From Candidatus Shapirobacteria bacterium (GTDB lineage Bacteria; Patescibacteriota; Microgenomatia; UBA12405): 64,000 nt of DNA. How positions within the stretch are numbered: position 1 is the stretch's first letter; each line of letters starts with the position of its first letter. The position numbers were made by a program, and so were the translations under genes. Shown here piece after piece: positions 1 through 64,000 of the stretch. The stretch covers positions 38,722 to 102,721 of the forward strand of contig JBAZML010000001.1 in NCBI GenBank assembly GCA_041649835.1, in the 5' to 3' direction. The notes beneath the pieces were generated by a model that saw only the letters and a list, made by a program, of their open reading frames with translations, was not told the origin of the DNA and did not search any database.

Positions 1-1950
1 TCGTAATTTGTAGATAATTTGACGTTGTTTATTAATAACATCATCATATTCCACCAGTGATTTACGAATATCGAAATTATAACCTTCGACTTTGACTTGA
101 ATTTGTTCTAAAACACGGGAAACTAAGGGATGAGTTAAAGGAGTATCATCAGGCATATTGAACTTGGTCATGAGTCCCGAAATTTTTTCACCACCAAAGA
201 TACGCATTAAATCGTCGTCGAGAGCAACATAAAACTGGGAAAAACCAGGGTCTCCTTGACGACCGGAACGACCACGAAGCTGATTGTCAATCCGTCGAGA
301 TTCATGACGTTCAGTACCTATGACATATAAACCACCAAATGAAATTACTTCATCATGTTGTTCTTGCCATACTTCTGGGGTAAATTTATCACGAGGACCA
401 CCTAAAATAATATCAACACCACGACCTGCCATGTTAGTGGCTACAGTAACGGCACCCTTCATACCGGCTTTGGCAATTATTTCAGCCTCAGACTGATGAT
501 TTTTTGCATTTAGCATCTGGAAAGGAATCTTTTTATTCCGAAGCATTGAAGAGATTATTTCGTTTTTAGCAATACTGGTAGTACCTATTAATACCGGTTG
601 ACCAATTTTATGAAGTTCCTCTACCTTGGCGGCTATAGCCGCATATTTACTCCGCTGTGTTTTGAAAATTAAATCATTATCATCAGTTCTTTTAGTGTCA
701 CGATTGGTAGGAATGGTAATGACATCCAAATCGTATATTTTTTTGAATTCTTCTGCCTCGGTTGCGGCAGTACCAGTCATGCCTGCCAATTTATCATAGA
801 GTCTAAAATAATTTTGAAAGGTTATCGTAGCCCAGGTTTGAGACTCTTGTTGAACCTTAACGTTTTCCTTGGCCTCGACTGCCTGATGCAAGCCATCAGA
901 CCAACGCCGCCCCTGCATTAAACGGCCGGTAAATTCATCAACAATAATAATTTCGCCATCTTTTATAACATAATCTTTATCCTTGTGAAAAAGGGCCTCG
1001 GCCTTGATAGCATTCTCAATATAGTGAATAGTTTCAAAAGATTCTTCATATAAATTTCCGACACCTAAAACTTTTTCAACTTTACGAATACCAAATTCTG
1101 ACAAGGTAGCACTTTTTGATTTTTCATCGATTACATAGTCTGTAGGCTGTAAACCATCTGCAATTTGAGCAAATTTATAATATTTTTCGACGGGTTGATT
1201 ATTTGGGGATGAAATAATTAATGGAGTCCTGGCTTCATCAATTAAAACAAAGTCGACCTCATCAACAATGGCAAAATTATGATTTGGTCTTTGAACTTTT
1301 TGATTAAAATCCCCCACCATATGATCACGTAAATAATCGAAGCCAAATTCATTGTTAGTACCGTAAGTCACATCAGCTTGATATGCCTCACGACGGGAAA
1401 CAGGACGAAGATGGGCCAAACGATCATCAACTTTTTCGTTAGGATCAGTAAATTCTGGATCTAAAATAAAAGATTCTTCATGAATTATGGCTGAGGTAGT
1501 AATTCCAAGCATGTTTAAGGCCTTGGGGTACCAGCCGGCACCGACACGAGTCAGATAGTCATTTGGAGTAATAACATGAACTCCAAGCCCGGTAAGAGCA
1601 TTTAAATAAGCCGGGAAAAGAACTGAATGAGTTTTACCTTCTCCAGTTCGTTGTTCAGCTACAGATCCCTGATGGAGCGAGATAGCCGCCATCAACTGAA
1701 CGTCATAGGCACGTTCTCCAATAGTTCGAAAAATAGCTTCACGAACGACAGCATATGCCTCCGGCAATAAATCGTCTAATTTGGCGCCATTTTTAATTTT
1801 CTCTTTGAATTCGGTGGTCTTGGCTGACAATTGTTTGTCAGATAATTTCTTTATTTCAGGTTCGAGACTATTAATTTTAGTGACTAAGGGCTTATATCCG
1901 TTGATATGACGTCGATTATCGTCCATTAAGTTTTGAAGAAATTTGAACAT
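1..1950 (-). CDS. secA: Preprotein translocase SecA, truncated by the window start (C-terminus lies beyond position 1)
   Basis: Minus-strand ORF open to the window edge. ATG at 1950 gives [23 protein letters not shown]. The translation near position 1 contains the SecA-like ...[19 protein letters not shown]. Missing from the ORF track because it is edge-truncated. Confidence 0.88.
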
Positions 1951-2051
1951 CGATATATTTTACTATGAATAATGCTTTTTAATTGTCCATAAAAAAGCAA
2001 ACCCCCCGGCATGGAATCGATAAATCGATTATACCGGGGTGGGTGGCTCCT

Positions 2052-3317
2052 CTACAATTTAGGGGAGATTACTTTGAACCCGGTAAGGGGCCAAAGAACC
2101 TCAGGGATGTTGATGCTACCGTCTTTGGTCTGGAAATTTTCCATAATTGCCAAGACAGCGCGATCAGTAATAACGGTAGCGTTTAGGATGTGGACCAATT
2201 GATTTTGGCCATTAATTTTTACTTTGGTATTCAAACGGCGGGCTTGATAATCACCACAGTTGCTGCACGAATGAGTTTCCCGATATTTGTTTTGTCCGGG
2301 GAACCAAGTATTGGTATCGTACATACGACGATTCGGTTGAGGTAAATCACCAGTACAAGCTTTGACAACCTGGTAGCTTAGACCAAAACTTTGGAGGATT
2401 TCTTCTTCTATGGCCAACATTTCAAGACACATAGCATCGGAAATTTTAAAATCCGGAAGGGTAAAAATATTCATTTCAACTTTGTTGAAAAAATGAACTC
2501 TGAATAGCCCTTTGGTATCTTTACCATAAGTACCAGATTCACGGCGAAAACAAGGAGAAAAATTAACATATTTTATCGGAAAAATACTTTCGGGTAATAC
2601 TTCATTGGAATGGTAAGGAACAACTGAATGTTCTGATGAACTTATAAAGATAAGATCATCTTCCTGACTACTATAAGCGGCATTAAATAAATTTTTGTTA
2701 CTGGTGTAGCCACAGCCCCATTCAGTTTTTGAACGAATCATGGCTGGAGGAATCATACCCTTGAAACCTTGGGAAATTAATTTATTGAAGGAGTAAAACA
2801 TGACTGCCATTTCGAGCACAGCACCTTGGTTTTTGAAATAACCAAAACGGGCACCGGAAAGTTCACCGGCTTTTTTGACATCGAGAATATCTAATTTTTC
2901 ACCAAGATCAATGTGGTCTAAAGGTTCAAAATCAAATTCAGGTTTTTTACCAACTGTCTTCATAACCACATTATCAGAATCGTCTTTACCGACCGGAACA
3001 TCGTCAGCGGGAATGTTGGGAATTTCTTCCAAAACAGTATTTAAATTATTTTCGGCGGTATTTAATTTTTCTTCAAGAGTTTTAAGTTGTTCTTTTAAAT
3101 CTTTGCCGGCAGCGATTTGTTCATCACTGGGTTTACCTTTAATGGATTTGGAAATTTGATTTTGTTGAGCACGAAGAGTTTCAACGTCACCTAAGACCTG
3201 GCGGTAAGCCTTGTCCAAATCAATCACTTTTGACAAAACAGAAACATCTTTCTGGCGGTTTTCTAGTGCCTTTTTTATCGCTTCGGGATTGTCTCTAAGG
3301 AGATTAATGTCTATCAT
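2052..3317 (-). CDS. serS: Seryl-tRNA synthetase
   Basis: 421 aa. N-terminal MIDINLLRDNPE coiled-coil arm, then a class II aaRS core. Confidence 0.9.
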   Translation of the reverse strand: MIDINLLRDNPEAIKKALENRQKDVSVLSKVIDLDKAYRQVLGDVETLRAQQNQISKSIKGKPSDEQIAAGKDLKEQLKTLEEKLNTAENNLNTVLEEIPNIPADDVPVGKDDSDNVVMKTVGKKPEFDFEPLDHIDLGEKLDILDVKKAGELSGARFGYFKNQGAVLEMAVMFYSFNKLISQGFKGMIPPAMIRSKTEWGCGYTSNKNLFNAAYSSQEDDLIFISSSEHSVVPYHSNEVLPESIFPIKYVNFSPCFRRESGTYGKDTKGLFRVHFFNKVEMNIFTLPDFKISDAMCLEMLAIEEEILQSFGLSYQVVKACTGDLPQPNRRMYDTNTWFPGQNKYRETHSCSNCGDYQARRLNTKVKINGQNQLVHILNATVITDRAVLAIMENFQTKDGSINIPEVLWPLTGFKVISPKL

Positions 3318-3572
3318 GAGATTGGGGATATTTTAGCACATATATTTTCATTTTTCTCCGCAATTTTATCCGTAACAATATGTATCATTCTGTATCTTAC
3401 ATATTCAATATGTCAGAGTAAATAAAAATTTTAACCTATTCTTAGGGTAAAATATTAGTATATATTTTTTATTTATAATTTATGAATATAGACTTATAGT
3501 TTAATTTCTGGGGATATTTTCCGCATGAAACTCACCTACTTTTCCTTAAAAATATGAGATAAAAAACTTTTT

Positions 3573-4160
3573 TTAGAGATTAATTTGATTAGAAATCCCT
3601 TGCATTGAGGTTAGACAAATTTCGATGAATTTTTCGAGGGGAATATTTATTTTGTCAGCGTCCTGACAAAGAATTACTTCATCGCGACGAGTACCGGCGG
3701 CAAATTTTGGTTCCTTCAAAAATCTTTTTAGAACCGAAGAAACTTTTACTTCAGCTAACTTTTTACTGGGATAAATTAAGGCGACAGCGGTAATAAGTCC
3801 GGTTAGAGAATCAGCACAACGAATAGACCACTCGGCTTTGTTTTTCGGAACAATACCAGTTTGATCGGCATGAGCTTTTACTAGGTGGTCGACTGTGTTG
3901 GAAATTTCCAAATGATATTTGGCTAAGACTTCACGAGTTTTGTTTGGGTGTTTATCCTTGGTATCACCGGCATAATCGATATCATGGACTAAACCCGCCA
4001 AGGTCCATTCTTCCCGAGCTGGCTCCCCTGCTTCTAATTGATTTTGAGATTTTAGGTAGTCGTAAATTCCCCCTAAACAAGCTTCGAGAGCAAGAGAGTG
4101 AAACAGAATGTTGGTTTCTAAATTTGATTTGACGGCTTCGTAATAGGGTTGTCTATCCAT
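3573..4160 (-). CDS. HD-domain phosphohydrolase
   Basis: 195 aa with an HD signature (LVHDIDY...). Confidence 0.55.
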   Translation of the reverse strand: MDRQPYYEAVKSNLETNILFHSLALEACLGGIYDYLKSQNQLEAGEPAREEWTLAGLVHDIDYAGDTKDKHPNKTREVLAKYHLEISNTVDHLVKAHADQTGIVPKNKAEWSIRCADSLTGLITAVALIYPSKKLAEVKVSSVLKRFLKEPKFAAGTRRDEVILCQDADKINIPLEKFIEICLTSMQGISNQINL

Positions 4161-4163
4161 AAC

Positions 4164-5666
4164 TTATTTTAGATTGTACGTTTTTTTAGTTTCCTCACTA
4201 AGCTCAAATTTTACCTGAGGAAAAAGTGTCCCTTCGCGGGCGGTAATATCTTCTAAAAACCAAAATAGTCGTTCACTGAAACCAAAACCTGAAGTAGGTG
4301 GCATACCGTATTCCAACATTTCGACAAAATCGATATCCATCATTTGTGATTCTTCATCACCTTTTTCACGGTTTTTTTGTTGATCATTAAAACGCTCAAA
4401 CTGATCGACAGGATCATTTAATTCCGAATAGCCGTTTCCTAGTTCTGAACCAGCAATTATGCAATGAAAACGCTCAGTGAGCGTTTCATCATCGGCACGT
4501 GTTTTTGCCAAAGGCGAAGAAAATTTAGGTTCATCAACAACAAATATTGGCCCACTAATTTCCTGACGGACAATTTTCCAAAGATTATCAACAATCCGAC
4601 CCCGATTAGTTAAATCGGTAACATCAAGATGCTGTTCTTTTAATATTTTTAAAATTTTCTCTTCACTGTCATTTAAAATGTCAACGGAAAAACGTTTATT
4701 GATTAAATCACCGTAACTAATTCTTTCCCACTTATCAGCTAAATCAAAAGTGTGCTTGCCTTTGGTGAATTTTGTTTTACCATATATGTTTTTAGCTAAG
4801 TATTTGTACAAATCCTCAACTAAATCCATGTTTTTGGTGTAATCGGCGTAAGCCCAATACCACTCACCACTGTAATATTCTTGAAGATGTTCATCATCAA
4901 TACCTTCGTTTCTAAAATTTGGAGCTAAAGTATATATTTTTTCAAAACCACCACCGATTAATCTTTTTTGAAATAGTTCGGTGGAAATTCGCAAGTAGAA
5001 ATCCTGGTCTAAGGCATTGTGATGAGTCACAAAGGGTTTGGCGTCAGCACCTCCGGTAACTAATTCCAAAACCGGTGTTTCAACCTCAATAAAATTATGA
5101 TCATTTAAAAAATGTCGGGTTAATTGCCAGAATTTTGATTTACGAATAAATAAATCTTTGCGCTCAGGATTCATCACTAAATCAAGGTAGCGACGACGAA
5201 AAATAATTTCCGGATCAGTGAGACCACTCCATTTTTCCGGCAAGGATCGAATGGCTTTACATAACATTTTGATATCACCGGGAAAAACTGAAACCTCTCC
5301 TTTTATGGATTTGCTAACAACTCCATAAACCTCAATGAAATCACCAATATCAATCAATTTCAAATCAGTAACACCTATGGTTTGGGTACTGGCATCGGTG
5401 GCTGATAAATCGTCTTTTTTGATAAAAATTTGAAGTTTGCCAGACTGGTCTTGAATATGACAAAAAATTAAAGCACCATGTTCACGCCAAGAAATTACTC
5501 TTCCAGTAACATGAATTTTTTGATCTACTAGACTGTCGTATTTTTCTACAACATCAGCATTGGAATAATCTTTTTTACTTTGGGAAGGATAGGGATTAAT
5601 TCCTAACTGACGCAAAGTTTCGACTTTTTTCAATCTGATCCGTCTTATTTCGTCAAAAGTTGACAT
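4164..5666 (-). CDS. lysS: Lysyl-tRNA synthetase (class II)
   Basis: 500 aa. N-terminal OB anticodon-binding region followed by a class II catalytic core (…FRNEGIDDEHLQEY…). Confidence 0.9.
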   Translation of the reverse strand: MSTFDEIRRIRLKKVETLRQLGINPYPSQSKKDYSNADVVEKYDSLVDQKIHVTGRVISWREHGALIFCHIQDQSGKLQIFIKKDDLSATDASTQTIGVTDLKLIDIGDFIEVYGVVSKSIKGEVSVFPGDIKMLCKAIRSLPEKWSGLTDPEIIFRRRYLDLVMNPERKDLFIRKSKFWQLTRHFLNDHNFIEVETPVLELVTGGADAKPFVTHHNALDQDFYLRISTELFQKRLIGGGFEKIYTLAPNFRNEGIDDEHLQEYYSGEWYWAYADYTKNMDLVEDLYKYLAKNIYGKTKFTKGKHTFDLADKWERISYGDLINKRFSVDILNDSEEKILKILKEQHLDVTDLTNRGRIVDNLWKIVRQEISGPIFVVDEPKFSSPLAKTRADDETLTERFHCIIAGSELGNGYSELNDPVDQFERFNDQQKNREKGDEESQMMDIDFVEMLEYGMPPTSGFGFSERLFWFLEDITAREGTLFPQVKFELSEETKKTYNLK

Positions 5667-5677
5667 GACTTATTTTA

Positions 5678-6136
5678 TCAGGCAATAGCGACAATTTTGT
5701 AGGTTAATTTGCCGGCAGGAGCCTCAACATCAAATTCATCTTTAACTTTTTTACCAATCATGGCAATACCAAGTGGTGATTGAGATGAAATTTTATTGGC
5801 GGATGGATCAGCTTCAAATTCTCCAACTAGGTGGAAAACTCTTTCTGAATTACCGGATATCTTTATTTTTACTTTAGAACCAATTTGAACAATATCAGAA
5901 TTTCTGTTTTGAGTAATTATTTCAAAGTTTTCTAAAACTTCTTCGATTGAAGAAACTTTGGCATTAACAACTTCGAGTTCGGCTTTAAGCTGAGAAGCTA
6001 GGCTGTCTTCACCGGATTCATCGGGTTGGGCAACTTCTTCGATTTTGGCAATGAGTTGATCAGCACGATTGTTTAGATTGGCCAATTCACTAACTAACTG
6101 TTGGTGCCCTTCTTGGGTTAGTTGATTTTTTGTCAT
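5678..6136 (-). CDS. greA: Transcription elongation factor GreA
   Basis: 152 aa. N-terminal coiled coil plus a C-terminal FKBP-like GreA domain (…GKISSQSPLGIAMIGKKVKDEFDVEAPAG…). Confidence 0.85.
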   Translation of the reverse strand: MTKNQLTQEGHQQLVSELANLNNRADQLIAKIEEVAQPDESGEDSLASQLKAELEVVNAKVSSIEEVLENFEIITQNRNSDIVQIGSKVKIKISGNSERVFHLVGEFEADPSANKISSQSPLGIAMIGKKVKDEFDVEAPAGKLTYKIVAIA

Positions 6137-6152
6137 ATTGTTTAATTAATAT

Positions 6153-6170
6153 ATTCCGATAAATCGGAAT
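6153..6170. promoter_or_regulatory. Perfect 18-bp palindrome ATTCCGATAAATCGGAAT immediately upstream of the greA start
   Basis: Read directly. Centred 25 nt upstream of the greA ATG (6134..6136, minus strand). A candidate operator. Confidence 0.3.
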
Positions 6171-6225
6171 TGTTTCTTTAAATAACATTTTTTATTTTTA
6201 TTAAGAAATGTTTACCAAAGAAACT

Positions 6226-6260
6226 AAAAAAAATCCCTCGATGCCTAAAGGCATAGGAGG
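6226..6260 (-). terminator. Orphan intrinsic-terminator-like element on the minus strand (hairpin + U8)
   Basis: The minus-strand RNA would read CCUCCUAUGCCUUUAGGCAUCGAGGGA followed by UUUUUUUU. It lies in the greA/sortase divergent intergenic region, with no minus-strand gene ending here. Confidence 0.3.
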
Positions 6261-6335
6261 AAATAGTCTGTAACAAAGTAAGCTTATGTTACAGGTCCTT
6301 ATGGTAAACTAGATGATAAATTTTGTCAAATTAAA

Positions 6336-7034
6336 GTGCTAAATTTTTTTAGAGTAATTCCAAAAAGTCGCAAGGTTAGGATAAATAATTCAGCAGGATT
6401 AATTTTTTTTAATCCACCAAAATACCGAAAAATAATTTTTTATGTAGCCAATATGTTGTTTTTTGGGGCTATATTTTATGGTCTTTATTTATATAGTCCC
6501 TTATTATCGGCTATTTATAAGTATAAATATACAAAAACAGAGGAAATAATAATACCAATTATTACTAATACTGAAGAAAAAGTTATTGAAACTAACGAGT
6601 ATATTATTAATATTCCAAAAATTCTGGCAACAGCTCCGGTGATTGAAAATGTTTCCCCTTTTGATCAAGCCGAATATGATAGAGTTTTAAAAAATAATGT
6701 TGTTGCTCAGGCAAAAGGAACCAGTGTCCCGGGGAGTGGTAAAGGAAAATCAACATATATTTTTGCGCATTCGACTAATAACGCAATCGGAATGTTAAGA
6801 AATAACGCTGTGTTTTATTTATTGGGAGAACTTCAAAATGATGATTTTATTTATATAAATTATCACGGAAAAAATATTAAGTACCGGGTATTTGAAAAAA
6901 AAGTTGTCTCGCCGAAAGACTTGAATTATTTAAATTATCATGATGAGAATCGAGAAGTCTTAATACTTCAAACCTGTTGGCCGATAGGTACTGATTGGAA
7001 TCGATTGTTAATTTTGGCTGAATTAGTGATATGA
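6336..7034 (+). CDS. Sortase-family transpeptidase (paralog 1)
   Basis: Has an N-terminal TM segment, catalytic His in YIFAHS, Cys in LILQTCWP (a TLxTC-type motif) and a downstream Arg (NRLLIL). The annotated start is GTG. An in-frame ATG at 6453 is an alternative start. The TGA stop overlaps the rel start (ATGA). Confidence 0.75.
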   Translation: MLNFFRVIPKSRKVRINNSAGLIFFNPPKYRKIIFYVANMLFFGAIFYGLYLYSPLLSAIYKYKYTKTEEIIIPIITNTEEKVIETNEYIINIPKILATAPVIENVSPFDQAEYDRVLKNNVVAQAKGTSVPGSGKGKSTYIFAHSTNNAIGMLRNNAVFYLLGELQNDDFIYINYHGKNIKYRVFEKKVVSPKDLNYLNYHDENREVLILQTCWPIGTDWNRLLILAELVI

Positions 7035-8479
7035 CATTAGACTTGTCTTTAGATAGAAAAGATCATGATTATTGGGAAGAACTTAGCGGTATTTTGGCAA
7101 AAAATAACTTTGATATAAAAAAAATAAAAAATGCTTATGAATTTGCGACAGAAGCCCATAAAAACCAGGTTAGAGAATCAGGGGAACCCTATATCTCACA
7201 TCCAGTGTGGATTGCAAAATTAATTGCTCAAATGGAGATTGGTGAAGCGGCGGTAATCGCTTCTTTATTGCATGATTGTGTCGAGGACACACCGGTAACA
7301 ATTGATGATATCGCGAGTAAGTTTGGTGATGAAATTGCTCTTTTGGTTTCAGGTCTGACTGAAGTAAAGAAAAAAACCAGTGGAATTGAAGTTCACCAAA
7401 CAAATGTGGAGGTTTTTAGACGTTTCTTGTTTTCCTCGGTTGATGATGTTCGAGTATTGATAATTCGTTTGGCCGACAAACTTCACAATGGATTAACAAT
7501 TGATGGTTTAAACCGCGAAAACCAAATTAAATATGCTAAAAGAGTTTTGGGAATATATGCACCTATTGCTGATTATGTTGGTTTACATTATTTCAAAAAA
7601 AGACTTGACGATATCGCTTTTAAAATTCTTTATCCAAAAGAGGCCGAGAATTTAGAAAAATTGTTGAAAGAACAGGAAAAAGATGAAATAAAAGCTTTAG
7701 CCATGGTAAGAACAGACATCGAACAAGTTTTAAAGATTAATAACATCAATAAGGTTGATGTACAGGGAAGAATTAAGAGTCTATACAGTACATATATTAA
7801 ACTAAAGAAGAAAGGTGAAGGAGGTGTTAAAGACCGGGTAGGAATCAGAATTTTAGCTAATTCAGTAGCAGATTGTTACAATATTTTGGGCTTACTTCAT
7901 GCCAGATACGAATACCTACCACATGAATTTGATGATTATATTTCCAGTCCAAAGCCCAACGGTTACCGATCAATTCAAACAACACTTAATTGGAAAGACA
8001 AAATAACTGTTGAAGTACAAATTAGAACATATGGAATGCATGAATTTAATGAATTTGGACCGGCATCACACATTGCTTATAAAATGAGCACTGATAACAA
8101 GGGCGGGGCGGGTTTCGAATGGGTTAGAGATTTAATTAATTGGCAAAAAGGTGATGGTAATGTCAATAATTATCGAATTAATGTATTGAGTAAATTTGTT
8201 TATGTTTTCACTCCAAAAGGTGACACCATTCAGCTACCGAAGGGGGCAACAGCCCTTGACTTCGCCTATAGAATCCATACGGATATCGGAGATCGTTGTG
8301 CCGGGGCTAAAATTAACAATAAAATGGTTAAAATCAGTCAGGAATTAAAAACCGGCGATATTATCGATATTTTAATCAATAAAAAAATAAACGTGAATAA
8401 AAATTGGTTGGATGTAGCAACAACAAGCTTTGCCAGAGAACATATCCGAAAAATGACACTTGAAACGTATAAAAATTAG
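7031..8479 (+). CDS. rel: Small RelA/SpoT-family (p)ppGpp synthetase/hydrolase
   Basis: HD hydrolase motif (HDCVEDT), synthetase-domain motifs (…RSIQTTLNW…VEVQIRTYGMHEF…) and a TGS domain (VYVFTPKGDTIQLPKGATALDFAY). Confidence 0.85.
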   Translation: MTLDLSLDRKDHDYWEELSGILAKNNFDIKKIKNAYEFATEAHKNQVRESGEPYISHPVWIAKLIAQMEIGEAAVIASLLHDCVEDTPVTIDDIASKFGDEIALLVSGLTEVKKKTSGIEVHQTNVEVFRRFLFSSVDDVRVLIIRLADKLHNGLTIDGLNRENQIKYAKRVLGIYAPIADYVGLHYFKKRLDDIAFKILYPKEAENLEKLLKEQEKDEIKALAMVRTDIEQVLKINNINKVDVQGRIKSLYSTYIKLKKKGEGGVKDRVGIRILANSVADCYNILGLLHARYEYLPHEFDDYISSPKPNGYRSIQTTLNWKDKITVEVQIRTYGMHEFNEFGPASHIAYKMSTDNKGGAGFEWVRDLINWQKGDGNVNNYRINVLSKFVYVFTPKGDTIQLPKGATALDFAYRIHTDIGDRCAGAKINNKMVKISQELKTGDIIDILINKKINVNKNWLDVATTSFAREHIRKMTLETYKN

Positions 8480-9177
8480 ACTGATTTTTCCGGATAAAAT
8501 TTTGGATTGACTGAACTAAAGACATAGCGACAAAAGGTGGGAATATCTTTGTTCCAACCACGAGAAGAATGATAATTTGGACAATCATAAAAAAATTTAT
8601 ATTTTACTTTTGCTTGATTTAATTTAAAACTTATTAGTTGATCTTCGGGAAGAGTAGATTTTTCTAAAATAAAACCATTTATTTTCTTTAAGATGCTCCG
8701 ACGAAAGGCCATATTGGGACCAACGAGTAGTCTAAATCCCCTAATTATAGGAAAAAATACTCCACCAACAGGAAAAGCAATTCTCATTAATACTTTTGCA
8801 AAAATACCTCCATCCCATGAGAGCCAATTGCCGCCACAAGCCATAAGAGATTGGTCATCGAAATGAGCGGTTAAATTTTTCAGCCAGTCAACAGGGAAAC
8901 GAGCATCGGCATCTGTGCGAACAATAATGTCACCAGTGCTTTCACGCCAAGCTTTTTCAACGGTGGGAATAATTCCTTTTTGAGGTTGATGAATAATTCT
9001 CAGAGGTAAAACATTTTGGAACTTTTTAACAATTTTCACAGTGGAATCGGTAGAGGCATTGTCACATACAATAACTTCATCAGGGTGCAGGTTTTGTTTT
9101 GACAGGCTTATTAGACAATCTTCAATATATTTCTCTTCATTAAAACAAGGGATAATGACCGAAATTTTTAACTTCAT
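8476..9177 (-). CDS. Family 2 glycosyltransferase
   Basis: ISVIIPCFNEEKYIEDCL…DAD motifs typical of GT2. Confidence 0.7.
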   Translation of the reverse strand: MKLKISVIIPCFNEEKYIEDCLISLSKQNLHPDEVIVCDNASTDSTVKIVKKFQNVLPLRIIHQPQKGIIPTVEKAWRESTGDIIVRTDADARFPVDWLKNLTAHFDDQSLMACGGNWLSWDGGIFAKVLMRIAFPVGGVFFPIIRGFRLLVGPNMAFRRSILKKINGFILEKSTLPEDQLISFKLNQAKVKYKFFYDCPNYHSSRGWNKDIPTFCRYVFSSVNPKFYPEKSV

Positions 9178-9180
9178 AGG

Positions 9181-10422
9181 TTATTTTAAACTATTCTTCA
9201 TTAGTTCTTGACGATATTTATTGGCAAAACGATGTGCTTCATCGCGAAGCCTTTCCAACAAAAGTAGGGCTTGAGAGTTTTGAGGTAAATTAATTTCTAC
9301 CCAAGTATTCGAATTTCTAATAACAATAGTCTCAATTCTTTTAGCCAAACCAATGAGAGGTAAATCAGTAATTGAAGATATAGATGAAACTTGTGGCTTA
9401 CCACCATCGACAACAATTAAATCAGGAGTCCCCCATTCGGGGTGCTGGAGACGACGATAAATAACTTCTTTCATCATAAATTGATCATCAGGAGTGGCTT
9501 TGAAACGAATTCTAAATTTTCTATAGGCACTATTATCAAGTCCATCATTTTGCCATACAACCATTGAGCCAACAAAATATTTAGTACCCATTTGAGAAAT
9601 ATCGTAACATTCGATTCGATGAATATTTTTTATATTTAAATATGGTTTAAGGGTAGTTTCCAAGCTTTCGATGGCCTGACTCTGCTTGTCTTCCGGTAAG
9701 TTTATATCTGCATACATATTCTTCAAATTGTGCCACCCGGAAACAATATAGTCTAATGAGTCAATTTGGTTTTTTAAAATTAATGCCTTCTCAAAATTTT
9801 CAGACTTTGAAGCAAGTTTCATTTCTTTTTTTAAAGAAGAGAGAAGTGAATTAAAGTGACCATTCAGAATTTTTTTAATTTTTATTATATTTTGATGATA
9901 GGGTTTTGAATCCGGACTTAGACCTGGACAGAGACCTAGGTGACAAAAAAGGCAATCACCCTTGGGGTGAGTTTCTTTGCTCCTAAAAGGAAAAAGACGA
10001 CGGATAGTTTTTAAAAGAGATTTGACAGAAGTGGCATCTGGAAAAGGACCAAAAATATCAGCGTGTGATGGCAAATTACTGGAGTGTGCCGTAAAAACAA
10101 TAGGGATTTTTGATTTTGAAATACAGATGTATAAATATGATTTGTTATCCCTAAGTTGAGAATTATATTTGGGATGATATTTTTTAATTAGGGATGATTC
10201 CAAAATGAGAGCTTCAATTTCTGAACCGACGATTCGGGTTTCAATTGAATCGATTTGAGAAACCAGGGTCTTTGTTTTTGGACCAAGAGCATCATCGCGT
10301 TGAAAATATTGAGTAACTCTTTTTTTTAAATTAATGGCTTTGCCAACGTAAATTATTTCACCAATAGAATTGCGGTAGAGATAACATCCCGGATTTTCAG
10401 GAAGAATTTTTAGATCGATCAT
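9181..10422 (-). CDS. uvrC: Excinuclease ABC subunit C (short form)
   Basis: N-terminal GIY-YIG (GCYLYRN…IIYVGKAINLKKR). C-terminal UvrC RNase-H-like endonuclease domain (ECYDISQ…YRKFRI). At 413 aa it apparently lacks the C-terminal HhH region. Confidence 0.8.
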   Translation of the reverse strand: MIDLKILPENPGCYLYRNSIGEIIYVGKAINLKKRVTQYFQRDDALGPKTKTLVSQIDSIETRIVGSEIEALILESSLIKKYHPKYNSQLRDNKSYLYICISKSKIPIVFTAHSSNLPSHADIFGPFPDATSVKSLLKTIRRLFPFRSKETHPKGDCLFCHLGLCPGLSPDSKPYHQNIIKIKKILNGHFNSLLSSLKKEMKLASKSENFEKALILKNQIDSLDYIVSGWHNLKNMYADINLPEDKQSQAIESLETTLKPYLNIKNIHRIECYDISQMGTKYFVGSMVVWQNDGLDNSAYRKFRIRFKATPDDQFMMKEVIYRRLQHPEWGTPDLIVVDGGKPQVSSISSITDLPLIGLAKRIETIVIRNSNTWVEINLPQNSQALLLLERLRDEAHRFANKYRQELMKNSLK

Positions 10423-13078
10423 AGTATTTTTTCAAATATTGGCCGGTGTAGGAACGGGATACTTTGGCAATGTCGACAGGAGTGCCAATAGCAACTATTT
10501 CTCCACCCTTGTCACCGCCCTCAGGACCGAGATCAATGACCCAATCGCTATTTTTAATGACATCTAAATTGTGTTCAATGACCACAACAGTGTTACCCAT
10601 ATCAACTAAACGACGCAAAACTTTAATTAATTTATCAACATCGTAAAAATGAAGACCGGTGGTGGGCTCGTCTAAAATATATAAAATTTTGCCATTGAAT
10701 CTTTTAACCAATTCCCGACTAATCTTTAAACGTTGTGATTCACCGCCCGACAAGGTATTGCTGGATTGACCTAATTCTAAGTAACCTAAACCGACCTCTT
10801 GAATAGTATTAATTTTACGACTGATACTGTGGATGTTTTTAAAAAAATCGGCAGCTTCATCAAAAGTCATCTTTAATATTTCGGCAATGTTTTTACCTTT
10901 GTAAGAAACTTCTAAGGTTTCATCCTTAAATCTGGTTCCATGACATTGGTCACAAGTAACGTATATATCGGGTAAAAACTGCATTTCAATTTTTATTTGA
11001 CCCTGACCTTCACAGGCTTCACAACGACCACCCTTGGTATTAAAAGAAAAACGTCCGGCATTAAAACCACGAATTTTAGCTTCGGTAGTTTGGGATAATA
11101 ATTTTCGAATATCATCAAATAATTTGGTGTAAGTTGCCGGATTACTACGCGGAGTCCGACCAATTGGAGATTGATCAACCAGTAAGACATCAGAAAGATT
11201 TTCAGCGCCTTCAATTTTGTCATATTCTCCGATAGTGCCATAATAAGCACCCAGAGTAGCCTTCCTAACCCCACCATAGAGAGTGTCATGGACCAGAGTT
11301 GATTTACCTGAGCCAGAGACACCAGTAACAGAGATTAATTTATTGATGGGAAAATCAACATTGATATTTTTTAAGTTCCATTGACGAGCACCCGTGATTT
11401 TTATTCTTTGACCAAAAATATTGTTTTGAACAGGTGGCGGGTTAATCGAAAGTTTACCTGAAAGATATTGACCTGTAATACTTTTTTTATTATTTTTAAT
11501 ATCATCTAAAGTTCCTTCAGCTACAACTTCTCCGCCACCCTTGCCGGCATATGGACCAAAATCAACGATATAATCGGCTGATTTAATAACATCTTCATCG
11601 TGTTCAACAATGACAACACTATTACCCAAATCTTTTAATTTTCTTAATGTACCGATTAAACGATCGTTATCACGAGAATGAAGACCAATGGTTGGTTCAT
11701 CTAAGATATAAAGAACACCAGTCAAGCCAGTACCAATTTGGGAAGCCAAACGAATCCGTTGAGATTCACCGGAAGATAAAGTTCCGGCCTCTCTTTCTAA
11801 AGACAGATAGTCAAGACCAACGGCTAATAAAAATTCCAAACGAGAATGAATTTCCCTTTGAATTGATTCCAAAACTTCTTTTTCTTGTTTTGAGTCCAAC
11901 TTTTCAGACAAATCTGTTATCCATGTAAATAAATTTTCAATTGACAACTGACATGTTTGATAAATATTTTGACCCAATATAGTGACCGAAAGGGCATCTT
12001 GATTGAGACGAGAGCCATGACAAATGGGACAGCTTTCCTTAATCATATATTGTTCTAATTCATCCCGAACACCTTCAGAAGGAGCATTGAAATATCTTGA
12101 CTCAAGCATTTTTGCCTTCCATTCAGGAAATTTTGAACGATCAATTTGATATTTAGAACCAAGACCTTTACATTCTGTACAAGCACCTTGAGGTGAATTA
12201 AAGGAAAACAAATGAGGTTCAATGGGTGGTAGGGATAAATTACAAATAGGACAAGCAAAGTTTTCTGAATATAAAGTTTCCTTGAATTCTTTTGGATTCT
12301 CAGGAAAATCAAAACCCGGATCATCAATTCGAGCCATGATTATTTGACCATTACTTATTTTTAGGGCTAGTTCAACATCATCAATTAATCGGCTGTATAA
12401 GTTTTCAGCATTTTTTAATGTCTCTTTACTAACGGAGACCCGATCGCAAACGGCATCAATATTGTGCTTGTTCGTTTTGACAATGCCAAAATCTGAATAT
12501 AGATCGACAATTTTCCCATCAATTCGAAGCCATTTGTAGCCTTGTTTGCGGAGATTCTCGACTAAACCATGAAAATCACCAGCTTTGTTTCTAACCAAGG
12601 GGGCTAAAACTAAAAATCGATAAGGTGTATTGGAAACTTCCTGTTTTAAGGTATTAATTATCTGAGTAACCATCTGTTTGCTGGTTTGAGGCATAACTTC
12701 TCGACCACAATTTGGACAATGGGGGTGGCCGACACGAGCAAAAAGTAAGCGGAGATAGTCATAAATTTCGGTAACAGTACCAACTGTAGAACGAGGATTG
12801 TGGGAAATAGCTTTTTGATTAATAGCAATCGAGGGAGATAGTCCTTCAATAAGATCAACCTCAGGACGCTTCATGTTGCCCAAAAATTGGCGAGCATAAG
12901 AGGAAAGGGATTCCATATAACGACGTTGGCCTTCTGCAAATAGGGTGTCAAAAGCCATGCTAGATTTTCCGGAACCGGAAACGCCGGTAAAGACTACAAA
13001 TTTATTTTTAGGAAACTCAAAGGAAATATTTTTGAGATTATTCTCACGTGCTCCTTTGACTATTATTTTATCTAACAT
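10397..13078 (-). CDS. uvrA: Excinuclease ABC subunit A
   Basis: Two ABC ATPase modules (GVSGSGKSS… twice), zinc-finger cysteines and LSGGE signatures. The ORF track begins at GTG 13087. The conserved N-terminus [17 protein letters not shown] begins at ATG 13078. Confidence 0.95.
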
Positions 13079-13092
13079 TAAACCCACCCTAC

Positions 13093-13112
13093 CCTCCCTT
13101 GAAGAAGGGAGG
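13093..13112 (-). promoter_or_regulatory. Anti-SD-like hairpin (CCUCCCUU / AAGGGAGG, 8-bp stem with GAAG loop) in the uvrA 5' leader
   Basis: The mRNA would read 5'-GCCUCCCUUCUUCAAGGGAGGGUAGGGUGGGUUUA-AUG. The purine-rich SD-like tract is paired with a 16S-3'-end-like CCUCC tract. Confidence 0.35.
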
Positions 13113-13453
13113 CAAAATATTAATTAAAATATTAAAAGTAAATTAACAACTGTTTATTATAAACTAAAAGCTTCGTGTTGTCTTCGGGTATTATTTATTA
13201 ACTTTCTATATCCTTAATAAAAATTTAATCCTATAATTTGATTAAAATATAATTATAATGATATAATAATTCGTGGCTGAAAATAAAGTTTCAGATGTAA
13301 TAGCTGTTTGTTCCGAGTGTGGATACCCTTGCCCTGATTTTACCGTCAACGACCTAGCTCCTTTTCACTTGAGAGGTGATGGCACTAAATGCTTAGGTAT
13401 AAACAAAGAAATGATTAAGGTAACACCGATTGTAGTTAGACCAAAACACAGTT

Positions 13454-15457
13454 TTACAACTTTTCGATTTCAAGGATTTTATCGCGGAGTTTAATGGCAG
13501 ATTCAAAATCAAGATCGGTAGCGTAGGTTCGCATTTCCTTTTTTAACTTAGAAATATGAGCTTTTCGTTGATTGGGGGTAAGTGAGGAAGGTTCAATTTC
13601 CAAAAGTGGAGTAATAACCATATTTTTGGCATTGGCCTCAATTAAACGAGGCCGAATTGCCTTGATAATAGTTTGGGGGGTAATATGATGATCCTCATTG
13701 TATTTTGTCTGGATCTTACGACGGCGATTAACTTCTTTTATGGCCTGATCCATAGCATTTGAAACGACATCAGCGTATAAAATTACCTGACCATCGACAT
13801 GGCGTGAGGCCCGACCCATTATTTGAATTAGAGATGAACGGGAACGTAAAAATCCCTGATTGCCTGCGTCAAGAATAGTGACCAAAGAAACTTCCGGTAG
13901 GTCCAAGCCCTCACGTAACAAATTGATACCTACCAATACGTCAAAATCACCACTTCTAAGTTTGTCCAATATTTCAGTTCTTTCTAATGTTTCCACGTCA
14001 GAATGAAGATAAGCAACCTTCAAAGGAATACCCGTCTTTTTGGGATCAGCTAGATAGGCTGCCAATTCTTCAGACATCCTCTTGGTCAATGTAACCACTA
14101 AGGTGCGCTCTTTTCTGTCGACTCTTTTTTTAATTTCTTCAATTAAATCTGGGATTTGATTCTTGCTCGGTCTAACCTGAATAGGAGGATCAATCAGACC
14201 GGTCGGACGGATAATTTGTTCGATGATATTATTTTTAGAATCTTCAATTTCAAAATTGGCGGGAGTAGCCGAGACATAGATGGCTTTGGGGATACGTTCA
14301 TAAAATTCGGTCCAATTTAAAGGACGATTATCATAAGCACTTTTTAGACGAAAACCATAGTCAACCAAAGTCTTTTTGCGGGCAGAATCTCCCCCGCTCA
14401 TTCCACCGATTTGAGGGACACTAACATGCGACTCATCGATGACTGTTAGAAAGTTGTCTCCCCAAAGATAATGAAAATAATCAATGAGGGTATATGGAGG
14501 ATCACCGGTTTTCCGACCAGGTTCAAAATAGAGAGAATAATTTTCAATACCGTTAACATAACCAACTTCCTGAAGCATTTCCATATCATAGTCAACCCGT
14601 TGCCGAAGTCGATGAGCCTCTAAAATTTGACCTTTGTCTTCAAAATTCTTAACTTCCTGATCACAATCCGATCTGATTCTGGCGATAATTTCTTTTAGGT
14701 TGGTACCGGAAGCGCCAACATATTGCTTGGCTGGAAAAAGTTGATATGATTTCAGATCAAATTCATGACCCGAAAAGGGGTTGCGTTCAGTAATATTTTT
14801 TATTTTTCCTTCAGTATCAAAATCTAAAACAATTATCCAATCGGCATATGAAGGCCAAATTTCCAATGTTTCACCTCGGACTCGAAATTGAGCTCTTTTA
14901 AATTCCATTTCTGAACGAAGATAAAAGAGATTAACCAATTCTTCAAATAGCTGACGTCTGTTCCATAAATCACCTATTTTAAGGGTTAAAGTTTTACCAC
15001 CAAATTCACGGGGGTCACCAATATTGTAAATACAAGAAACCGAGGCAATAACAATATTATCTTTTCCTGAAAATAGATTTGAGGTGGCCTCAAGTCGAAG
15101 CTTATCGATAAGGTCATTAATTTCTACCTCTTTGGCAATGTAGGTATCTGAAGATGGTAAATAAGCTTCCGGCTGATAATAATCGTAATAGGAAACAAAA
15201 TAGGAAACTTTGTTGTTGGGAAACAATTCTTTAAATTCCTGATATAGTTGAGCCGCTAATGTTTTGTTGTGGGAAATTATTAGAGTCGGCAGTTGAACAT
15301 TTTGAATAATATTGGCAATAGTAAAAGTTTTACCGGAACCGGTAACACCAAGGAGAGTTTGTTTAGCGACTCCATTTTGGAGATTAGCCGTGAGCTTAGC
15401 GATAGCTGCGGGTTGATCACCGGCAGGAGACATATCGCTTATCAACTTAAAAGGCAT
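13454..15457 (-). CDS. uvrB: Excinuclease ABC subunit B
   Basis: 667 aa. Helicase motif I GVTGSGKTF, a beta-hairpin region and a C-terminal UVR domain (…AIKLRDKILEIE). Confidence 0.95.
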   Translation of the reverse strand: MPFKLISDMSPAGDQPAAIAKLTANLQNGVAKQTLLGVTGSGKTFTIANIIQNVQLPTLIISHNKTLAAQLYQEFKELFPNNKVSYFVSYYDYYQPEAYLPSSDTYIAKEVEINDLIDKLRLEATSNLFSGKDNIVIASVSCIYNIGDPREFGGKTLTLKIGDLWNRRQLFEELVNLFYLRSEMEFKRAQFRVRGETLEIWPSYADWIIVLDFDTEGKIKNITERNPFSGHEFDLKSYQLFPAKQYVGASGTNLKEIIARIRSDCDQEVKNFEDKGQILEAHRLRQRVDYDMEMLQEVGYVNGIENYSLYFEPGRKTGDPPYTLIDYFHYLWGDNFLTVIDESHVSVPQIGGMSGGDSARKKTLVDYGFRLKSAYDNRPLNWTEFYERIPKAIYVSATPANFEIEDSKNNIIEQIIRPTGLIDPPIQVRPSKNQIPDLIEEIKKRVDRKERTLVVTLTKRMSEELAAYLADPKKTGIPLKVAYLHSDVETLERTEILDKLRSGDFDVLVGINLLREGLDLPEVSLVTILDAGNQGFLRSRSSLIQIMGRASRHVDGQVILYADVVSNAMDQAIKEVNRRRKIQTKYNEDHHITPQTIIKAIRPRLIEANAKNMVITPLLEIEPSSLTPNQRKAHISKLKKEMRTYATDLDFESAIKLRDKILEIEKL

Positions 15458-15503
15458 GGATATATTTTATCAGTTCGGGTTATATTTGGGTAGAAAGAAA
15501 AAA

Positions 15504-17150
15504 TCAATTCGGTTCAAATAAAATAGACAAATTGTGTCTATTAGATTCAGGTATGAATACTTCGATGGAATTGATATCTGAAAAATAAACAACTTGAACT
15601 TCTCCCGGATCTAAACCAATAAAGATGCCATTAGAACGAACCATATCCACAACAATATTTTTTGATTCAGTAAGACTTACAACCTCAACATTTTTTTGAG
15701 TCGTGATTTCAGGAATAGTACATCTGGCATAATTGTTATAAGGGTTGATACAAACGATAGCGCCGATTTTTTTATCAGGTGACAAAACTTTAAGGGCAAT
15801 TGTATCGCCATTGATAGAATTAATATCTGCCAAATTCCATTCTCCTTGTCTAAATAAACGGGATCGAAATAAATGAAGTAGCTTGTCGTAAAATATTTGA
15901 GTATCAGTATCAGTTTCCTCGTCGGGGAAGCGTGAAATCTGCATCGGAGGTCTAATCTTTAAGCCCATTTCCTGACCCTGATTAACCATAAAAATTGAAT
16001 TTGGAATTATCCCTGCCAAAACAGCGGCGGCTTTTGATAACTTGGGACCTAATATTCGTGAAGCTCGTTCTTCGTCATGATTTTCAATGTATAAAGTGTC
16101 GTGATAATGTCTGCCATTTTTTTCGGCTGTTAAAAGATTCTGAATCTGAGATTTTATAGTTTGGGGTGATTCGTGCAAAATTTTATAGAAGTCCTGATTG
16201 TAAATGTAATCAAATACCTGACCCAAATATTCTTTGTCCCAATAAATTTCACCAAGAAAATCAAATTGTTGATGGATGTCGGTTTTTACAAGTGGTATTT
16301 TTTCCTGCCAAAAGGAATGCTGTTGAATAAAATCTCTATGTTTTTCTGATAAGATCCAACCCCAAGTTCGAATGAAGGTTGAAGGATCTAATAACATTGC
16401 CATATCGCACCTAACCCCATCGGAATGTCGACTTAATTCTATAAGCTGTTTTGCCATTTCTTCATGAAGCTCTGGCACTCCATAATTCAACTGAAGAGTG
16501 TCAGCCCATTCAGGATAATTAGGATCTTTTCCGTGAGCAATATAATATGTTTGACCATCATTGGCAACTACTGGACAAAATAAATTTAAATTTGAATTAT
16601 ATTGATCTTGATTTCCCTGAATAAAATATTCGGGATTACTTCTAACTAATTTTGAGTCCAATGCGGTATGATTTGGAACAAAGTCGATCATTACCTTTTT
16701 TCCATGCTGATGCAACTTATCAACCATTACATCCCAGGCTTCCCAATTTTTAGCAATTTTAGGATTGGGAGTATATTCCGGAATGGCAAAAGGAGAAGCA
16801 GCCACATCTTTGTTTGGATCAAGGTCGGGCAAAGCATAGCGAAATTCGTGACACCATTTTTTGGCATGTTCCTGACTAGCTGTACTAGGTGTATAAATTC
16901 CCATAAACCAGAAATAATCATATTTTCCAAAGAGATCATTCCACTCTGAATCGGGAACAGTATCAATTGTTATTGGTTGATCATATTTTTTTGATAATTG
17001 ATCAATCCATAATCTGGTATTAATGAGATAGAGAGTTTGATGGTGTCCAATTTCAGAGGGTTTTAACCAATCCCCAAATTCAGGGGGTAAAGTTGACTTA
17101 TGAGATATATCTATACTATCGGGAATATTTATATTTCGTTCCCTTATCAT
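15504..17150 (-). CDS. Alpha-amylase family (GH13) glycoside hydrolase
   Basis: GH13 conserved regions DFVPNHTA (I), GVRCDMAMLL (II) and YIENHDEER (IV). Confidence 0.7.
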   Translation of the reverse strand: MIRERNINIPDSIDISHKSTLPPEFGDWLKPSEIGHHQTLYLINTRLWIDQLSKKYDQPITIDTVPDSEWNDLFGKYDYFWFMGIYTPSTASQEHAKKWCHEFRYALPDLDPNKDVAASPFAIPEYTPNPKIAKNWEAWDVMVDKLHQHGKKVMIDFVPNHTALDSKLVRSNPEYFIQGNQDQYNSNLNLFCPVVANDGQTYYIAHGKDPNYPEWADTLQLNYGVPELHEEMAKQLIELSRHSDGVRCDMAMLLDPSTFIRTWGWILSEKHRDFIQQHSFWQEKIPLVKTDIHQQFDFLGEIYWDKEYLGQVFDYIYNQDFYKILHESPQTIKSQIQNLLTAEKNGRHYHDTLYIENHDEERASRILGPKLSKAAAVLAGIIPNSIFMVNQGQEMGLKIRPPMQISRFPDEETDTDTQIFYDKLLHLFRSRLFRQGEWNLADINSINGDTIALKVLSPDKKIGAIVCINPYNNYARCTIPEITTQKNVEVVSLTESKNIVVDMVRSNGIFIGLDPGEVQVVYFSDINSIEVFIPESNRHNLSILFEPN

Positions 17151-17238
17151 ATGATCATGTGTTATACGGAGTTTAAATTATTATCTTAGTTATTAGTAGT
17201 AGGGACTAGATATCTTTAAGAATGAGGATTAAAGTTTA

Positions 17239-18780
17239 GTGAGAATGCTAACAAAAGTATGGAGTGCGGCCAACTATGGATTAGAGGCAGTTCAAATTGA
17301 AACTGAGGTTAACGTGGCGGAAAAAGGATTTCCAGGATTTACGGTAGTGGGACTTGCTAGTAAAGCAATTGAAGAAGCTAGAGAAAGAGTAAAAACAGCC
17401 ATAATTAATTCTGATTTGGAATTTCCAACAGCAAAAATTACTGTTAACTTGGCCCCAGCTGATTTACCAAAAGAAGGTGCTTGTTATGATTTACCCATTG
17501 CCATAGGCATCTTAGCATCAAGTGGTCAAATAGAATTATCAAAAGATAAAGCATACTTTTTTGGGGAATTATCGTTGGACGGAAGTCTTCGACACTCTCG
17601 AGGAGTATTTTTATTGGCAATTTTGGCAAAGGAAAAGGGGGTAAAGAAAATTTTTGTTCCAAGATTGTGTGCCAATGAAGCAGCTGTCGTCGAGGGAATC
17701 GAAGTGTATCCGGTAGATTCTTTAACAAAGTTAATAAAACATTTGGAGGGAAAGACCTTAATAGAACCTTTAAAATATATCCAGAGTCAGGACTTATTGG
17801 ATGAAAGTGTAATTCAATTTGATTTCTCAGAAATTTTGGGGCAAGAATCGGCAAAAAGAGCTTTAGAAATTGCCGCTGCCGGTGGACATAATATATTTTT
17901 GATGGGACCACCAGGGAGTGGAAAAACTATGCTGTCGCGGGCATTACCGGGAATTTTACCGCCACTTTCTGAAGAGGAAAGTCTTGAAGTAACTAAAATC
18001 TATTCGATTACTGGAAATATTCCACCAGGGGGGTCTTTAATTAGAAATAGACCTTTTCGAAGTCCACACCACACGACATCACAAGTAGGACTTATTGGTG
18101 GGGGAAGTAATCCTCGTCCTGGAGAAATTTCCTTGGCTCACCGCGGAGTTTTATTTTTAGATGAGTTTCCTGAGGTGAGTCGGATGTGTCTTGAATCTCT
18201 CCGACAACCATTGGAAGATGGAGATATAACAATTTCTAGAGCAAGTGGTTCGGTAAATTTTCCATGCCAATTTATGTTAGTAGCTGCAGCAAATCCCTGC
18301 CCGTGTGGCTACCTAGGTGACGATAAAAAAGAATGTAAATGTAATATTCATCAAATCATGAACTATCAAAAAAAGTTGTCTGGACCAATAATGGACAGAA
18401 TTGATTTACATCTAAATGTACCACCGGTGGATGTCAATAAGTTGATGATTGGAGAGAGTAATAATATTGCTGAAAAATCTGTAAATATTCGAAATAGAGT
18501 AATAAATGCCAGAGATATCCAAAAAAATAGGTTTTCAAAAATAAAAGGAATTTATTGCAATGCCGATATGAAAAACAAGCATTTAAAGGAATTTGCAAAA
18601 TTGGAGAATAGTGCTAATTTACTTTTAAAACAAGCTGTAAATAAATTTTCGTTATCGGCGAGAACGTATTTTAGATTGATAAAAGTTGCTAGAACTATCG
18701 CAGATTTGAGCAATTCAGATAATATTAAGGATATTCATATTGCTGAAGCGCTGCAATATAGAGTGAGGACTGGAGAATAA
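17239..18780 (+). CDS. comM: YifB/ComM family Mg-chelatase-like AAA+ ATPase
   Basis: Lon-like N-terminal domain, Walker A GPPGSGKTML, and sensor and zinc-ribbon-like Cys (CPCGY…CKC). Confidence 0.85.
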   Translation: MRMLTKVWSAANYGLEAVQIETEVNVAEKGFPGFTVVGLASKAIEEARERVKTAIINSDLEFPTAKITVNLAPADLPKEGACYDLPIAIGILASSGQIELSKDKAYFFGELSLDGSLRHSRGVFLLAILAKEKGVKKIFVPRLCANEAAVVEGIEVYPVDSLTKLIKHLEGKTLIEPLKYIQSQDLLDESVIQFDFSEILGQESAKRALEIAAAGGHNIFLMGPPGSGKTMLSRALPGILPPLSEEESLEVTKIYSITGNIPPGGSLIRNRPFRSPHHTTSQVGLIGGGSNPRPGEISLAHRGVLFLDEFPEVSRMCLESLRQPLEDGDITISRASGSVNFPCQFMLVAAANPCPCGYLGDDKKECKCNIHQIMNYQKKLSGPIMDRIDLHLNVPPVDVNKLMIGESNNIAEKSVNIRNRVINARDIQKNRFSKIKGIYCNADMKNKHLKEFAKLENSANLLLKQAVNKFSLSARTYFRLIKVARTIADLSNSDNIKDIHIAEALQYRVRTGE

Positions 18781-18782
18781 AA

Positions 18783-19142
18783 ATGTTTGATACTGCTAAA
18801 AAAGAAAATTATCACAAGGGGAGATACGGGGAGAATATTGCCAAGGAGTATTTATTAAAAAGGGGCTATATTTTTATTGAGGCGAATTTTGAAAATAAAA
18901 TTGGAGAGATCGATTTGATAATGAGCGACCGCGATTGGCTGGTATTTATTGAAGTGAAATATAAAAGTGATAATCGGCTAGGAATTCCAGAAGAAATGAT
19001 AAATAGAAATAAAATTTGTCAGATAAAGAGAGTCGCAGAAAGTTATTTAGTAGAAAAAAAAGTAAAATTTTTTGAAAAATTTAGAATTGATGCGGTGTGT
19101 ATTTTGGATGACAAAATTAGACATTATGAAAACTTAATTTAA
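18783..19142 (+). CDS. yraN: YraN/UPF0102 family endonuclease
   Basis: 119 aa, GE…A..YL…GY…ANF…GEIDLIM…LVFIEVKY pattern. Confidence 0.7.
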   Translation: MFDTAKKENYHKGRYGENIAKEYLLKRGYIFIEANFENKIGEIDLIMSDRDWLVFIEVKYKSDNRLGIPEEMINRNKICQIKRVAESYLVEKKVKFFEKFRIDAVCILDDKIRHYENLI

Positions 19143-19169
19143 TTACAAATTACTAATTACGAATTACGA

Positions 19170-20039
19170 ATGAAGAAATGGAAAAGTTATCCTATTAATA
19201 TTATTGAAAAAAAGGATTTCCCAGAACATTTAAGGGTAATAAAAAATTGCCCGGAAAAATTATATTATCGGGGAAATTGGGATAATAAAATTTTTGAAAA
19301 AAGCTTGTCGATGGTTGGAAGCCGACGAATGAGCCGATATGGACAAGAAGTGGTGAAAAAATTTATACCAGAATTTGTGGCCAATAAGATAACTATAATT
19401 TCTGGCTTTATGTATGGAATTGATACTGAATCACACAAAAAATGTTTAGAATTTGGTGGAAAGACTGTAGCGGTATTAGGTGGAGGTTTAAATATTTTAG
19501 TGCCACCAGAAAATAGTAATTTATACAATGATATTTTGGAAAAAGACGGTTTAGTAATTTCTGAATATATTTCAGATTTTCAACCAACTTTATGGAGCTT
19601 TCCACAAAGAAACAGGATTGTGGCTGGATTATCAACTTTGGGAATTCTAATTGTTGAGGCAGGAATAAAATCAGGTTCGCTAATAACAGCCAGAATAGGT
19701 CGAGAACAAGGTAAAAGAATATATGCAATTCCTGGTCAATTGACGAGTAGTACTGCTGAAGGAACAAACTATTTAATAAAGAATAATTTAGCTCAAATAA
19801 TAACATCTCCTGTCGATATAACCGAAAACAAGACTATTAATACACAAGAAATATTATTTGAGAGTACTGATTCAATGGAAAATATTATTATTCAACTATT
19901 GAAAATAGAACCTCTAAGTATTGACGAACTGTGTTTAAAAATGGACAATGGCATTATTGAATTAAATTCAAAAATTACTTTAATGTTGTTAAACAATCAA
20001 ATCTTTGAGGAAAACGGAAAAATATATTTAAAAAGATGA
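19170..20039 (+). CDS. dprA: DNA processing protein DprA/Smf
   Basis: Rossmann-like DprA core (…GSRRMS.YG…ISGFMYGIDTESH…LGGGL…). Confidence 0.85.
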   Translation: MKKWKSYPINIIEKKDFPEHLRVIKNCPEKLYYRGNWDNKIFEKSLSMVGSRRMSRYGQEVVKKFIPEFVANKITIISGFMYGIDTESHKKCLEFGGKTVAVLGGGLNILVPPENSNLYNDILEKDGLVISEYISDFQPTLWSFPQRNRIVAGLSTLGILIVEAGIKSGSLITARIGREQGKRIYAIPGQLTSSTAEGTNYLIKNNLAQIITSPVDITENKTINTQEILFESTDSMENIIIQLLKIEPLSIDELCLKMDNGIIELNSKITLMLLNNQIFEENGKIYLKR

Positions 20040-20239
20040 TAGAAGAATTAAATAGTAGAAATATTCGACTAGTCGACAGAGTTAGGAGAAGATTTAACAT
20101 TTCAGATACACCAATAGAAATGGATTTGAGTTTAGAAAAAGGTGAAATATTCAGGATTCTAACAACAGGTCGAGGTAAAAAGAAATCACATTGTTCTAAT
20201 CGCTATCCCAAACACGAATGGGAATTAAAAGATTCTTAA
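20036..20239 (+). CDS. Hypothetical small protein (67 aa)
   Basis: ORF whose ATG overlaps the dprA stop (ATGA). No recognisable motif. Confidence 0.25.
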   Translation: MIEELNSRNIRLVDRVRRRFNISDTPIEMDLSLEKGEIFRILTTGRGKKKSHCSNRYPKHEWELKDS

Positions 20240-21363
20240 AGATAGGGCGCCCAAGTGGTGATAGGGGCAGTATTGCCGATAATAAAATTAATTGTATATA
20301 AGAAGACTGCCGGAATTATCAGAAAAAATATTAAACGAACTTTTGATGAGGCGATCTTTTTTCCAAAGGCTAAAAACACAAAAGGATAAACAGGAATCAT
20401 ATAGCGGCTAATATCACGATGAGCTACCATTACACTGGCAAGAGTATAAATTAGAGGAAAAATTAAGACTATATCAAGCTTATATCTTTTCCATAGTTTG
20501 GCCACGGCAAAAAAACAAAGGGCAAAAACGTAAATCACATCTTCAAGCCAAATAGTATTAATCCAAGTACGAGTACTAACAAAGACTTGATAGGGAAAGG
20601 GGGTTAAATGAAAATTATCACCGGAATGAAAATAGGCGAGAAAATCCCCTGTTTGAAGAAAATAATAGTAAAAAATTCCCAGAGCAGAAAGAGGAATAAG
20701 TAAGTAAAATAGATAATTGGTATTTAATTTTTTAGTTTTTTTATAATCAATAAAGGCAATAATTAAATAGGAGGCAAAAAGTAATATTCCAGGACTTTTT
20801 AAAGTTTGAGAAAGAGCTGCAAAAATTGCTGACAACCAAAAGTTCTTCTTTTTAAAAAAAATAATGGACAACAAGATAAAACTTAAAAACCACATTTCCG
20901 GGGCACCAACTAAGCGAAGAACAAAGAGGCGAGCCGGAAAAAATATCATTAAAAATGCCAACCAAAAAGAAGTTCTTTCTTTGAAAAATTGTTTATAAAA
21001 ATAGAAAGAGACTAAAGTAAAAAGAAGTGAACCAAATAAAGTGGTAAGAAGCATGGCCTTGGGAGTGTTGGTAAATAAGGAAAAATATCTTATTAAAAGC
21101 GGATATCCGGGAAGATGAGCGGGGTAGTATTCCAAAGGTTGGGGTAAAGAATAATTGGTGGCGATACAATCCTTTTTATATAAACACTTGGCTACAATCA
21201 TGTAGTTTGGTCCATCGTAGTTAGCAAAAACAGTTTCTAGTGTCGTTGTAGGAAAACCTAATTTTTGGGGTAAATTTTTATAAAATCCAAACCAAATCAA
21301 AGCTGTGGAAATGAAAGTAATCAGTAATAAGAGCAATTGGAAGCGATATTTGTTAAAATTCAT
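20236..21363 (-). CDS. Polytopic membrane protein, possibly a PMT/ArnT-like (GT-C) glycosyltransferase
   Basis: 375 aa with about 10 predicted TM helices. Assignment to the GT-C family is tentative. Confidence 0.5.
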   Translation of the reverse strand: MNFNKYRFQLLLLLITFISTALIWFGFYKNLPQKLGFPTTTLETVFANYDGPNYMIVAKCLYKKDCIATNYSLPQPLEYYPAHLPGYPLLIRYFSLFTNTPKAMLLTTLFGSLLFTLVSFYFYKQFFKERTSFWLAFLMIFFPARLFVLRLVGAPEMWFLSFILLSIIFFKKKNFWLSAIFAALSQTLKSPGILLFASYLIIAFIDYKKTKKLNTNYLFYLLIPLSALGIFYYYFLQTGDFLAYFHSGDNFHLTPFPYQVFVSTRTWINTIWLEDVIYVFALCFFAVAKLWKRYKLDIVLIFPLIYTLASVMVAHRDISRYMIPVYPFVFLAFGKKIASSKVRLIFFLIIPAVFLYTINFIIGNTAPITTWAPYL

Positions 21364-21383
21364 CTGTTTTAATTGTACATCAT

Positions 21384-21458
21384 GGCCCCATCGTCTAGTG
21401 GCTAGGACGACAGATTCTCATTCTGCCAACCAGGGTTCGATTCCCTGTGGGGTCACCA
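21384..21458 (+). tRNA. tRNA-Glu (anticodon CUC), CCA encoded
   Basis: Cloverleaf read by hand. Acceptor GGCCCCA/TGGGGTC. D-arm GTCTAGTGGCTAGGAC resembles E. coli tRNA-Glu. Anticodon loop TTCTCAT, T-arm CAGGG-TTCGATT-CCCTG, discriminator A, then CCA. Confidence 0.85.
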
Positions 21459-21467
21459 TCTAAAAAT

Positions 21468-21899
21468 ATGATTGAAAGCTGTTTGAAGATAAACAAAGAA
21501 TATCCATGGTTTCCTGGTATTAGACAGGATTTTAGCATTGTTCTGGAAGATGAAAGAACGGTCGGTAGTCTCTCGATTACCAGATTCACTATTACTGAGC
21601 CATTCGAGACGAGATGGACTTATCTAAATAGTATTCAAATTCCTGATTTGGAAAACAGGGGTCAAAGTTTTGCATCTCAGGCAATGAGGGAAGTAAACAA
21701 ATTAATTAAACTTGAAGACAGAAATGGAATTTTAAAAAATTCTATTATCGAGAGAAATAAACGTGATTTTTATCGTCATCAGGGATGGACAAAGGTAGGT
21801 GGTGTTGGAACTCAATGGGAATTTTTATTGAACCAACCCCTGTCTGTTTTTTTGATGAGACAAACAATAAGTGTAGTTAAAGAGAATTTTGTCAGATAA
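21468..21899 (+). CDS. Putative GNAT-family acetyltransferase
   Basis: The ORF-track start (GTG 21447) lies inside the tRNA. The first ATG after the tRNA is at 21468. Weak GNAT-like motif (…IPDLENRGQSFASQAMREV…). Confidence 0.45.
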   Translation: MIESCLKINKEYPWFPGIRQDFSIVLEDERTVGSLSITRFTITEPFETRWTYLNSIQIPDLENRGQSFASQAMREVNKLIKLEDRNGILKNSIIERNKRDFYRHQGWTKVGGVGTQWEFLLNQPLSVFLMRQTISVVKENFVR

Positions 21900-21910
21900 A
21901 TAGGTCAGAC

Positions 21911-22336
21911 CTAGAATGGCATTTCATCTGGAATAACGATATCTTCGACCTTATCTTCAACTTGAGTTTCCTGAGCTTCAGGAGATGAATTCTCATCAAC
22001 TGAACGGCGTTCAGTAAAGGGAATAACGGTTTCAGCAACAATCTCACTTATATATTTTTTGGTACCATCTTTGGCATCATATTGACGATTGTCAATGCGA
22101 CCAGTAAGAGAAACTTTCATACCTTTTTTGACTGTATTAGAAATATATTCAGCCTGTTTTCCCCAAACCACAATATTATGGAAAGTAGGAATATCGGTCC
22201 ATTGATCATCTCTTTTAATGGAGTGATTGGTGGCAACACCAAAACTACAAACAGCAGAACCTGAAGGAGTATATCTTAACTCTGGATCACGTGTAACATT
22301 GCCGGTGATTACGGCCATATTTATACTAAATGCCAT
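21911..22336 (-). CDS. ssb: Single-stranded DNA-binding protein
   Basis: OB fold (MAFSINMAVITGNVTRDPELRYTPSG…) with an acidic C-terminal tail …DEMPF. Start taken at the internal Met at 22336. Confidence 0.85.
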   Translation of the reverse strand: MAFSINMAVITGNVTRDPELRYTPSGSAVCSFGVATNHSIKRDDQWTDIPTFHNIVVWGKQAEYISNTVKKGMKVSLTGRIDNRQYDAKDGTKKYISEIVAETVIPFTERRSVDENSSPEAQETQVEDKVEDIVIPDEMPF

Positions 22337-22458
22337 ATTATTTATTAAATAAACTTTTAATCCAAGCGATTTGGTCACGTAACCACTCAATGGTGGAACG
22401 AATTTCATTAACAGTTTCTTTAGTGTTATTGATTTTTTCCCGCGTCTTAGTCATAAAT

Positions 22459-22785
22459 TTATTTTATATCTATTAATTCAACCTCAAAAATTAATGTAGA
22501 CTTGGGAGGAATAACCCCGGGAATTCCCCTTTCACCATAGGCCATATCATAAGGAATGATTAATTTTCTTTTGCCACCAACTTTCATACCTGGAACACCT
22601 TTGTCCCAACCACGAATTACATGACCGACACCAATTTCTGTTTCAAAAGGTTTACCGCGGTCATAAGAAGAATCAAATTTGGTTCCATCTTCAAGCGTCC
22701 CACGATAATGCATGGAAACACCGTCACCGGATTTGACTTCAACACCACTTCCAACGACAAGATCTTCGATTATTAGTTTCGACAT
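22459..22785 (-). CDS. FKBP-type peptidyl-prolyl cis-trans isomerase
   Basis: 108 aa with a classic FKBP core (VHYRGTLEDGTKFDSSYDRGKPFETEIGVG.VIRGWD…). Confidence 0.85.
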   Translation of the reverse strand: MSKLIIEDLVVGSGVEVKSGDGVSMHYRGTLEDGTKFDSSYDRGKPFETEIGVGHVIRGWDKGVPGMKVGGKRKLIIPYDMAYGERGIPGVIPPKSTLIFEVELIDIK

Positions 22786-22801
22786 ATATTTTCATTATAC
22801 C

Positions 22802-24004
22802 CTAGAGAGTAAATTTACCATCTTTGTAAATAATCTTTTTGGTGCCATTAATCAAATTAGCAGTGACAGTACGATTGGTTGTAGCAATGATGTCAGTGTG
22901 AATCACTGAATCATTAAAACCCATATTACTCCACTGATTTTCAGTTATTTTAGCTGAATTTTTAGAATATGATTCATGAAATGAAGCGCCAAGCGCAATA
23001 TGTGTATTTCCATATCTTCCACCAAAATTTTCGTCATATAAAGTTTCGGCCATGAATTTATTGATTTTTGAAAAACGTTTATCGGTAAGAGAAAATTCGC
23101 CAATTTTATCTGCATTTTTGGTGGCAATCATTTCTTTTAAAATATTTTCTCCCTTGGAGGCGGTTGATTTAATAACAACACCATCCTTAAATTCTAAATA
23201 GATATCACGGATTTCATTGCCATATCGATAGAGAGGTAAATCAAATGATATATGGCCTTGAGTGAGGCGCCAATCAGGAGAAATGAATATTTCAAATGAA
23301 GGAATATTACAGCCATCTCCTCCAAGCCATTGACGATTTTTATCAATACCAACAATTAAATCTGTATTTTTAGACTCTAGATGAAAAGAATCAACTGGTA
23401 ATTTATTTAATTTATGTCGTAACTGATTCATACTTTCCTGAATATCTTGCCAGCGCAAAAGTGGTGTAGGATCATCCAAATAACAAGCTTTAATGACTTG
23501 CTGCCAACAACTTTTAAGTGACATTTTGGCTTCGGCGGCCATGGCGGGTGTGGGATAAAGACCAAGAGTCCAAGAAAATTTACCTTGAGACTCTTTTTTA
23601 TGCCGCCAATCAAGATATGGCTTAAGCGACAAATTTTTTTGCATAATTTTTTGAGGATTGATGCCTTCAAGTTCGTGTTTGTTTGTTTCCGCGATGATAG
23701 TTAAAAAGTGATCAGCTTGTTTGACTTTACCTTTTAAAAAATGAGCTGGGAAAAAATCTAACTGAGAAGAGTCGGCCAAAGAAAAAAATTCTTTTTCGAA
23801 TTCGTCAGGTATATATTGAATAATTGGTTGAGCCTTGGCTTTTAAAACACTTCTGTATAAGGCCAATAGTAGAGGTTTGGCATATTCCTGAACTTGCAAA
23901 AAGACTACTTCCCCCGCCCTGATGCCCTGGCCATTATTAAGGGCATAATTTATTAAAATATCAGCATAATTGTCTAATATTTTTTGATCCGGCTTGTAAT
24001 TCAT
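22802..24004 (-). CDS. Probable aminopeptidase (M29/AmpS-like)
   Basis: 400 aa. Length and N-terminal pattern resemble thermophilic-type aminopeptidases. Assignment is tentative. Confidence 0.5.
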   Translation of the reverse strand: MNYKPDQKILDNYADILINYALNNGQGIRAGEVVFLQVQEYAKPLLLALYRSVLKAKAQPIIQYIPDEFEKEFFSLADSSQLDFFPAHFLKGKVKQADHFLTIIAETNKHELEGINPQKIMQKNLSLKPYLDWRHKKESQGKFSWTLGLYPTPAMAAEAKMSLKSCWQQVIKACYLDDPTPLLRWQDIQESMNQLRHKLNKLPVDSFHLESKNTDLIVGIDKNRQWLGGDGCNIPSFEIFISPDWRLTQGHISFDLPLYRYGNEIRDIYLEFKDGVVIKSTASKGENILKEMIATKNADKIGEFSLTDKRFSKINKFMAETLYDENFGGRYGNTHIALGASFHESYSKNSAKITENQWSNMGFNDSVIHTDIIATTNRTVTANLINGTKKIIYKDGKFTL

Positions 24005-24039
24005 GAACTTATTATACTGCCAATGGTAAAATACTCCTT

Positions 24040-24492
24040 ATGGATTTTATAAAAAGATTTAAGAACAATCCCAATAAAATATATTTTATTCTTGCGGCAT
24101 TGGGATTTATATTAATTAATGTTGTCGGACTGATTCTGTATCAGGCGAAAAAAAATAAAAGTGATGAACCGGTAAAAATAAGTGCTGAGCAAATAACTGA
24201 AGTGGTGAACATTCCAACTCCAACTGAGGGTCCAACACCAACCGATTTCCCCACAGCTACTCCTGAGCCGCCAACTCCAACCAATAAACCCACAAAGGCA
24301 CCTACAGCAACCGTAACTCCCAGTCCAACTAATACACCTACCCCGGGACCGACAAGTACACCAGTTCCGTCGCCAACAAGTGTACCGCCGACAAACACCC
24401 CAACTCCAATCCCTCCCACACCAACGATTACCCCAAAACCAACGATAACAACCACACCTATATTGACATCGGGACCGACAATGACCCCTTAA
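24040..24492 (+). CDS. N-terminally anchored Pro/Thr-rich stalk protein
   Basis: One TM helix, then about 100 aa of (P/T)-rich low-complexity sequence with no globular domain. Confidence 0.5.
   Translation: MDFIKRFKNNPNKIYFILAALGFILINVVGLILYQAKKNKSDEPVKISAEQITEVVNIPTPTEGPTPTDFPTATPEPPTPTNKPTKAPTATVTPSPTNTPTPGPTSTPVPSPTSVPPTNTPTPIPPTPTITPKPTITTTPILTSGPTMTP
24220..24480 (+). repeat. Low-complexity PT-coding repeat (ccaac/acncc-rich)
   Basis: Imperfect reiteration of CCAACnCC/ACACC units encoding PTPT… inside the CDS at 24040..24492. Confidence 0.4.
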
Positions 24493-24721
24493 TTATTATT
24501 CAAATAGATTTGAATATCGGTAAAATTATTTTCCCCTAATATGGGTATTAGGATTGATTGGTGATCTTTACTTATACCCATCTTAAGAAAATTCTTATCA
24601 GTAATTGCTAGAGAATTTATTTTGTATTGTGAAAATTCCGGAGCGCGCGAAATATATTGTTCCATCTCTGAAAAACTCATGTCAGTTTTGATGTGACTAC
24701 TCAGAGTTTTAATAAGAGGAA

Positions 24722-25576
24722 TTATTTTACTAAAATATTTAAGGAAACAATTTTGTTTTTGATTGCTTCAACGACCAAACGTTGCCGTTCCGAACGATTA
24801 AAGTCTCCACCATCGGTTTGAGAATGACGAGAGCGGGCAAATTTTAGAGAAGTAATACCATCGAGATGATTTAATCCTTTGTCAAAATGGAGTTTTTCAT
24901 AACGACAGATAAACTGTTGGTCTAATTTGTCTCCGGACATGGTGGCACTAATGGCTTTTATTTCATCTTCACTCTTACCACAAAGATCAGTTGTACCAAC
25001 ATCAAGTGGATAAAATTCGTCATCAAAAGTTTTGGCAACCTTGACATCTAAACCATCAAGCTGATCAATTGCTTTGGTAAATCCTGAAAAATCAACTGCA
25101 AAAAAATAATCAGGTTTTATGCCAGTAACTGCTGAAACAACGTATTTTGACATTTCACCACCTCCAGCAGGTCCGGTAAATTCGATGGCTTTGTTGGGAT
25201 ATTTTTTATCACTGATACCTACAGCATAGGCAGAATTTATTTTTGCAGATTGAGTAGCAGTGGTACTAATAGGCATAACCACCCACAGGTCACGAGGTAG
25301 AGAAATCAAATCAACTTTTTGTAACTTGGGACTAATTCTGGCAAGCATAATAGAATCGGTTAAATAGCCACCATCGTGATTGGCACCAGCATAACCTAAA
25401 AGTAATATTGAAAAATCCCGATTTGGGTCGGGGGTGGGAGTGACAGTTGGTGAAATATTTAATGTTCTGTTTGGAATAACAACCATTTTCTGAAAACTTC
25501 TCTTAAAATAAAAGTAAGTCCCCAAGGGAAAAAGAGAGACCAGTAGAAAAAAAATAAGAACCCGTTTCCATTTCAT
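24722..25576 (-). CDS. LytR-CpsA-Psr (LCP) family cell-wall glycopolymer transferase
   Basis: N-terminal TM plus an LCP core (…LLGYAG…DSIMLARI…LISLPRDLWV…FARSRH…). Confidence 0.8.
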   Translation of the reverse strand: MKWKRVLIFFLLVSLFPLGTYFYFKRSFQKMVVIPNRTLNISPTVTPTPDPNRDFSILLLGYAGANHDGGYLTDSIMLARISPKLQKVDLISLPRDLWVVMPISTTATQSAKINSAYAVGISDKKYPNKAIEFTGPAGGGEMSKYVVSAVTGIKPDYFFAVDFSGFTKAIDQLDGLDVKVAKTFDDEFYPLDVGTTDLCGKSEDEIKAISATMSGDKLDQQFICRYEKLHFDKGLNHLDGITSLKFARSRHSQTDGGDFNRSERQRLVVEAIKNKIVSLNILVK

Positions 25577-25603
25577 GTGATTTAGTATAAACTACAAAAG
25601 ACC

Positions 25604-26323
25604 ATGAAATTAAGATACAAGAGAGTCTTGCTGAAATTGAGTGGTGAATTGTTTGGTGAAAACAACAAAGAGGGAATCGATTTTGATAATGTTGGAAAAG
25701 TGGCAAAGTGCTTGATTGATCTTAAGAAAAAATATCCTATAGATTTAGCGGTAGTGATTGGAGCAGGCAACATTTTTAGAGGTAGGATGGTGGAAAATAG
25801 AGATTTTGACAGAGCTCAAGCAGATTATATGGGAATGTTGGCAACAATTATAAACTGTTTAGCTTTGCAGGGAGAGATTGAAAGATTGGGGGGAGAAACC
25901 AGATTAATGTCGGAGTTAAATGTAGCTTCTGTATGTGAACCCTTCATCCGCCGTCGGGCCCTAAGACATTTGGAAAAAGGTAGAATTGTAATTTTAGCCG
26001 GAGGAACCGGGAGTCCTTTTTTTACTACTGATTCTGCGGCTGCCCTGAAAGCTACTGAATTGCAATGCGATGTAGTGATAAAGGGAAGCAATGTTGATGG
26101 AGTATATGACTGCGACCCAAAAAAGAACGATTGTGCCAAAAAATTTGAAACCATAACCTATCAATATGCTCTGGAAAAAGGGTTGATGGTTATGGATGCA
26201 ACAGCTTTCGCATTGTGTCAACATGAAAAGATTCCCATTATTGTCTTTGACGCAGATAATTTAGATAATCTAGACAAAATCGTGGCCGGTGAAAAAATAG
26301 GAACTCTTATTAATGAAAAATAA
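25604..26323 (+). CDS. pyrH: UMP kinase
   Basis: RVLLKLSGELFG…VVIGAGNIFRG. Confidence 0.9.
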   Translation: MKLRYKRVLLKLSGELFGENNKEGIDFDNVGKVAKCLIDLKKKYPIDLAVVIGAGNIFRGRMVENRDFDRAQADYMGMLATIINCLALQGEIERLGGETRLMSELNVASVCEPFIRRRALRHLEKGRIVILAGGTGSPFFTTDSAAALKATELQCDVVIKGSNVDGVYDCDPKKNDCAKKFETITYQYALEKGLMVMDATAFALCQHEKIPIIVFDADNLDNLDKIVAGEKIGTLINEK

Positions 26324-27041
26324 TTTCGAATTGTAAATTAAGTCTTATAGTGCTACCCGGTTTAACTTGCAGTGGATTGTCGTTAATACCATTTTTAGGT
26401 CGGGTTACCGGTTCAAAACAAACAAAATTTCTGTCAGGAAAGTTTTCGTTTTGTGACCAAATTTGAAGATAGTTAAAATATTTTATATCGGCATTGGTAA
26501 TTTCCCTAATAACTAATTTGTATTCAGGAAATAAGGCAATAAATTCGTTTTTAAAATTATATAAATCATTGGGCGGGTTTACATTCCAATCTGCTAATAA
26601 AGGATTGAATTGAGGAAAATTGATCAATTTTATTGATGATTTTTGTGAATGTTCAATTGGCCAATAGGGGTGGAGTCCGGGTGAAATAGGCATATCTACA
26701 TCTCCCAAATTTTGGACTTCAAGCGAATAGTTAAGTTGGTTGTTGATAGCTTTTAATTTCAAATCGACAATAAATTTATGCGGATATATTTGCCTATACT
26801 CAGGATTAATATTATTTTCTGTTAATTGTAGATGACAAGAATCTTCTGATACTTTAATGTTTTTCCATTCTGAAACACGACCAAAACCATGACTGGGAAG
26901 TGGAGGACCGTAATCAAAATTGGGAAACAATAGAGGGATGCCAGTCCGTTTTAATTCACTACCCTGATACAAGACTTCCCTGCCCTTAATAGTCCATGAG
27001 ATTAAATAGGCCCCAAAGCTGGAGACTTTAATTTTAGCCAT
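26310..27041 (-). CDS. Aldose 1-epimerase / hexose-6-phosphate mutarotase family protein
   Basis: 243 aa with a …GIPLLFPNFD…HGFGR… pattern. Confidence 0.5.
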   Translation of the reverse strand: MAKIKVSSFGAYLISWTIKGREVLYQGSELKRTGIPLLFPNFDYGPPLPSHGFGRVSEWKNIKVSEDSCHLQLTENNINPEYRQIYPHKFIVDLKLKAINNQLNYSLEVQNLGDVDMPISPGLHPYWPIEHSQKSSIKLINFPQFNPLLADWNVNPPNDLYNFKNEFIALFPEYKLVIREITNADIKYFNYLQIWSQNENFPDRNFVCFEPVTRPKNGINDNPLQVKPGSTIRLNLQFEIIFH

Positions 27042-27059
27042 TTTCTATTTTTTGGTTTT

Positions 27060-29189
27060 TTATAAAGAAAGATATTCCAAAATTCCAACTTGATTTTTGG
27101 CTTTAAAGGCACGATCAATTTTGGTAATAGGATCACTACCAAAATATTTTAATAATTTATTTAATTCAGTCTTTCTGACTTCCGGATCGGAGGTATTTTT
27201 TAAAGCTTCAATTTGGGGTTCAATATCAAAATATTTCATTTTTTCTTGAGCCGCCAACTGCCAAAATAATAAAAAGGCACGATCAGGAAAATCGATGCCA
27301 ATAAGTTTGTAACAGTATTTAATGACTGATTTTTCTAAATCTTCTCTGATAGCATCAGTTTTTTGTTTTTCCATGTTGATATCCCCATTACCTAAACTCT
27401 TTCGACCAATCTCAATATACATTTTGGTTTTTGGTTCAGTTCCGGAGGGTCTGACGGTAACGATAATACTGTTGGTCATATCGTCAGTTGGTTTTAAATT
27501 GAAAGTTAAAACATTACGAGAAACTTTGTCAGTTTCTGAAAGAAATGGTGATCCACTCCATTCGTCTTTTACAGACTCAACGAGGTAATTCCCGAATGAT
27601 TTGGGGGGCTCAGTTCTCAATTTTTGCTGAATCTTGGCCATTTCAGTCATTCCTTCGGCACCGGGTAAACGAATTTCAGTAAGATAATTTCTAAAATATC
27701 CAAATTTAAGATAAATATCATCTAGATATTCTTTTAGAGTTTTGTGTTCTAATTTTAATTTTGAGGCAAGTTCAGCTAACAAAATTCCAGGAACACAGGA
27801 GTCTTTGTCTCGAAGATAGTTGCCAGCAAGGGAGCCATGACTTTCCTCACCACCAATTAGAAAATCTTGGATTCTGCCAGCTTGTTCTAATTTATTTATT
27901 TCACTGCCAATATATTTAATGCCAACTAAAAGATTGCCAATTATTTCAACCCCATATTCTTTGGCTAAAACAGAAATTAAATTCGTTGTTACTAAAGTTT
28001 TGATGATAACTTTTTTGGAATTTAAAACAGATTTCTTCTTCATCTCTTCAAGCATATGGGAAACAATCAAAACATAGATTTCATTACCATTAAAAAAATG
28101 CCAACCTTCTTTTTCTTTAGACATTAAGCCAACTCTATCGCCATCAGGATCAGCAACCATAATTATGTCAGCGCCAATTTTTTCTGCTGGAGCGGTGAGA
28201 TTTAAATATGATTCTTCAACCTCAGGATTGGGAATGTTAAAAGTGATTGAAGAAAATTTTGGGTCAGGTTTACCGGATGTTTCGTCTACAGTGACATCAA
28301 AACCAAGGGATTTTAGGACCACTGGGACGGAGGTAAAACTAGTACCATGAAAAGGACTATATAAAATCTTGACCCCCCTATAATCTGAAATTGAAGTTGA
28401 GGCGGCAGCCTCAAGATAAGCTTGTCTGGTTTCAAGGGGAACTTCTTTTATTAAGCCGGTACTTTTAGCGATATCGAAATCGATTTTTTTAATTTCTTTT
28501 ACCTGATTAACAACCACGTCAACAAGTTCTTGATCGTGTGGGGGAATTAATTGACCGCCGGTTTCATCAACTACTTTTTTACCGTTATATTCTGGGGGAT
28601 TATGACTGGCACTAACCATGTCACCTGCAACGGCTTTCAGGTGTCGAACTGAAAATGACAACTCGGGAGTGGTGGCAAAACCGTCAAATAACCAGACAGT
28701 AAGTCCATTTGCTGCATAAACAACAGCAGCCTGCTGCGCCAACATCTTACAATTTAATTCATATACGGGATTTAATCTTGAATTATCGTATTCACCCTCT
28801 TTCAAATATTCCCTAACATCATAGGCAATAACAACACCACGATTTTTAGCACTGTCGCCATACTTACTAATTAGATATTGCGAGTGACCCTGAGCCGATG
28901 CTTGAATCGTCCAAGTATTAATTCGATTTGGTCCAATACCCACTAATCCACGACGGCCACCGGTGCCAAAAGGAATGATTTGGTAGAAACAGTCAAGAAT
29001 CATATCCCATTTTGCATTTTCAACCAGATATTCAATTTGAGGGACAAAATCGGCAAATTCCGGCTCAGTTAACCAACGTTCAACATGAACTAAAGCTGAA
29101 TCTTTGTATTGTTGATCGACACCAAGACTATTAAAACCATCTTTAATTTGGGAGAGAAGATTTGAATTTGTCATCCTTGAAGATATCAC
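27060..29189 (-). CDS. Phosphoglucomutase/phosphomannomutase-family phosphohexomutase (long form)
   Basis: Active-site serine loop SASHNPPEYNG and an Mg-binding DPDGDR motif. 709 aa with a C-terminal extension. Confidence 0.8.
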   Translation of the reverse strand: MISSRMTNSNLLSQIKDGFNSLGVDQQYKDSALVHVERWLTEPEFADFVPQIEYLVENAKWDMILDCFYQIIPFGTGGRRGLVGIGPNRINTWTIQASAQGHSQYLISKYGDSAKNRGVVIAYDVREYLKEGEYDNSRLNPVYELNCKMLAQQAAVVYAANGLTVWLFDGFATTPELSFSVRHLKAVAGDMVSASHNPPEYNGKKVVDETGGQLIPPHDQELVDVVVNQVKEIKKIDFDIAKSTGLIKEVPLETRQAYLEAAASTSISDYRGVKILYSPFHGTSFTSVPVVLKSLGFDVTVDETSGKPDPKFSSITFNIPNPEVEESYLNLTAPAEKIGADIIMVADPDGDRVGLMSKEKEGWHFFNGNEIYVLIVSHMLEEMKKKSVLNSKKVIIKTLVTTNLISVLAKEYGVEIIGNLLVGIKYIGSEINKLEQAGRIQDFLIGGEESHGSLAGNYLRDKDSCVPGILLAELASKLKLEHKTLKEYLDDIYLKFGYFRNYLTEIRLPGAEGMTEMAKIQQKLRTEPPKSFGNYLVESVKDEWSGSPFLSETDKVSRNVLTFNLKPTDDMTNSIIVTVRPSGTEPKTKMYIEIGRKSLGNGDINMEKQKTDAIREDLEKSVIKYCYKLIGIDFPDRAFLLFWQLAAQEKMKYFDIEPQIEALKNTSDPEVRKTELNKLLKYFGSDPITKIDRAFKAKNQVGILEYLSL

Positions 29190-29200
29190 AACAATTGTGT

Positions 29201-30013
29201 TTATCTCAAGTCAACCAAGATGGTAGTTACTTCGGGGAATTGCTTATTTGGTTTTTTTTGAACCCTAAGTCCGCTTTCTGTAGCGATTAACAAACCAGCT
29301 GCAATATCGATATATTTCTCAGGTTTCAGTAGTGGAGCCATATAGGCTGAAAACATGCCAACTGAAAGCCAACAAAGTGAAAGTGAACCGCACCCAAATG
29401 ATCTAACTCTGTAAAATTTTTGATGCAACTCATCCAGTAACGTGGAAACATATCCGGCATATTGTTTGTAATTTTTTGAGCCGAAAGTTAAATCGACGGA
29501 TATTTGTTCATTTTCTGAATCCTGGAGATTGTGCTGACAGATTATTTTTTTTCCATTTAAAAAAGCTCCATTATTTTTGGATGCTGAAAAAAGCATTTTA
29601 GATTGAGGCTGATAAACAACTCCAATGATTGGTTGGCCATCCTCCAACAAGGCAGCGGTTACAGTCCAAAGTGGCACTCCCTTAATATAATATTTACTTC
29701 CATCAATAGCGTCCAGAACCCAAGTATATCGAGAATCCTTGAGATCACTTGATTCTTCCATAATAAGTGAATAATCCGGAAAATTATGGGAGACCCATTC
29801 AGAAAATTGTTGTTCAATCTTTACGTCAATGTCAGTACAAATATTTGGAGAATACCGGATAATTGAATTCGATTCTTGAGAATCCAGAGCTAATTTTCCA
29901 TAAGAAAGAACAATTTTTTCAAGCTTTTTTTGAATGTTTTTTATATCCACAGGATATGATATCTCATTTGTTAGAATATGGCATGGAACAAATAACATAC
30001 TCTGATTTTGCAA
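29201..30013 (-). CDS. Inositol monophosphatase/CysQ family phosphatase
   Basis: WVLDAIDGSKYYIKG metal-binding motif. The start is uncertain (M1 at 30013 or M6 at 29998). Confidence 0.7.
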   Translation of the reverse strand: MQNQSMLFVPCHILTNEISYPVDIKNIQKKLEKIVLSYGKLALDSQESNSIIRYSPNICTDIDVKIEQQFSEWVSHNFPDYSLIMEESSDLKDSRYTWVLDAIDGSKYYIKGVPLWTVTAALLEDGQPIIGVVYQPQSKMLFSASKNNGAFLNGKKIICQHNLQDSENEQISVDLTFGSKNYKQYAGYVSTLLDELHQKFYRVRSFGCGSLSLCWLSVGMFSAYMAPLLKPEKYIDIAAGLLIATESGLRVQKKPNKQFPEVTTILVDLR

Positions 30014-30321
30014 AAGTTGAATTTAGGGTGGGAGAAATTATCGAGGCGATAAATGTAGAAACTTCTGAAAAATTAATTAGAATGATTGTTGATTTTGGTG
30101 AAGAGTTGGGGAAAATTATAGTATTCTCCGGAATTCGACATTGGTACTCCCCTGCCGACTTATTAAACAAAAAAACTATATTTGTGGTAAATATGATTCC
30201 TAAAAAAATTATGGGTGAAGAAAGTGGAGCAATGATTTTCGGGGCAGAAGATGAAAAAAATAATGAGATGTCAATTTTGATTTTGGAAAAGGATTTACCA
30301 TCAGGCACTAAAGTATTCTAA
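29983..30321 (+). CDS. CsaA/Myf-like tRNA-binding domain protein
   Basis: OB-fold tRNA-binding pattern (KVEFRVGEIIEA…IVDFGEE…VVNMIPKKIMGEESGAMIF). The start is moved to the Met matching the CsaA N-terminus. The ORF-track start at 29863 would overlap the divergent phosphatase gene by 150 nt. Confidence 0.7.
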   Translation: MEQITYSDFAKVEFRVGEIIEAINVETSEKLIRMIVDFGEELGKIIVFSGIRHWYSPADLLNKKTIFVVNMIPKKIMGEESGAMIFGAEDEKNNEMSILILEKDLPSGTKVF

Positions 30322-30340
30322 AAGTCTGCTAAAATTAGGC

Positions 30341-31921
30341 ATGATCAAAAAGGATCTGGAACGTTGGTTACAGGAAAATAAAATTGAAGGCAAAATTGAA
30401 CATCCCTCGATATCTAAGTTTGGCGATTATGCGGTCAGAACCGGAAAGCCTGTTGAGAATTTATCTGAAAACGATATTGTTGAAAAAACCGAATTTATGG
30501 CTGGTTTTATTAATATTTGGCTAAAGAAGGAAATTCTAAAAAAAGAAACTGAAGAAATCGGGACTGAAGTATGGAAAAATAATTTGGAAATCAATGGTCG
30601 GGGAAAAACAATGGTGATTGATTACAGCGCTCCCAATATCGCTAAACCTTTTGGAATAGGGCACTTAAGATCTACAGATATTGGTCAAGCAATTTACAAT
30701 ATTTACCAAATACTGGGATGGAAATGTATTGGTGATAATCATTTGGGTGATTGGGGAACTCAATTCGGGAAATTGATTGTGGCAATAAAAAAATGGGGGG
30801 TAAAACCAGTTGAAACAATGAGTATCGATGATTTAGAAACTTTATATGTTAAGTTTCATCAAGAAAGCGAAACTGATAAAGATTTAGAGGATGAGGCTAG
30901 AAAATGGTTTGCAAAATTAGAAAACAAAGATGTCGAAGCGACAGATATTTGGCAAAAATGCATTGATATTTCTATAAAGGAATTTGACCGGGTTTATGAA
31001 TTGCTTGGAGTAAAAATTGATTATGTTCTTGGCGAATCTTTCTACCTTGATAAGATGGATTCTGTTATTGAATTAATGGAAAATAAGGGAATACTAAAAC
31101 ATAGTGAAGGGGCTAAAATAATCGAATTTGAAAACATGCCACCAGCTATGACGACCAAATCAAATGGGACTACAACATATTTTTTAAGAGACATGGCAAC
31201 AGTAAAATACAGAATGGAAACTTGGAATCCAGACTTAATAATTTATGAAATTGGAGCGGACCAGGAATTGCACTGTCGACAAATATTTGAAACATCAAAA
31301 ATGTTGGGTTGGAAACCACAGTTTTACAATGTAGCTCATGGCATGATTAGGTGGGCTGATGGTAAATTTTCAACCAGAAAGGGACACACAATCCACTTAT
31401 CCGAAGTAATAGATAAGGCCATGGAAGAGGCGAAAAAAATTGCTCCCGACAATGATGAGAAAAAAATAAAAGCTGTAGCGATTGGAGCTATTAAATTTAA
31501 TGATTTATCCCAGGACCCAAAGAAGGATATAATTTTTGACTGGGAAAAGGTCATGTCAATGGAAGGAAATTCTGGACCGTATTTACAATACACTTATGCA
31601 AGATGTCAAAGTATTTTAAATAAAAGCAAAAAAAATAGTGAAATTAATGTTGATGAAAAATTAGAATCTGAAGAAGAAAATTTGTTGAGAGAATTTTATA
31701 AATTTGAAGAAAAAATAATTGAAGCAGCTGACAGATTTTCTCCGGCAGTGATAGCTGAATATTTAATCGGATTGGCAAGAAAATACAATGAATTTTACGC
31801 AAAATTTAGAGTAATTGGTGAGGAGACAGAGAAACGGAGATTATTTTTAACTGAAAGAACAGCTAAAATATTGAAACTGGGTCTAACTCTTTTGGGAATT
31901 GAAACAATGGAGAAGATGTAG
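30341..31921 (+). CDS. argS: Arginyl-tRNA synthetase
   Basis: Class I HIGH-type motif PFGIGHLRS, a DALR anticodon-binding C-terminus and a length of 526 aa. Confidence 0.9.
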   Translation: MIKKDLERWLQENKIEGKIEHPSISKFGDYAVRTGKPVENLSENDIVEKTEFMAGFINIWLKKEILKKETEEIGTEVWKNNLEINGRGKTMVIDYSAPNIAKPFGIGHLRSTDIGQAIYNIYQILGWKCIGDNHLGDWGTQFGKLIVAIKKWGVKPVETMSIDDLETLYVKFHQESETDKDLEDEARKWFAKLENKDVEATDIWQKCIDISIKEFDRVYELLGVKIDYVLGESFYLDKMDSVIELMENKGILKHSEGAKIIEFENMPPAMTTKSNGTTTYFLRDMATVKYRMETWNPDLIIYEIGADQELHCRQIFETSKMLGWKPQFYNVAHGMIRWADGKFSTRKGHTIHLSEVIDKAMEEAKKIAPDNDEKKIKAVAIGAIKFNDLSQDPKKDIIFDWEKVMSMEGNSGPYLQYTYARCQSILNKSKKNSEINVDEKLESEEENLLREFYKFEEKIIEAADRFSPAVIAEYLIGLARKYNEFYAKFRVIGEETEKRRLFLTERTAKILKLGLTLLGIETMEKM

Positions 31922-31924
31922 TGT

Positions 31925-34273
31925 TTAACTAAAAATCTTTTTGTAAATTTCGGAATAGTGGGTAACTGGAATAAATTTTATATCCCTTTTTACTTCTATT
32001 GGAATATCGACTAATGATTTTTGATTATCCTTGGGAATAAAAATAATTTTTAATCCTGCCCGATGAGCGGCCAGAGATTTTTCCTTTAAACCACCTATTT
32101 CTAAGATGTTCCCCCGAAGAGTTATTTCACCGGTCATACCAATATCATGGGGAATGGCTTTGTTGGTCAAGGCGGAAATAAGTGCAGTAGTGATAGCCCC
32201 ACCAGCGCTTGGACCATCCTTGGGAGTGGCACCCTCAGGAACATGGATATGAATATCAATTTTATGAAAATCTTGTTTAATCCCCCATTCTTTTGCCTGT
32301 GAACGGACAAAAGAGAGAGCAGCCTGACAAGATTCTTTCATGACTGAACCTAATTTCCCCGTCAATATTAATTGCCCTTTTCCAGGCATAATATTAACTT
32401 CAATAAAAAGAATGTCGCCACCAACAGATGTCCAAGCTAAACCGGTGGAAACACCAATTTCGTCTTTTTTACCCTTAAGTTGTGAGGTAAAACGTTCTGG
32501 TCCTAAAAATTTTTGTAATAATTTTTTATCATTTACATTAACTTTCTTGGATTTTCCTGACACTATTTTTTTGGCTGATTTTCTATAAATAGCAGCTATT
32601 ATTCTTTCTAAATTTCTGACACCGGCTTCGCGGGTATATTTGTCAATTAAATACCGAAGAGTTGAATCGTCAAATTTTGTAACTTGTGATTCTTTTAAAC
32701 CATTAGACTTTAATTCTTTACTGGTTAAATATTTTTGAGCAATATGAAACTTTTCGTCTTGGGTATAACCAGGAAAAGAAATTACCTCTAAACGATCACG
32801 AAGAGCGTAAGGGATAGAAGAATAATCATTGCCGGTAAGAATAAAAAACACTTTTGACAGGTCAAGAGGAAAATCTAGATAATGATCTGTAAAATTGTTG
32901 TTTTGTTCGGGATCAAGTGCTTCTAAAAGTGCGGCCGAAGGATCACCTCGATAATCTGAACCAATTTTATCAACCTCATCCAACATAAATATCGGATTCA
33001 TTGATTTGGCATCTTTAATACCGTTGACAATGCGTCCGGACATGGCACCGACATAAGTACGACGATGACCACGAATTTCGGCTTCATCCCGAATACCACC
33101 TAATGAAGCTCTGACAAATTTACGACCTAATGCATTGGCAATTGATTTACCTAATGAGGTTTTACCAACACCAGGAGGGCCAATGAAACAAAGAATATTG
33201 GTAGTTTTGGTATCACTATCTTTTTGTTGATTTTTCAATTTAATGACAGCGAGGTATTCCAATATTCTTTCTTTAATTTCTTTTAAACCATAATGATCTA
33301 GATTCAATATCTTTTCTGCCTTTTTTAGAGACAAGTCTGAAGTATCAAATTTACCCCAGGGAAGCTCGACAATACTTTCCAAATAAGTACGAATATAGCT
33401 TGCTTCCGGCGCCATAGAACCCATTTCAATCATTCGATTGTATTCTTTGAGAATTTTTTTCTTTATAGGTTGAGGCATTTTGGCGGTTTTAATTTTTCTT
33501 TCCAATTCATCAGTCTCACCACCACTACTTTTTCCCATCTTTTTTAACTCTTGTTCAATTTGATGTTTACGTTCTTCGAGAACATTCCGTTTCATGGCGC
33601 TATTAAATTTTTCTTGAGTTTTTTCTTCAATACTTCGCTCAAGATCAGCAACTTTCATCTCCTGAACCAAAAGAGCAGTGGCATGTTGAAGGCGTTTGGA
33701 AACTAATAGAGTCTCGAGAAGTTGTTGTTTTTCGGCAACTTTGGTATCAACAGCAAAAGAAACCTGATCAGCAAGATCAGAAGATGAAACACCCGTACTT
33801 AATTGCATCATGGCCGGAAGATCAAACTGACGACCAAGAGCAAAGGCTTTTTTTAATTGAGATAAAATTGCTTCGGCAGCCTGTTGTACATCAATTACCG
33901 GTTCATTGATTACCGGAAGCTCTTCATATTCTGCCAAAATAAAAGGATCGTTTTGAACAAAATTAACGATACTTATTCGGGAAAGTCCTTTGACAATGGC
34001 GTGCATACTCCCATCGGTTTGTAAAATATGTTCAATTTTTGCAATAACACCAACATTGTAAATATCGTTTATGCCTGGTTTTTCTGTAGTTGAGGATTTT
34101 TGAGCTGTGATTATTACCAAACGATCATATTTATCATAGGCTTCTAGTAAAGAATTACTCGATTCTTTTCTGCCAAAAAATAAAGAGGTTTCGACTGAAG
34201 GAAATAAAACTACATTTCGTAAAGGAATAAGAGGTAAAACTTTTTTTACAGGACTAGGGATTGTATCTGACAT
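31925..34273 (-). CDS. lon: ATP-dependent Lon protease
   Basis: LON N-domain, AAA+ Walker A GPPGVGKTSLG, and a protease domain containing the catalytic Ser motif PKDGPSAGG. Confidence 0.95.
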   Translation of the reverse strand: MSDTIPSPVKKVLPLIPLRNVVLFPSVETSLFFGRKESSNSLLEAYDKYDRLVIITAQKSSTTEKPGINDIYNVGVIAKIEHILQTDGSMHAIVKGLSRISIVNFVQNDPFILAEYEELPVINEPVIDVQQAAEAILSQLKKAFALGRQFDLPAMMQLSTGVSSSDLADQVSFAVDTKVAEKQQLLETLLVSKRLQHATALLVQEMKVADLERSIEEKTQEKFNSAMKRNVLEERKHQIEQELKKMGKSSGGETDELERKIKTAKMPQPIKKKILKEYNRMIEMGSMAPEASYIRTYLESIVELPWGKFDTSDLSLKKAEKILNLDHYGLKEIKERILEYLAVIKLKNQQKDSDTKTTNILCFIGPPGVGKTSLGKSIANALGRKFVRASLGGIRDEAEIRGHRRTYVGAMSGRIVNGIKDAKSMNPIFMLDEVDKIGSDYRGDPSAALLEALDPEQNNNFTDHYLDFPLDLSKVFFILTGNDYSSIPYALRDRLEVISFPGYTQDEKFHIAQKYLTSKELKSNGLKESQVTKFDDSTLRYLIDKYTREAGVRNLERIIAAIYRKSAKKIVSGKSKKVNVNDKKLLQKFLGPERFTSQLKGKKDEIGVSTGLAWTSVGGDILFIEVNIMPGKGQLILTGKLGSVMKESCQAALSFVRSQAKEWGIKQDFHKIDIHIHVPEGATPKDGPSAGGAITTALISALTNKAIPHDIGMTGEITLRGNILEIGGLKEKSLAAHRAGLKIIFIPKDNQKSLVDIPIEVKRDIKFIPVTHYSEIYKKIFS

Positions 34274-34329
34274 ATTTAGCAGTCTATCACTTTCACTGCT
34301 AAGTGTAAAGTGAGTAAATGAATGTTTTT

Positions 34330-34824
34330 TTAAATAATTTTAAAGGATTTGGCTAGCCTTTGAGAATCTTTTTGACTAATTTGATGAGTAAGGTGCTTAT
34401 ATTCTCTACTTGAATTAACGCCAATGCCACCCTCCATGTCTTTTAAGGTGAACAGAGTTATGTGGGTTGGTGGATAAATAAAACTATAACCAAAATGATG
34501 ATTAACAGCGGAAATCAGCTTTTTCAATCCCTGGAGGTAGACACGAACAATTATCGACTGTTTGTTTCCTTCTGTTACTCGTCGATAAATTTTGGTTATT
34601 TTTTTAAATTTTACCGGATATTTTTGTGCAAAACTTAAAACCTTTTTTTGATCAAAATCTGAAAAATCTTTTAGACGAATTAAACTAACATGATATCCGT
34701 TTTTGGAATAAAATATTTTGGTGCCAATTTTTATTTTTAAAATAATATTTAAATTGAGTGGAAACATTAAATAGCCATAATCTAAATATATGTTGGAATT
34801 AACGTTAAAAATGTTTTTATTCAT
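34330..34824 (-). CDS. Putative 2H phosphoesterase superfamily (LigT-like) protein
   Basis: Two H-x-[ST]-x motifs (YHVSL and THITL) about 85 aa apart in a 164-aa protein. Confidence 0.4.
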   Translation of the reverse strand: MNKNIFNVNSNIYLDYGYLMFPLNLNIILKIKIGTKIFYSKNGYHVSLIRLKDFSDFDQKKVLSFAQKYPVKFKKITKIYRRVTEGNKQSIIVRVYLQGLKKLISAVNHHFGYSFIYPPTHITLFTLKDMEGGIGVNSSREYKHLTHQISQKDSQRLAKSFKII

Positions 34825-34848
34825 ATTTTAGGGTAAAATACTCTAATA

Positions 34849-35763
34849 ATGAGAGCAATGGAAGAAATTGTTAAGAAAAAATATGGAATGGTTGTCATTT
34901 TAGGACGACCGAATACTGGCAAGTCTACCCTACTTAATGCCATCATGCAACAAAAAGTGGCGATAACTTCACCCCTTCCCCAAACAACCCGAAAAAATAT
35001 TATGGCTGTTTACGAAGATGAACGCGGAAAAATTTTGTTTACCGATACTCCGGGAGTACTTGGTAAGGTAACTGATTTAATGGGAAAAAAAGTTAATCAG
35101 GAAGTTCCTAAAACTTTAAACAAAGCCCAAATAATTATTTGTGTAGTTGATATCTCTAGACCGAAAAGTGAAGAAGAAAATAAAGTAATCGGATTAATTA
35201 GAAAAGTTGACGCTCAAAAAATATTAATTTACAACAAAACAGACAAGGCTGTTGGAAGTAAGGATCATTTTGCTGACTATAACTACCTTGAAGAAGAATT
35301 TGATAAAACTTTGTCAATTTCGGCTTTAAAAGAGAAAAATGTAAAAGCCGTAATTAATGCAGTTTTTGAATTGTTACCACTTAAAAATGACAAACAAACA
35401 GAGATGGAAATTGCGGCCCATCAGGATGATAGTAAAACGCTAATTGGGATGGGGTCCAAAGAGTATATTGAAGAAATTATTAGAGAAAAGGCTTATTTGT
35501 TTTTGCGTGAAGAAATTCCATATACCATTTTTGTGGAGGTAGATAAGGTTGAGGACAAGAAAAAATTGATTGTAATTTCCGCCACTATTTATACTAATGC
35601 TGATCGTTACAAAAAAATGATTATCGGTAAAGAGGGGCAAAAGATTAAAGAGATTGGCTACAATGCCAGAAAAGAATTAGAACTGATGTCGCAACGTAAA
35701 ATCTTTTTGGAACTAACGGTAAAAACAGATAAACACTGGATGGAAAGAGTACAGGATTTGTAG
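34849..35763 (+). CDS. era: GTPase Era
   Basis: G1 GRPNTGKST, G3 DTPG, NKTD, and a C-terminal KH domain. Confidence 0.9.
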   Translation: MRAMEEIVKKKYGMVVILGRPNTGKSTLLNAIMQQKVAITSPLPQTTRKNIMAVYEDERGKILFTDTPGVLGKVTDLMGKKVNQEVPKTLNKAQIIICVVDISRPKSEEENKVIGLIRKVDAQKILIYNKTDKAVGSKDHFADYNYLEEEFDKTLSISALKEKNVKAVINAVFELLPLKNDKQTEMEIAAHQDDSKTLIGMGSKEYIEEIIREKAYLFLREEIPYTIFVEVDKVEDKKKLIVISATIYTNADRYKKMIIGKEGQKIKEIGYNARKELELMSQRKIFLELTVKTDKHWMERVQDL

Positions 35764-35944
35764 AATTTTATATCTTATAATATTGACTTTTAGGCTATTT
35801 TTTGATATCATTTGAGTTGGATTAATATAAAAAGCTTATATTTGAATCCGGCTCTTTAAAACAACGGAGGAAGAAAATTTGAACTGAAAAATTAGATTGA
35901 GAATTGTCTCTATCTATAATTCAGTTCAAAAAAAGGAGAACTTG

Positions 35945-36346
35945 ATGAAAAAAGTATTTGCAATAACAAGGCACCTTGCAGAAATAGCTGTAACCACTCT
36001 GTCTTTGATTGGGTTAGTAAACCTAACAACCCTAACTCTTGTTAAACTTGGAGTTAAAATGCCAGCATTTTTACTGTCTAATATATGGGGAAAACCCATT
36101 GTCGATAGTGCAATTAGCTGGATCTTAATTTTACTTGGCATATTGATGTCAATCGTGTTAAGTAAATTAAAGGGATGGTGGTCTCTAGGTTGTATTCCAA
36201 TTTCAATTTTGCTGGTGATACTCTGGGAATCAACTAATGAGAGTGTGTTTGCACTTGCTACAAGTATCACCGGACTATATTTATTAGTCAGTTTATGCTT
36301 AAGTTTTCCCTCTTTTCAAAAAATAATTTTTTCCTCCGGCTACTAA
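35945..36346 (+). CDS. Small multi-pass membrane protein (133 aa)
   Basis: Start reassigned to ATG 35945, which is preceded by an AAGGAGA RBS. About 4 TM helices. No motif. Confidence 0.45.
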   Translation: MKKVFAITRHLAEIAVTTLSLIGLVNLTTLTLVKLGVKMPAFLLSNIWGKPIVDSAISWILILLGILMSIVLSKLKGWWSLGCIPISILLVILWESTNESVFALATSITGLYLLVSLCLSFPSFQKIIFSSGY

Positions 36347-36361
36347 AGCCACCACACCTAT

Positions 36362-36393
36362 CCTCCAACGAGGTTCTTTTACCTCGTTGGAGG
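36362..36393 (+). terminator. Perfect 13-bp stem hairpin (cctccaacgaggt-tctttt-acctcgttggagg), a candidate intrinsic terminator
   Basis: Lies 15 nt after the stop of the CDS at 35945..36346. The 3' flank TTCTTATGG is only moderately U-rich. Confidence 0.35.
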
Positions 36394-36487
36394 TTCTTAT
36401 GGTGTGCTTTAGTATTTTGTTGTCTGTCGATGAATCGGCACTGATGAGTATTTCCAAGAAATTGGGAAACGAAACAACAAAAAATAA

Positions 36488-36530
36488 TTGACAGGGCAAG
36501 CTAATTCCTCTAGACTAGGATTGTTATAAT
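36488..36530 (+). promoter_or_regulatory. Sigma-70-like promoter candidates upstream of the YtxH-like gene
   Basis: TTGACA (36488..36493), a 17-nt spacer, then TAGACT. Also an extended -10 TGtTATAAT (36522..36530) 13 nt before the ATG at 36544. Confidence 0.3.
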
Positions 36531-36543
36531 TTTTATTTTTAAA

Positions 36544-36969
36544 ATGTCAAAAACAGGTAAATTCTTTTTAGCAGGAATATTAGGTGCAGTGGCTGGTGCG
36601 GTTGGTGGTTTATTGTTAGCTCCACAAAGTGGAAAGAAGACCAGACAAGAAATTGCTGATTTGGCCGAAGAACTAGCTTTAAGAGTGAAAACAAAGGCCG
36701 ACGATACCCGAAATTTAGTAGTTGATGTCTATGGAAAATATACAGAAGAAGGTAAGGCTAAATACTTGGAAATTAAAGAAGCTGTTGTTTCAAAAATTGC
36801 CACTGTTAAAACAGCCGGAGAAAATATAGACAAAGAGAAATATGAAAAAGTTGTTGAAGATGTGGTAGCTGATTTTAAGGGTGATTTAGAAGCAACAAAA
36901 GATGGCGGTTCTAAAATTATTAGATACCTTAAAAAGGATTGGGAGAAAATCAAAAAGGCTTTGGCCTAA
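36544..36969 (+). CDS. YtxH-like (DUF948) membrane-anchored general-stress-type protein
   Basis: N-terminal GILGAVAGAVGGLLLAPQSGKKTRQEI motif followed by a long charged helix. Confidence 0.6.
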   Translation: MSKTGKFFLAGILGAVAGAVGGLLLAPQSGKKTRQEIADLAEELALRVKTKADDTRNLVVDVYGKYTEEGKAKYLEIKEAVVSKIATVKTAGENIDKEKYEKVVEDVVADFKGDLEATKDGGSKIIRYLKKDWEKIKKALA

Positions 36970-37925
36970 AGTTCTTTGTCAAGTTCCTTGGTAATTAAGT
37001 CACTAAGTTTTTTAAGACTCTCGGTGTCGATAATAGATACCGAGAGTTTTGCTTTGAGAGACTTTTGAAGTTTGGCAACTTCAGTAGGTTCTAAAACATC
37101 AGACTTGGTAAGTATTAAGATTTCTGGTTTTTCAGCTAGGGTTGAAGAGTAATTAATAATTTCTTGACGAACTGTTTTATAATCAGCTTTTGGATCTTGA
37201 GATTCACAAGAAAGACAGTGAACTAATATTTTTGTTCTTTCAATATGTTTCAAAAATTTTATACCTAAACCCTTGCCATCACTTGCCCCCTCGATTAACC
37301 CCGGAATATCAGCAATGATTTTGCCTCCTTTAGTAACTCCCAAATTTGGTTCTAGGGTTGTAAAAGCATAATTGGCTACCCGAGCATTAGCTGAAGTCAA
37401 CTCATTTAGTAGACTGGTTTTACCGGCATTGGGCAAACCAATTAGACCAATTTCAGCGATTAACTTTAATTGAATAAAAATATTTCTGACGGCAGTTTTG
37501 TAGCCGCGTTTGAATTGACGAGGTTGTTGATTGGTGGCAGAGCGAAAATGGTGATTTCCCCAGCCACCGTTACCACCTTTGGCGGCAAGGTAAGTTTCTC
37601 CAACTTCGGTAAACTCTTTGCTGGTTCCATTATCATAATGAACAACACTACCAACAGGTACTTCGACAACTAAATCACGACCGTTTTTTCCAGACATTTG
37701 ATTTAAGCCACCTTTTTCTCCCGGTTGGGCTTCAATTTTATTCAGATAACGAAATTGAGAAAGACGACTAATATCTGAGACCGCTTTAAAATAAATATCA
37801 CCGCCATCACCACCCTTACCACCATCGGGACCACCTTTGGGGCGATCTCCATCATGATAAAAATGAACAATTCCATCACCGCCGTCACCAGCCTTGAGGG
37901 TAATATTGACTTCGTCGATTAACAT
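36966..37925 (-). CDS. obg: GTPase Obg/CgtA
   Basis: Gly-rich Obg fold (KAGDGGDGIVHF…GGPDGGKGGDGGDI) and a G domain (GLIGLPNAGKTSLL). Start at Met MLIDEV (37925). Confidence 0.9.
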   Translation of the reverse strand: MLIDEVNITLKAGDGGDGIVHFYHDGDRPKGGPDGGKGGDGGDIYFKAVSDISRLSQFRYLNKIEAQPGEKGGLNQMSGKNGRDLVVEVPVGSVVHYDNGTSKEFTEVGETYLAAKGGNGGWGNHHFRSATNQQPRQFKRGYKTAVRNIFIQLKLIAEIGLIGLPNAGKTSLLNELTSANARVANYAFTTLEPNLGVTKGGKIIADIPGLIEGASDGKGLGIKFLKHIERTKILVHCLSCESQDPKADYKTVRQEIINYSSTLAEKPEILILTKSDVLEPTEVAKLQKSLKAKLSVSIIDTESLKKLSDLITKELDKEL

Positions 37926-37939
37926 AGTTTGATTATACC

Positions 37940-38926
37940 TTAAATTCCAGTAATTAATTGACCACATGCAGAATCTATTGATTGACCAAAAGATTGCCGT
38001 AGAGAAAAGTTTTGATGAGTCTTGCTTAATGCATCTGTAAATATCTTCATTTTGGGAGAAGGAAGCAAGCCACCTTTAATGGGATTTAGGGGAATTAAAT
38101 TTAAATAAAACAAATTATTACTTTTCAAAAGATTTATTAACTCCGACAAGTCGGAGTCTGAATCATTTATATCCTTAATTAAGGCATATTCTAAAAATAA
38201 TTGGCGTCTGGTGTGAACAGTGTAATAATTTAGCGACTTTATTAATTCTTCATACGGATATGTTTTTGCTATTGGCATAATCATTTCCCTCGATTTTTGA
38301 TTTGAAGCGTGAAGAGAAATGGCTAAATTTATCTCAGTATCTAAATCAGCAAAATTATAAATTCGAGGAATAATTCCGGCAGTAGAGATAGATATTTTTC
38401 TGGAGCCTATATCTAGATTTTCTTTTATTATTCTCAGAGAGTCCATTAAATTGTCCCAATTTAAAAATGGTTCACCCATACCCATAAAAACAATTCGACC
38501 AATATATCTCGGAAAAATTTTATGATTCCAGTAAATTATCTGATCAATAATTTCTTCAGAAGTCAGATCTCTTTTTAGACCCATTTTCCCTGTGGCACAG
38601 AAGGCACAACCCAAGGGGCAACCCACCTGCGAAGAAACACAGGCAGTAACCCACTGATCATAATCCATTAATACCGATTCCACGGCTAAATTATCGTTCA
38701 ACTTTAACGCAACTTTTTTGGTATCAATACCTTCAGATAATTTAATTTCTGAGACAGAGAGAAGAGAAAATTTTTCATCGAGACTGGCACGAAGTTCCTT
38801 GGGTAAATCGGTCATTTCAGAAAAAGATTGATAACGTCCCGAAAAATAATTTTTTACAATTTGTCGATATCGAAAACTCGGTAAGTTTAAAGTGTCAAAA
38901 TAATTCTTGATTGCAGTTAGGTCCAC
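37940..38926 (-). CDS. rlmN: Radical-SAM 23S rRNA/tRNA m2A methyltransferase RlmN
   Basis: CxxxCxxC cluster (GCPLGCAFCATG) and an RlmN-type N-terminus. Confidence 0.85.
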   Translation of the reverse strand: MDLTAIKNYFDTLNLPSFRYRQIVKNYFSGRYQSFSEMTDLPKELRASLDEKFSLLSVSEIKLSEGIDTKKVALKLNDNLAVESVLMDYDQWVTACVSSQVGCPLGCAFCATGKMGLKRDLTSEEIIDQIIYWNHKIFPRYIGRIVFMGMGEPFLNWDNLMDSLRIIKENLDIGSRKISISTAGIIPRIYNFADLDTEINLAISLHASNQKSREMIMPIAKTYPYEELIKSLNYYTVHTRRQLFLEYALIKDINDSDSDLSELINLLKSNNLFYLNLIPLNPIKGGLLPSPKMKIFTDALSKTHQNFSLRQSFGQSIDSACGQLITGI

Positions 38927-38929
38927 TAT

Positions 38930-39238
38930 CTATTTTAGCGCGTTTAAGTAGTCTTGTTTTTGATGAAAACCAATGATGGTGTTTTTGAGCTTACCTTTTT
39001 CAAATATCAAGACAGCGGGGATAGAAGAAACATTATAATTACTGGCTAATTCCTGATTTTCATCAACATTGAGTTTAGTAACCTTGACGGTGTCTTTTAA
39101 TTCATCACCAATTTCATCAATAATTGGCCCAAGCATCTGACAAGGTCCACACCAAGGAGCCCAAAAATCGACTATGACTTGGTTTGGATTATCCAATACT
39201 TCAACTTTAAAATTATTTTGATTAACAACTGTGTACAT
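38930..39238 (-). CDS. trxA: Thioredoxin
   Basis: WAPWCGPC active site. 102 aa. Confidence 0.9.
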   Translation of the reverse strand: MYTVVNQNNFKVEVLDNPNQVIVDFWAPWCGPCQMLGPIIDEIGDELKDTVKVTKLNVDENQELASNYNVSSIPAVLIFEKGKLKNTIIGFHQKQDYLNALK

Positions 39239-39255
39239 TTTTTAAAAAATATATA

Positions 39256-39660
39256 TTAATCTGTTTTCTTAACTAATTTCGCAGTATAAACAATAGTCCT
39301 TAGTACCCCATCAGAACCCTCAATTTGATTGAGACCGGAAAGGGTAACATATTGAGCCAAATAATCAGAAAGAGCCACTCGAAGTTCTTTAACCTGAGCT
39401 TGGGAATCTTTGATTTTTTCAACCAAAGTAACAGATTCAGAACGTTTTAAAACTTTTTGTTTGGCAATTGTCTTAAGCTTGGTATATTTACTAGCTTCTG
39501 TAGCAGAAGTACGATATTCTTCGTCATTATCAAGAATACCGTCAAGCATTTCTTTGTGTGTCCTGAGCTCTTTACTTAAAATATCGAGACGTTGGTCGTG
39601 ACTTTTAACTAAATTTTCGATGCTTATCAAATTTTTGGCGACGTTAGTTGAATCTGTCAT
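39256..39660 (-). CDS. Hypothetical coiled-coil protein (134 aa)
   Basis: Heptad-rich with no motif. Sits inside the rlmN-trx-dus operon-like run. Confidence 0.4.
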   Translation of the reverse strand: MTDSTNVAKNLISIENLVKSHDQRLDILSKELRTHKEMLDGILDNDEEYRTSATEASKYTKLKTIAKQKVLKRSESVTLVEKIKDSQAQVKELRVALSDYLAQYVTLSGLNQIEGSDGVLRTIVYTAKLVKKTD

Positions 39661-39671
39661 ATCGTATTAAT

Positions 39672-40712
39672 CTAGCAGTTGAGAAGACGCTCTTCAAGGG
39701 CATAAAGTTGATCAACCTTATTTAGCTTAACAATTTCCATACGTAGTTCTTTGGCGGCAGGATGACCGGAGACATATAGTAAAAAATGCCGACGCAATGG
39801 ATCAAAACGGCGTTCGGGAAATATGTCAGTAAAATTTTTGGCATGTAAAAGCATGGCACTAAATTTTTCTTTAAATTCGGGTTTTTTGTCGTTAAATACC
39901 CATGGATTTCCCATAGCAGCACGACCAATTAGAACTCCATCAACTCCATATTTTTGACAATATTCAAGTGCTTGAGTACGCGACTCGACATCACCATTTC
40001 CAAAGAATATGGTATTGGTTTTTTTGGCTAATTTGGCTGCTTTAGCGATAACTTCCCAATCGGCGACACCGGCATAGCCTTGCTTAAGAGTACGGCCATG
40101 AAGAGTTAAAAAATCTAGGTGATGTGAAAGTAGAAATGGAATCCAAAAGTCCGTGGTGTCAAAAGAGATACCAATACGGGTTTTTACCGAAAGGGTGGGA
40201 ATTATTTTTCCGATAAATTTAGAATATTTATTATTCCTTTCTATCACTTTATAAACTTTTTCTTTTAGTTTTAAATCTTCTAATGTAACTTTATTTTTCG
40301 CAAAATCTGAGACTGCTTTTTGAACGTTTTTTATAATTTGACTGGCTAGTTCAGGCTTGTCGATTAAAGAAGCGCCAGATCCATGCTGGGTAACTGTTTT
40401 GGCTGGACAACCAAAATTTATGTCGATACCATCAAAGCCTAAATAACAAAGAATTACCGCAGCAGTATAAAAGGACTCGGGGTCCTTTCCAAATAATTGG
40501 CCTATAATTGGGTGTTCTTGAGGTGAATAAAGTAAAGTATCAAAAAGTTTAACCGCATTGTGAGCCAAACCTTCAGCGCTGACAAACTCAGTAAAAATTA
40601 TATCTGGTTTGGCTATTTCACATTGAGTGACCCGAAATGCTTCATCTGTAATCCCATCCATAGGAGACAGAGCGACAATTTTTTGAGAGTGAATTAAGGT
40701 CTTAAGATCCAT
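39672..40712 (-). CDS. tRNA-dihydrouridine synthase
   Basis: Dus TIM-barrel motifs (LSPMDGITD…, DINFGCP…, catalytic-Cys region). Confidence 0.85.
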   Translation of the reverse strand: MDLKTLIHSQKIVALSPMDGITDEAFRVTQCEIAKPDIIFTEFVSAEGLAHNAVKLFDTLLYSPQEHPIIGQLFGKDPESFYTAAVILCYLGFDGIDINFGCPAKTVTQHGSGASLIDKPELASQIIKNVQKAVSDFAKNKVTLEDLKLKEKVYKVIERNNKYSKFIGKIIPTLSVKTRIGISFDTTDFWIPFLLSHHLDFLTLHGRTLKQGYAGVADWEVIAKAAKLAKKTNTIFFGNGDVESRTQALEYCQKYGVDGVLIGRAAMGNPWVFNDKKPEFKEKFSAMLLHAKNFTDIFPERRFDPLRRHFLLYVSGHPAAKELRMEIVKLNKVDQLYALEERLLNC

Positions 40713-41211
40713 TGTTTTTTAGCCAAATAGTCAGACATTCCTCCGAAAGACTGAGTCTATTAATAAAATTACTATCGTTAATACTTAAATTAACAATCGA
40801 CAAATAGTTTGAGAGAAAGAGTTGGTGTTCGGCAAAAAATTTATCAATATCGATAAAAGTTTTGAAATAATTCTTGGCTTTGTAAAGTTTAATTAAAAAC
40901 TCTTGACTCAGATCTAGACTAATAATGAATACTTTATAGCCGGATTTTAAAATTTCTTCCTGGTAACTTTTCCACTGGCGATCAATACTAGCGTCAAGTA
41001 TAAATGAATTTCCTGTTTTGAACAAAGCAGCTAAGCGATTTAAACTTCTTTTTCTAAATTCTTTTTCATCAAATTTTAATAAATCTTCGGTAACTTCGGT
41101 CCTAATTGAATCATTATTAAATACAGGTAAATTAAATTTTTCGCTCAAATAGTTTGCTAGTGGGGTTTTTGAAGAACCTGGAGGACCAGCAAAGGTAATG
41201 ATATATTTCAT
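40702..41211 (-). CDS. P-loop NTPase / small-molecule or nucleotide kinase-like protein
   Basis: Walker A FAGPPGSSKT. 169 aa. Confidence 0.5.
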   Translation of the reverse strand: MKYIITFAGPPGSSKTPLANYLSEKFNLPVFNNDSIRTEVTEDLLKFDEKEFRKRSLNRLAALFKTGNSFILDASIDRQWKSYQEEILKSGYKVFIISLDLSQEFLIKLYKAKNYFKTFIDIDKFFAEHQLFLSNYLSIVNLSINDSNFINRLSLSEECLTIWLKNNGS

Positions 41212-41741
41212 TATTTTTTCTTGTTTCGATTTGCAAATTTGGCACCAATCTTGGCATGATGAAAGCGTGATTCAAAAACTGATTGACGCTGATGTTCAAA
41301 ATCTTTGGGTGAGTGAAAATGTTTAAGTGCCGGATGGCCAGGATTAGCGTCAATTGTATCTTCTTTAGTAACCTTTCTACCTACTATTGGTTTACCATTT
41401 AACCCAGTTGCTTGGGCTCGTTGAGGGTGACGTTTTAGGGCTTCCAGATGCCGCTCCTGACCTTCAGGGGTTAAGAAGGGATCAGGTTCTGAGTAATCGA
41501 CAATAATGGCTAAATCACCAAGCTTGTAGCGATTCATTTTTTCTTTGGCAGCAACAGCCGATTCCAATTCATCAAATTCGATGAATCCCATCCCCCGACT
41601 TTTGCCCCAACGATTGTGCATTATTTTTAGAGAGATGACTTTACCAAAAGGAACAAAGAGTTCAAGTAACTCCCCTTCTGTAAAACGAAAGGGTAAAGAG
41701 CCTATGAATAGGCGTTTATTGGGCGAATGTTTTTGATCCAT
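41211..41741 (-). CDS. RRM-domain RNA-binding protein with a basic C-terminal extension
   Basis: RNP-2 LFIGSL and RNP-1 KSRGMGFIEF. Confidence 0.7.
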   Translation of the reverse strand: MDQKHSPNKRLFIGSLPFRFTEGELLELFVPFGKVISLKIMHNRWGKSRGMGFIEFDELESAVAAKEKMNRYKLGDLAIIVDYSEPDPFLTPEGQERHLEALKRHPQRAQATGLNGKPIVGRKVTKEDTIDANPGHPALKHFHSPKDFEHQRQSVFESRFHHAKIGAKFANRNKKK

Positions 41742-41766
41742 ATAATAGGTATTATATAATATCCAG

Positions 41767-42396
41767 ATGATTAAATACGAAGTCTTGGTTTTAGGCGAAT
41801 TAAAAACAAACTGCTATTTAGTTTGGAATGATAAAAGTAAAGAAGCGGTCGTGATAGACGCGGCTGACGATGGAGTGGCAATTTCTGATGAAATACAAAG
41901 ATTGGGTCTTAATTTAAATTATGTTTTGGCTACTCACGGACATTTTGACCATAATTTGGGAGTACTTGATTTAAAACTTATTTATAAGATTCCTTTCGCT
42001 TGCAGTCAAAAAGATTGGTTTTTATTGGAGAGACAGCAAGAAACTGCAAAACATTTTTTGGGAATGAATATAACAGTACCAAATTTAAAAAAAATAGATA
42101 TTGATTTGAATTTGGAAGAGGAAATTATATTAGGTGAGGAAAAAATAAAAATCATTAAAACCCCTGGGCATACACCAGGTGGGGTTAGTTTTATAATTAA
42201 TGATAATATTTTTTCCGGAGACACTTTATTTGCCGAGGGAATGAGGGGACAAACAACCTACAACTATTGTTCCACAAAAGATATTTTTGAAAGTATCTAT
42301 AAAATTTTAGATTTACCTGAAAATACAACTATTTTACCTGGGCATGGGGAAGAAACAACGGTAGCAGAAGCGCGGAGTTTTTTTAAAAAAAATTAG
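41767..42396 (+). CDS. MBL-fold metallo-hydrolase
   Basis: HGHFDHN and TPGHTPGG motifs. Confidence 0.8.
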   Translation: MIKYEVLVLGELKTNCYLVWNDKSKEAVVIDAADDGVAISDEIQRLGLNLNYVLATHGHFDHNLGVLDLKLIYKIPFACSQKDWFLLERQQETAKHFLGMNITVPNLKKIDIDLNLEEEIILGEEKIKIIKTPGHTPGGVSFIINDNIFSGDTLFAEGMRGQTTYNYCSTKDIFESIYKILDLPENTTILPGHGEETTVAEARSFFKKN

Positions 42397-42593
42397 ACTT
42401 GGCGAATTGAGTTGATTGTTTCTTCAAAGTTCTGAAGATTATCCTGTTTAAGTGATTCAAGTAATTCCACCACCAGATTCTCAAAATATGATTTGACAGC
42501 TGCAGACTGCTCCGGGGTTAATTTTTGTTCTTTAATTAGCTCTTCTATCGTTTGCATAAGCACATTATATCGGATTACGGTAAAATATGGCAA
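42393..42593 (-). CDS. Hypothetical small helical protein (66 aa)
   Basis: ORF only. Convergent with the MBL gene, overlapping it by 4 nt. Confidence 0.25.
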   Translation of the reverse strand: MPYFTVIRYNVLMQTIEELIKEQKLTPEQSAAVKSYFENLVVELLESLKQDNLQNFEETINSIRQV

Positions 42594-42607
42594 CCTACAC
42601 TTATCTA

Positions 42608-42678
42608 TTCCCCATCGTCTAATGGTAGGACACTACGCTCTGAACGTAGGAATTGTGGTTCGAATCCATGTGGGGAAA
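42608..42678 (+). tRNA. tRNA-Gln (anticodon CUG)
   Basis: Manual fold: acceptor TTCCCCA/TGGGGAA (U1:A72), D-arm GTCT-AATGGTA-GGAC, anticodon stem CTACG/CGTAG with loop CTCTGAA, and a TTCGAAT T-loop. Confidence 0.8.
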
Positions 42679-43025
42679 CATTTACGCTAATGTAGTGAGT
42701 TAGTTAAGGCAATAGTGTTATCTGGTCAGGTTCAAAATATTCTGCTGCTTATTTTATCTTGATATGGGAAGGGAAACATCGGGAAAAACACCAGATCTAT
42801 GGCAAGAATTACATTCAGCAGAAATGGGGACGCCGGTTTCACTCATTTCAGTGACTGTACCGGATATGCCGGCACAAGGTTCTCGGTTAAGTTTTGTGTG
42901 TTCAAGAATTACAACTGAAGTTTCTATTTTAGTTGACATAGGGTTTTTATTATACTACATGCGTAGTTTAAATAAAAGTCATTCCCCAACTTCAAGATTG
43001 AAATATATTTTAGAGATTTAGCTGT

Positions 43026-43760
43026 TCAATAGTATCGACCAATAAGGACTACCTTTTGGGAGTTTTCCTTCATTCTTTTCATAACCAATTCAAAAGATAC
43101 AGGTTCTTCATTTTCCTTCCAACAGTCGTAATCGGTAACCATGGCAATTGATTGATAGGGAATTTTTAACTCGTTGGCTAGTGAGACTTCAGGAACAGTT
43201 GACATATTAATCAAATCAGCCCCCCAATTTCGAAACATGGCCGATTCAGCTTTAGTCGAAAAACGAGGACCTTCTATCGTGATCATGGTTCCCCTTGAAT
43301 GAAAACCAAGTTTTAATTTTTCAGCTGATTTGATTAATTCTTTTCTTAAAATTAAATCAAAAGGCTCAGCCATCGGAGTATGAATCACTTCGTCTTCAAA
43401 AAAAGTTAATTTTCGCAGCTTGGTGAAATCAATAAATTGATCGATAAAAACCAAGTCACCTGGTTTCATTTCTTCTTTTAATGATCCACAGGCGGTGGTT
43501 GCCAAAATATGGGTACAACCAATTTCTTTCAAAGCCCAAATGTTAGCTCTAAATGGTATTTTGGTGGGAGAGATGCTATGTTGCTTGGCATGTCGGGCCA
43601 AAATCACTACCTCCTTGTCGTTGATTAAACCACCAAGCAAGGAATCAGAAGTTTTTCCATATGGAGTGTCTACATTTATGTCATTTGATTTTTTTAAAAT
43701 TTGAGGATTGTCTAAACCGCTACCACCTATAATTCCAATTTTTATTTTATTCTTGATCAT
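43026..43760 (-). CDS. mtnP: 5'-methylthioadenosine / purine nucleoside phosphorylase (PNP family 2)
   Basis: IGIIGGSGL phosphate-binding start and an MTAP-like core. Confidence 0.75.
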
Positions 43761-44268
43761 AGCTTACTAAATAATTTAATTTATATGACTTCAATTTTTG
43801 ACTACCTCCTAAAAATGGTAAGTCGACAATAAAGCTCATTCCGACAATTTCCCCACCCAGCCTTTCAACTAGCTTGGCAGCTGCCATGACAGTTCCCCCG
43901 GTGGCGAGTAGATCATCAACAATCAAAACCTTTTCTCCTTTCTTTATAGCATCCTTGTGAATGGTCAAAACATCCAATCCATACTCCTTTTGATAACTCT
44001 CTTCAATCGTTTCATAAGGTAATTTGCCCTTTTTCCTAACCAATGAAAGACCACAACCAATATTATAAGCAATAGTGCTTGCCAAAATAAAACCACGGGC
44101 ATCGATAGCCACTACCTTATCAACACCCTTTTTTAAAAATGGTTTTGACATCTCGTCAATTGTGTATTTAAGTAATTTTTTATCCTGCAATAGGGTAGTG
44201 ATATCTTTAAAATTTACTCCTACTACCGGCCAATTTGGTACTTCTCTAATAAAAGGTTTGATGTCCAC
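43747..44268 (-). CDS. apt: Adenine phosphoribosyltransferase
   Basis: PRPP-binding motif [13 protein letters not shown]. Confidence 0.9.
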
Positions 44269-44307
44269 TTATTAAAAACAAACAATAATCAACAAAATAA
44301 TATTACC

Positions 44308-47300
44308 TTATTTTTTCTTTCTAATCGCACTGAAAAGATAAAACACAAAACCAATTCCGGAGATAACAATTGAAAATATGACAAAAAAGATACTGGAACT
44401 ACCACCAATTGAAAGACTTGATAAAGGGGAAAAACCATCACCAGAAGATTCAAGATTGGAACCCATCATCAAACTTGAAGATTTGTTTAATGAGGACGAG
44501 GGTGAGAGAATCATGTTGCCAAAAATGGGGGAACGTTGATTATTTTCAACTGGAGAACTATCCTGATAACGATCATAACTATTAATGTTGTCATTGAGTC
44601 TGTCGAATTGCTGTTCGTTAACTAAGGCAATTAATGATGAATAAGGACTAACAATATTAGACTTCTCAGAAATAGAATTGAGCTCATCCATAATGGTAAT
44701 GTCACCGACAATTTCCCGATTTTGATTTTGGGCAAATTTAATTTGAAGACCTTTGTTGGCAATATTAGCAAAGTTGGATGGGGGTGAAAAAACTGAATCG
44801 GGAAGAAAGCTTAGTAAATTGCTGTATTGTAAGCTCCAAAACTTATTTATAGTGACTGTCCCCTCTCCGTATTTTTCTTTAGATATTTTGGTTAACAAAA
44901 ATGATTGTATAGCCTCGGTAAATGACAGAGCTGATCCACCACCGCTTTGCCAAGTTCCGCTAGTCATTTCCAAATTTAAAGGTGGAATTTTAGTTTCACC
45001 TATCCAATAGACGGTCGTCGGTAAAGAAAAAGGAAAATTCGAAAGCTGATTAAAAGAAATATTTTGACCAGTAATAATTAGAACTAAATCATATTTTTCG
45101 GTTATATTTCCCAATTTTGAAAAATCAGCAACTTTTGAAAAATAAACTGGTTTTAATTGTTCTTGATAGTTATTTGAATTCAGACGAACAGAGTGACTGA
45201 GAAGGTTGTTGAGTTTATAAAAATCTACGATTGAATTGTCCAGCCAATCAGACCCACCATTATTTATGATTTGGTTTAATTCTGACAATATATTGTTGTC
45301 CTTATTGTTAAATGAAGTATCGTAAATAATTGCCGTTCGATAATTTTTTAAAAGCGGCAAAAAAGTATTAATCTTTTGACAGGCAATATTTTTCAACTGA
45401 TCATCGTTGGCGTGATAAATCAACTTCACCTGATTGCTTAAACCTTGGAAATTAGTTGAATCAGATTGGGGTTGACATAAATCTAATTGAATATTTCTGG
45501 CAATATCAATTTTTGTTTCGGTCTCTTTTAAGGGAGCTATCTTACCATTGTTTTCCAGAGTAAAGGTACTTGAAGCATCGCTAAAAACATTCAACTTTTT
45601 GGAATATAGAGGTAGAGCAAAAGTTCCATTATTTTGAGCAATTACATAGCTGAAAGAAACTTTTTGTCGTTTTCCTTTTAAAGTGGAATTGTCATTTTTG
45701 GCAGGTATTGGAAAAATTCTTAGCCGATATTGGTTGGGTCCAGTTTGTTCTAATAGAGCTGGATCCCGTCTCTGTAACAATTCTCTTTCGTATGTTTTTT
45801 GGGCAGCACCTTTGGGAGCGATTATGCCAGGAAATTCAAGATTTGGTCCTAATTTAAGGTTATAAATAGTAGCTTCCGAAGGTAAATTAAACTCATAAAC
45901 TACTTCCTTTTGACTATATGTTTTATTTTCAAATTCTTCTTCAATGGTAACTGAAGCTAATAAACCATTATCATCCGGATTTATTTTAATGTGTCTAAAA
46001 GTAAGGAGAACATCTTTGTTACCGTTGTCGTTAGATTTTAAATTTTCTTTTTGATAATAGGGATAACCAAAAACATAGGTGAAATTTTGGGACAAAGTAT
46101 CCTGACCAGTTGAACCTTCCCGATAAACTAGGGGGTAAGCAACTTGAATAAAGACACTTTGCATGACACTCCCCAAGATTTTGTTATCAAAAGCCTGTTG
46201 ATACATTTCCTCGATACTGTCATCGTCTTCAGAAAATGGATAATAACTTCGTGAATCTAGTTTTTGGGTGACAAGATTTTTTAATTTACTCTCCTGATTG
46301 GTAAGAGAGGTGGCGGCTTTTTCCTGAATTTGGTAGTCAACCTCCTTGGTGGGAAAGTTGGCCAATTCTGATAATAAATGATTGTCGGGCCATCTAAAGA
46401 TACTTAAAGCAATTAAAAATATAATTAGTGACCAACTTATAAGGCTGTATCTGTCGAAACCTCTATCACCCAGAGTTTCCAGCAATAAAATTCGATTTTT
46501 ACCTAAAGATCTCCAGAGGGAAATAGTAAGGAAATAAGGAATCGAAAGTAGAACTAACACCAATGTGATGAGTAAAAATCCCCAACCAAGTGAAAAGAAT
46601 ACACCAGAATAATCAGTATAGTTACCATACGATTGATATCCAAAAGGGCGTGAAACATTATCAAAAACAAATTTGACGATAGTAACGATAATCGGTAAAA
46701 CAAAAAAAGATAAAAGAAAAGTATAATAAGTTGAAAAAACAGCCGCCATTTGTCCAAAAAATATAATAATCTTCCGTGAAAGGACGTTTATATTAATATT
46801 GCTAATATTTAGATAAAGTAAAAACGGAATGGTTAACAAAACCATGAGAGTCAATGAAATAAAAAGACTGGTCTGTCCAATTAAGCTGAGTGAAATATAA
46901 GCGAATAAGGCTAGAGGAACTTCAAAAAGAAAAAATAACTGCATTAAAGCAGAGCTGCTCCGTTGAAGACCCCGACGAATGGCAAATAAGATAGAAACAA
47001 CTGGCAATAAAAAAAGACAAACAAAAAGTATGGTTCTGGCAATCCCTAAATCTTTTAGAGATGAAAAAAACTTTTGACCATGAAGATAGGAAATGGCAAC
47101 AGAGATGTTGAATAGAAAAAAATAGATGTTATAACCCCAAAAAAATATTTTTGGAAAGATGCCACCAAAACGAGATTTCCTGGGGAGAGTCGATACTGGT
47201 GGTGAATTGGTTAGTCTGTCTATAACAATTTGTCGGGCAATTTGATTGGCCTCCAAAGAAAATTCTTCAGGAGTAATATCGTCTTTTCCGGAAAATATTC

Positions 47301-47508
47301 TAATTAATCCAGTTGATTCGTCAATTAATACGGCAATTCCAATAGGAGAATTTGGGTATTTTTTTCGATATTCAGTAAATATCGTCTGTTGAATTTCGGC
47401 TATTAATTCGGAGTGGGACACTCCTTGAGCGATTGCTAAATCACTAAGTTTTGCAAATTCACTTTTAATCACTATTAATAATTTACTCAAATTGTTATAA
47501 AAATGCAA
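44308..47508 (-). CDS. Large multidomain membrane protein: NusA-N-terminal-like domain + about 8 TM helices + VIT-like extracytoplasmic domain + C-terminal TM/basic tail
   Basis: 1066-aa uninterrupted ORF. Residues ~30-100 align with the NusA NTD (TEYRKKY…IAVLIDESTGLIRIF…NQIARQIVIDRL versus E. coli ATATKKKY…DVRVQIDRKSGDFDTF…TAKQVIVQKV). Ends GGSSSIFFVIFSIVISGIGFVFYLFSAIRKKK. Confidence 0.7.
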   Translation of the reverse strand: MHFYNNLSKLLIVIKSEFAKLSDLAIAQGVSHSELIAEIQQTIFTEYRKKYPNSPIGIAVLIDESTGLIRIFSGKDDITPEEFSLEANQIARQIVIDRLTNSPPVSTLPRKSRFGGIFPKIFFWGYNIYFFLFNISVAISYLHGQKFFSSLKDLGIARTILFVCLFLLPVVSILFAIRRGLQRSSSALMQLFFLFEVPLALFAYISLSLIGQTSLFISLTLMVLLTIPFLLYLNISNININVLSRKIIIFFGQMAAVFSTYYTFLLSFFVLPIIVTIVKFVFDNVSRPFGYQSYGNYTDYSGVFFSLGWGFLLITLVLVLLSIPYFLTISLWRSLGKNRILLLETLGDRGFDRYSLISWSLIIFLIALSIFRWPDNHLLSELANFPTKEVDYQIQEKAATSLTNQESKLKNLVTQKLDSRSYYPFSEDDDSIEEMYQQAFDNKILGSVMQSVFIQVAYPLVYREGSTGQDTLSQNFTYVFGYPYYQKENLKSNDNGNKDVLLTFRHIKINPDDNGLLASVTIEEEFENKTYSQKEVVYEFNLPSEATIYNLKLGPNLEFPGIIAPKGAAQKTYERELLQRRDPALLEQTGPNQYRLRIFPIPAKNDNSTLKGKRQKVSFSYVIAQNNGTFALPLYSKKLNVFSDASSTFTLENNGKIAPLKETETKIDIARNIQLDLCQPQSDSTNFQGLSNQVKLIYHANDDQLKNIACQKINTFLPLLKNYRTAIIYDTSFNNKDNNILSELNQIINNGGSDWLDNSIVDFYKLNNLLSHSVRLNSNNYQEQLKPVYFSKVADFSKLGNITEKYDLVLIITGQNISFNQLSNFPFSLPTTVYWIGETKIPPLNLEMTSGTWQSGGGSALSFTEAIQSFLLTKISKEKYGEGTVTINKFWSLQYSNLLSFLPDSVFSPPSNFANIANKGLQIKFAQNQNREIVGDITIMDELNSISEKSNIVSPYSSLIALVNEQQFDRLNDNINSYDRYQDSSPVENNQRSPIFGNMILSPSSSLNKSSSLMMGSNLESSGDGFSPLSSLSIGGSSSIFFVIFSIVISGIGFVFYLFSAIRKKK

Positions 47509-47598
47509 TCAATTGTATTTTGGAATACAAAATTACCCACAAAACTAAACAAATTTGAATTACTTGAAAATGATTATATAAATGTATAATCGAATTAA

Positions 47599-48249
47599 AT
47601 GAAAAGGCCTCATTTTTCCATTAAGGAAGTAAAAAAAATCATTGGTAAGGAACAGCCAAAACTTGTTTTTATTGCCGGAAAGACTTGTGTTGGAAAATCT
47701 ACCTTTGCCCGAGATTTAAAAATATGGGAATATGAACATTTAGAATTAGATTTGGTGGTTAGAGAAAGTGTCATAAAAAGATTTGGGGTATTAAACCCTA
47801 ATGAGGCTTTTTTAGTATATAAGGGTATTGCACCAGAAAATTGGCAAAAATCATTTGAGAAAGCGACTCATAAATTAATTGAAGAACGTTTAAAATTTTC
47901 CAAGGTTGTGGTTGACGCCGCTTTGGCTGATGTAGGTGTTTTGAAAAGAGTTTTTTCTAAAAAGCTTGATAATTTTTTTTGTGTCTATATACACCCTTTT
48001 AGCCGTGATTTTTATTATAAAAATATTTTTAACAGATTTGTTAATGATGCAAAAAATAATACGAGATCCTTTCCAATTTGGGACTATGTTACACCAGAAG
48101 TTTTTGATGATTATCAAATTAACGGCAATCAGGGATTAATGATTAATCAAGTTGTGTACCAATACGCAGACGAAAGTACTAAGCTATCAAAAGAACGTTT
48201 TGAACTATTTGAAAAAGCATACCCCAAGATTATATTGACCGGAAATTAA
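47599..48249 (+). CDS. P-loop kinase-like protein (AAA_33 / zeta-toxin-like fold)
   Basis: Walker A IAGKTCVGKST. 216 aa. Confidence 0.5.
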   Translation: MKRPHFSIKEVKKIIGKEQPKLVFIAGKTCVGKSTFARDLKIWEYEHLELDLVVRESVIKRFGVLNPNEAFLVYKGIAPENWQKSFEKATHKLIEERLKFSKVVVDAALADVGVLKRVFSKKLDNFFCVYIHPFSRDFYYKNIFNRFVNDAKNNTRSFPIWDYVTPEVFDDYQINGNQGLMINQVVYQYADESTKLSKERFELFEKAYPKIILTGN

Positions 48250-48261
48250 CCTTGCTTAAGA

Positions 48262-49281
48262 CTACCCTGTAAGTCGGGACAGATACGGAATTTTTGAAAC
48301 CAAGAAAGCTAGTAAATATGATGGAATAATGACTAAAATAAATGGAATTAAAAAATAAACAAGAGTGGAGGTCGGTAATAGTTTCCAAATAATTTCAATA
48401 AAAACGATATGGACAAAAAAAACAAAAAATGAATAGGAGGCAATAGTTTTTATCAAATTTAGATTTGTTTTAACTTTATCAAATAAATAGAAGAATAAAC
48501 TCCCTATATACAGTGTATAAATGAATCCCATTGGCCGCCAATTTGAATAAAAAGTTAAATAGTTTTTGGTCAGGCGATATAATATCCAAGCTTCGGCAGT
48601 TATCAAAATTGAAATAATAACCGTGGTAATTGTCAGACTAATTAAATGTTTTTTGACATAATCACGAATCTCCTGTTGATAGTGACTAGCTATAACTCCC
48701 AGAATAAAGGTATCCAAATTTAAAATAAAAACACCTATGGGTTGAGGTAAATTTAAGGGCTTAAAATAATAATCGTTGGCAAGCAAAACAATCTGAATTA
48801 ATCCAAAAAATAAGATGCTTTGTTTTTTGACAAAAAAATAATAATAACGATGAACAAGCGGGAAAAACAAATATAAAAGAAACAGAGAAGGAATAAAATA
48901 TAACTGATAAGAAGCACCTCCCGAAACCAACGATTTAAGAAAGTTCCCATTATAATTTGGATAAACAAGATATTGATAGATTGCACTCCAGAATATATAG
49001 GGCAATAATATTTTTGAAAAACGTTTTTTGATATAGGAAATAAAGCTTAAATTTGGTGGAGAGCTTAGTTCTAAAACAAAGGCTGAAATAAAGAAAAATA
49101 AAGGAACGGTAAAACGAGTGGCTTGGTTTATGTACAGAGTAAAAAAATTATTTGAAAAATCATATTTGACGAGTTCTAAAGTTTTTGTAGAAATATGAAT
49201 TAAGACAACAGAGATAATAGAAACAATTCTCAAAAGATCGATAGCATAATTGTATTTATCTACTTTGTCTATCTCTGACAT
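48262..49281 (-). CDS. Acyltransferase family 3 (OatA-like) membrane protein
   Basis: About 10 TM helices, with a [15 protein letters not shown] start typical of acyltransferase_3. Confidence 0.6.
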
Positions 49282-49315
49282 AGAAGAGTTTAACAGGAAG
49301 ATAAGAAAAATTGAT

Positions 49316-50404
49316 ATGATTAATTGGGTGATAAAAACAGAAAGAAAAACAAAAATTGTGGCGACAGTTGGACCTGCCAGTCAATCTGAAAATATAATTC
49401 TATCTTTAATAGATGCCGGGGTAAATGTTTTTCGTTTAAATACAAAATACAGTGATCTCAAATGGCATGAAGATAAAGTTAACCTAATCCACAAACTTGG
49501 AAAAAATCAAATTCCTGTCTTACTTGATATTCCCAGAAGCGATTTTGAAATAGTGGATAATGCAGATGTGTTAGCTTTATCTTACGTCAAAAATGCTGAA
49601 GAAATAATCAAACTGAGAGAAAGGTTGAAAAAAAGAGGTAAAACAATTCCAATTATTGCTAAAATTGAAAATTCATCAGCCGTCAATAATTTGAAGGAAA
49701 TTGTTACTGTCGCAGATGGAATTATGGTGGCCCGAGGTGATTTGGGACGAAATGTTCCGATTGAAAAATTGGCAGTCATTCAGGAAATTATTATCGATGA
49801 ATCAAGAAGGCAAAATAAACCGGTAATTGTGGCTACGGAAATGTTGTTATCAATGACTTATAGTGAACTTCCGACCAGAGCTGAAGCTTCTGATGTCGCC
49901 CACGCGGTATTCGACGGTGCTGATGCCCTGATGTTGTCAGAGGAAACTGCAATTGGTAAATATCCGGAATTATCGGTAAAAACAATGGCTAAAATTTTGA
50001 AATATAGTGAGGAAAATGGGACTATTAAAAATATTTTAAGTAAAAATTCCACTTTTTCGGACCATTTAATCGAAGCAGCTGAAAAGGTTGCATCTCAAAG
50101 TGATGGAATTATTGTATTCACTAAATCCGGAAATTCTGCCAGAAGACTTAATAACTATCGTTTAAAACAAAATATCATTGCCGTAACTGATGAAATAATT
50201 ACTGCAAATTTGCTTAAATTTTCTTTTGGCATTATTCCTTATTTTAAAAAATTTGAAAAGTTAAATTACAGTATAGAAAATGTAATTTTTGAAGATTTGT
50301 TGAACGTCGGACTAATTAAGAAAGGACAAAAACTCCTAATAGTCCATGGAAATAACTGGATGCAAAGCGGATCAATAAATAATCTGAGCTTAATGAAAAT
50401 TTAG
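49316..50404 (+). CDS. pyk: Pyruvate kinase
   Basis: [11 protein letters not shown], …MVARGDLG…, and a C-terminal effector domain. Start moved to ATG 49316 to avoid overlap with the upstream gene. Confidence 0.85.
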
Positions 50405-50847
50405 TTTTTATAAAGAGACTTGATTTGGAAAAGAATCCAAAAAGAAATGGCGCCACCAATAATTATTGAACCAAGATTCAAACTTAAAACCGAGCTAAGA
50501 AAGCTGATTAATGAAGCATAAAACATATATTTCCAGGCTTGCTTAGTTTTTTTGAAAAGACCAGGAATGGCTAAAACTTCGAAAACTAAAGCGGCCAATG
50601 AAATAATTCCAATCAAGGAAAATGAGAATCCCGGCCGGACACCACTCATATAGGCGAATGGCATGGCAACAGTAGTTAATCCAAAAGCTAGCAACAAGGC
50701 CGGTAGCGAAAAGACGAGAACGGCAATAGTAAGATATGGACTATATTTGACAATAAGTTCCTTTATATTTTCTGGCATAACGGGGGCTTTTTTACCAAAA
50801 TAATAGTCTAACTTATCCTCAATTTGACCTAAATAATTATTATTCAT
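50401..50847 (-). CDS. Hypothetical 4-TM membrane protein
   Basis: ORF with hydrophobic segments only. Confidence 0.4.
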
Positions 50848-50862
50848 TAACAGTATTTAAGC

Positions 50863-51594
50863 TTATATATTTGTTTCTGTCAATTTGGAGATTTCTGCAG
50901 CTTCATTACTGACCCGAAGTAGAGATTCAAAAGTACCAGCATCTTCCCAAGTTCCAGTAAATGTATTGACTTTTAATTCTCCTAAACCAAGATAATGTTT
51001 GTGTAAATCAACAATCTCGAATTCCCCACGAGCTGATGGTTTTAAATTTCTAGCAACTTGACAGACACGAGAATCAAAAGTATATAGACCGACAATAGCA
51101 TAATCGCTTTTGGGATTTACTGGTTTTTCTTCAATGCTTAGGACATTTTTCTTCGGGCCAAATTCTACTACTCCATATCGCTGGGGATCTTCAACTTTTT
51201 TGGCAAAAATCATACCACCTTTTTTGAATGACTTAATATCTTCCGAAAAGTTTTGTCCTAAAAATATGTTATCACCTAGAATCATCGTAACATTGTCACC
51301 ATCAATAAATTTTTCACCCAAAACAAAGGCTTCGGGAAGACCCCGGGGTTCTTTTTGAACAATATAACTAAAGTGAACACCAAATTCAGAACCGTCACCT
51401 AATAAATTTAAAAATTGTCCGGAATAATCGGGAGCGATAATTATCAAAATGTCCTTTATGCCGGCATCAATTAAGGTCTGCAAGGGATAATAAATCATCG
51501 GTTTGTTATAAACCGGAAGAAGTTGTTTACTGGTTACTAAAGTTAATGGTCTTAAACGAGTGGCTCGGCCGCCAGCTAAAATAATTCCTTTCAT
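50863..51594 (-). CDS. Sugar-1-phosphate nucleotidylyltransferase (RmlA/G1P-thymidylyltransferase-like, short form)
   Basis: MKGIILAGGRATRLRPLT…K.LLPV signature. Confidence 0.8.
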   Translation of the reverse strand: MKGIILAGGRATRLRPLTLVTSKQLLPVYNKPMIYYPLQTLIDAGIKDILIIIAPDYSGQFLNLLGDGSEFGVHFSYIVQKEPRGLPEAFVLGEKFIDGDNVTMILGDNIFLGQNFSEDIKSFKKGGMIFAKKVEDPQRYGVVEFGPKKNVLSIEEKPVNPKSDYAIVGLYTFDSRVCQVARNLKPSARGEFEIVDLHKHYLGLGELKVNTFTGTWEDAGTFESLLRVSNEAAEISKLTETNI

Positions 51595-51624
51595 ATTTTG
51601 ATTATTTTTATAAAAAATTAATAA

Positions 51625-52827
51625 CTATTTGGCTTTTTTCCAAATGATTTTATTGTAGACAAACCAATTTAAGGGAATGGTTAGACCGAATATGGCAATA
51701 ACCTGAAATATAAAAAGATGATCTCCAAAAAGCGAAGTCAGAATTCCAATAACAACGGAAGGAATGAGCACACCAGTAATCAGTGATGACAGATTAAAGG
51801 TAATAAATTTGGAAATAATCTGAGAAGATTTGGTAATTTTATCCGAAGAAAATGTCCAAATGTTGTTCCAAGTAAAGTTGGAAATAATTGCTAGCTCGGC
51901 GGCCATGGCATTGCAGACAGCATTGAGAATACTAAGATTTGATTCCGGAGTGATAAAGGCAGCTTTAAATAATTTTGCACCGACAGTATTAACCACAAAA
52001 CCAAAGCCTCCAACAACACCAAATTTAAGAAATTTTTGGGTAAATTCATCAAACCAACGAAGCTTTATAGCAACAATTAAAATGTCCTTAGCTGTTTTTG
52101 ATTCAATCTTTGACTCGCCAGCGTTTCTAACGTGAAATTCGAGAGGTACCTCCTTGAATTTGGCACCCATTTTTAATGTTTCAAAAAGGAGTTGAAGCTT
52201 GTAACCAAAACTTTTGGTTAATAAATGATTTTTGTAATCAAGATTCATTTTATCAATGAAACCTTTGACTCTGGTTACTTTTAGACCGGTGGTGGGATCG
52301 GTAACATTGAAAAAATTTTTAAAAGGAAAAAACATAATGAAGCGGGCAGTAAATCCGCCAAATTCCGAGAAAAAAACTCTTTTAAAACCCCAACCTTTTG
52401 GATTGCTTCCACCTTTAATTTTACGAGAACCAATGACATAATCATAACCCTCGTCCATGGCGTCAAGCATTATGGGAATTGTCTCTGGGGGATGTTGAAA
52501 ATCACCATCAAATTCAAAAACATAATCGGCACCCAAATTCTCCATGGCGTATTTGAAACCTTTTAAGTAAGCAGCACCAATCCCATCTTTACTGGTTTCA
52601 GTGTACAAAGTTGTATTCGAATATTTGTGAGATTTCTCTGTAACAACTTTTCCAGTACCATCAGGAGAATTTCCATCAACTACCAAGATTTTCATATCCC
52701 ATTTTTGGGGCAGAGAGGGGAAAGTTTTTGTATTGAGATACTCAATCATTTTGCCGATGTTATCGGCTTCGTTGTATGTTGGAATTACTACGACAGCGGT
52801 TTCAGAGGCCTTTTTGAGAGTCGACAT
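51625..52827 (-). CDS. GT2 (dolichyl-phosphate-mannose-synthase-like) glycosyltransferase fused to a GtrA-like membrane domain
   Basis: VVIPTYNEADNI…VVDGNSPDGT, then a 4-TM C-terminal region. Confidence 0.75.
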   Translation of the reverse strand: MSTLKKASETAVVVIPTYNEADNIGKMIEYLNTKTFPSLPQKWDMKILVVDGNSPDGTGKVVTEKSHKYSNTTLYTETSKDGIGAAYLKGFKYAMENLGADYVFEFDGDFQHPPETIPIMLDAMDEGYDYVIGSRKIKGGSNPKGWGFKRVFFSEFGGFTARFIMFFPFKNFFNVTDPTTGLKVTRVKGFIDKMNLDYKNHLLTKSFGYKLQLLFETLKMGAKFKEVPLEFHVRNAGESKIESKTAKDILIVAIKLRWFDEFTQKFLKFGVVGGFGFVVNTVGAKLFKAAFITPESNLSILNAVCNAMAAELAIISNFTWNNIWTFSSDKITKSSQIISKFITFNLSSLITGVLIPSVVIGILTSLFGDHLFIFQVIAIFGLTIPLNWFVYNKIIWKKAK

Positions 52828-52859
52828 AGATTTATCTTAACACAATGTTAAAATAGAGT

Positions 52860-53537
52860 ATGAAATTCGATATTATTACCTTATTTCCCGAAATGTTTGA
52901 GGGTGTATTTAATAAAAGTATTATCGGCAGAGCCAAGGAAAAGGACTTGGTCGAGATTAATTTACATCAAATGAGACAATGGGCGTGGAATTCGTATGGA
53001 GCAGTCGATGATAAACCATATGGAGGTGATGTCGGAATGCTGATAAGAGTGGACGTAATTGATAAAGCTATAAAAGAGATTCTAGAAACCAGAAACGAAA
53101 AAACAGAAAAAAAACCGAGAATTATTTTAACCTCAGCTAGAGGAAAAAAATTTGAACAACAAGATGCAGAAAGATTGAGTAAAGAAGAAAATATAATTAT
53201 AATTTGCGGTCACTATGAGGGTTTTGATGAAAGAATATCCGCTCTTGTTGATGAAGAAATATCAATTGGTGATTATGTGCTAACGGGTGGAGAAATTCCG
53301 GCAATGGTTATCACTGATGCAACTGCCAGACTAATACCCGGAGTTTTGGGGAAAGATGAATCTAGTCAGATAGAAAGTTTTTCCGGGCCTAATCGTCATA
53401 TCGAATTTCCTCAATATACCAGACCAGCTGAATATAATGGACAAAAAGTTCCGGAAGTATTATTGTCAGGCGATCCAAAGAAAATTAAAGAATGGCAGAA
53501 CAAACAGATTAAACAAGGATCGTTAGAGCAACAATGA
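52860..53537 (+). CDS. trmD: tRNA (guanine37-N1)-methyltransferase
   Basis: MKFDIITLFPEMF… SPOUT fold. Confidence 0.9.
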   Translation: MKFDIITLFPEMFEGVFNKSIIGRAKEKDLVEINLHQMRQWAWNSYGAVDDKPYGGDVGMLIRVDVIDKAIKEILETRNEKTEKKPRIILTSARGKKFEQQDAERLSKEENIIIICGHYEGFDERISALVDEEISIGDYVLTGGEIPAMVITDATARLIPGVLGKDESSQIESFSGPNRHIEFPQYTRPAEYNGQKVPEVLLSGDPKKIKEWQNKQIKQGSLEQQ

Positions 53538-53808
53538 CGGCAAAAAGTGATAATAGAAAGTATTCAAGAATAACGGAAAGTTGAAGATCGCCCCGACGAT
53601 GATGATGAAATAAACTCCAAATAAAATATAAAGCGGCGGTACTACAAACAAGAATACGTTCATCACGAACATCAAAATTGAGCTGAAAATAGAACAAGAG
53701 AAAGAGAGAAACCGCTAATATTATACCTAATATAAGGTAATTAAGAGAATGTTTTTTTATTTCTTTTAAAATAATCATTGAATTAAAAGATAGTCCCCTG
53801 TCGGCCAA
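53509..53808 (-). CDS. Hypothetical small membrane protein (99 aa)
   Basis: ORF with two TM segments. Its start overlaps the end of the CAP-domain gene. Confidence 0.3.
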   Translation of the reverse strand: MADRGLSFNSMIILKEIKKHSLNYLILGIILAVSLFLLFYFQLNFDVRDERILVCSTAALYFIWSLFHHHRRGDLQLSVILEYFLLSLFAVIVALTILV

Positions 53809-54685
53809 AAATAAGTAACATTAAAATAATTAAAATAAAACCGATGTGGCTAGCGGACGAACCGGTTAAGCGGTGAGTATTATTTTTTAGAGTTATATAA
53901 GAATCTATTGATAGAACGATAATGATTAGGGCAAAAATAATTGAACCGATAATTTTACTTATCAATAAAGGACTGATCATGGGGGAAACAGCACTTGTTC
54001 CAAGTGATTGATTTAAGGGAATAATTTGGGGTTCGGTAATAGTATCCAAAGCGAGGGGTGCCTCAACAACAATTTCTTCACTGGATTGGGTTGATGGTTC
54101 CTTTTTAACTGCAACCTGAGCGTTGAGAGGAGTCGCAAAATGTTGAACAACCAGAGTTGTCTTGACACCATTTAAAATTCCATTGACAACAGCGATGCCA
54201 ATCTCCTGATATTTACCATTAATGATGTTATCGCGATGGGTCGGAGAATTCATCCAGGCTTTCATCAAACCATCGGTGTCATAGAAATCTTTGGCCAAAT
54301 TCTCACCAGCAACGGAATATTTGTAACCAGAAGATTTAAAAAAATCCCAAGGAGTTTTACCCGAAGGGGAGTTGTGTGCCCAATAATTATTGGTAAACAT
54401 ATCCGTAGCTTTGGCGGCTGCAGATTGAGAAAGAACTGGATTATATTGTAAAAGTGAAAGACCCATTTTTTGTCGCTCGACATTGGTTTGAGAAAGAACC
54501 TTTTGAGTGGTAATTTCCGAAGAATAGCCAAGTATTCCGGGTTTTAACATTGTCAGTGACGAGATAATTGATTGATTAAGAAGATAAATGGCAATAAAAA
54601 TCCCCAAAAAAGAAGGGGAAAGCATCAAGGCCCGGTGATTATTTTGTTCCTGAGGAATAAAAAGTAAAGAAATAAATCTGGCCAT
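53783..54685 (-). CDS. CAP/SCP (YkwD-like) domain protein with flanking TM anchors
   Basis: …YWAHNSPSGKTPW…GENLA…W..S..HRDNI… CAP core. Confidence 0.65.
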   Translation of the reverse strand: MARFISLLFIPQEQNNHRALMLSPSFLGIFIAIYLLNQSIISSLTMLKPGILGYSSEITTQKVLSQTNVERQKMGLSLLQYNPVLSQSAAAKATDMFTNNYWAHNSPSGKTPWDFFKSSGYKYSVAGENLAKDFYDTDGLMKAWMNSPTHRDNIINGKYQEIGIAVVNGILNGVKTTLVVQHFATPLNAQVAVKKEPSTQSSEEIVVEAPLALDTITEPQIIPLNQSLGTSAVSPMISPLLISKIIGSIIFALIIIVLSIDSYITLKNNTHRLTGSSASHIGFILIILMLLIFGRQGTIF

Positions 54686-54713
54686 AATTCAGTATAGCTT
54701 TTTATGATTTTGA

Positions 54714-55319
54714 CTACAAGATACCTTTCTCTTTAAGCTGTTGACGGACATTTTTTGAATCTTCACATAATATGGTTGTAATCCCCAATTCATGGGCAGT
54801 TTCAATATTTTTTGGAGAATCATCAATAAAAACAATTTCTTTAGCATTTACTTCTAAAACATCTATCAAATTATAAAAAGCATCCCGATTGGGTTTTGCT
54901 AAACCGGTTTCGCCAGAAATTAACATCAAATCAAATATTTTATCTAAGTGTTCGACTTCCCGCATGCGCCGTCCTCCCTCTTTAGAATAATTTGAAAACA
55001 GGGCTGTTTTATAACCATCAGATTTAAGCTTTTTAATTATAAAAATAATATTTTTGTTAATTTTTTTAGGTTTTTTAACAAAAGTTAAAACTTCTTCAAG
55101 TAAAAAAATTTTATCCATATCGAAAAGAACCCGACGCCACAATTCTTCCCAAGAAATTTTTCCTATATTGTGCAGATTATTGTGACGATAATATATTTTT
55201 TTGTAATCAGCAATTTTGACATCGATAATTTTAGAAATATTCTGATCAAATTTAAGGCCTGTATCCCCAGCGACCACCCCAGCATAATCAAAAACAATGG
55301 CTTTATACTTCATATTCAA
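54714..55319 (-). CDS. HAD-superfamily hydrolase
   Basis: Motif I AIVFDYAGVV. Confidence 0.6.
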   Translation of the reverse strand: MNMKYKAIVFDYAGVVAGDTGLKFDQNISKIIDVKIADYKKIYYRHNNLHNIGKISWEELWRRVLFDMDKIFLLEEVLTFVKKPKKINKNIIFIIKKLKSDGYKTALFSNYSKEGGRRMREVEHLDKIFDLMLISGETGLAKPNRDAFYNLIDVLEVNAKEIVFIDDSPKNIETAHELGITTILCEDSKNVRQQLKEKGIL

Positions 55320-55348
55320 GAGTATATCAGCATTAAAGATTGGATAAA

Positions 55349-56224
55349 TTATTTCGTTAAACTTTCTATGTACGAGACTTTCAAAAATGTGGGTAGAAGT
55401 TTAAAGGAGGCGATGATGGCATCTAAATCTTGCTGGCCATCCGGTAAACCGCCGGCAGCCAATATCCTTTCACCGACGCCCCCTACATTAATGGGTACGG
55501 CACCTAAAATTCTTGATACATAATATTTTTGATTCGGACCGGATATCTTTCCGGAACTTAAAACAGCTTTTACCTTGGCTTCAACAACTCCATAATTTGA
55601 TGGGTTCTCAACTCTTCCGGCTGATTGGGAACAAATTATTGTGGGTTGGAGATTTCTTGATTTTGGAAGAGCCAACATAACAACACCTGTCCTGTCATTT
55701 GGCAATTCTGAATCTATTTTTTTTAAACATGAATAAACTATTTCAACGGCAGGTAAGGTTTCTCTAACTTTTTTGTTAGCTGATAAAATAGCTTTTTGGG
55801 ATATTTCAGCTCCTTCTAGTGGTTTGATATCTTCAGAAACCGTAACAACCGTCAATCCGGAGATTTTATCAATAGCAAAACCCGGAATAGTAGTAGCGTT
55901 AAAATATATTCCATAGCTAGCGGAAGATCTTTCATCATTTTTAAGTTTTTGTAATTGTCCAGATGCTGATCTACCTCCAACGACCAATGAATATTTTGCT
56001 TGTAAGATAGCTTGATTAGTCAATCTTTGTATTGATTCGTCGTATGTTTCAGTGTTTTCGCCAAATCCTTCATTATCTGAAGTTCGGACTGCCAGTGGAT
56101 AATCATAAGCAAATCCATATGTGACCCTCACAAGAGAATTTTTAACCTGATTTCGAGATAAAATTTCAGTTGCTTTGTCAGCCAATTTGGCAGCTCTAAT
56201 ATATAATTCAACACCATGTTTCAT
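55349..56224 (-). CDS. Hypothetical soluble protein (291 aa)
   Basis: No motif recognised. Co-directional with and tightly spaced to the surface cluster. Confidence 0.4.
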   Translation of the reverse strand: MKHGVELYIRAAKLADKATEILSRNQVKNSLVRVTYGFAYDYPLAVRTSDNEGFGENTETYDESIQRLTNQAILQAKYSLVVGGRSASGQLQKLKNDERSSASYGIYFNATTIPGFAIDKISGLTVVTVSEDIKPLEGAEISQKAILSANKKVRETLPAVEIVYSCLKKIDSELPNDRTGVVMLALPKSRNLQPTIICSQSAGRVENPSNYGVVEAKVKAVLSSGKISGPNQKYYVSRILGAVPINVGGVGERILAAGGLPDGQQDLDAIIASFKLLPTFLKVSYIESLTK

Positions 56225-56271
56225 ATGTTGAATATTTTACTTTGAATTTAAGTAAAAGTAAAGATTATAGG

Positions 56272-57429
56272 CTATAATTTTATTTGTTTTTCACATTTCT
56301 TTTTCAATGAAAATATTAGAGGTAAAAGAAACGAAAAAATGTTACCAAGATAATAATAAGGAAATTTTTGACAGGTGGATTTTGATAAGTAATAGTCAAA
56401 GATTAGGGATAATATAGAAATTGATAAAGTAATGAAGTGATAGGGACAAATTATTATGTTGACCATGAGCGCTAAAAGAAAAGCAAAAGGAAAAATATTG
56501 ACACAACTGACACCCTCAACACTACCAGTAGTATCTGGAACAGTATCCTGTACACCCAAGATTTCAGAGTTAAAACCGATAGCAGGTTGTTGATTTACTA
56601 AAACTTGACCATTTGGGATAGCTGACACAATATCGGAAAATATACCAGAGGCACAGCCGTTGCCAGTGCGAATCTTAAAATAATAAATAGTGTCAGCGGA
56701 AAGATTATTAATTGTATATGAGTTAATCCCCTTGCCACCAATATTTGGATTACCATATTTTCCGGCATCCGGATTATTGCTATAAGCAATTAGATAATAT
56801 GTAAAATTATCAGTAGGTTCATCCCAAAAAAGCGTAACTGTATTTTGACCACTAATAGTTCGTAAATTTTGAGGAATCTGAAAAGGTGTAGCATCACGAC
56901 ACCGAATATCGATGTCACTTGAGGTGTTTTCATTGGAAGCTATAGTGGGGACAGGAGTGACGTTTTCAGTGTCACATGTAAAATTAAAACTAATATCAAA
57001 ATAGTTGTTTTGTAATTGAAATTCATTGCCTGCCGATTGTTTTAGGGATATTGTCCAGCGATAGTCTTTATATTGATTTCCATCTATATTACCCAATTGA
57101 TGGGTTTTTTCATCAAATATGTCGCTAATTTGTCCCGAATACCAAACATCGCTTCCATTGACTACACTCAATGTTAAAACTGTTGATAAATTATTGGAAT
57201 TTAAAATTGGGTTGAATTTAAATAGAAGATTACAACTATCTGTACGATGATTTATTACTTTTAGAGTTTGCGAATTGATGAATCCGGGGACAATATTTAA
57301 TTCGTTAAAAAATGGTAATTTATGTGACTTGGTGCAGGAATCAGTAGAACAAGTAATGGTTATATCATTGCCAGCAAAAACAGGAGAAGAAAAAATGATT
57401 AAAATAATAAGAAAAATTATTATTTTCAC
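56272..57429 (-). CDS. Secreted/surface protein with a fibronectin-III-like domain and a C-terminal multi-TM anchor
   Basis: Sec signal peptide MKIIIFLIILIIFSSPVFAG. FN3-like segment …TVTLFWDEPTDNFTYYLIAYS…TIYYFKIRT…. The start overlaps the upstream gene stop by 4 nt. Confidence 0.6.
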   Translation of the reverse strand: MKIIIFLIILIIFSSPVFAGNDITITCSTDSCTKSHKLPFFNELNIVPGFINSQTLKVINHRTDSCNLLFKFNPILNSNNLSTVLTLSVVNGSDVWYSGQISDIFDEKTHQLGNIDGNQYKDYRWTISLKQSAGNEFQLQNNYFDISFNFTCDTENVTPVPTIASNENTSSDIDIRCRDATPFQIPQNLRTISGQNTVTLFWDEPTDNFTYYLIAYSNNPDAGKYGNPNIGGKGINSYTINNLSADTIYYFKIRTGNGCASGIFSDIVSAIPNGQVLVNQQPAIGFNSEILGVQDTVPDTTGSVEGVSCVNIFPFAFLLALMVNIIICPYHFITLSISILSLIFDYYLSKSTCQKFPYYYLGNIFSFLLPLIFSLKKKCEKQIKL

Positions 57430-59687
57430 AAATTAAAAATAAATGTTTTTGGCGGAAGGTCACTAAAAGTTACCGTAAAACTACTTCCTAAACCTGAGCT
57501 CGATACACATGTTCCACCACTACTACAGGTGCCTAAATAGAAATCACGAGTTGAGACCCCATCGGTATCAATTGCGTTTGGCAAAATTTGACCATAAATT
57601 TGTTGAGGACCTGAAATATCAGAATAATCAATAGTGTACGACATATCTGAAAGTGTCGTTGACAGACCTGAAATACTGAGAGTAATTTTGGAAACTGAGA
57701 GGCGAGATTCCAAATTAAAAAATGGAGGAGAATTTGTCATTACCCAAGGACCCAAGCCATCAACAATTCTTTGCCATACCGATGTACCCAAATTACTAAC
57801 CGTGGTGGAATCAACTAAATTACCGTCAACAAATAATTTTATTTCACTGAGAACTGAAATGGGGGTTGATAAAATAATATTAAAAGACTGCATGGGCGAA
57901 AGAGTACCCGATAATGAGATAGGTAAGTCGCTATTAATAACATAGGAATATTTACTTAAATCAACCGTTTCACTCTGACTGTTATTAAATAGAGTAATTA
58001 TATTTTGAGAAATTTTATTTAAAACTAATGGTGGTAATACAACGATTGATTGATGATGTATATTTTCAGTATTCTGTGCAGAATCTGTCGATGAGAAACT
58101 AACAATATTTTCCCCTGGAACAAGAATTATTGGTGATGAAGTAGAGGCTATATCTGATCCCAAATCAGTAGCAATATTATCAAAGATACTTGTCTCTCCA
58201 ACCCTGGTATCTAAAGAAAAAATATTAATATTGTCAAGATAAACCCACGAATTATAATCATCACCACTACCGGTATCAGTTAAAGAAAACAATAATTTGA
58301 AAGTTTGACCGGCAAAACTGGTTAAACTGCGGCTAAGAGTTATCCAACCGGAATCATAGTTATAATCATCAGTATTTAAGTTACCAAAATTTAAAATATT
58401 TTCTAAAATATTAGTACCAGAAAGGTCAGTAATATCAACATTAAAATGGTCATAATCTGCTATGTCATGACTAAAAAAATGATAAGAAAATTTTAACGTT
58501 GAAGATGCAGATGCGGGCAGGGAAACCGTTTGATAAAAAGAATCTGTACCATTAATAGTTTTGGCTTCAGAGCCCAAGATATAGACATTGTTGTCAAGGT
58601 CACCGTTATTAATAATGTGATGATCTCCAATAGAAGATGAAACTTGCCAACCCACCATGCCATTTTCAAAATTACCGTTAATTAAGTAATCTTGACCAGT
58701 GCAAATATGATTTGGGAGAGATTGATTGTCGAGATTGGTAGTTGGCGGAATAGTGTCAACTTTTATTTGATTGTAATAATAATCAAAGTCTTTTGTTTCG
58801 ACATTACCAGAAGAATCGGTGGCCACTGATTCGAAACTATATAATCCATCACCTTCTGGGGAGGTAAAATGAAAATTACCCATGGGGCCATAGATTGTTT
58901 CTGAAAATAACTGCCAAGAATTATAGTTGAAAGAATAATATAGTTGAATATAAGCAACAGATTCATTGTCATCAGCAGTGGACATAATATTGAAGTTGTG
59001 AATGTTTTTGGTTGAAATATCCATCAAATCTATTGATGATTCCGGTGGAGTTAACTCTCCGATAGAAAAAGTTATGCCGGAAATTAAACTAGTTGAAGTA
59101 TAAAATGCTGAAATACTTTTAGTAACCTGAACAACAAAAATACTGATAAATAACAGTAGTTGAATAATTATTTTAGGAAATTTCTTTTTTAGATTATTTT
59201 TTATCTTAAATATTTCTGAAATTATTAATAACCCTGCAGGCAAACAGATACCAAAAATAAAACCAAGTGGACGACGGAGAAGTGCAACGATATATCCAAT
59301 GTACGGTATGGAAAATTGATATCGTCCTATTACCCCAACGTCAACAACATCCCACTGATCGATTGTATTGTTATTATCTCCTTTGGTTGAAAACCGTATC
59401 GGATTTGTCGATTTTATTAAATTTATACGATGAAGAATGGTATCTTTTGAATTATTTGGCGAGGCAAAAGCAATAATGTCACCGGTTTTTAAGATATTTG
59501 GATTAATTGGTTTTACAAAAACAAGTGAACCTGATTTGATAAGTGGTTCCATTGAACCACTTACAACAACGAATGATTTGGGAATATTTTGAAAGAATGA
59601 TGGAGAAATAACAAAAAAGACAAATATTGACATGGTAAAAATAATTATCTTTTTTAAAATGTTTGAACTGTTTTTTATATTAAGCAC
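57426..59687 (-). CDS. SipW-type (archaeal/ER-type S26B) signal peptidase fused to a protein with a SipW-cognate signal and a CBM-like domain
   Basis: Residues 1-160: TM, SGSMEP (catalytic Ser box), ILHRINLI (His box), TKGDNN box, TM. Residues ~165-200: KKKFPKIIIQLLLFISIFVVQVTKSISAFYTSTSLISGITFSIGEL resembles TasA/CalY signals. Later, LINGNFENGMVGWQ has a CBM_4_9-like start. Confidence 0.75.
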   Translation of the reverse strand: MLNIKNSSNILKKIIIFTMSIFVFFVISPSFFQNIPKSFVVVSGSMEPLIKSGSLVFVKPINPNILKTGDIIAFASPNNSKDTILHRINLIKSTNPIRFSTKGDNNNTIDQWDVVDVGVIGRYQFSIPYIGYIVALLRRPLGFIFGICLPAGLLIISEIFKIKNNLKKKFPKIIIQLLLFISIFVVQVTKSISAFYTSTSLISGITFSIGELTPPESSIDLMDISTKNIHNFNIMSTADDNESVAYIQLYYSFNYNSWQLFSETIYGPMGNFHFTSPEGDGLYSFESVATDSSGNVETKDFDYYYNQIKVDTIPPTTNLDNQSLPNHICTGQDYLINGNFENGMVGWQVSSSIGDHHIINNGDLDNNVYILGSEAKTINGTDSFYQTVSLPASASSTLKFSYHFFSHDIADYDHFNVDITDLSGTNILENILNFGNLNTDDYNYDSGWITLSRSLTSFAGQTFKLLFSLTDTGSGDDYNSWVYLDNINIFSLDTRVGETSIFDNIATDLGSDIASTSSPIILVPGENIVSFSSTDSAQNTENIHHQSIVVLPPLVLNKISQNIITLFNNSQSETVDLSKYSYVINSDLPISLSGTLSPMQSFNIILSTPISVLSEIKLFVDGNLVDSTTVSNLGTSVWQRIVDGLGPWVMTNSPPFFNLESRLSVSKITLSISGLSTTLSDMSYTIDYSDISGPQQIYGQILPNAIDTDGVSTRDFYLGTCSSGGTCVSSSGLGSSFTVTFSDLPPKTFIFNL

Positions 59688-59733
59688 CTAATAGATCACA
59701 GAATATTTTCCGTGATCTATAGACGTGTAATAT

Positions 59734-60288
59734 TTACTGTTGGGTGCCAAGAAATTGAAAGGAAAGACCTGACAGAGTTTGACCAGTGTCATTGTTGTCA
59801 ATCCCATTTAAGGAAACTTTCATTTGATATTTTTGAGAATTACCATAACTTATGGAGTCAATTTCAAAACCGGTTGTTTGCCATTGAGATATAGGACCTG
59901 ATGCCAAATCAATCCACGTAGTACCGTTATATTTTTGGAAGCTGACAATAATTTTATTACCGATTACACTCCAGGAGGAAGAATTTGATGCGGGAGAATT
60001 ATCTATTAATTTTGTAAAAATATTTAAACCAATATTTGAAAGACTCGTGTTTTTTAAATAAAACTCTTGGGAACCCAAGAAACCCGGAGCCATATTAGTG
60101 TAATTAGAAACCGGTTCGAAAGTAGTATCCCAGGTATTACCATCAATACTAATTTTGAGATCGGCACTACCAGTACTAAAAGTTAAACCACTGACTGTGG
60201 CAGTAGAACTGAATAGGGCATAGGCGGATGAAGAGACCAGTCCGAGAATAAAAACTATGAGTAAAATACTTGAGACTATTTTTTTCAT
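59734..60288 (-). CDS. TasA/camelysin-like protein with a SipW-cognate-class signal peptide
   Basis: MKKIVSSILLIVFILGLVSSSAYALFSSTATVSGLTFSTGSADL. Compare B. cereus CalY GGGTFAYFSDKEVSNNTFAAGTLDL. No LPXTG. 184 aa. Confidence 0.6.
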   Translation of the reverse strand: MKKIVSSILLIVFILGLVSSSAYALFSSTATVSGLTFSTGSADLKISIDGNTWDTTFEPVSNYTNMAPGFLGSQEFYLKNTSLSNIGLNIFTKLIDNSPASNSSSWSVIGNKIIVSFQKYNGTTWIDLASGPISQWQTTGFEIDSISYGNSQKYQMKVSLNGIDNNDTGQTLSGLSFQFLGTQQ

Positions 60289-60371
60289 TAATATTTACCT
60301 TTAAATTGTCAAAAATATAACATTTGACTAGTAAATATTAATACAATGTAAGAAAGTGTACAACTAGATAA

Positions 60372-60977
60372 TCAGATTGATTTTGCTATGATTATCAAAC
60401 GGCTGAGCGTAGTACCCGGAGGCCAACAAGTCATCAAAGTTAGTGTATTAGTGTTTTGTTTATTAGATAAGTAGTTGATATCGGTGTTTTTGACAATCTT
60501 TTTTTCAGCGACTTTATATTTGTACTCACTTTTTTCATAGTTAATTGTAATTTCGTCATCCAAATCAAGCTTGTCTGTCAAATAAAAAATGGCATTAAAT
60601 TGATTGGCCTGATACCAGGAATTGGCTGAGTGAGCAAAGATAAAGATATTACCCGGGAAACCGGGGAGTCCAGAACCTTTGGCATGAGCCACCCCTTTTG
60701 TTAATGCTTTCTGATATTCAGAGGAGTTATAGGGATCAACATTTTTAACCACATTGGCATTGACACCAATTTTAGGAATTTGAATTGAAAAATCTGTGTT
60801 TATCGGTACTATTTGGTCTTTTGATGGTAGTATCTTCTGAGCTTGATAACCAAGTTCCGCCTGTGCTACAGGAAAAAAAGTTTTGACCAAAATAAATGCT
60901 GAAGCGATTACTAGTATGTATCCCAGTGGGCCAAGTATCTTATTTACGACGGGTACTTTTCTTTTTCTCCGAGACAT
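60372..60977 (-). CDS. Sortase-family transpeptidase (paralog 2)
   Basis: N-terminal TM, His in IFIFAHS, Cys in TLTLMTCWPP, Arg in LSRLIII. The start overlaps the 3' end of the adhesin gene by 38 nt. Confidence 0.8.
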   Translation of the reverse strand: MSRRKRKVPVVNKILGPLGYILVIASAFILVKTFFPVAQAELGYQAQKILPSKDQIVPINTDFSIQIPKIGVNANVVKNVDPYNSSEYQKALTKGVAHAKGSGLPGFPGNIFIFAHSANSWYQANQFNAIFYLTDKLDLDDEITINYEKSEYKYKVAEKKIVKNTDINYLSNKQNTNTLTLMTCWPPGTTLSRLIIIAKSI

Positions 60978-63900
60978 ATCTAATTATAAGGACAATTATC
61001 ACTAATGCGAGAATTAGATAAAGCCAGTATTTTTGAATAAAGTTTTTAGCTGCTCCTTGAACACCCAGAACACTTCCTTCGCCGGTAGTCTCTGCTGCAC
61101 CCAAGGTACCTGTGTCATTTGTATTTTCTTGACCAGGAGCTAATGCAACATTAGTAACAGGAATAGCACCAGTGTCTGTATTGATTGTAGTTCCTATAGT
61201 GGTTGTTGTCGTGATTGAGGTGACGACGCTGTCACCAACCGGACTGGAACCATTACCGGCATTATCAAAGGCGCGGATGACATAGTAATAATTTTTGTTA
61301 CAGTCAGGAACCGAGTTGGTAACATCGCGTTCTTCATTGGAACCAACAGAGACTGTGGAGACAACTGAGCCGGCATCTAAAATGAAGTTGGTTATATCAG
61401 CCCGATAGACTTCGACCTTGACTGTTTTTCCGCCATCATCAGCAGTTTTAAAGTGAATTTTGTAGTCACAGTTATTCGGGTGATCTTTACGATAATCATT
61501 TGGTGTACCGGGACCGGAGACTTTATACTCCATAGAAACGGTATTACTATCAACTCCATTGGCCATAACTTTAAATTCATAGCTTCCCTCGGTGCTTAAT
61601 ACTGAGGATAAAGAGCAGTGGTTGGCATTGTAACCGGCGTTTGGAGAAGAAATATCAGCACCAAATTGAGTAAAAGTAGCATCGGTAGAATATTTTTTAA
61701 AACATTTTACGATGACAAAGTTTTGGTCAATGTCCAGAGCGACAAAGTTTAGGTTAACGTCATTGGTATTGATTGGTGACTTTGGTATCTCAAGACGAAC
61801 TGATAAATTACCGACAGCAGTCGCATTATTTGGGAATAAGAAGAAGGCGGCAAATAATAGAATAGACAAAACCTTTTTAGATTTTTTAATTAGAGTAAAG
61901 CCTAGTAATGACATAAGGGTACTAATAATTAACCATGAGGTTGAAGAACCGGTTGAAGGAAGCTCCGTAGAAGCACCCAGGACTTCACCAGTTCTGATTT
62001 CCTGTCGTTCAACTCCGGCTCCAATGGAATTTTGAGTTGATTTAACAACCGGAACAATAGTACCAACAAAAGTTGTATTGACATATTGGGAATCTTCACC
62101 TTGGGCATAAACTGTACTAGATTGATATTTAGCATTGCCCATGGCTACGGCTAAATCAGTGTATTCGCCAGGTTGTTGATCTGTACTGATATCGGCAATA
62201 TAACTTAGTTCGACAACATCACCGGCTTTCAAATCACCTAAATTCCAAACTCCAGGAGAATGATATTGAGGTTCGATAATACTACCAGTAACATCGGTAC
62301 CACCAATAGATACGTGGTAAGAACCTAAACGATATTTAAATCCATTTGATAAGAGATCGGTAACCTTGAATCCGGTTACATCATTACCTAAAATTTTGAC
62401 TTTTATTTTGTATCCAACTGAGGAACCGGGAGACAGGTCGCCGACTGCATCGTTGGTTTTTGAGATGGTAGCAGTGGGAGTAACAAGACGGTTTCCAATG
62501 AAACATTGTATATTATCGCCAGCCTTGACGGTAACGAGTTTATGATTATATGAATCACTATCGGCCTGGGCACTGACAGATTTAACGAATTTAAAAGCAG
62601 CTTCACAAGCATCACCAGTTCCGTCACCATTTGAGTCCGTTTGACTTGCATTAGCAACGGAAGGACAATTATCTTCGCTGTCACATATTTCATCCCTGTC
62701 AATATCAGAACAATTACCTTGGGTTGGAGTAGCAGTAGGTTGTTGACAGTGACCATTTCCTGATGGGTTGTTACCGGTAACACAGACCAATCCACTACAA
62801 CAACTTTTTTCGGAATTGTTTATCTGACACTCAGCGTTTTCGTGTTTACACTGAGGAGCTTGTGTTGGACCAGTTGTTGGTGTCTGAGTTACTGTTGGAG
62901 TAGGTCTGGAATCACTAGAACACGTGATTCCAGTTTGAGTCCAACCATCTTGCATGACCTCACTTAAGGTATAAGTGCTTGGAGTAAGTTGATCAAAAAT
63001 AGCCCCTTTATTACCGGTGATTTTTGTATCGCCGGATAAATTGACAATCCAGCCAGGTAAAACTTTGTCGATATCTTCATTATATTTACCATCGTTATCA
63101 ATATCGTTAAATTTAGTGACATTTATTTGACCTAATTGTTGATTACCAAAATTATATTCATGACCAGAAACATAATTTGTACTATTTGGAAATTGACCAG
63201 AATTACCGTCAGGTAGACTGATTAAATGACAATTATCGTCTTTATCAGTAGTTGGATATATTGGTCTCCAACCATCTTGTAAAACTTCACAAACTTTATA
63301 TTGACCTGGAAGAAGATTTTCAAACCAGTACCAACCGAAGTGTGACGTACCGATGTCAGTATTCATCGTTTTTATTGGAGTAGGTTCATAGCCACCAGCA
63401 TTGTTTGATTTATATAGATTTATCGTCCAACCAGGTAATAATTCTTCGTTGAAGCTGGAAACTGGACCACCACTACCATCAGCATCACTCCACTTGTAAC
63501 CATGAATGGAACCTTCGGGTTGGTTTCCGAAATACATTTGATTGTTGGATTCATTATCAACATGCATTGTATAGCTTTGACAATTACCGGTAGTTAAAGT
63601 CCAACCATCTTGTTTGACTTCTTTTATCCAATAGGTTTGGCCTAAATATAGGTTCTCAAAACTAGCAGTACCTGGTTTGCCTAAATCACCGTTTGTTATT
63701 GCAGTCATGCTTGGAGATCCAGTACAAGTGTTATTTTCATAGAGTTCAAATGTCCAACCGTCTAAAAATCTTTCACTCTCTTCTATTGTTTGATTACCGT
63801 TCAAATCTTCGAATTTACTGACATAGAGGGGAGAGGCAATTTTAGTATTAGTAAAGACACAAGTAATCGTCTCACCCGAATCAAGCTCTAAATTACCGTA

Positions 63901-64000
63901 AGTTTCAGTATCTCCAATTGAACTAGTGCAAGTTTTGTCAGTCAATACCCATCCCGGAGGTACTATTTCGTTAAAGCTGTAAGTTCCAGCAATTAACCAA
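60940..64000 (-). CDS. Large cell-surface adhesin-like protein. The N-terminus lies beyond the window. It has Cna-B/SdrD-B-like repeats, a TSP3 repeat, an internal LPSTG sorting signal, then a second signal-like segment, an FN3-like module and a C-terminal TM anchor.
   Basis: The reading frame stays open from the window edge (64000) down to the stop at 60940. The ORF-track start at 63945 is a TTG. Repeated …DxDGxGxxxxxExxLxGWTFxLY… units. LPSTG-SSTSWLIISTLMSLLGFTLI-KKSKK is encoded at about 61860..61962. Confidence 0.8.
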   Translation of the reverse strand, partial: WLIAGTYSFNEIVPPGWVLTDKTCTSSIGDTETYGNLELDSGETITCVFTNTKIASPLYVSKFEDLNGNQTIEESERFLDGWTFELYENNTCTGSPSMTAITNGDLGKPGTASFENLYLGQTYWIKEVKQDGWTLTTGNCQSYTMHVDNESNNQMYFGNQPEGSIHGYKWSDADGSGGPVSSFNEELLPGWTINLYKSNNAGGYEPTPIKTMNTDIGTSHFGWYWFENLLPGQYKVCEVLQDGWRPIYPTTDKDDNCHLISLPDGNSGQFPNSTNYVSGHEYNFGNQQLGQINVTKFNDIDNDGKYNEDIDKVLPGWIVNLSGDTKITGNKGAIFDQLTPSTYTLSEVMQDGWTQTGITCSSDSRPTPTVTQTPTTGPTQAPQCKHENAECQINNSEKSCCSGLVCVTGNNPSGNGHCQQPTATPTQGNCSDIDRDEICDSEDNCPSVANASQTDSNGDGTGDACEAAFKFVKSVSAQADSDSYNHKLVTVKAGDNIQCFIGNRLVTPTATISKTNDAVGDLSPGSSVGYKIKVKILGNDVTGFKVTDLLSNGFKYRLGSYHVSIGGTDVTGSIIEPQYHSPGVWNLGDLKAGDVVELSYIADISTDQQPGEYTDLAVAMGNAKYQSSTVYAQGEDSQYVNTTFVGTIVPVVKSTQNSIGAGVERQEIRTGEVLGASTELPSTGSSTSWLIISTLMSLLGFTLIKKSKKVLSILLFAAFFLFPNNATAVGNLSVRLEIPKSPINTNDVNLNFVALDIDQNFVIVKCFKKYSTDATFTQFGADISSPNAGYNANHCSLSSVLSTEGSYEFKVMANGVDSNTVSMEYKVSGPGTPNDYRKDHPNNCDYKIHFKTADDGGKTVKVEVYRADITNFILDAGSVVSTVSVGSNEERDVTNSVPDCNKNYYYVIRAFDNAGNGSSPVGDSVVTSITTTTTIGTTINTDTGAIPVTNVALAPGQENTNDTGTLGAAETTGEGSVLGVQGAAKNFIQKYWLYLILALVIIVLIIRYVSEKKKSTRRK

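What the first reader, a model, noticed from the sequence alone, without database searches (positions are those of the whole stretch)
61860..61965. Internal LPSTG sortase signal followed by a second signal-peptide-like module in one ORF
In the adhesin ORF, the classic tripartite sorting signal ELPSTG-SSTSWLIISTLMSLLGFTLI-KKSKK is not C-terminal. With no stop, translation continues into VLSILLFAAFFLFPNNATA-VGN, a hydrophobic core followed by an AxA-like cleavage site. Another ~330 aa follow: an FN3-like domain, a Thr-rich stalk, and a C-terminal TM with a basic tail. An in-frame ATG (61912..61914, Met of STLMSLLG) would give a textbook signal peptide, MSLLGFTLIKKSKKVLSILLFAAFFLFPNNATA, for an independently translated second product. 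There are two possible readings. One is a polyprotein split by sortase into a wall-anchored adhesin and a membrane-retained module. The other is nested in-frame genes sharing sequence. Both are unusual.
Basis: seen in the sequence. Interest (0 to 1): 0.75.

Follow-up and report, generated by a model that had tools for sequence, protein, structure and literature searches.

The report
Adhesin fused to its sortase-partner protein
In this uncultured ultra-small bacterium, a giant surface adhesin and the small membrane protein normally encoded by the next gene are made as one chain, joined by a two-helix membrane hairpin that carries a sortase cut site on one side and a signal-peptidase cut site on the other; the same fusion is kept in about 40 related species, so it is real biology, not an assembly error.

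Summary
One minus-strand ORF (60940 to beyond 64000) reads ...GEVLGASTE-LPSTG-20 hydrophobic residues-KKSKK-VLSILLFAAFFLFPNNATA-291 more residues, with no stop.

The C-terminal part ("module 2") belongs to an unannotated family of ~320-aa proteins in Microgenomates (Patescibacteria). It has a signal peptide, two FN3-like domains, a Thr-rich stalk and a C-terminal TM helix.

- **Cassette:** in 79 of 79 evaluable loci the order is LPXTG adhesin, module 2, sortase.
- **Junction states:** of 80 GTDB species representatives, 40 carry the same in-frame fusion. Most others have two cistrons overlapping by exactly 8 nt, with the adhesin's Arg-Arg tail codons (AGGAGG) acting as module 2's Shine-Dalgarno. 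Four have an in-frame TAA-ATG. The cistrons are never more than 2 nt apart.
- **Conserved features:** fused junctions keep a positive loop (+2 to +6) and small-x-Ala.
- **Internal start:** none of 44 has an SD, 15 of 44 have no loop ATG, and the window has no promoter-like box.

Best reading: a single precursor with a TM hairpin. Sortase takes the adhesin at LPST|G, and signal peptidase releases membrane-anchored module 2 at ATA|V. Processing is inferred, not shown.

The closest precedent is the streptococcal IgA1-protease/Zmp internal LPXTG anchor. This is a new variant of a known kind.

The parts
61963..64000 (-). Adhesin part of the fused ORF (aa 1-679 of the visible translation). The N-terminus lies beyond the window. 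It contains SpaA/SdrD_B prealbumin-like domains, a Cys-rich thrombospondin-type-3-like stretch and a C-terminal domain ending in the pre-anchor motif GEVLGASTE (61963-61989).
   Evidence: Pfam SpaA 4e-11, SpaA_4 8.8e-08, SdrD_B 1.9e-05. Complete orthologues carry N-terminal signal peptides.
61948..61962 (-). LPSTG sortase recognition motif (aa 680-684), internal to the ORF.
   Evidence: [LM]PxTG occupies the same position in all 44 fused junctions and in the adhesin tails of unfused loci.
61888..61947 (-). TM1: SSTSWLIISTLMSLLGFTLI (aa 685-704), the hydrophobic stop-transfer segment of the sorting signal. It contains Met696 (61912-61914).
   Evidence: hydropathy; this segment is 20-26 aa in the 44 fused junctions.
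61873..61887 (-). KKSKK (aa 705-709). It acts both as the basic tail of the sorting signal and as the n-region of the second signal peptide. It is the predicted cytoplasmic loop of the hairpin.
   Evidence: loop net charge is +2 to +6 in 44 of 44 fused junctions. It aligns with the Met-Lys/Arg n-regions of stand-alone orthologues.
61816..61872 (-). TM2 / internal signal peptide: VLSILLFAAFFLFPNNATA (aa 710-728). The predicted signal peptidase I site is ATA|V, between nt 61816 and 61815.
   Evidence: it aligns column for column with the N-terminal signal peptides of stand-alone orthologues; small-x-Ala is retained in all 44 fused junctions.
61525..61806 (-). Module 2, first FN3-like beta-sandwich (aa 732-825). 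It includes the near-invariant PKSP (K740, 61780-61782) and two invariant Cys.
61267..61500 (-). Module 2, second FN3-like beta-sandwich (aa 834-911). It is preceded by the conserved linker GPGTPxDYxK, whose Lys838 (61486-61488) is 99% conserved.
61042..61203 (-). Thr-rich, predicted disordered stalk (aa 933-986), ending in a G-x-VLG motif.
   Evidence: pLDDT <50 for model residues 229-282. (Thr-rich, variable-length region in all homologues).
60943..61026 (-). C-terminal membrane anchor of module 2: WLYLILALVIIVLIIRY (aa 992-1008) plus the basic tail VSEKKKSTRRK. The stop TAA is at 60940-60942. There is no LPXTG.
   Evidence: helix at model residues 288-312. The feature is present in all homologues aligned.
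60372..60977 (-). Sortase gene (201 aa; TLMTC catalytic motif at 60426-60440). Its start overlaps the end of the fused ORF by 38 nt.
   Evidence: Pfam Sortase 4.4e-22. (best NCBIfam hit is class C, 62.6 bits, below the 160 cut-off). (a sortase lies immediately downstream of module 2 in 79/79 evaluable loci).

Best explanation
The window carries a genuine, evolutionarily maintained fusion of two neighbouring cistrons of a three-gene surface cassette found in Microgenomates (Patescibacteria): giant LPXTG adhesin, module 2, sortase. The ORF has no stop, so ribosomes make one chain.

Predicted biogenesis:
1. An N-terminal signal peptide (outside the window, seen in orthologues) starts export of the adhesin.
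2. The hydrophobic segment after LPSTG stops transfer.
3. KKSKK stays in the cytoplasm.
4. VLSILLFAAFFLFPNNATA re-initiates translocation as an internal signal peptide.
5. Module 2 (two FN3-like domains plus a Thr-rich stalk) is exported.
6. Its C-terminal helix anchors it in the membrane.

The adjacent sortase then cleaves LPST|G and transfers the adhesin to its acceptor. Signal peptidase cleaves ATA|V, freeing membrane-anchored module 2. A ~44-residue TM hairpin is left over.

What is shown and what is inferred:
- Shown: the sequence anatomy, the conservation of the fusion, the alternative two-cistron states and the invariable sortase linkage.
- Inferred: the topology, both cleavages and their order.
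- Weaker inference: fusion replaces SD-mediated translational coupling in lineages that barely use SD. This would guarantee 1:1 co-synthesis and co-localisation of adhesin, module 2 and sortase.
For: 1. One open frame through LPSTG-TM-KKSKK-h-region-ATA.
2. Module 2 is an independent ~320-aa protein family: 94 hits, mostly 300-345 aa. Their own N-terminal signal peptides align exactly onto KKSKK-VLSILL...ATA.
3. 40 of 80 GTDB species representatives, plus three separate metagenome populations, have the same in-frame fusion. Upstream ORFs stay open for up to >2000 aa.
4. Fused and unfused states form large clades on a module-2 tree, with a minimum of 6 changes among 85 sequences. The fusion has therefore persisted over deep divergence.
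5. Unfused loci keep the cistrons contiguous. Thirty-two have an 8-nt overlap (30 scored directly; L080 and L085 show the same ATGCGTAA overlap). Four have an in-frame TAA-ATG. The single other cases are a 4-nt overlap and a 2-nt gap. In the 8-nt overlap the SD is built from the adhesin's Arg-Arg tail codons.
6. Fused junctions keep the positive loop and small-x-Ala in 44/44. None of 44 has an SD of 5 nt or more before any in-frame start, and 15/44 have no loop ATG.
7. A sortase lies immediately downstream in 79/79 evaluable loci.
8. Complete fused orthologues begin with signal peptides.
9. The window genome uses essentially no SD: 1 of 53 genes. Neighbouring genes have an SD in 12/249 cases at fused loci against 86/484 at unfused loci.
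10. A published precedent exists for SP-LPXTG-TM-TM-second SPase site, in streptococcal Zmp proteins (PMC3518915).
Against: - No experimental or proteomic evidence exists for either cleavage. No signal-peptide predictor was available; I used the -3/-1 rule and homology only.
- Two fused populations carry lesions upstream in the adhesin (L001-L004 a 1-nt insertion, L005 a TGA) yet keep module 2 intact. This hints that module 2 may sometimes be expressed without the full adhesin.
- In two fused clades a TAAAAT box lies 11-14 nt upstream of an in-frame loop ATG: 8/31 junction ATGs against 9% in Lys-rich coding background. An extra internal transcript cannot be excluded there.
- The SD correlation is not phylogenetically corrected, and ORF starts were chosen crudely.
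- No independent assembly of the window's own strain was found.
Confidence: 0.68

Rival explanations
1. Fused chain without signal-peptidase cleavage. Sortase cuts at LPST|G, but the second hydrophobic segment stays as a transmembrane helix. Module 2 would then remain a three-TM membrane protein (hairpin plus C-terminal helix).
For: Cleavage at ATA|V is only inferred. The h-region is 15-22 aa long and preceded by a TM, a context in which internal signal sequences can act as uncleaved anchors (general knowledge). The anatomy is compatible with this.
Against: Small-x-Ala is retained in 44/44 fused junctions, although the sequence of this segment turns over quickly. The segment is orthologous to bona fide N-terminal cleavable-type signal peptides of the unfused proteins.
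Confidence: 0.17
2. Nested in-frame genes. Module 2 is mainly produced by independent initiation inside the long ORF, at Met696, at the TTG at 61867-61869, or from an internal leaderless transcript. On this view the read-through fusion is a by-product.
For: - 29 of 44 fused junctions keep an ATG where unfused orthologues start.
- Two clades have TAAAAT 11-14 nt upstream of that ATG.
- L001-L004 and L005 keep module 2 intact behind a disrupted adhesin.
- The window organism appears to use leaderless-type starts generally.
Against: - In the window there is no ATG in the loop.
- No SD or TAnAAT box precedes Met696 or the TTG, and no promoter-like site lies upstream of the junction on the minus strand.
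- Met696 lies inside TM1 and is not where orthologues start.
- 15 of 44 fused junctions lack any loop ATG, and 0 of 44 have an SD.
- With no stop codon, the fusion is made whatever else happens.
Confidence: 0.1
3. Artefact or decay: a collapsed stop, an indel assembly error, or a recent pseudogenising fusion in this one genome.
For: The unfused state differs from the fused one by a single indel or a single stop codon. No second assembly of this strain was found.
Against: Every member of the window's clade (L013-L016 and beyond) is fused with the same hairpin geometry. Forty species share the state, and synonymous and non-synonymous divergence has accumulated across the hairpin while its features persist.
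Confidence: 0.03

Closest known systems
Streptococcal zinc metalloproteases IgA1 protease/ZmpA, ZmpB, ZmpC, ZmpD (internal LPXTG anchor; Bender & Weiser 2006, as summarised in PMC3518915)
   Same: The LPXTG is non-C-terminal. It is followed by two hydrophobic segments, the second proposed to act as a second signal peptide with a second signal-peptidase site. One translated chain yields a sortase-anchored N-terminal piece and a separate C-terminal piece.
   Different: - In Zmp proteins the LPXTG lies near the N-terminus and the functional enzyme lies downstream. Here at least 680 aa (up to ~2000 aa in orthologues) of adhesin lie upstream, and a small FN3 protein with its own C-terminal TM lies downstream.
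- No sequence homology was detected, and module 2 has no metalloprotease Pfam or NCBIfam match.
- Here the architecture visibly alternates with a two-cistron state in sister lineages.
Canonical Gram-positive C-terminal cell-wall sorting signal (LPXTG, hydrophobic segment, basic tail) processed by sortase
   Same: Motif, hydrophobic length (20-26 aa) and basic cluster are all present, and a sortase gene is adjacent.
   Different: The signal is not C-terminal. The basic tail doubles as the n-region of a following signal peptide, and 310 more residues follow.
Sortase-dependent pilus/adhesin gene clusters (tip adhesin with SpaA/Cna-type domains, pilins, class C sortase)
   Same: A large SpaA-domain LPXTG adhesin sits next to a dedicated sortase whose best (sub-threshold) NCBIfam match is class C. 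A small accessory secreted protein is encoded between them.
   Different: Module 2 has FN3-like, not CnaA/CnaB pilin, folds. It has no LPXTG and is membrane-anchored by a TM helix. No pilin motif was demonstrated.
Flavivirus-type polyproteins with internal signal sequences cut by signal peptidase (mechanistic analogy; own knowledge)
   Same: A TM hairpin (stop-transfer followed by an internal signal sequence) separates two exported products of one chain. Signal peptidase cuts on the trans side.
   Different: Those are eukaryotic ER and viral systems. Here the first cut would be a sortase transpeptidation, and the system is bacterial and chromosomal.
Translationally coupled overlapping cistrons and Rosetta-stone gene fusions
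   Same: Sister lineages have an 8-nt overlap (ATGnnTAA type) with the SD inside the upstream coding sequence. Fusion in other lineages implies a functional partnership.
   Different: The fusion joins two separately exported proteins, so it needs a membrane hairpin rather than a simple linker.

Membership tests
LPXTG cell-wall sorting signal / sortase substrate | LPXTG-type pentapeptide | tested here: met
   LPSTG at aa 680-684, nt 61948-61962.
LPXTG cell-wall sorting signal / sortase substrate | Hydrophobic segment of ~15-25 aa followed by a positively charged cluster | tested here: met
   A 20-aa segment, then KKSKK. The range is 20-26 aa and +2 to +6 net charge across 44 fused junctions.
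LPXTG cell-wall sorting signal / sortase substrate | The signal lies at the extreme C-terminus of the protein | tested here: not met
   No stop after KKSKK; 310 further residues follow.
LPXTG cell-wall sorting signal / sortase substrate | N-terminal secretion signal on the same protein | not testable with these tools
   The N-terminus lies outside the window. Complete fused orthologues (L021, L025, L031, L058, L077, L088 and others) start with signal-peptide-like sequences.
LPXTG cell-wall sorting signal / sortase substrate | Actual cleavage between T and G and transfer to an acceptor by sortase | not testable with these tools
   This needs biochemistry or proteomics. The only support is the adjacent sortase in 79/79 loci.
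Zmp/IgA1-protease-type internal LPXTG anchor | LPXTG followed by two hydrophobic segments and a second signal-peptidase-type site | tested here: met
   TM1, KKSKK, h-region and ATA|V are present. The family description comes from PMC3518915.
Zmp/IgA1-protease-type internal LPXTG anchor | LPXTG close to the N-terminus, with a zinc metalloprotease (HEXXH) domain downstream | tested here: not met
   At least 679 aa lie upstream. The downstream part is two FN3-like domains with no peptidase Pfam or NCBIfam hit.
Sortase-assembled pilus locus (class C sortase plus pilins) | Class C sortase | tested here: inconclusive
   The best NCBIfam hit is class_C_sortase at 62.6 bits, against a cut-off of 160. 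The generic sortase_fam model passes (50.1 against 39.35).
Sortase-assembled pilus locus (class C sortase plus pilins) | Pilin subunits with CnaA/CnaB folds, a pilin-motif Lys and their own LPXTG | tested here: not met
Sec-type cleavable signal peptide (segment aa 705-728) | Basic n-region, hydrophobic h-region, small residues at -3 and -1 | tested here: met
   The segment reads KKSKK / VLSILLFAAFFLF / PNN-A-T-A. It aligns with the N-terminal signal peptides of stand-alone orthologues. No dedicated predictor was available.
Fibronectin type III-like domains (module 2) | Seven-stranded beta-sandwich fold | tested here: met

The most novel reading that the evidence does not exclude
The hairpin may work as an excisable 'membrane intron'. 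Signal peptidase would cut at ATA|V. The dedicated, class-C-like sortase would then cut at LPST|G and join the adhesin's Thr to module 2 rather than to peptidoglycan. The acceptor would be the 99%-conserved linker Lys838 (GPGTPxDYxK) or the new N-terminus. The product would be a covalent, membrane-anchored adhesin-on-a-stalk.

This would explain three things: why module 2 always sits between adhesin and sortase, why the two cistrons are never more than 2 nt apart, and why they can be fused. It would be a new mode of surface-protein anchoring in Patescibacteria.
Probability: 0.15. Interest if true: 0.85.

Novelty: new variant of a known kind. Interest (0 to 1): 0.55.

Why it matters
- It shows that a complete sortase sorting signal can work (or at least be maintained for long evolutionary periods) in the middle of a protein, back to back with a second signal peptide. 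This holds across a whole radiation of uncultured bacteria.
- The fusion acts as a natural Rosetta stone. It ties an unannotated ~320-aa FN3 membrane protein family to giant adhesins and their dedicated sortase.
- It provides a side-by-side natural experiment: an 8-nt overlap with the SD inside Arg codons, an in-frame stop-ATG, and a full fusion. This lets one study how co-expression of exported partners is secured when Shine-Dalgarno initiation is or is not available.
- It gives a concrete handle on how episymbiotic Patescibacteria build their attachment surface.

Tried and rejected
- **Assembly error or collapsed stop:** rejected by conservation in 40 GTDB species and three metagenome populations.
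- **Independent start at Met696:** rejected for the window. There is no SD, no TAnAAT box and no promoter-like site, and the position is not where orthologues start.
- **Absence of SD at fused junctions as proof against internal initiation:** down-weighted once I saw that the window genome uses almost no SD anywhere. I then tested -10-like boxes instead. They are enriched only in two clades, not in the window.
- **Module 2 as a pilin:** not supported. The fold is FN3-like, not Cna-type.
- **Pfam and NCBIfam on module 2:** no family found.
- **Search for the window's own junction in metagenome contigs with a gap-tolerant pattern:** 0 hits, so there is no independent assembly of this strain.
- **Lesion hotspot at EYHSPGVW:** L001-L004 have a frameshift and L005 a TGA at this site. 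It is intact in all 22 other loci where the scan found the motif, window included, so I treat it as coincidence or population variants.
- **Literature searches:** queries for an internal LPXTG, a sortase polyprotein or CPR sortase systems found no description of this architecture. Only the Zmp precedent turned up.
- **Slippery-run idea:** I considered ribosomal or transcriptional slippage on the A6/A5 runs in the loop and did not pursue it. Off-frame stops are expected by chance in this AT-rich sequence.
Full report
**1. The observation**

The minus strand carries one ORF from the TAA at 60940-60942 up to and beyond the window edge. I number the 1019 visible residues from nt 63999. In that numbering:

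| Feature | Residues | Nucleotides |
|---|---|---|
| GEVLGASTE | 671-679 | 61963-61989 |
| LPSTG | 680-684 | 61948-61962 |
| SSTSWLIISTLMSLLGFTLI | 685-704 | 61888-61947 |
| KKSKK | 705-709 | 61873-61887 |
| VLSILLFAAFFLFPNNATA | 710-728 | 61816-61872 |
| VGNLSV... to the stop | 729-1019 | 60943-61815 |

There is no stop anywhere in this frame. So the description is accurate. The small corrections are that 310 residues follow KKSKK, and that the downstream part has two FN3-like domains rather than one.

**2. What the two halves are**

The upstream part has SpaA/SdrD_B prealbumin-like domains typical of Gram-positive-type adhesins.

The downstream part ("module 2") has no Pfam or NCBIfam family. 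It does have 94 homologues in the protein collection. Nearly all are stand-alone proteins of 300-345 aa from Microgenomates: Daviesbacteria, Gottesmanbacteria, Collierbacteria and others.

In the alignment, their own Met-Lys/Arg n-region, h-region and AxA map column for column onto the window's KKSKK-VLSILLFAAFFLFPNNATA. The window's second hydrophobic segment is therefore orthologous to real N-terminal signal peptides.

An AlphaFold2 model built on 86 sequences (mean pLDDT 79.9) gives:
- a signal-peptide helix;
- two beta-sandwiches (aa 732-825 and 834-911);
- a disordered Thr-rich stretch (aa 933-986);
- a C-terminal TM helix.

**3. The genomic cassette**

Wherever I could look, the order is LPXTG adhesin, module 2, sortase. 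A sortase lies immediately downstream of module 2 on the same strand in 79 of 79 evaluable loci. In the window the sortase is at 60372-60977 and overlaps the fused ORF by 38 nt. Its best NCBIfam match is class C, but well below the cut-off.

**4. The junction across species**

A scan of GTDB species representatives returned 80 loci. I walked upstream in frame from the module-2 match in each. Forty of the 80 have the same in-frame architecture as the window, as do three separate metagenome populations: L001-L004, L005 and L006. That architecture is [L/M]PxTG, 20-26 hydrophobic residues, a loop of net charge +2 to +6, a signal-peptide-like segment, then small-x-Ala. The upstream ORFs stay open for up to >2000 aa.

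The window's nearest relatives are all fused, with almost the same hairpin. They are Shapirobacteria-type loci L013-L016, at 54-60% identity.

The unfused loci are just as informative:

| Junction state | Loci |
|---|---|
| Adhesin stop overlaps the module-2 ATG by exactly 8 nt | 32 (30 scored automatically; L080 and L085 show the same ATGCGTAA overlap by eye) |
| In-frame ...KK-TAA-ATG-KLK... | 4 |
| 4-nt overlap | 1 |
| 2-nt gap | 1 |

In the 8-nt overlap, the adhesin's basic tail ...LRR(K/R)xx* is written TTA AGG AGG ... So its Arg-Arg codons are the Shine-Dalgarno sequence of module 2. In no determinable locus are the two cistrons more than 2 nt apart.

On a neighbour-joining tree of module 2, the two states form large clades, with at least 6 changes among 85 sequences. 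A single indel or the loss of one stop converts one state into the other. Twenty-nine of 44 fused junctions still carry a Met where the unfused proteins start, which suggests (inference) that at least some fusions derive from two-cistron ancestors.

**5. One chain or nested genes?**

With no stop codon the fused chain must be made. The open question is whether module 2 is also initiated separately.

- **In the window.** There is no ATG in the loop. No SD or TAnAAT box precedes Met696 or the TTG at 61867-61869. No promoter-like or terminator-like site lies at the junction on the minus strand.
- **Across the fused junctions.** None of 44 has an SD of 5 nt or more before any in-frame start, and 15 of 44 lack a loop ATG.
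- **A caution.** The window genome uses essentially no SD anywhere (1 of 53 genes). Many of its genes have a TAnAAT box 5-12 nt before the ATG, a leaderless-like pattern. Absence of an SD is therefore weak evidence on its own.
- **Testing -10-like boxes instead.** They precede 8 of 31 junction ATGs, against 9% in Lys-rich coding background. All eight fall in two clades, so this counts as about two events, and the window is not among them.

Nested initiation therefore remains possible in some lineages. It is unsupported here.

**6. Mechanism (inferred)**

Two things imply a TM hairpin with KKSKK in the cytoplasm: the positive-inside rule, and the orthology of TM2 to cleavable-type signal peptides.

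The adhesin and module 2 would both be outside the membrane. Sortase would process LPST|G. Signal peptidase would process ATA|V. Module 2 would stay anchored by its C-terminal helix.

Small-x-Ala is retained in all 44 fused junctions. Meanwhile the hairpin sequence itself diverges; for example, there are 18 synonymous and 31 non-synonymous codon differences between L041 and L052. This argues for continued selection on cleavage.

Complete fused orthologues start with signal peptides.

**7. Why fuse?**

Genes neighbouring fused loci show an SD in 12 of 249 cases, against 86 of 484 at unfused loci (Fisher p=3e-7, not phylogenetically corrected). A plausible but unproven reading is that fusion secures coupled synthesis of the two partners in lineages where SD-based coupling is not available.

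**8. Comparison with known systems**

The closest precedent is the streptococcal IgA1 protease/ZmpB/C/D family. [quoted passage not shown] The topological trick is the same.

The position differs: near the N-terminus there, after a giant adhesin here. The downstream cargo and the evolutionary origin (a neighbour-gene fusion) also differ, and there is no sequence homology.

Literature searches found no description of this Patescibacteria cassette or of a sortase polyprotein. I file it as a new variant of a known kind.

**9. Open possibilities**

Module 2 is invariably linked to a class-C-like sortase, and it has an invariant linker Lys. This leaves open that module 2 is the sortase's acceptor, so that the adhesin ends up covalently joined to a membrane-anchored stalk. 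I give this about 15%.

**10. Verdict**

The 'polyprotein' reading is partly supported: the fusion and its conservation are shown, while the processing is inferred. The 'nested gene' reading is not supported for this window. Interest is moderate to good.

Noticed in passing
whole window (e.g. starts at 4160, 5666, 9177, 15457, 24004, 31921, 38926): Almost no gene has a Shine-Dalgarno sequence (1 of 53). Many ATGs are preceded by a TAnAAT box only 5-12 nt upstream. This suggests widespread leaderless or near-leaderless mRNAs in this organism.
   Followed up: partly
window 56272-60288 (minus strand): Directly downstream of the sortase lie three more surface-related genes. The first is a TasA/camelysin-like protein with a SipW-type signal peptide (59734-60288). 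The second is a SipW/archaeal-type signal peptidase I fused to a ~590-aa C-terminal extension (57426-59687). The third is an FN3 protein with C-terminal hydrophobic segments (56272-57429). Together they form a second fibre or biofilm-matrix-like module beside the sortase cassette.
   Followed up: partly
L001-L004 (nt ~3935 of L001) and L005 (nt ~990); equivalent window position ~62245-62270: Two independent fused populations interrupt the adhesin within three codons of each other, in the conserved EYHSPGVW motif ~130 aa before LPXTG. L001-L004 have a 1-nt insertion (CATTC[C]ACCCGG). L005 has TGA in place of the conserved Trp. The site is intact in all 22 other loci where the scan found the motif, window included.
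   Followed up: partly
window 61963-61989, 61048-61065 and within 56272-57429; all related loci: A (E/Q/S)(V/I)LG motif precedes the membrane-proximal region in three proteins. They are the adhesin (GEVLGASTELPSTG), module 2 (GSVLGVQ, without LPXTG) and the neighbouring FN3 protein (SEILGVQ). G-x-VLGAST before LPxTG is almost invariant in the adhesins of the related loci. Its function is unknown.
   Followed up: no
L053, L072, L076, L081 (Collierbacteria-type loci): Adhesin and module 2 are in the same frame, separated only by one stop codon directly followed by the ATG (...KK-TAA-ATG-KLK...). A single substitution or stop read-through would give the fused protein.
   Followed up: yes
L021, L025, L031, L058, L077, L088, L001 (N-termini of the giant adhesins): The adhesins share an unusual conserved N-terminal signal-peptide region...ARK..S.LANLSLL.NSF.PF... 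This hints at a specialised export signal.
   Followed up: no
window 60940-60977: The sortase ATG (60977) lies 38 nt inside the end of the fused ORF. It is preceded by TATAAT 5 nt upstream (cttataattagatATG), so the sortase may have its own leaderless-type start inside module 2's tail-coding region.
   Followed up: no
window ~62510-62840 (aa ~388-496 of the ORF): There is a Cys-rich stretch with thrombospondin-type-3-like Asp-rich repeats (DIDRDEICDSEDNCPSVANASQTDSNGDGTGDACE) between the SpaA-like domains and the last adhesin domain. TSP_3 and DUF4215 hits appear in the orthologue in L001.
   Followed up: no
L015, L017-L019, L023-L026 and many other GTDB loci: Many MAG records carrying this Microgenomates-type cassette are titled 'uncultured Gammaproteobacteria/Pseudomonadales bacterium'. 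These look like placeholder or wrong taxonomy labels in the public records.
   Followed up: no
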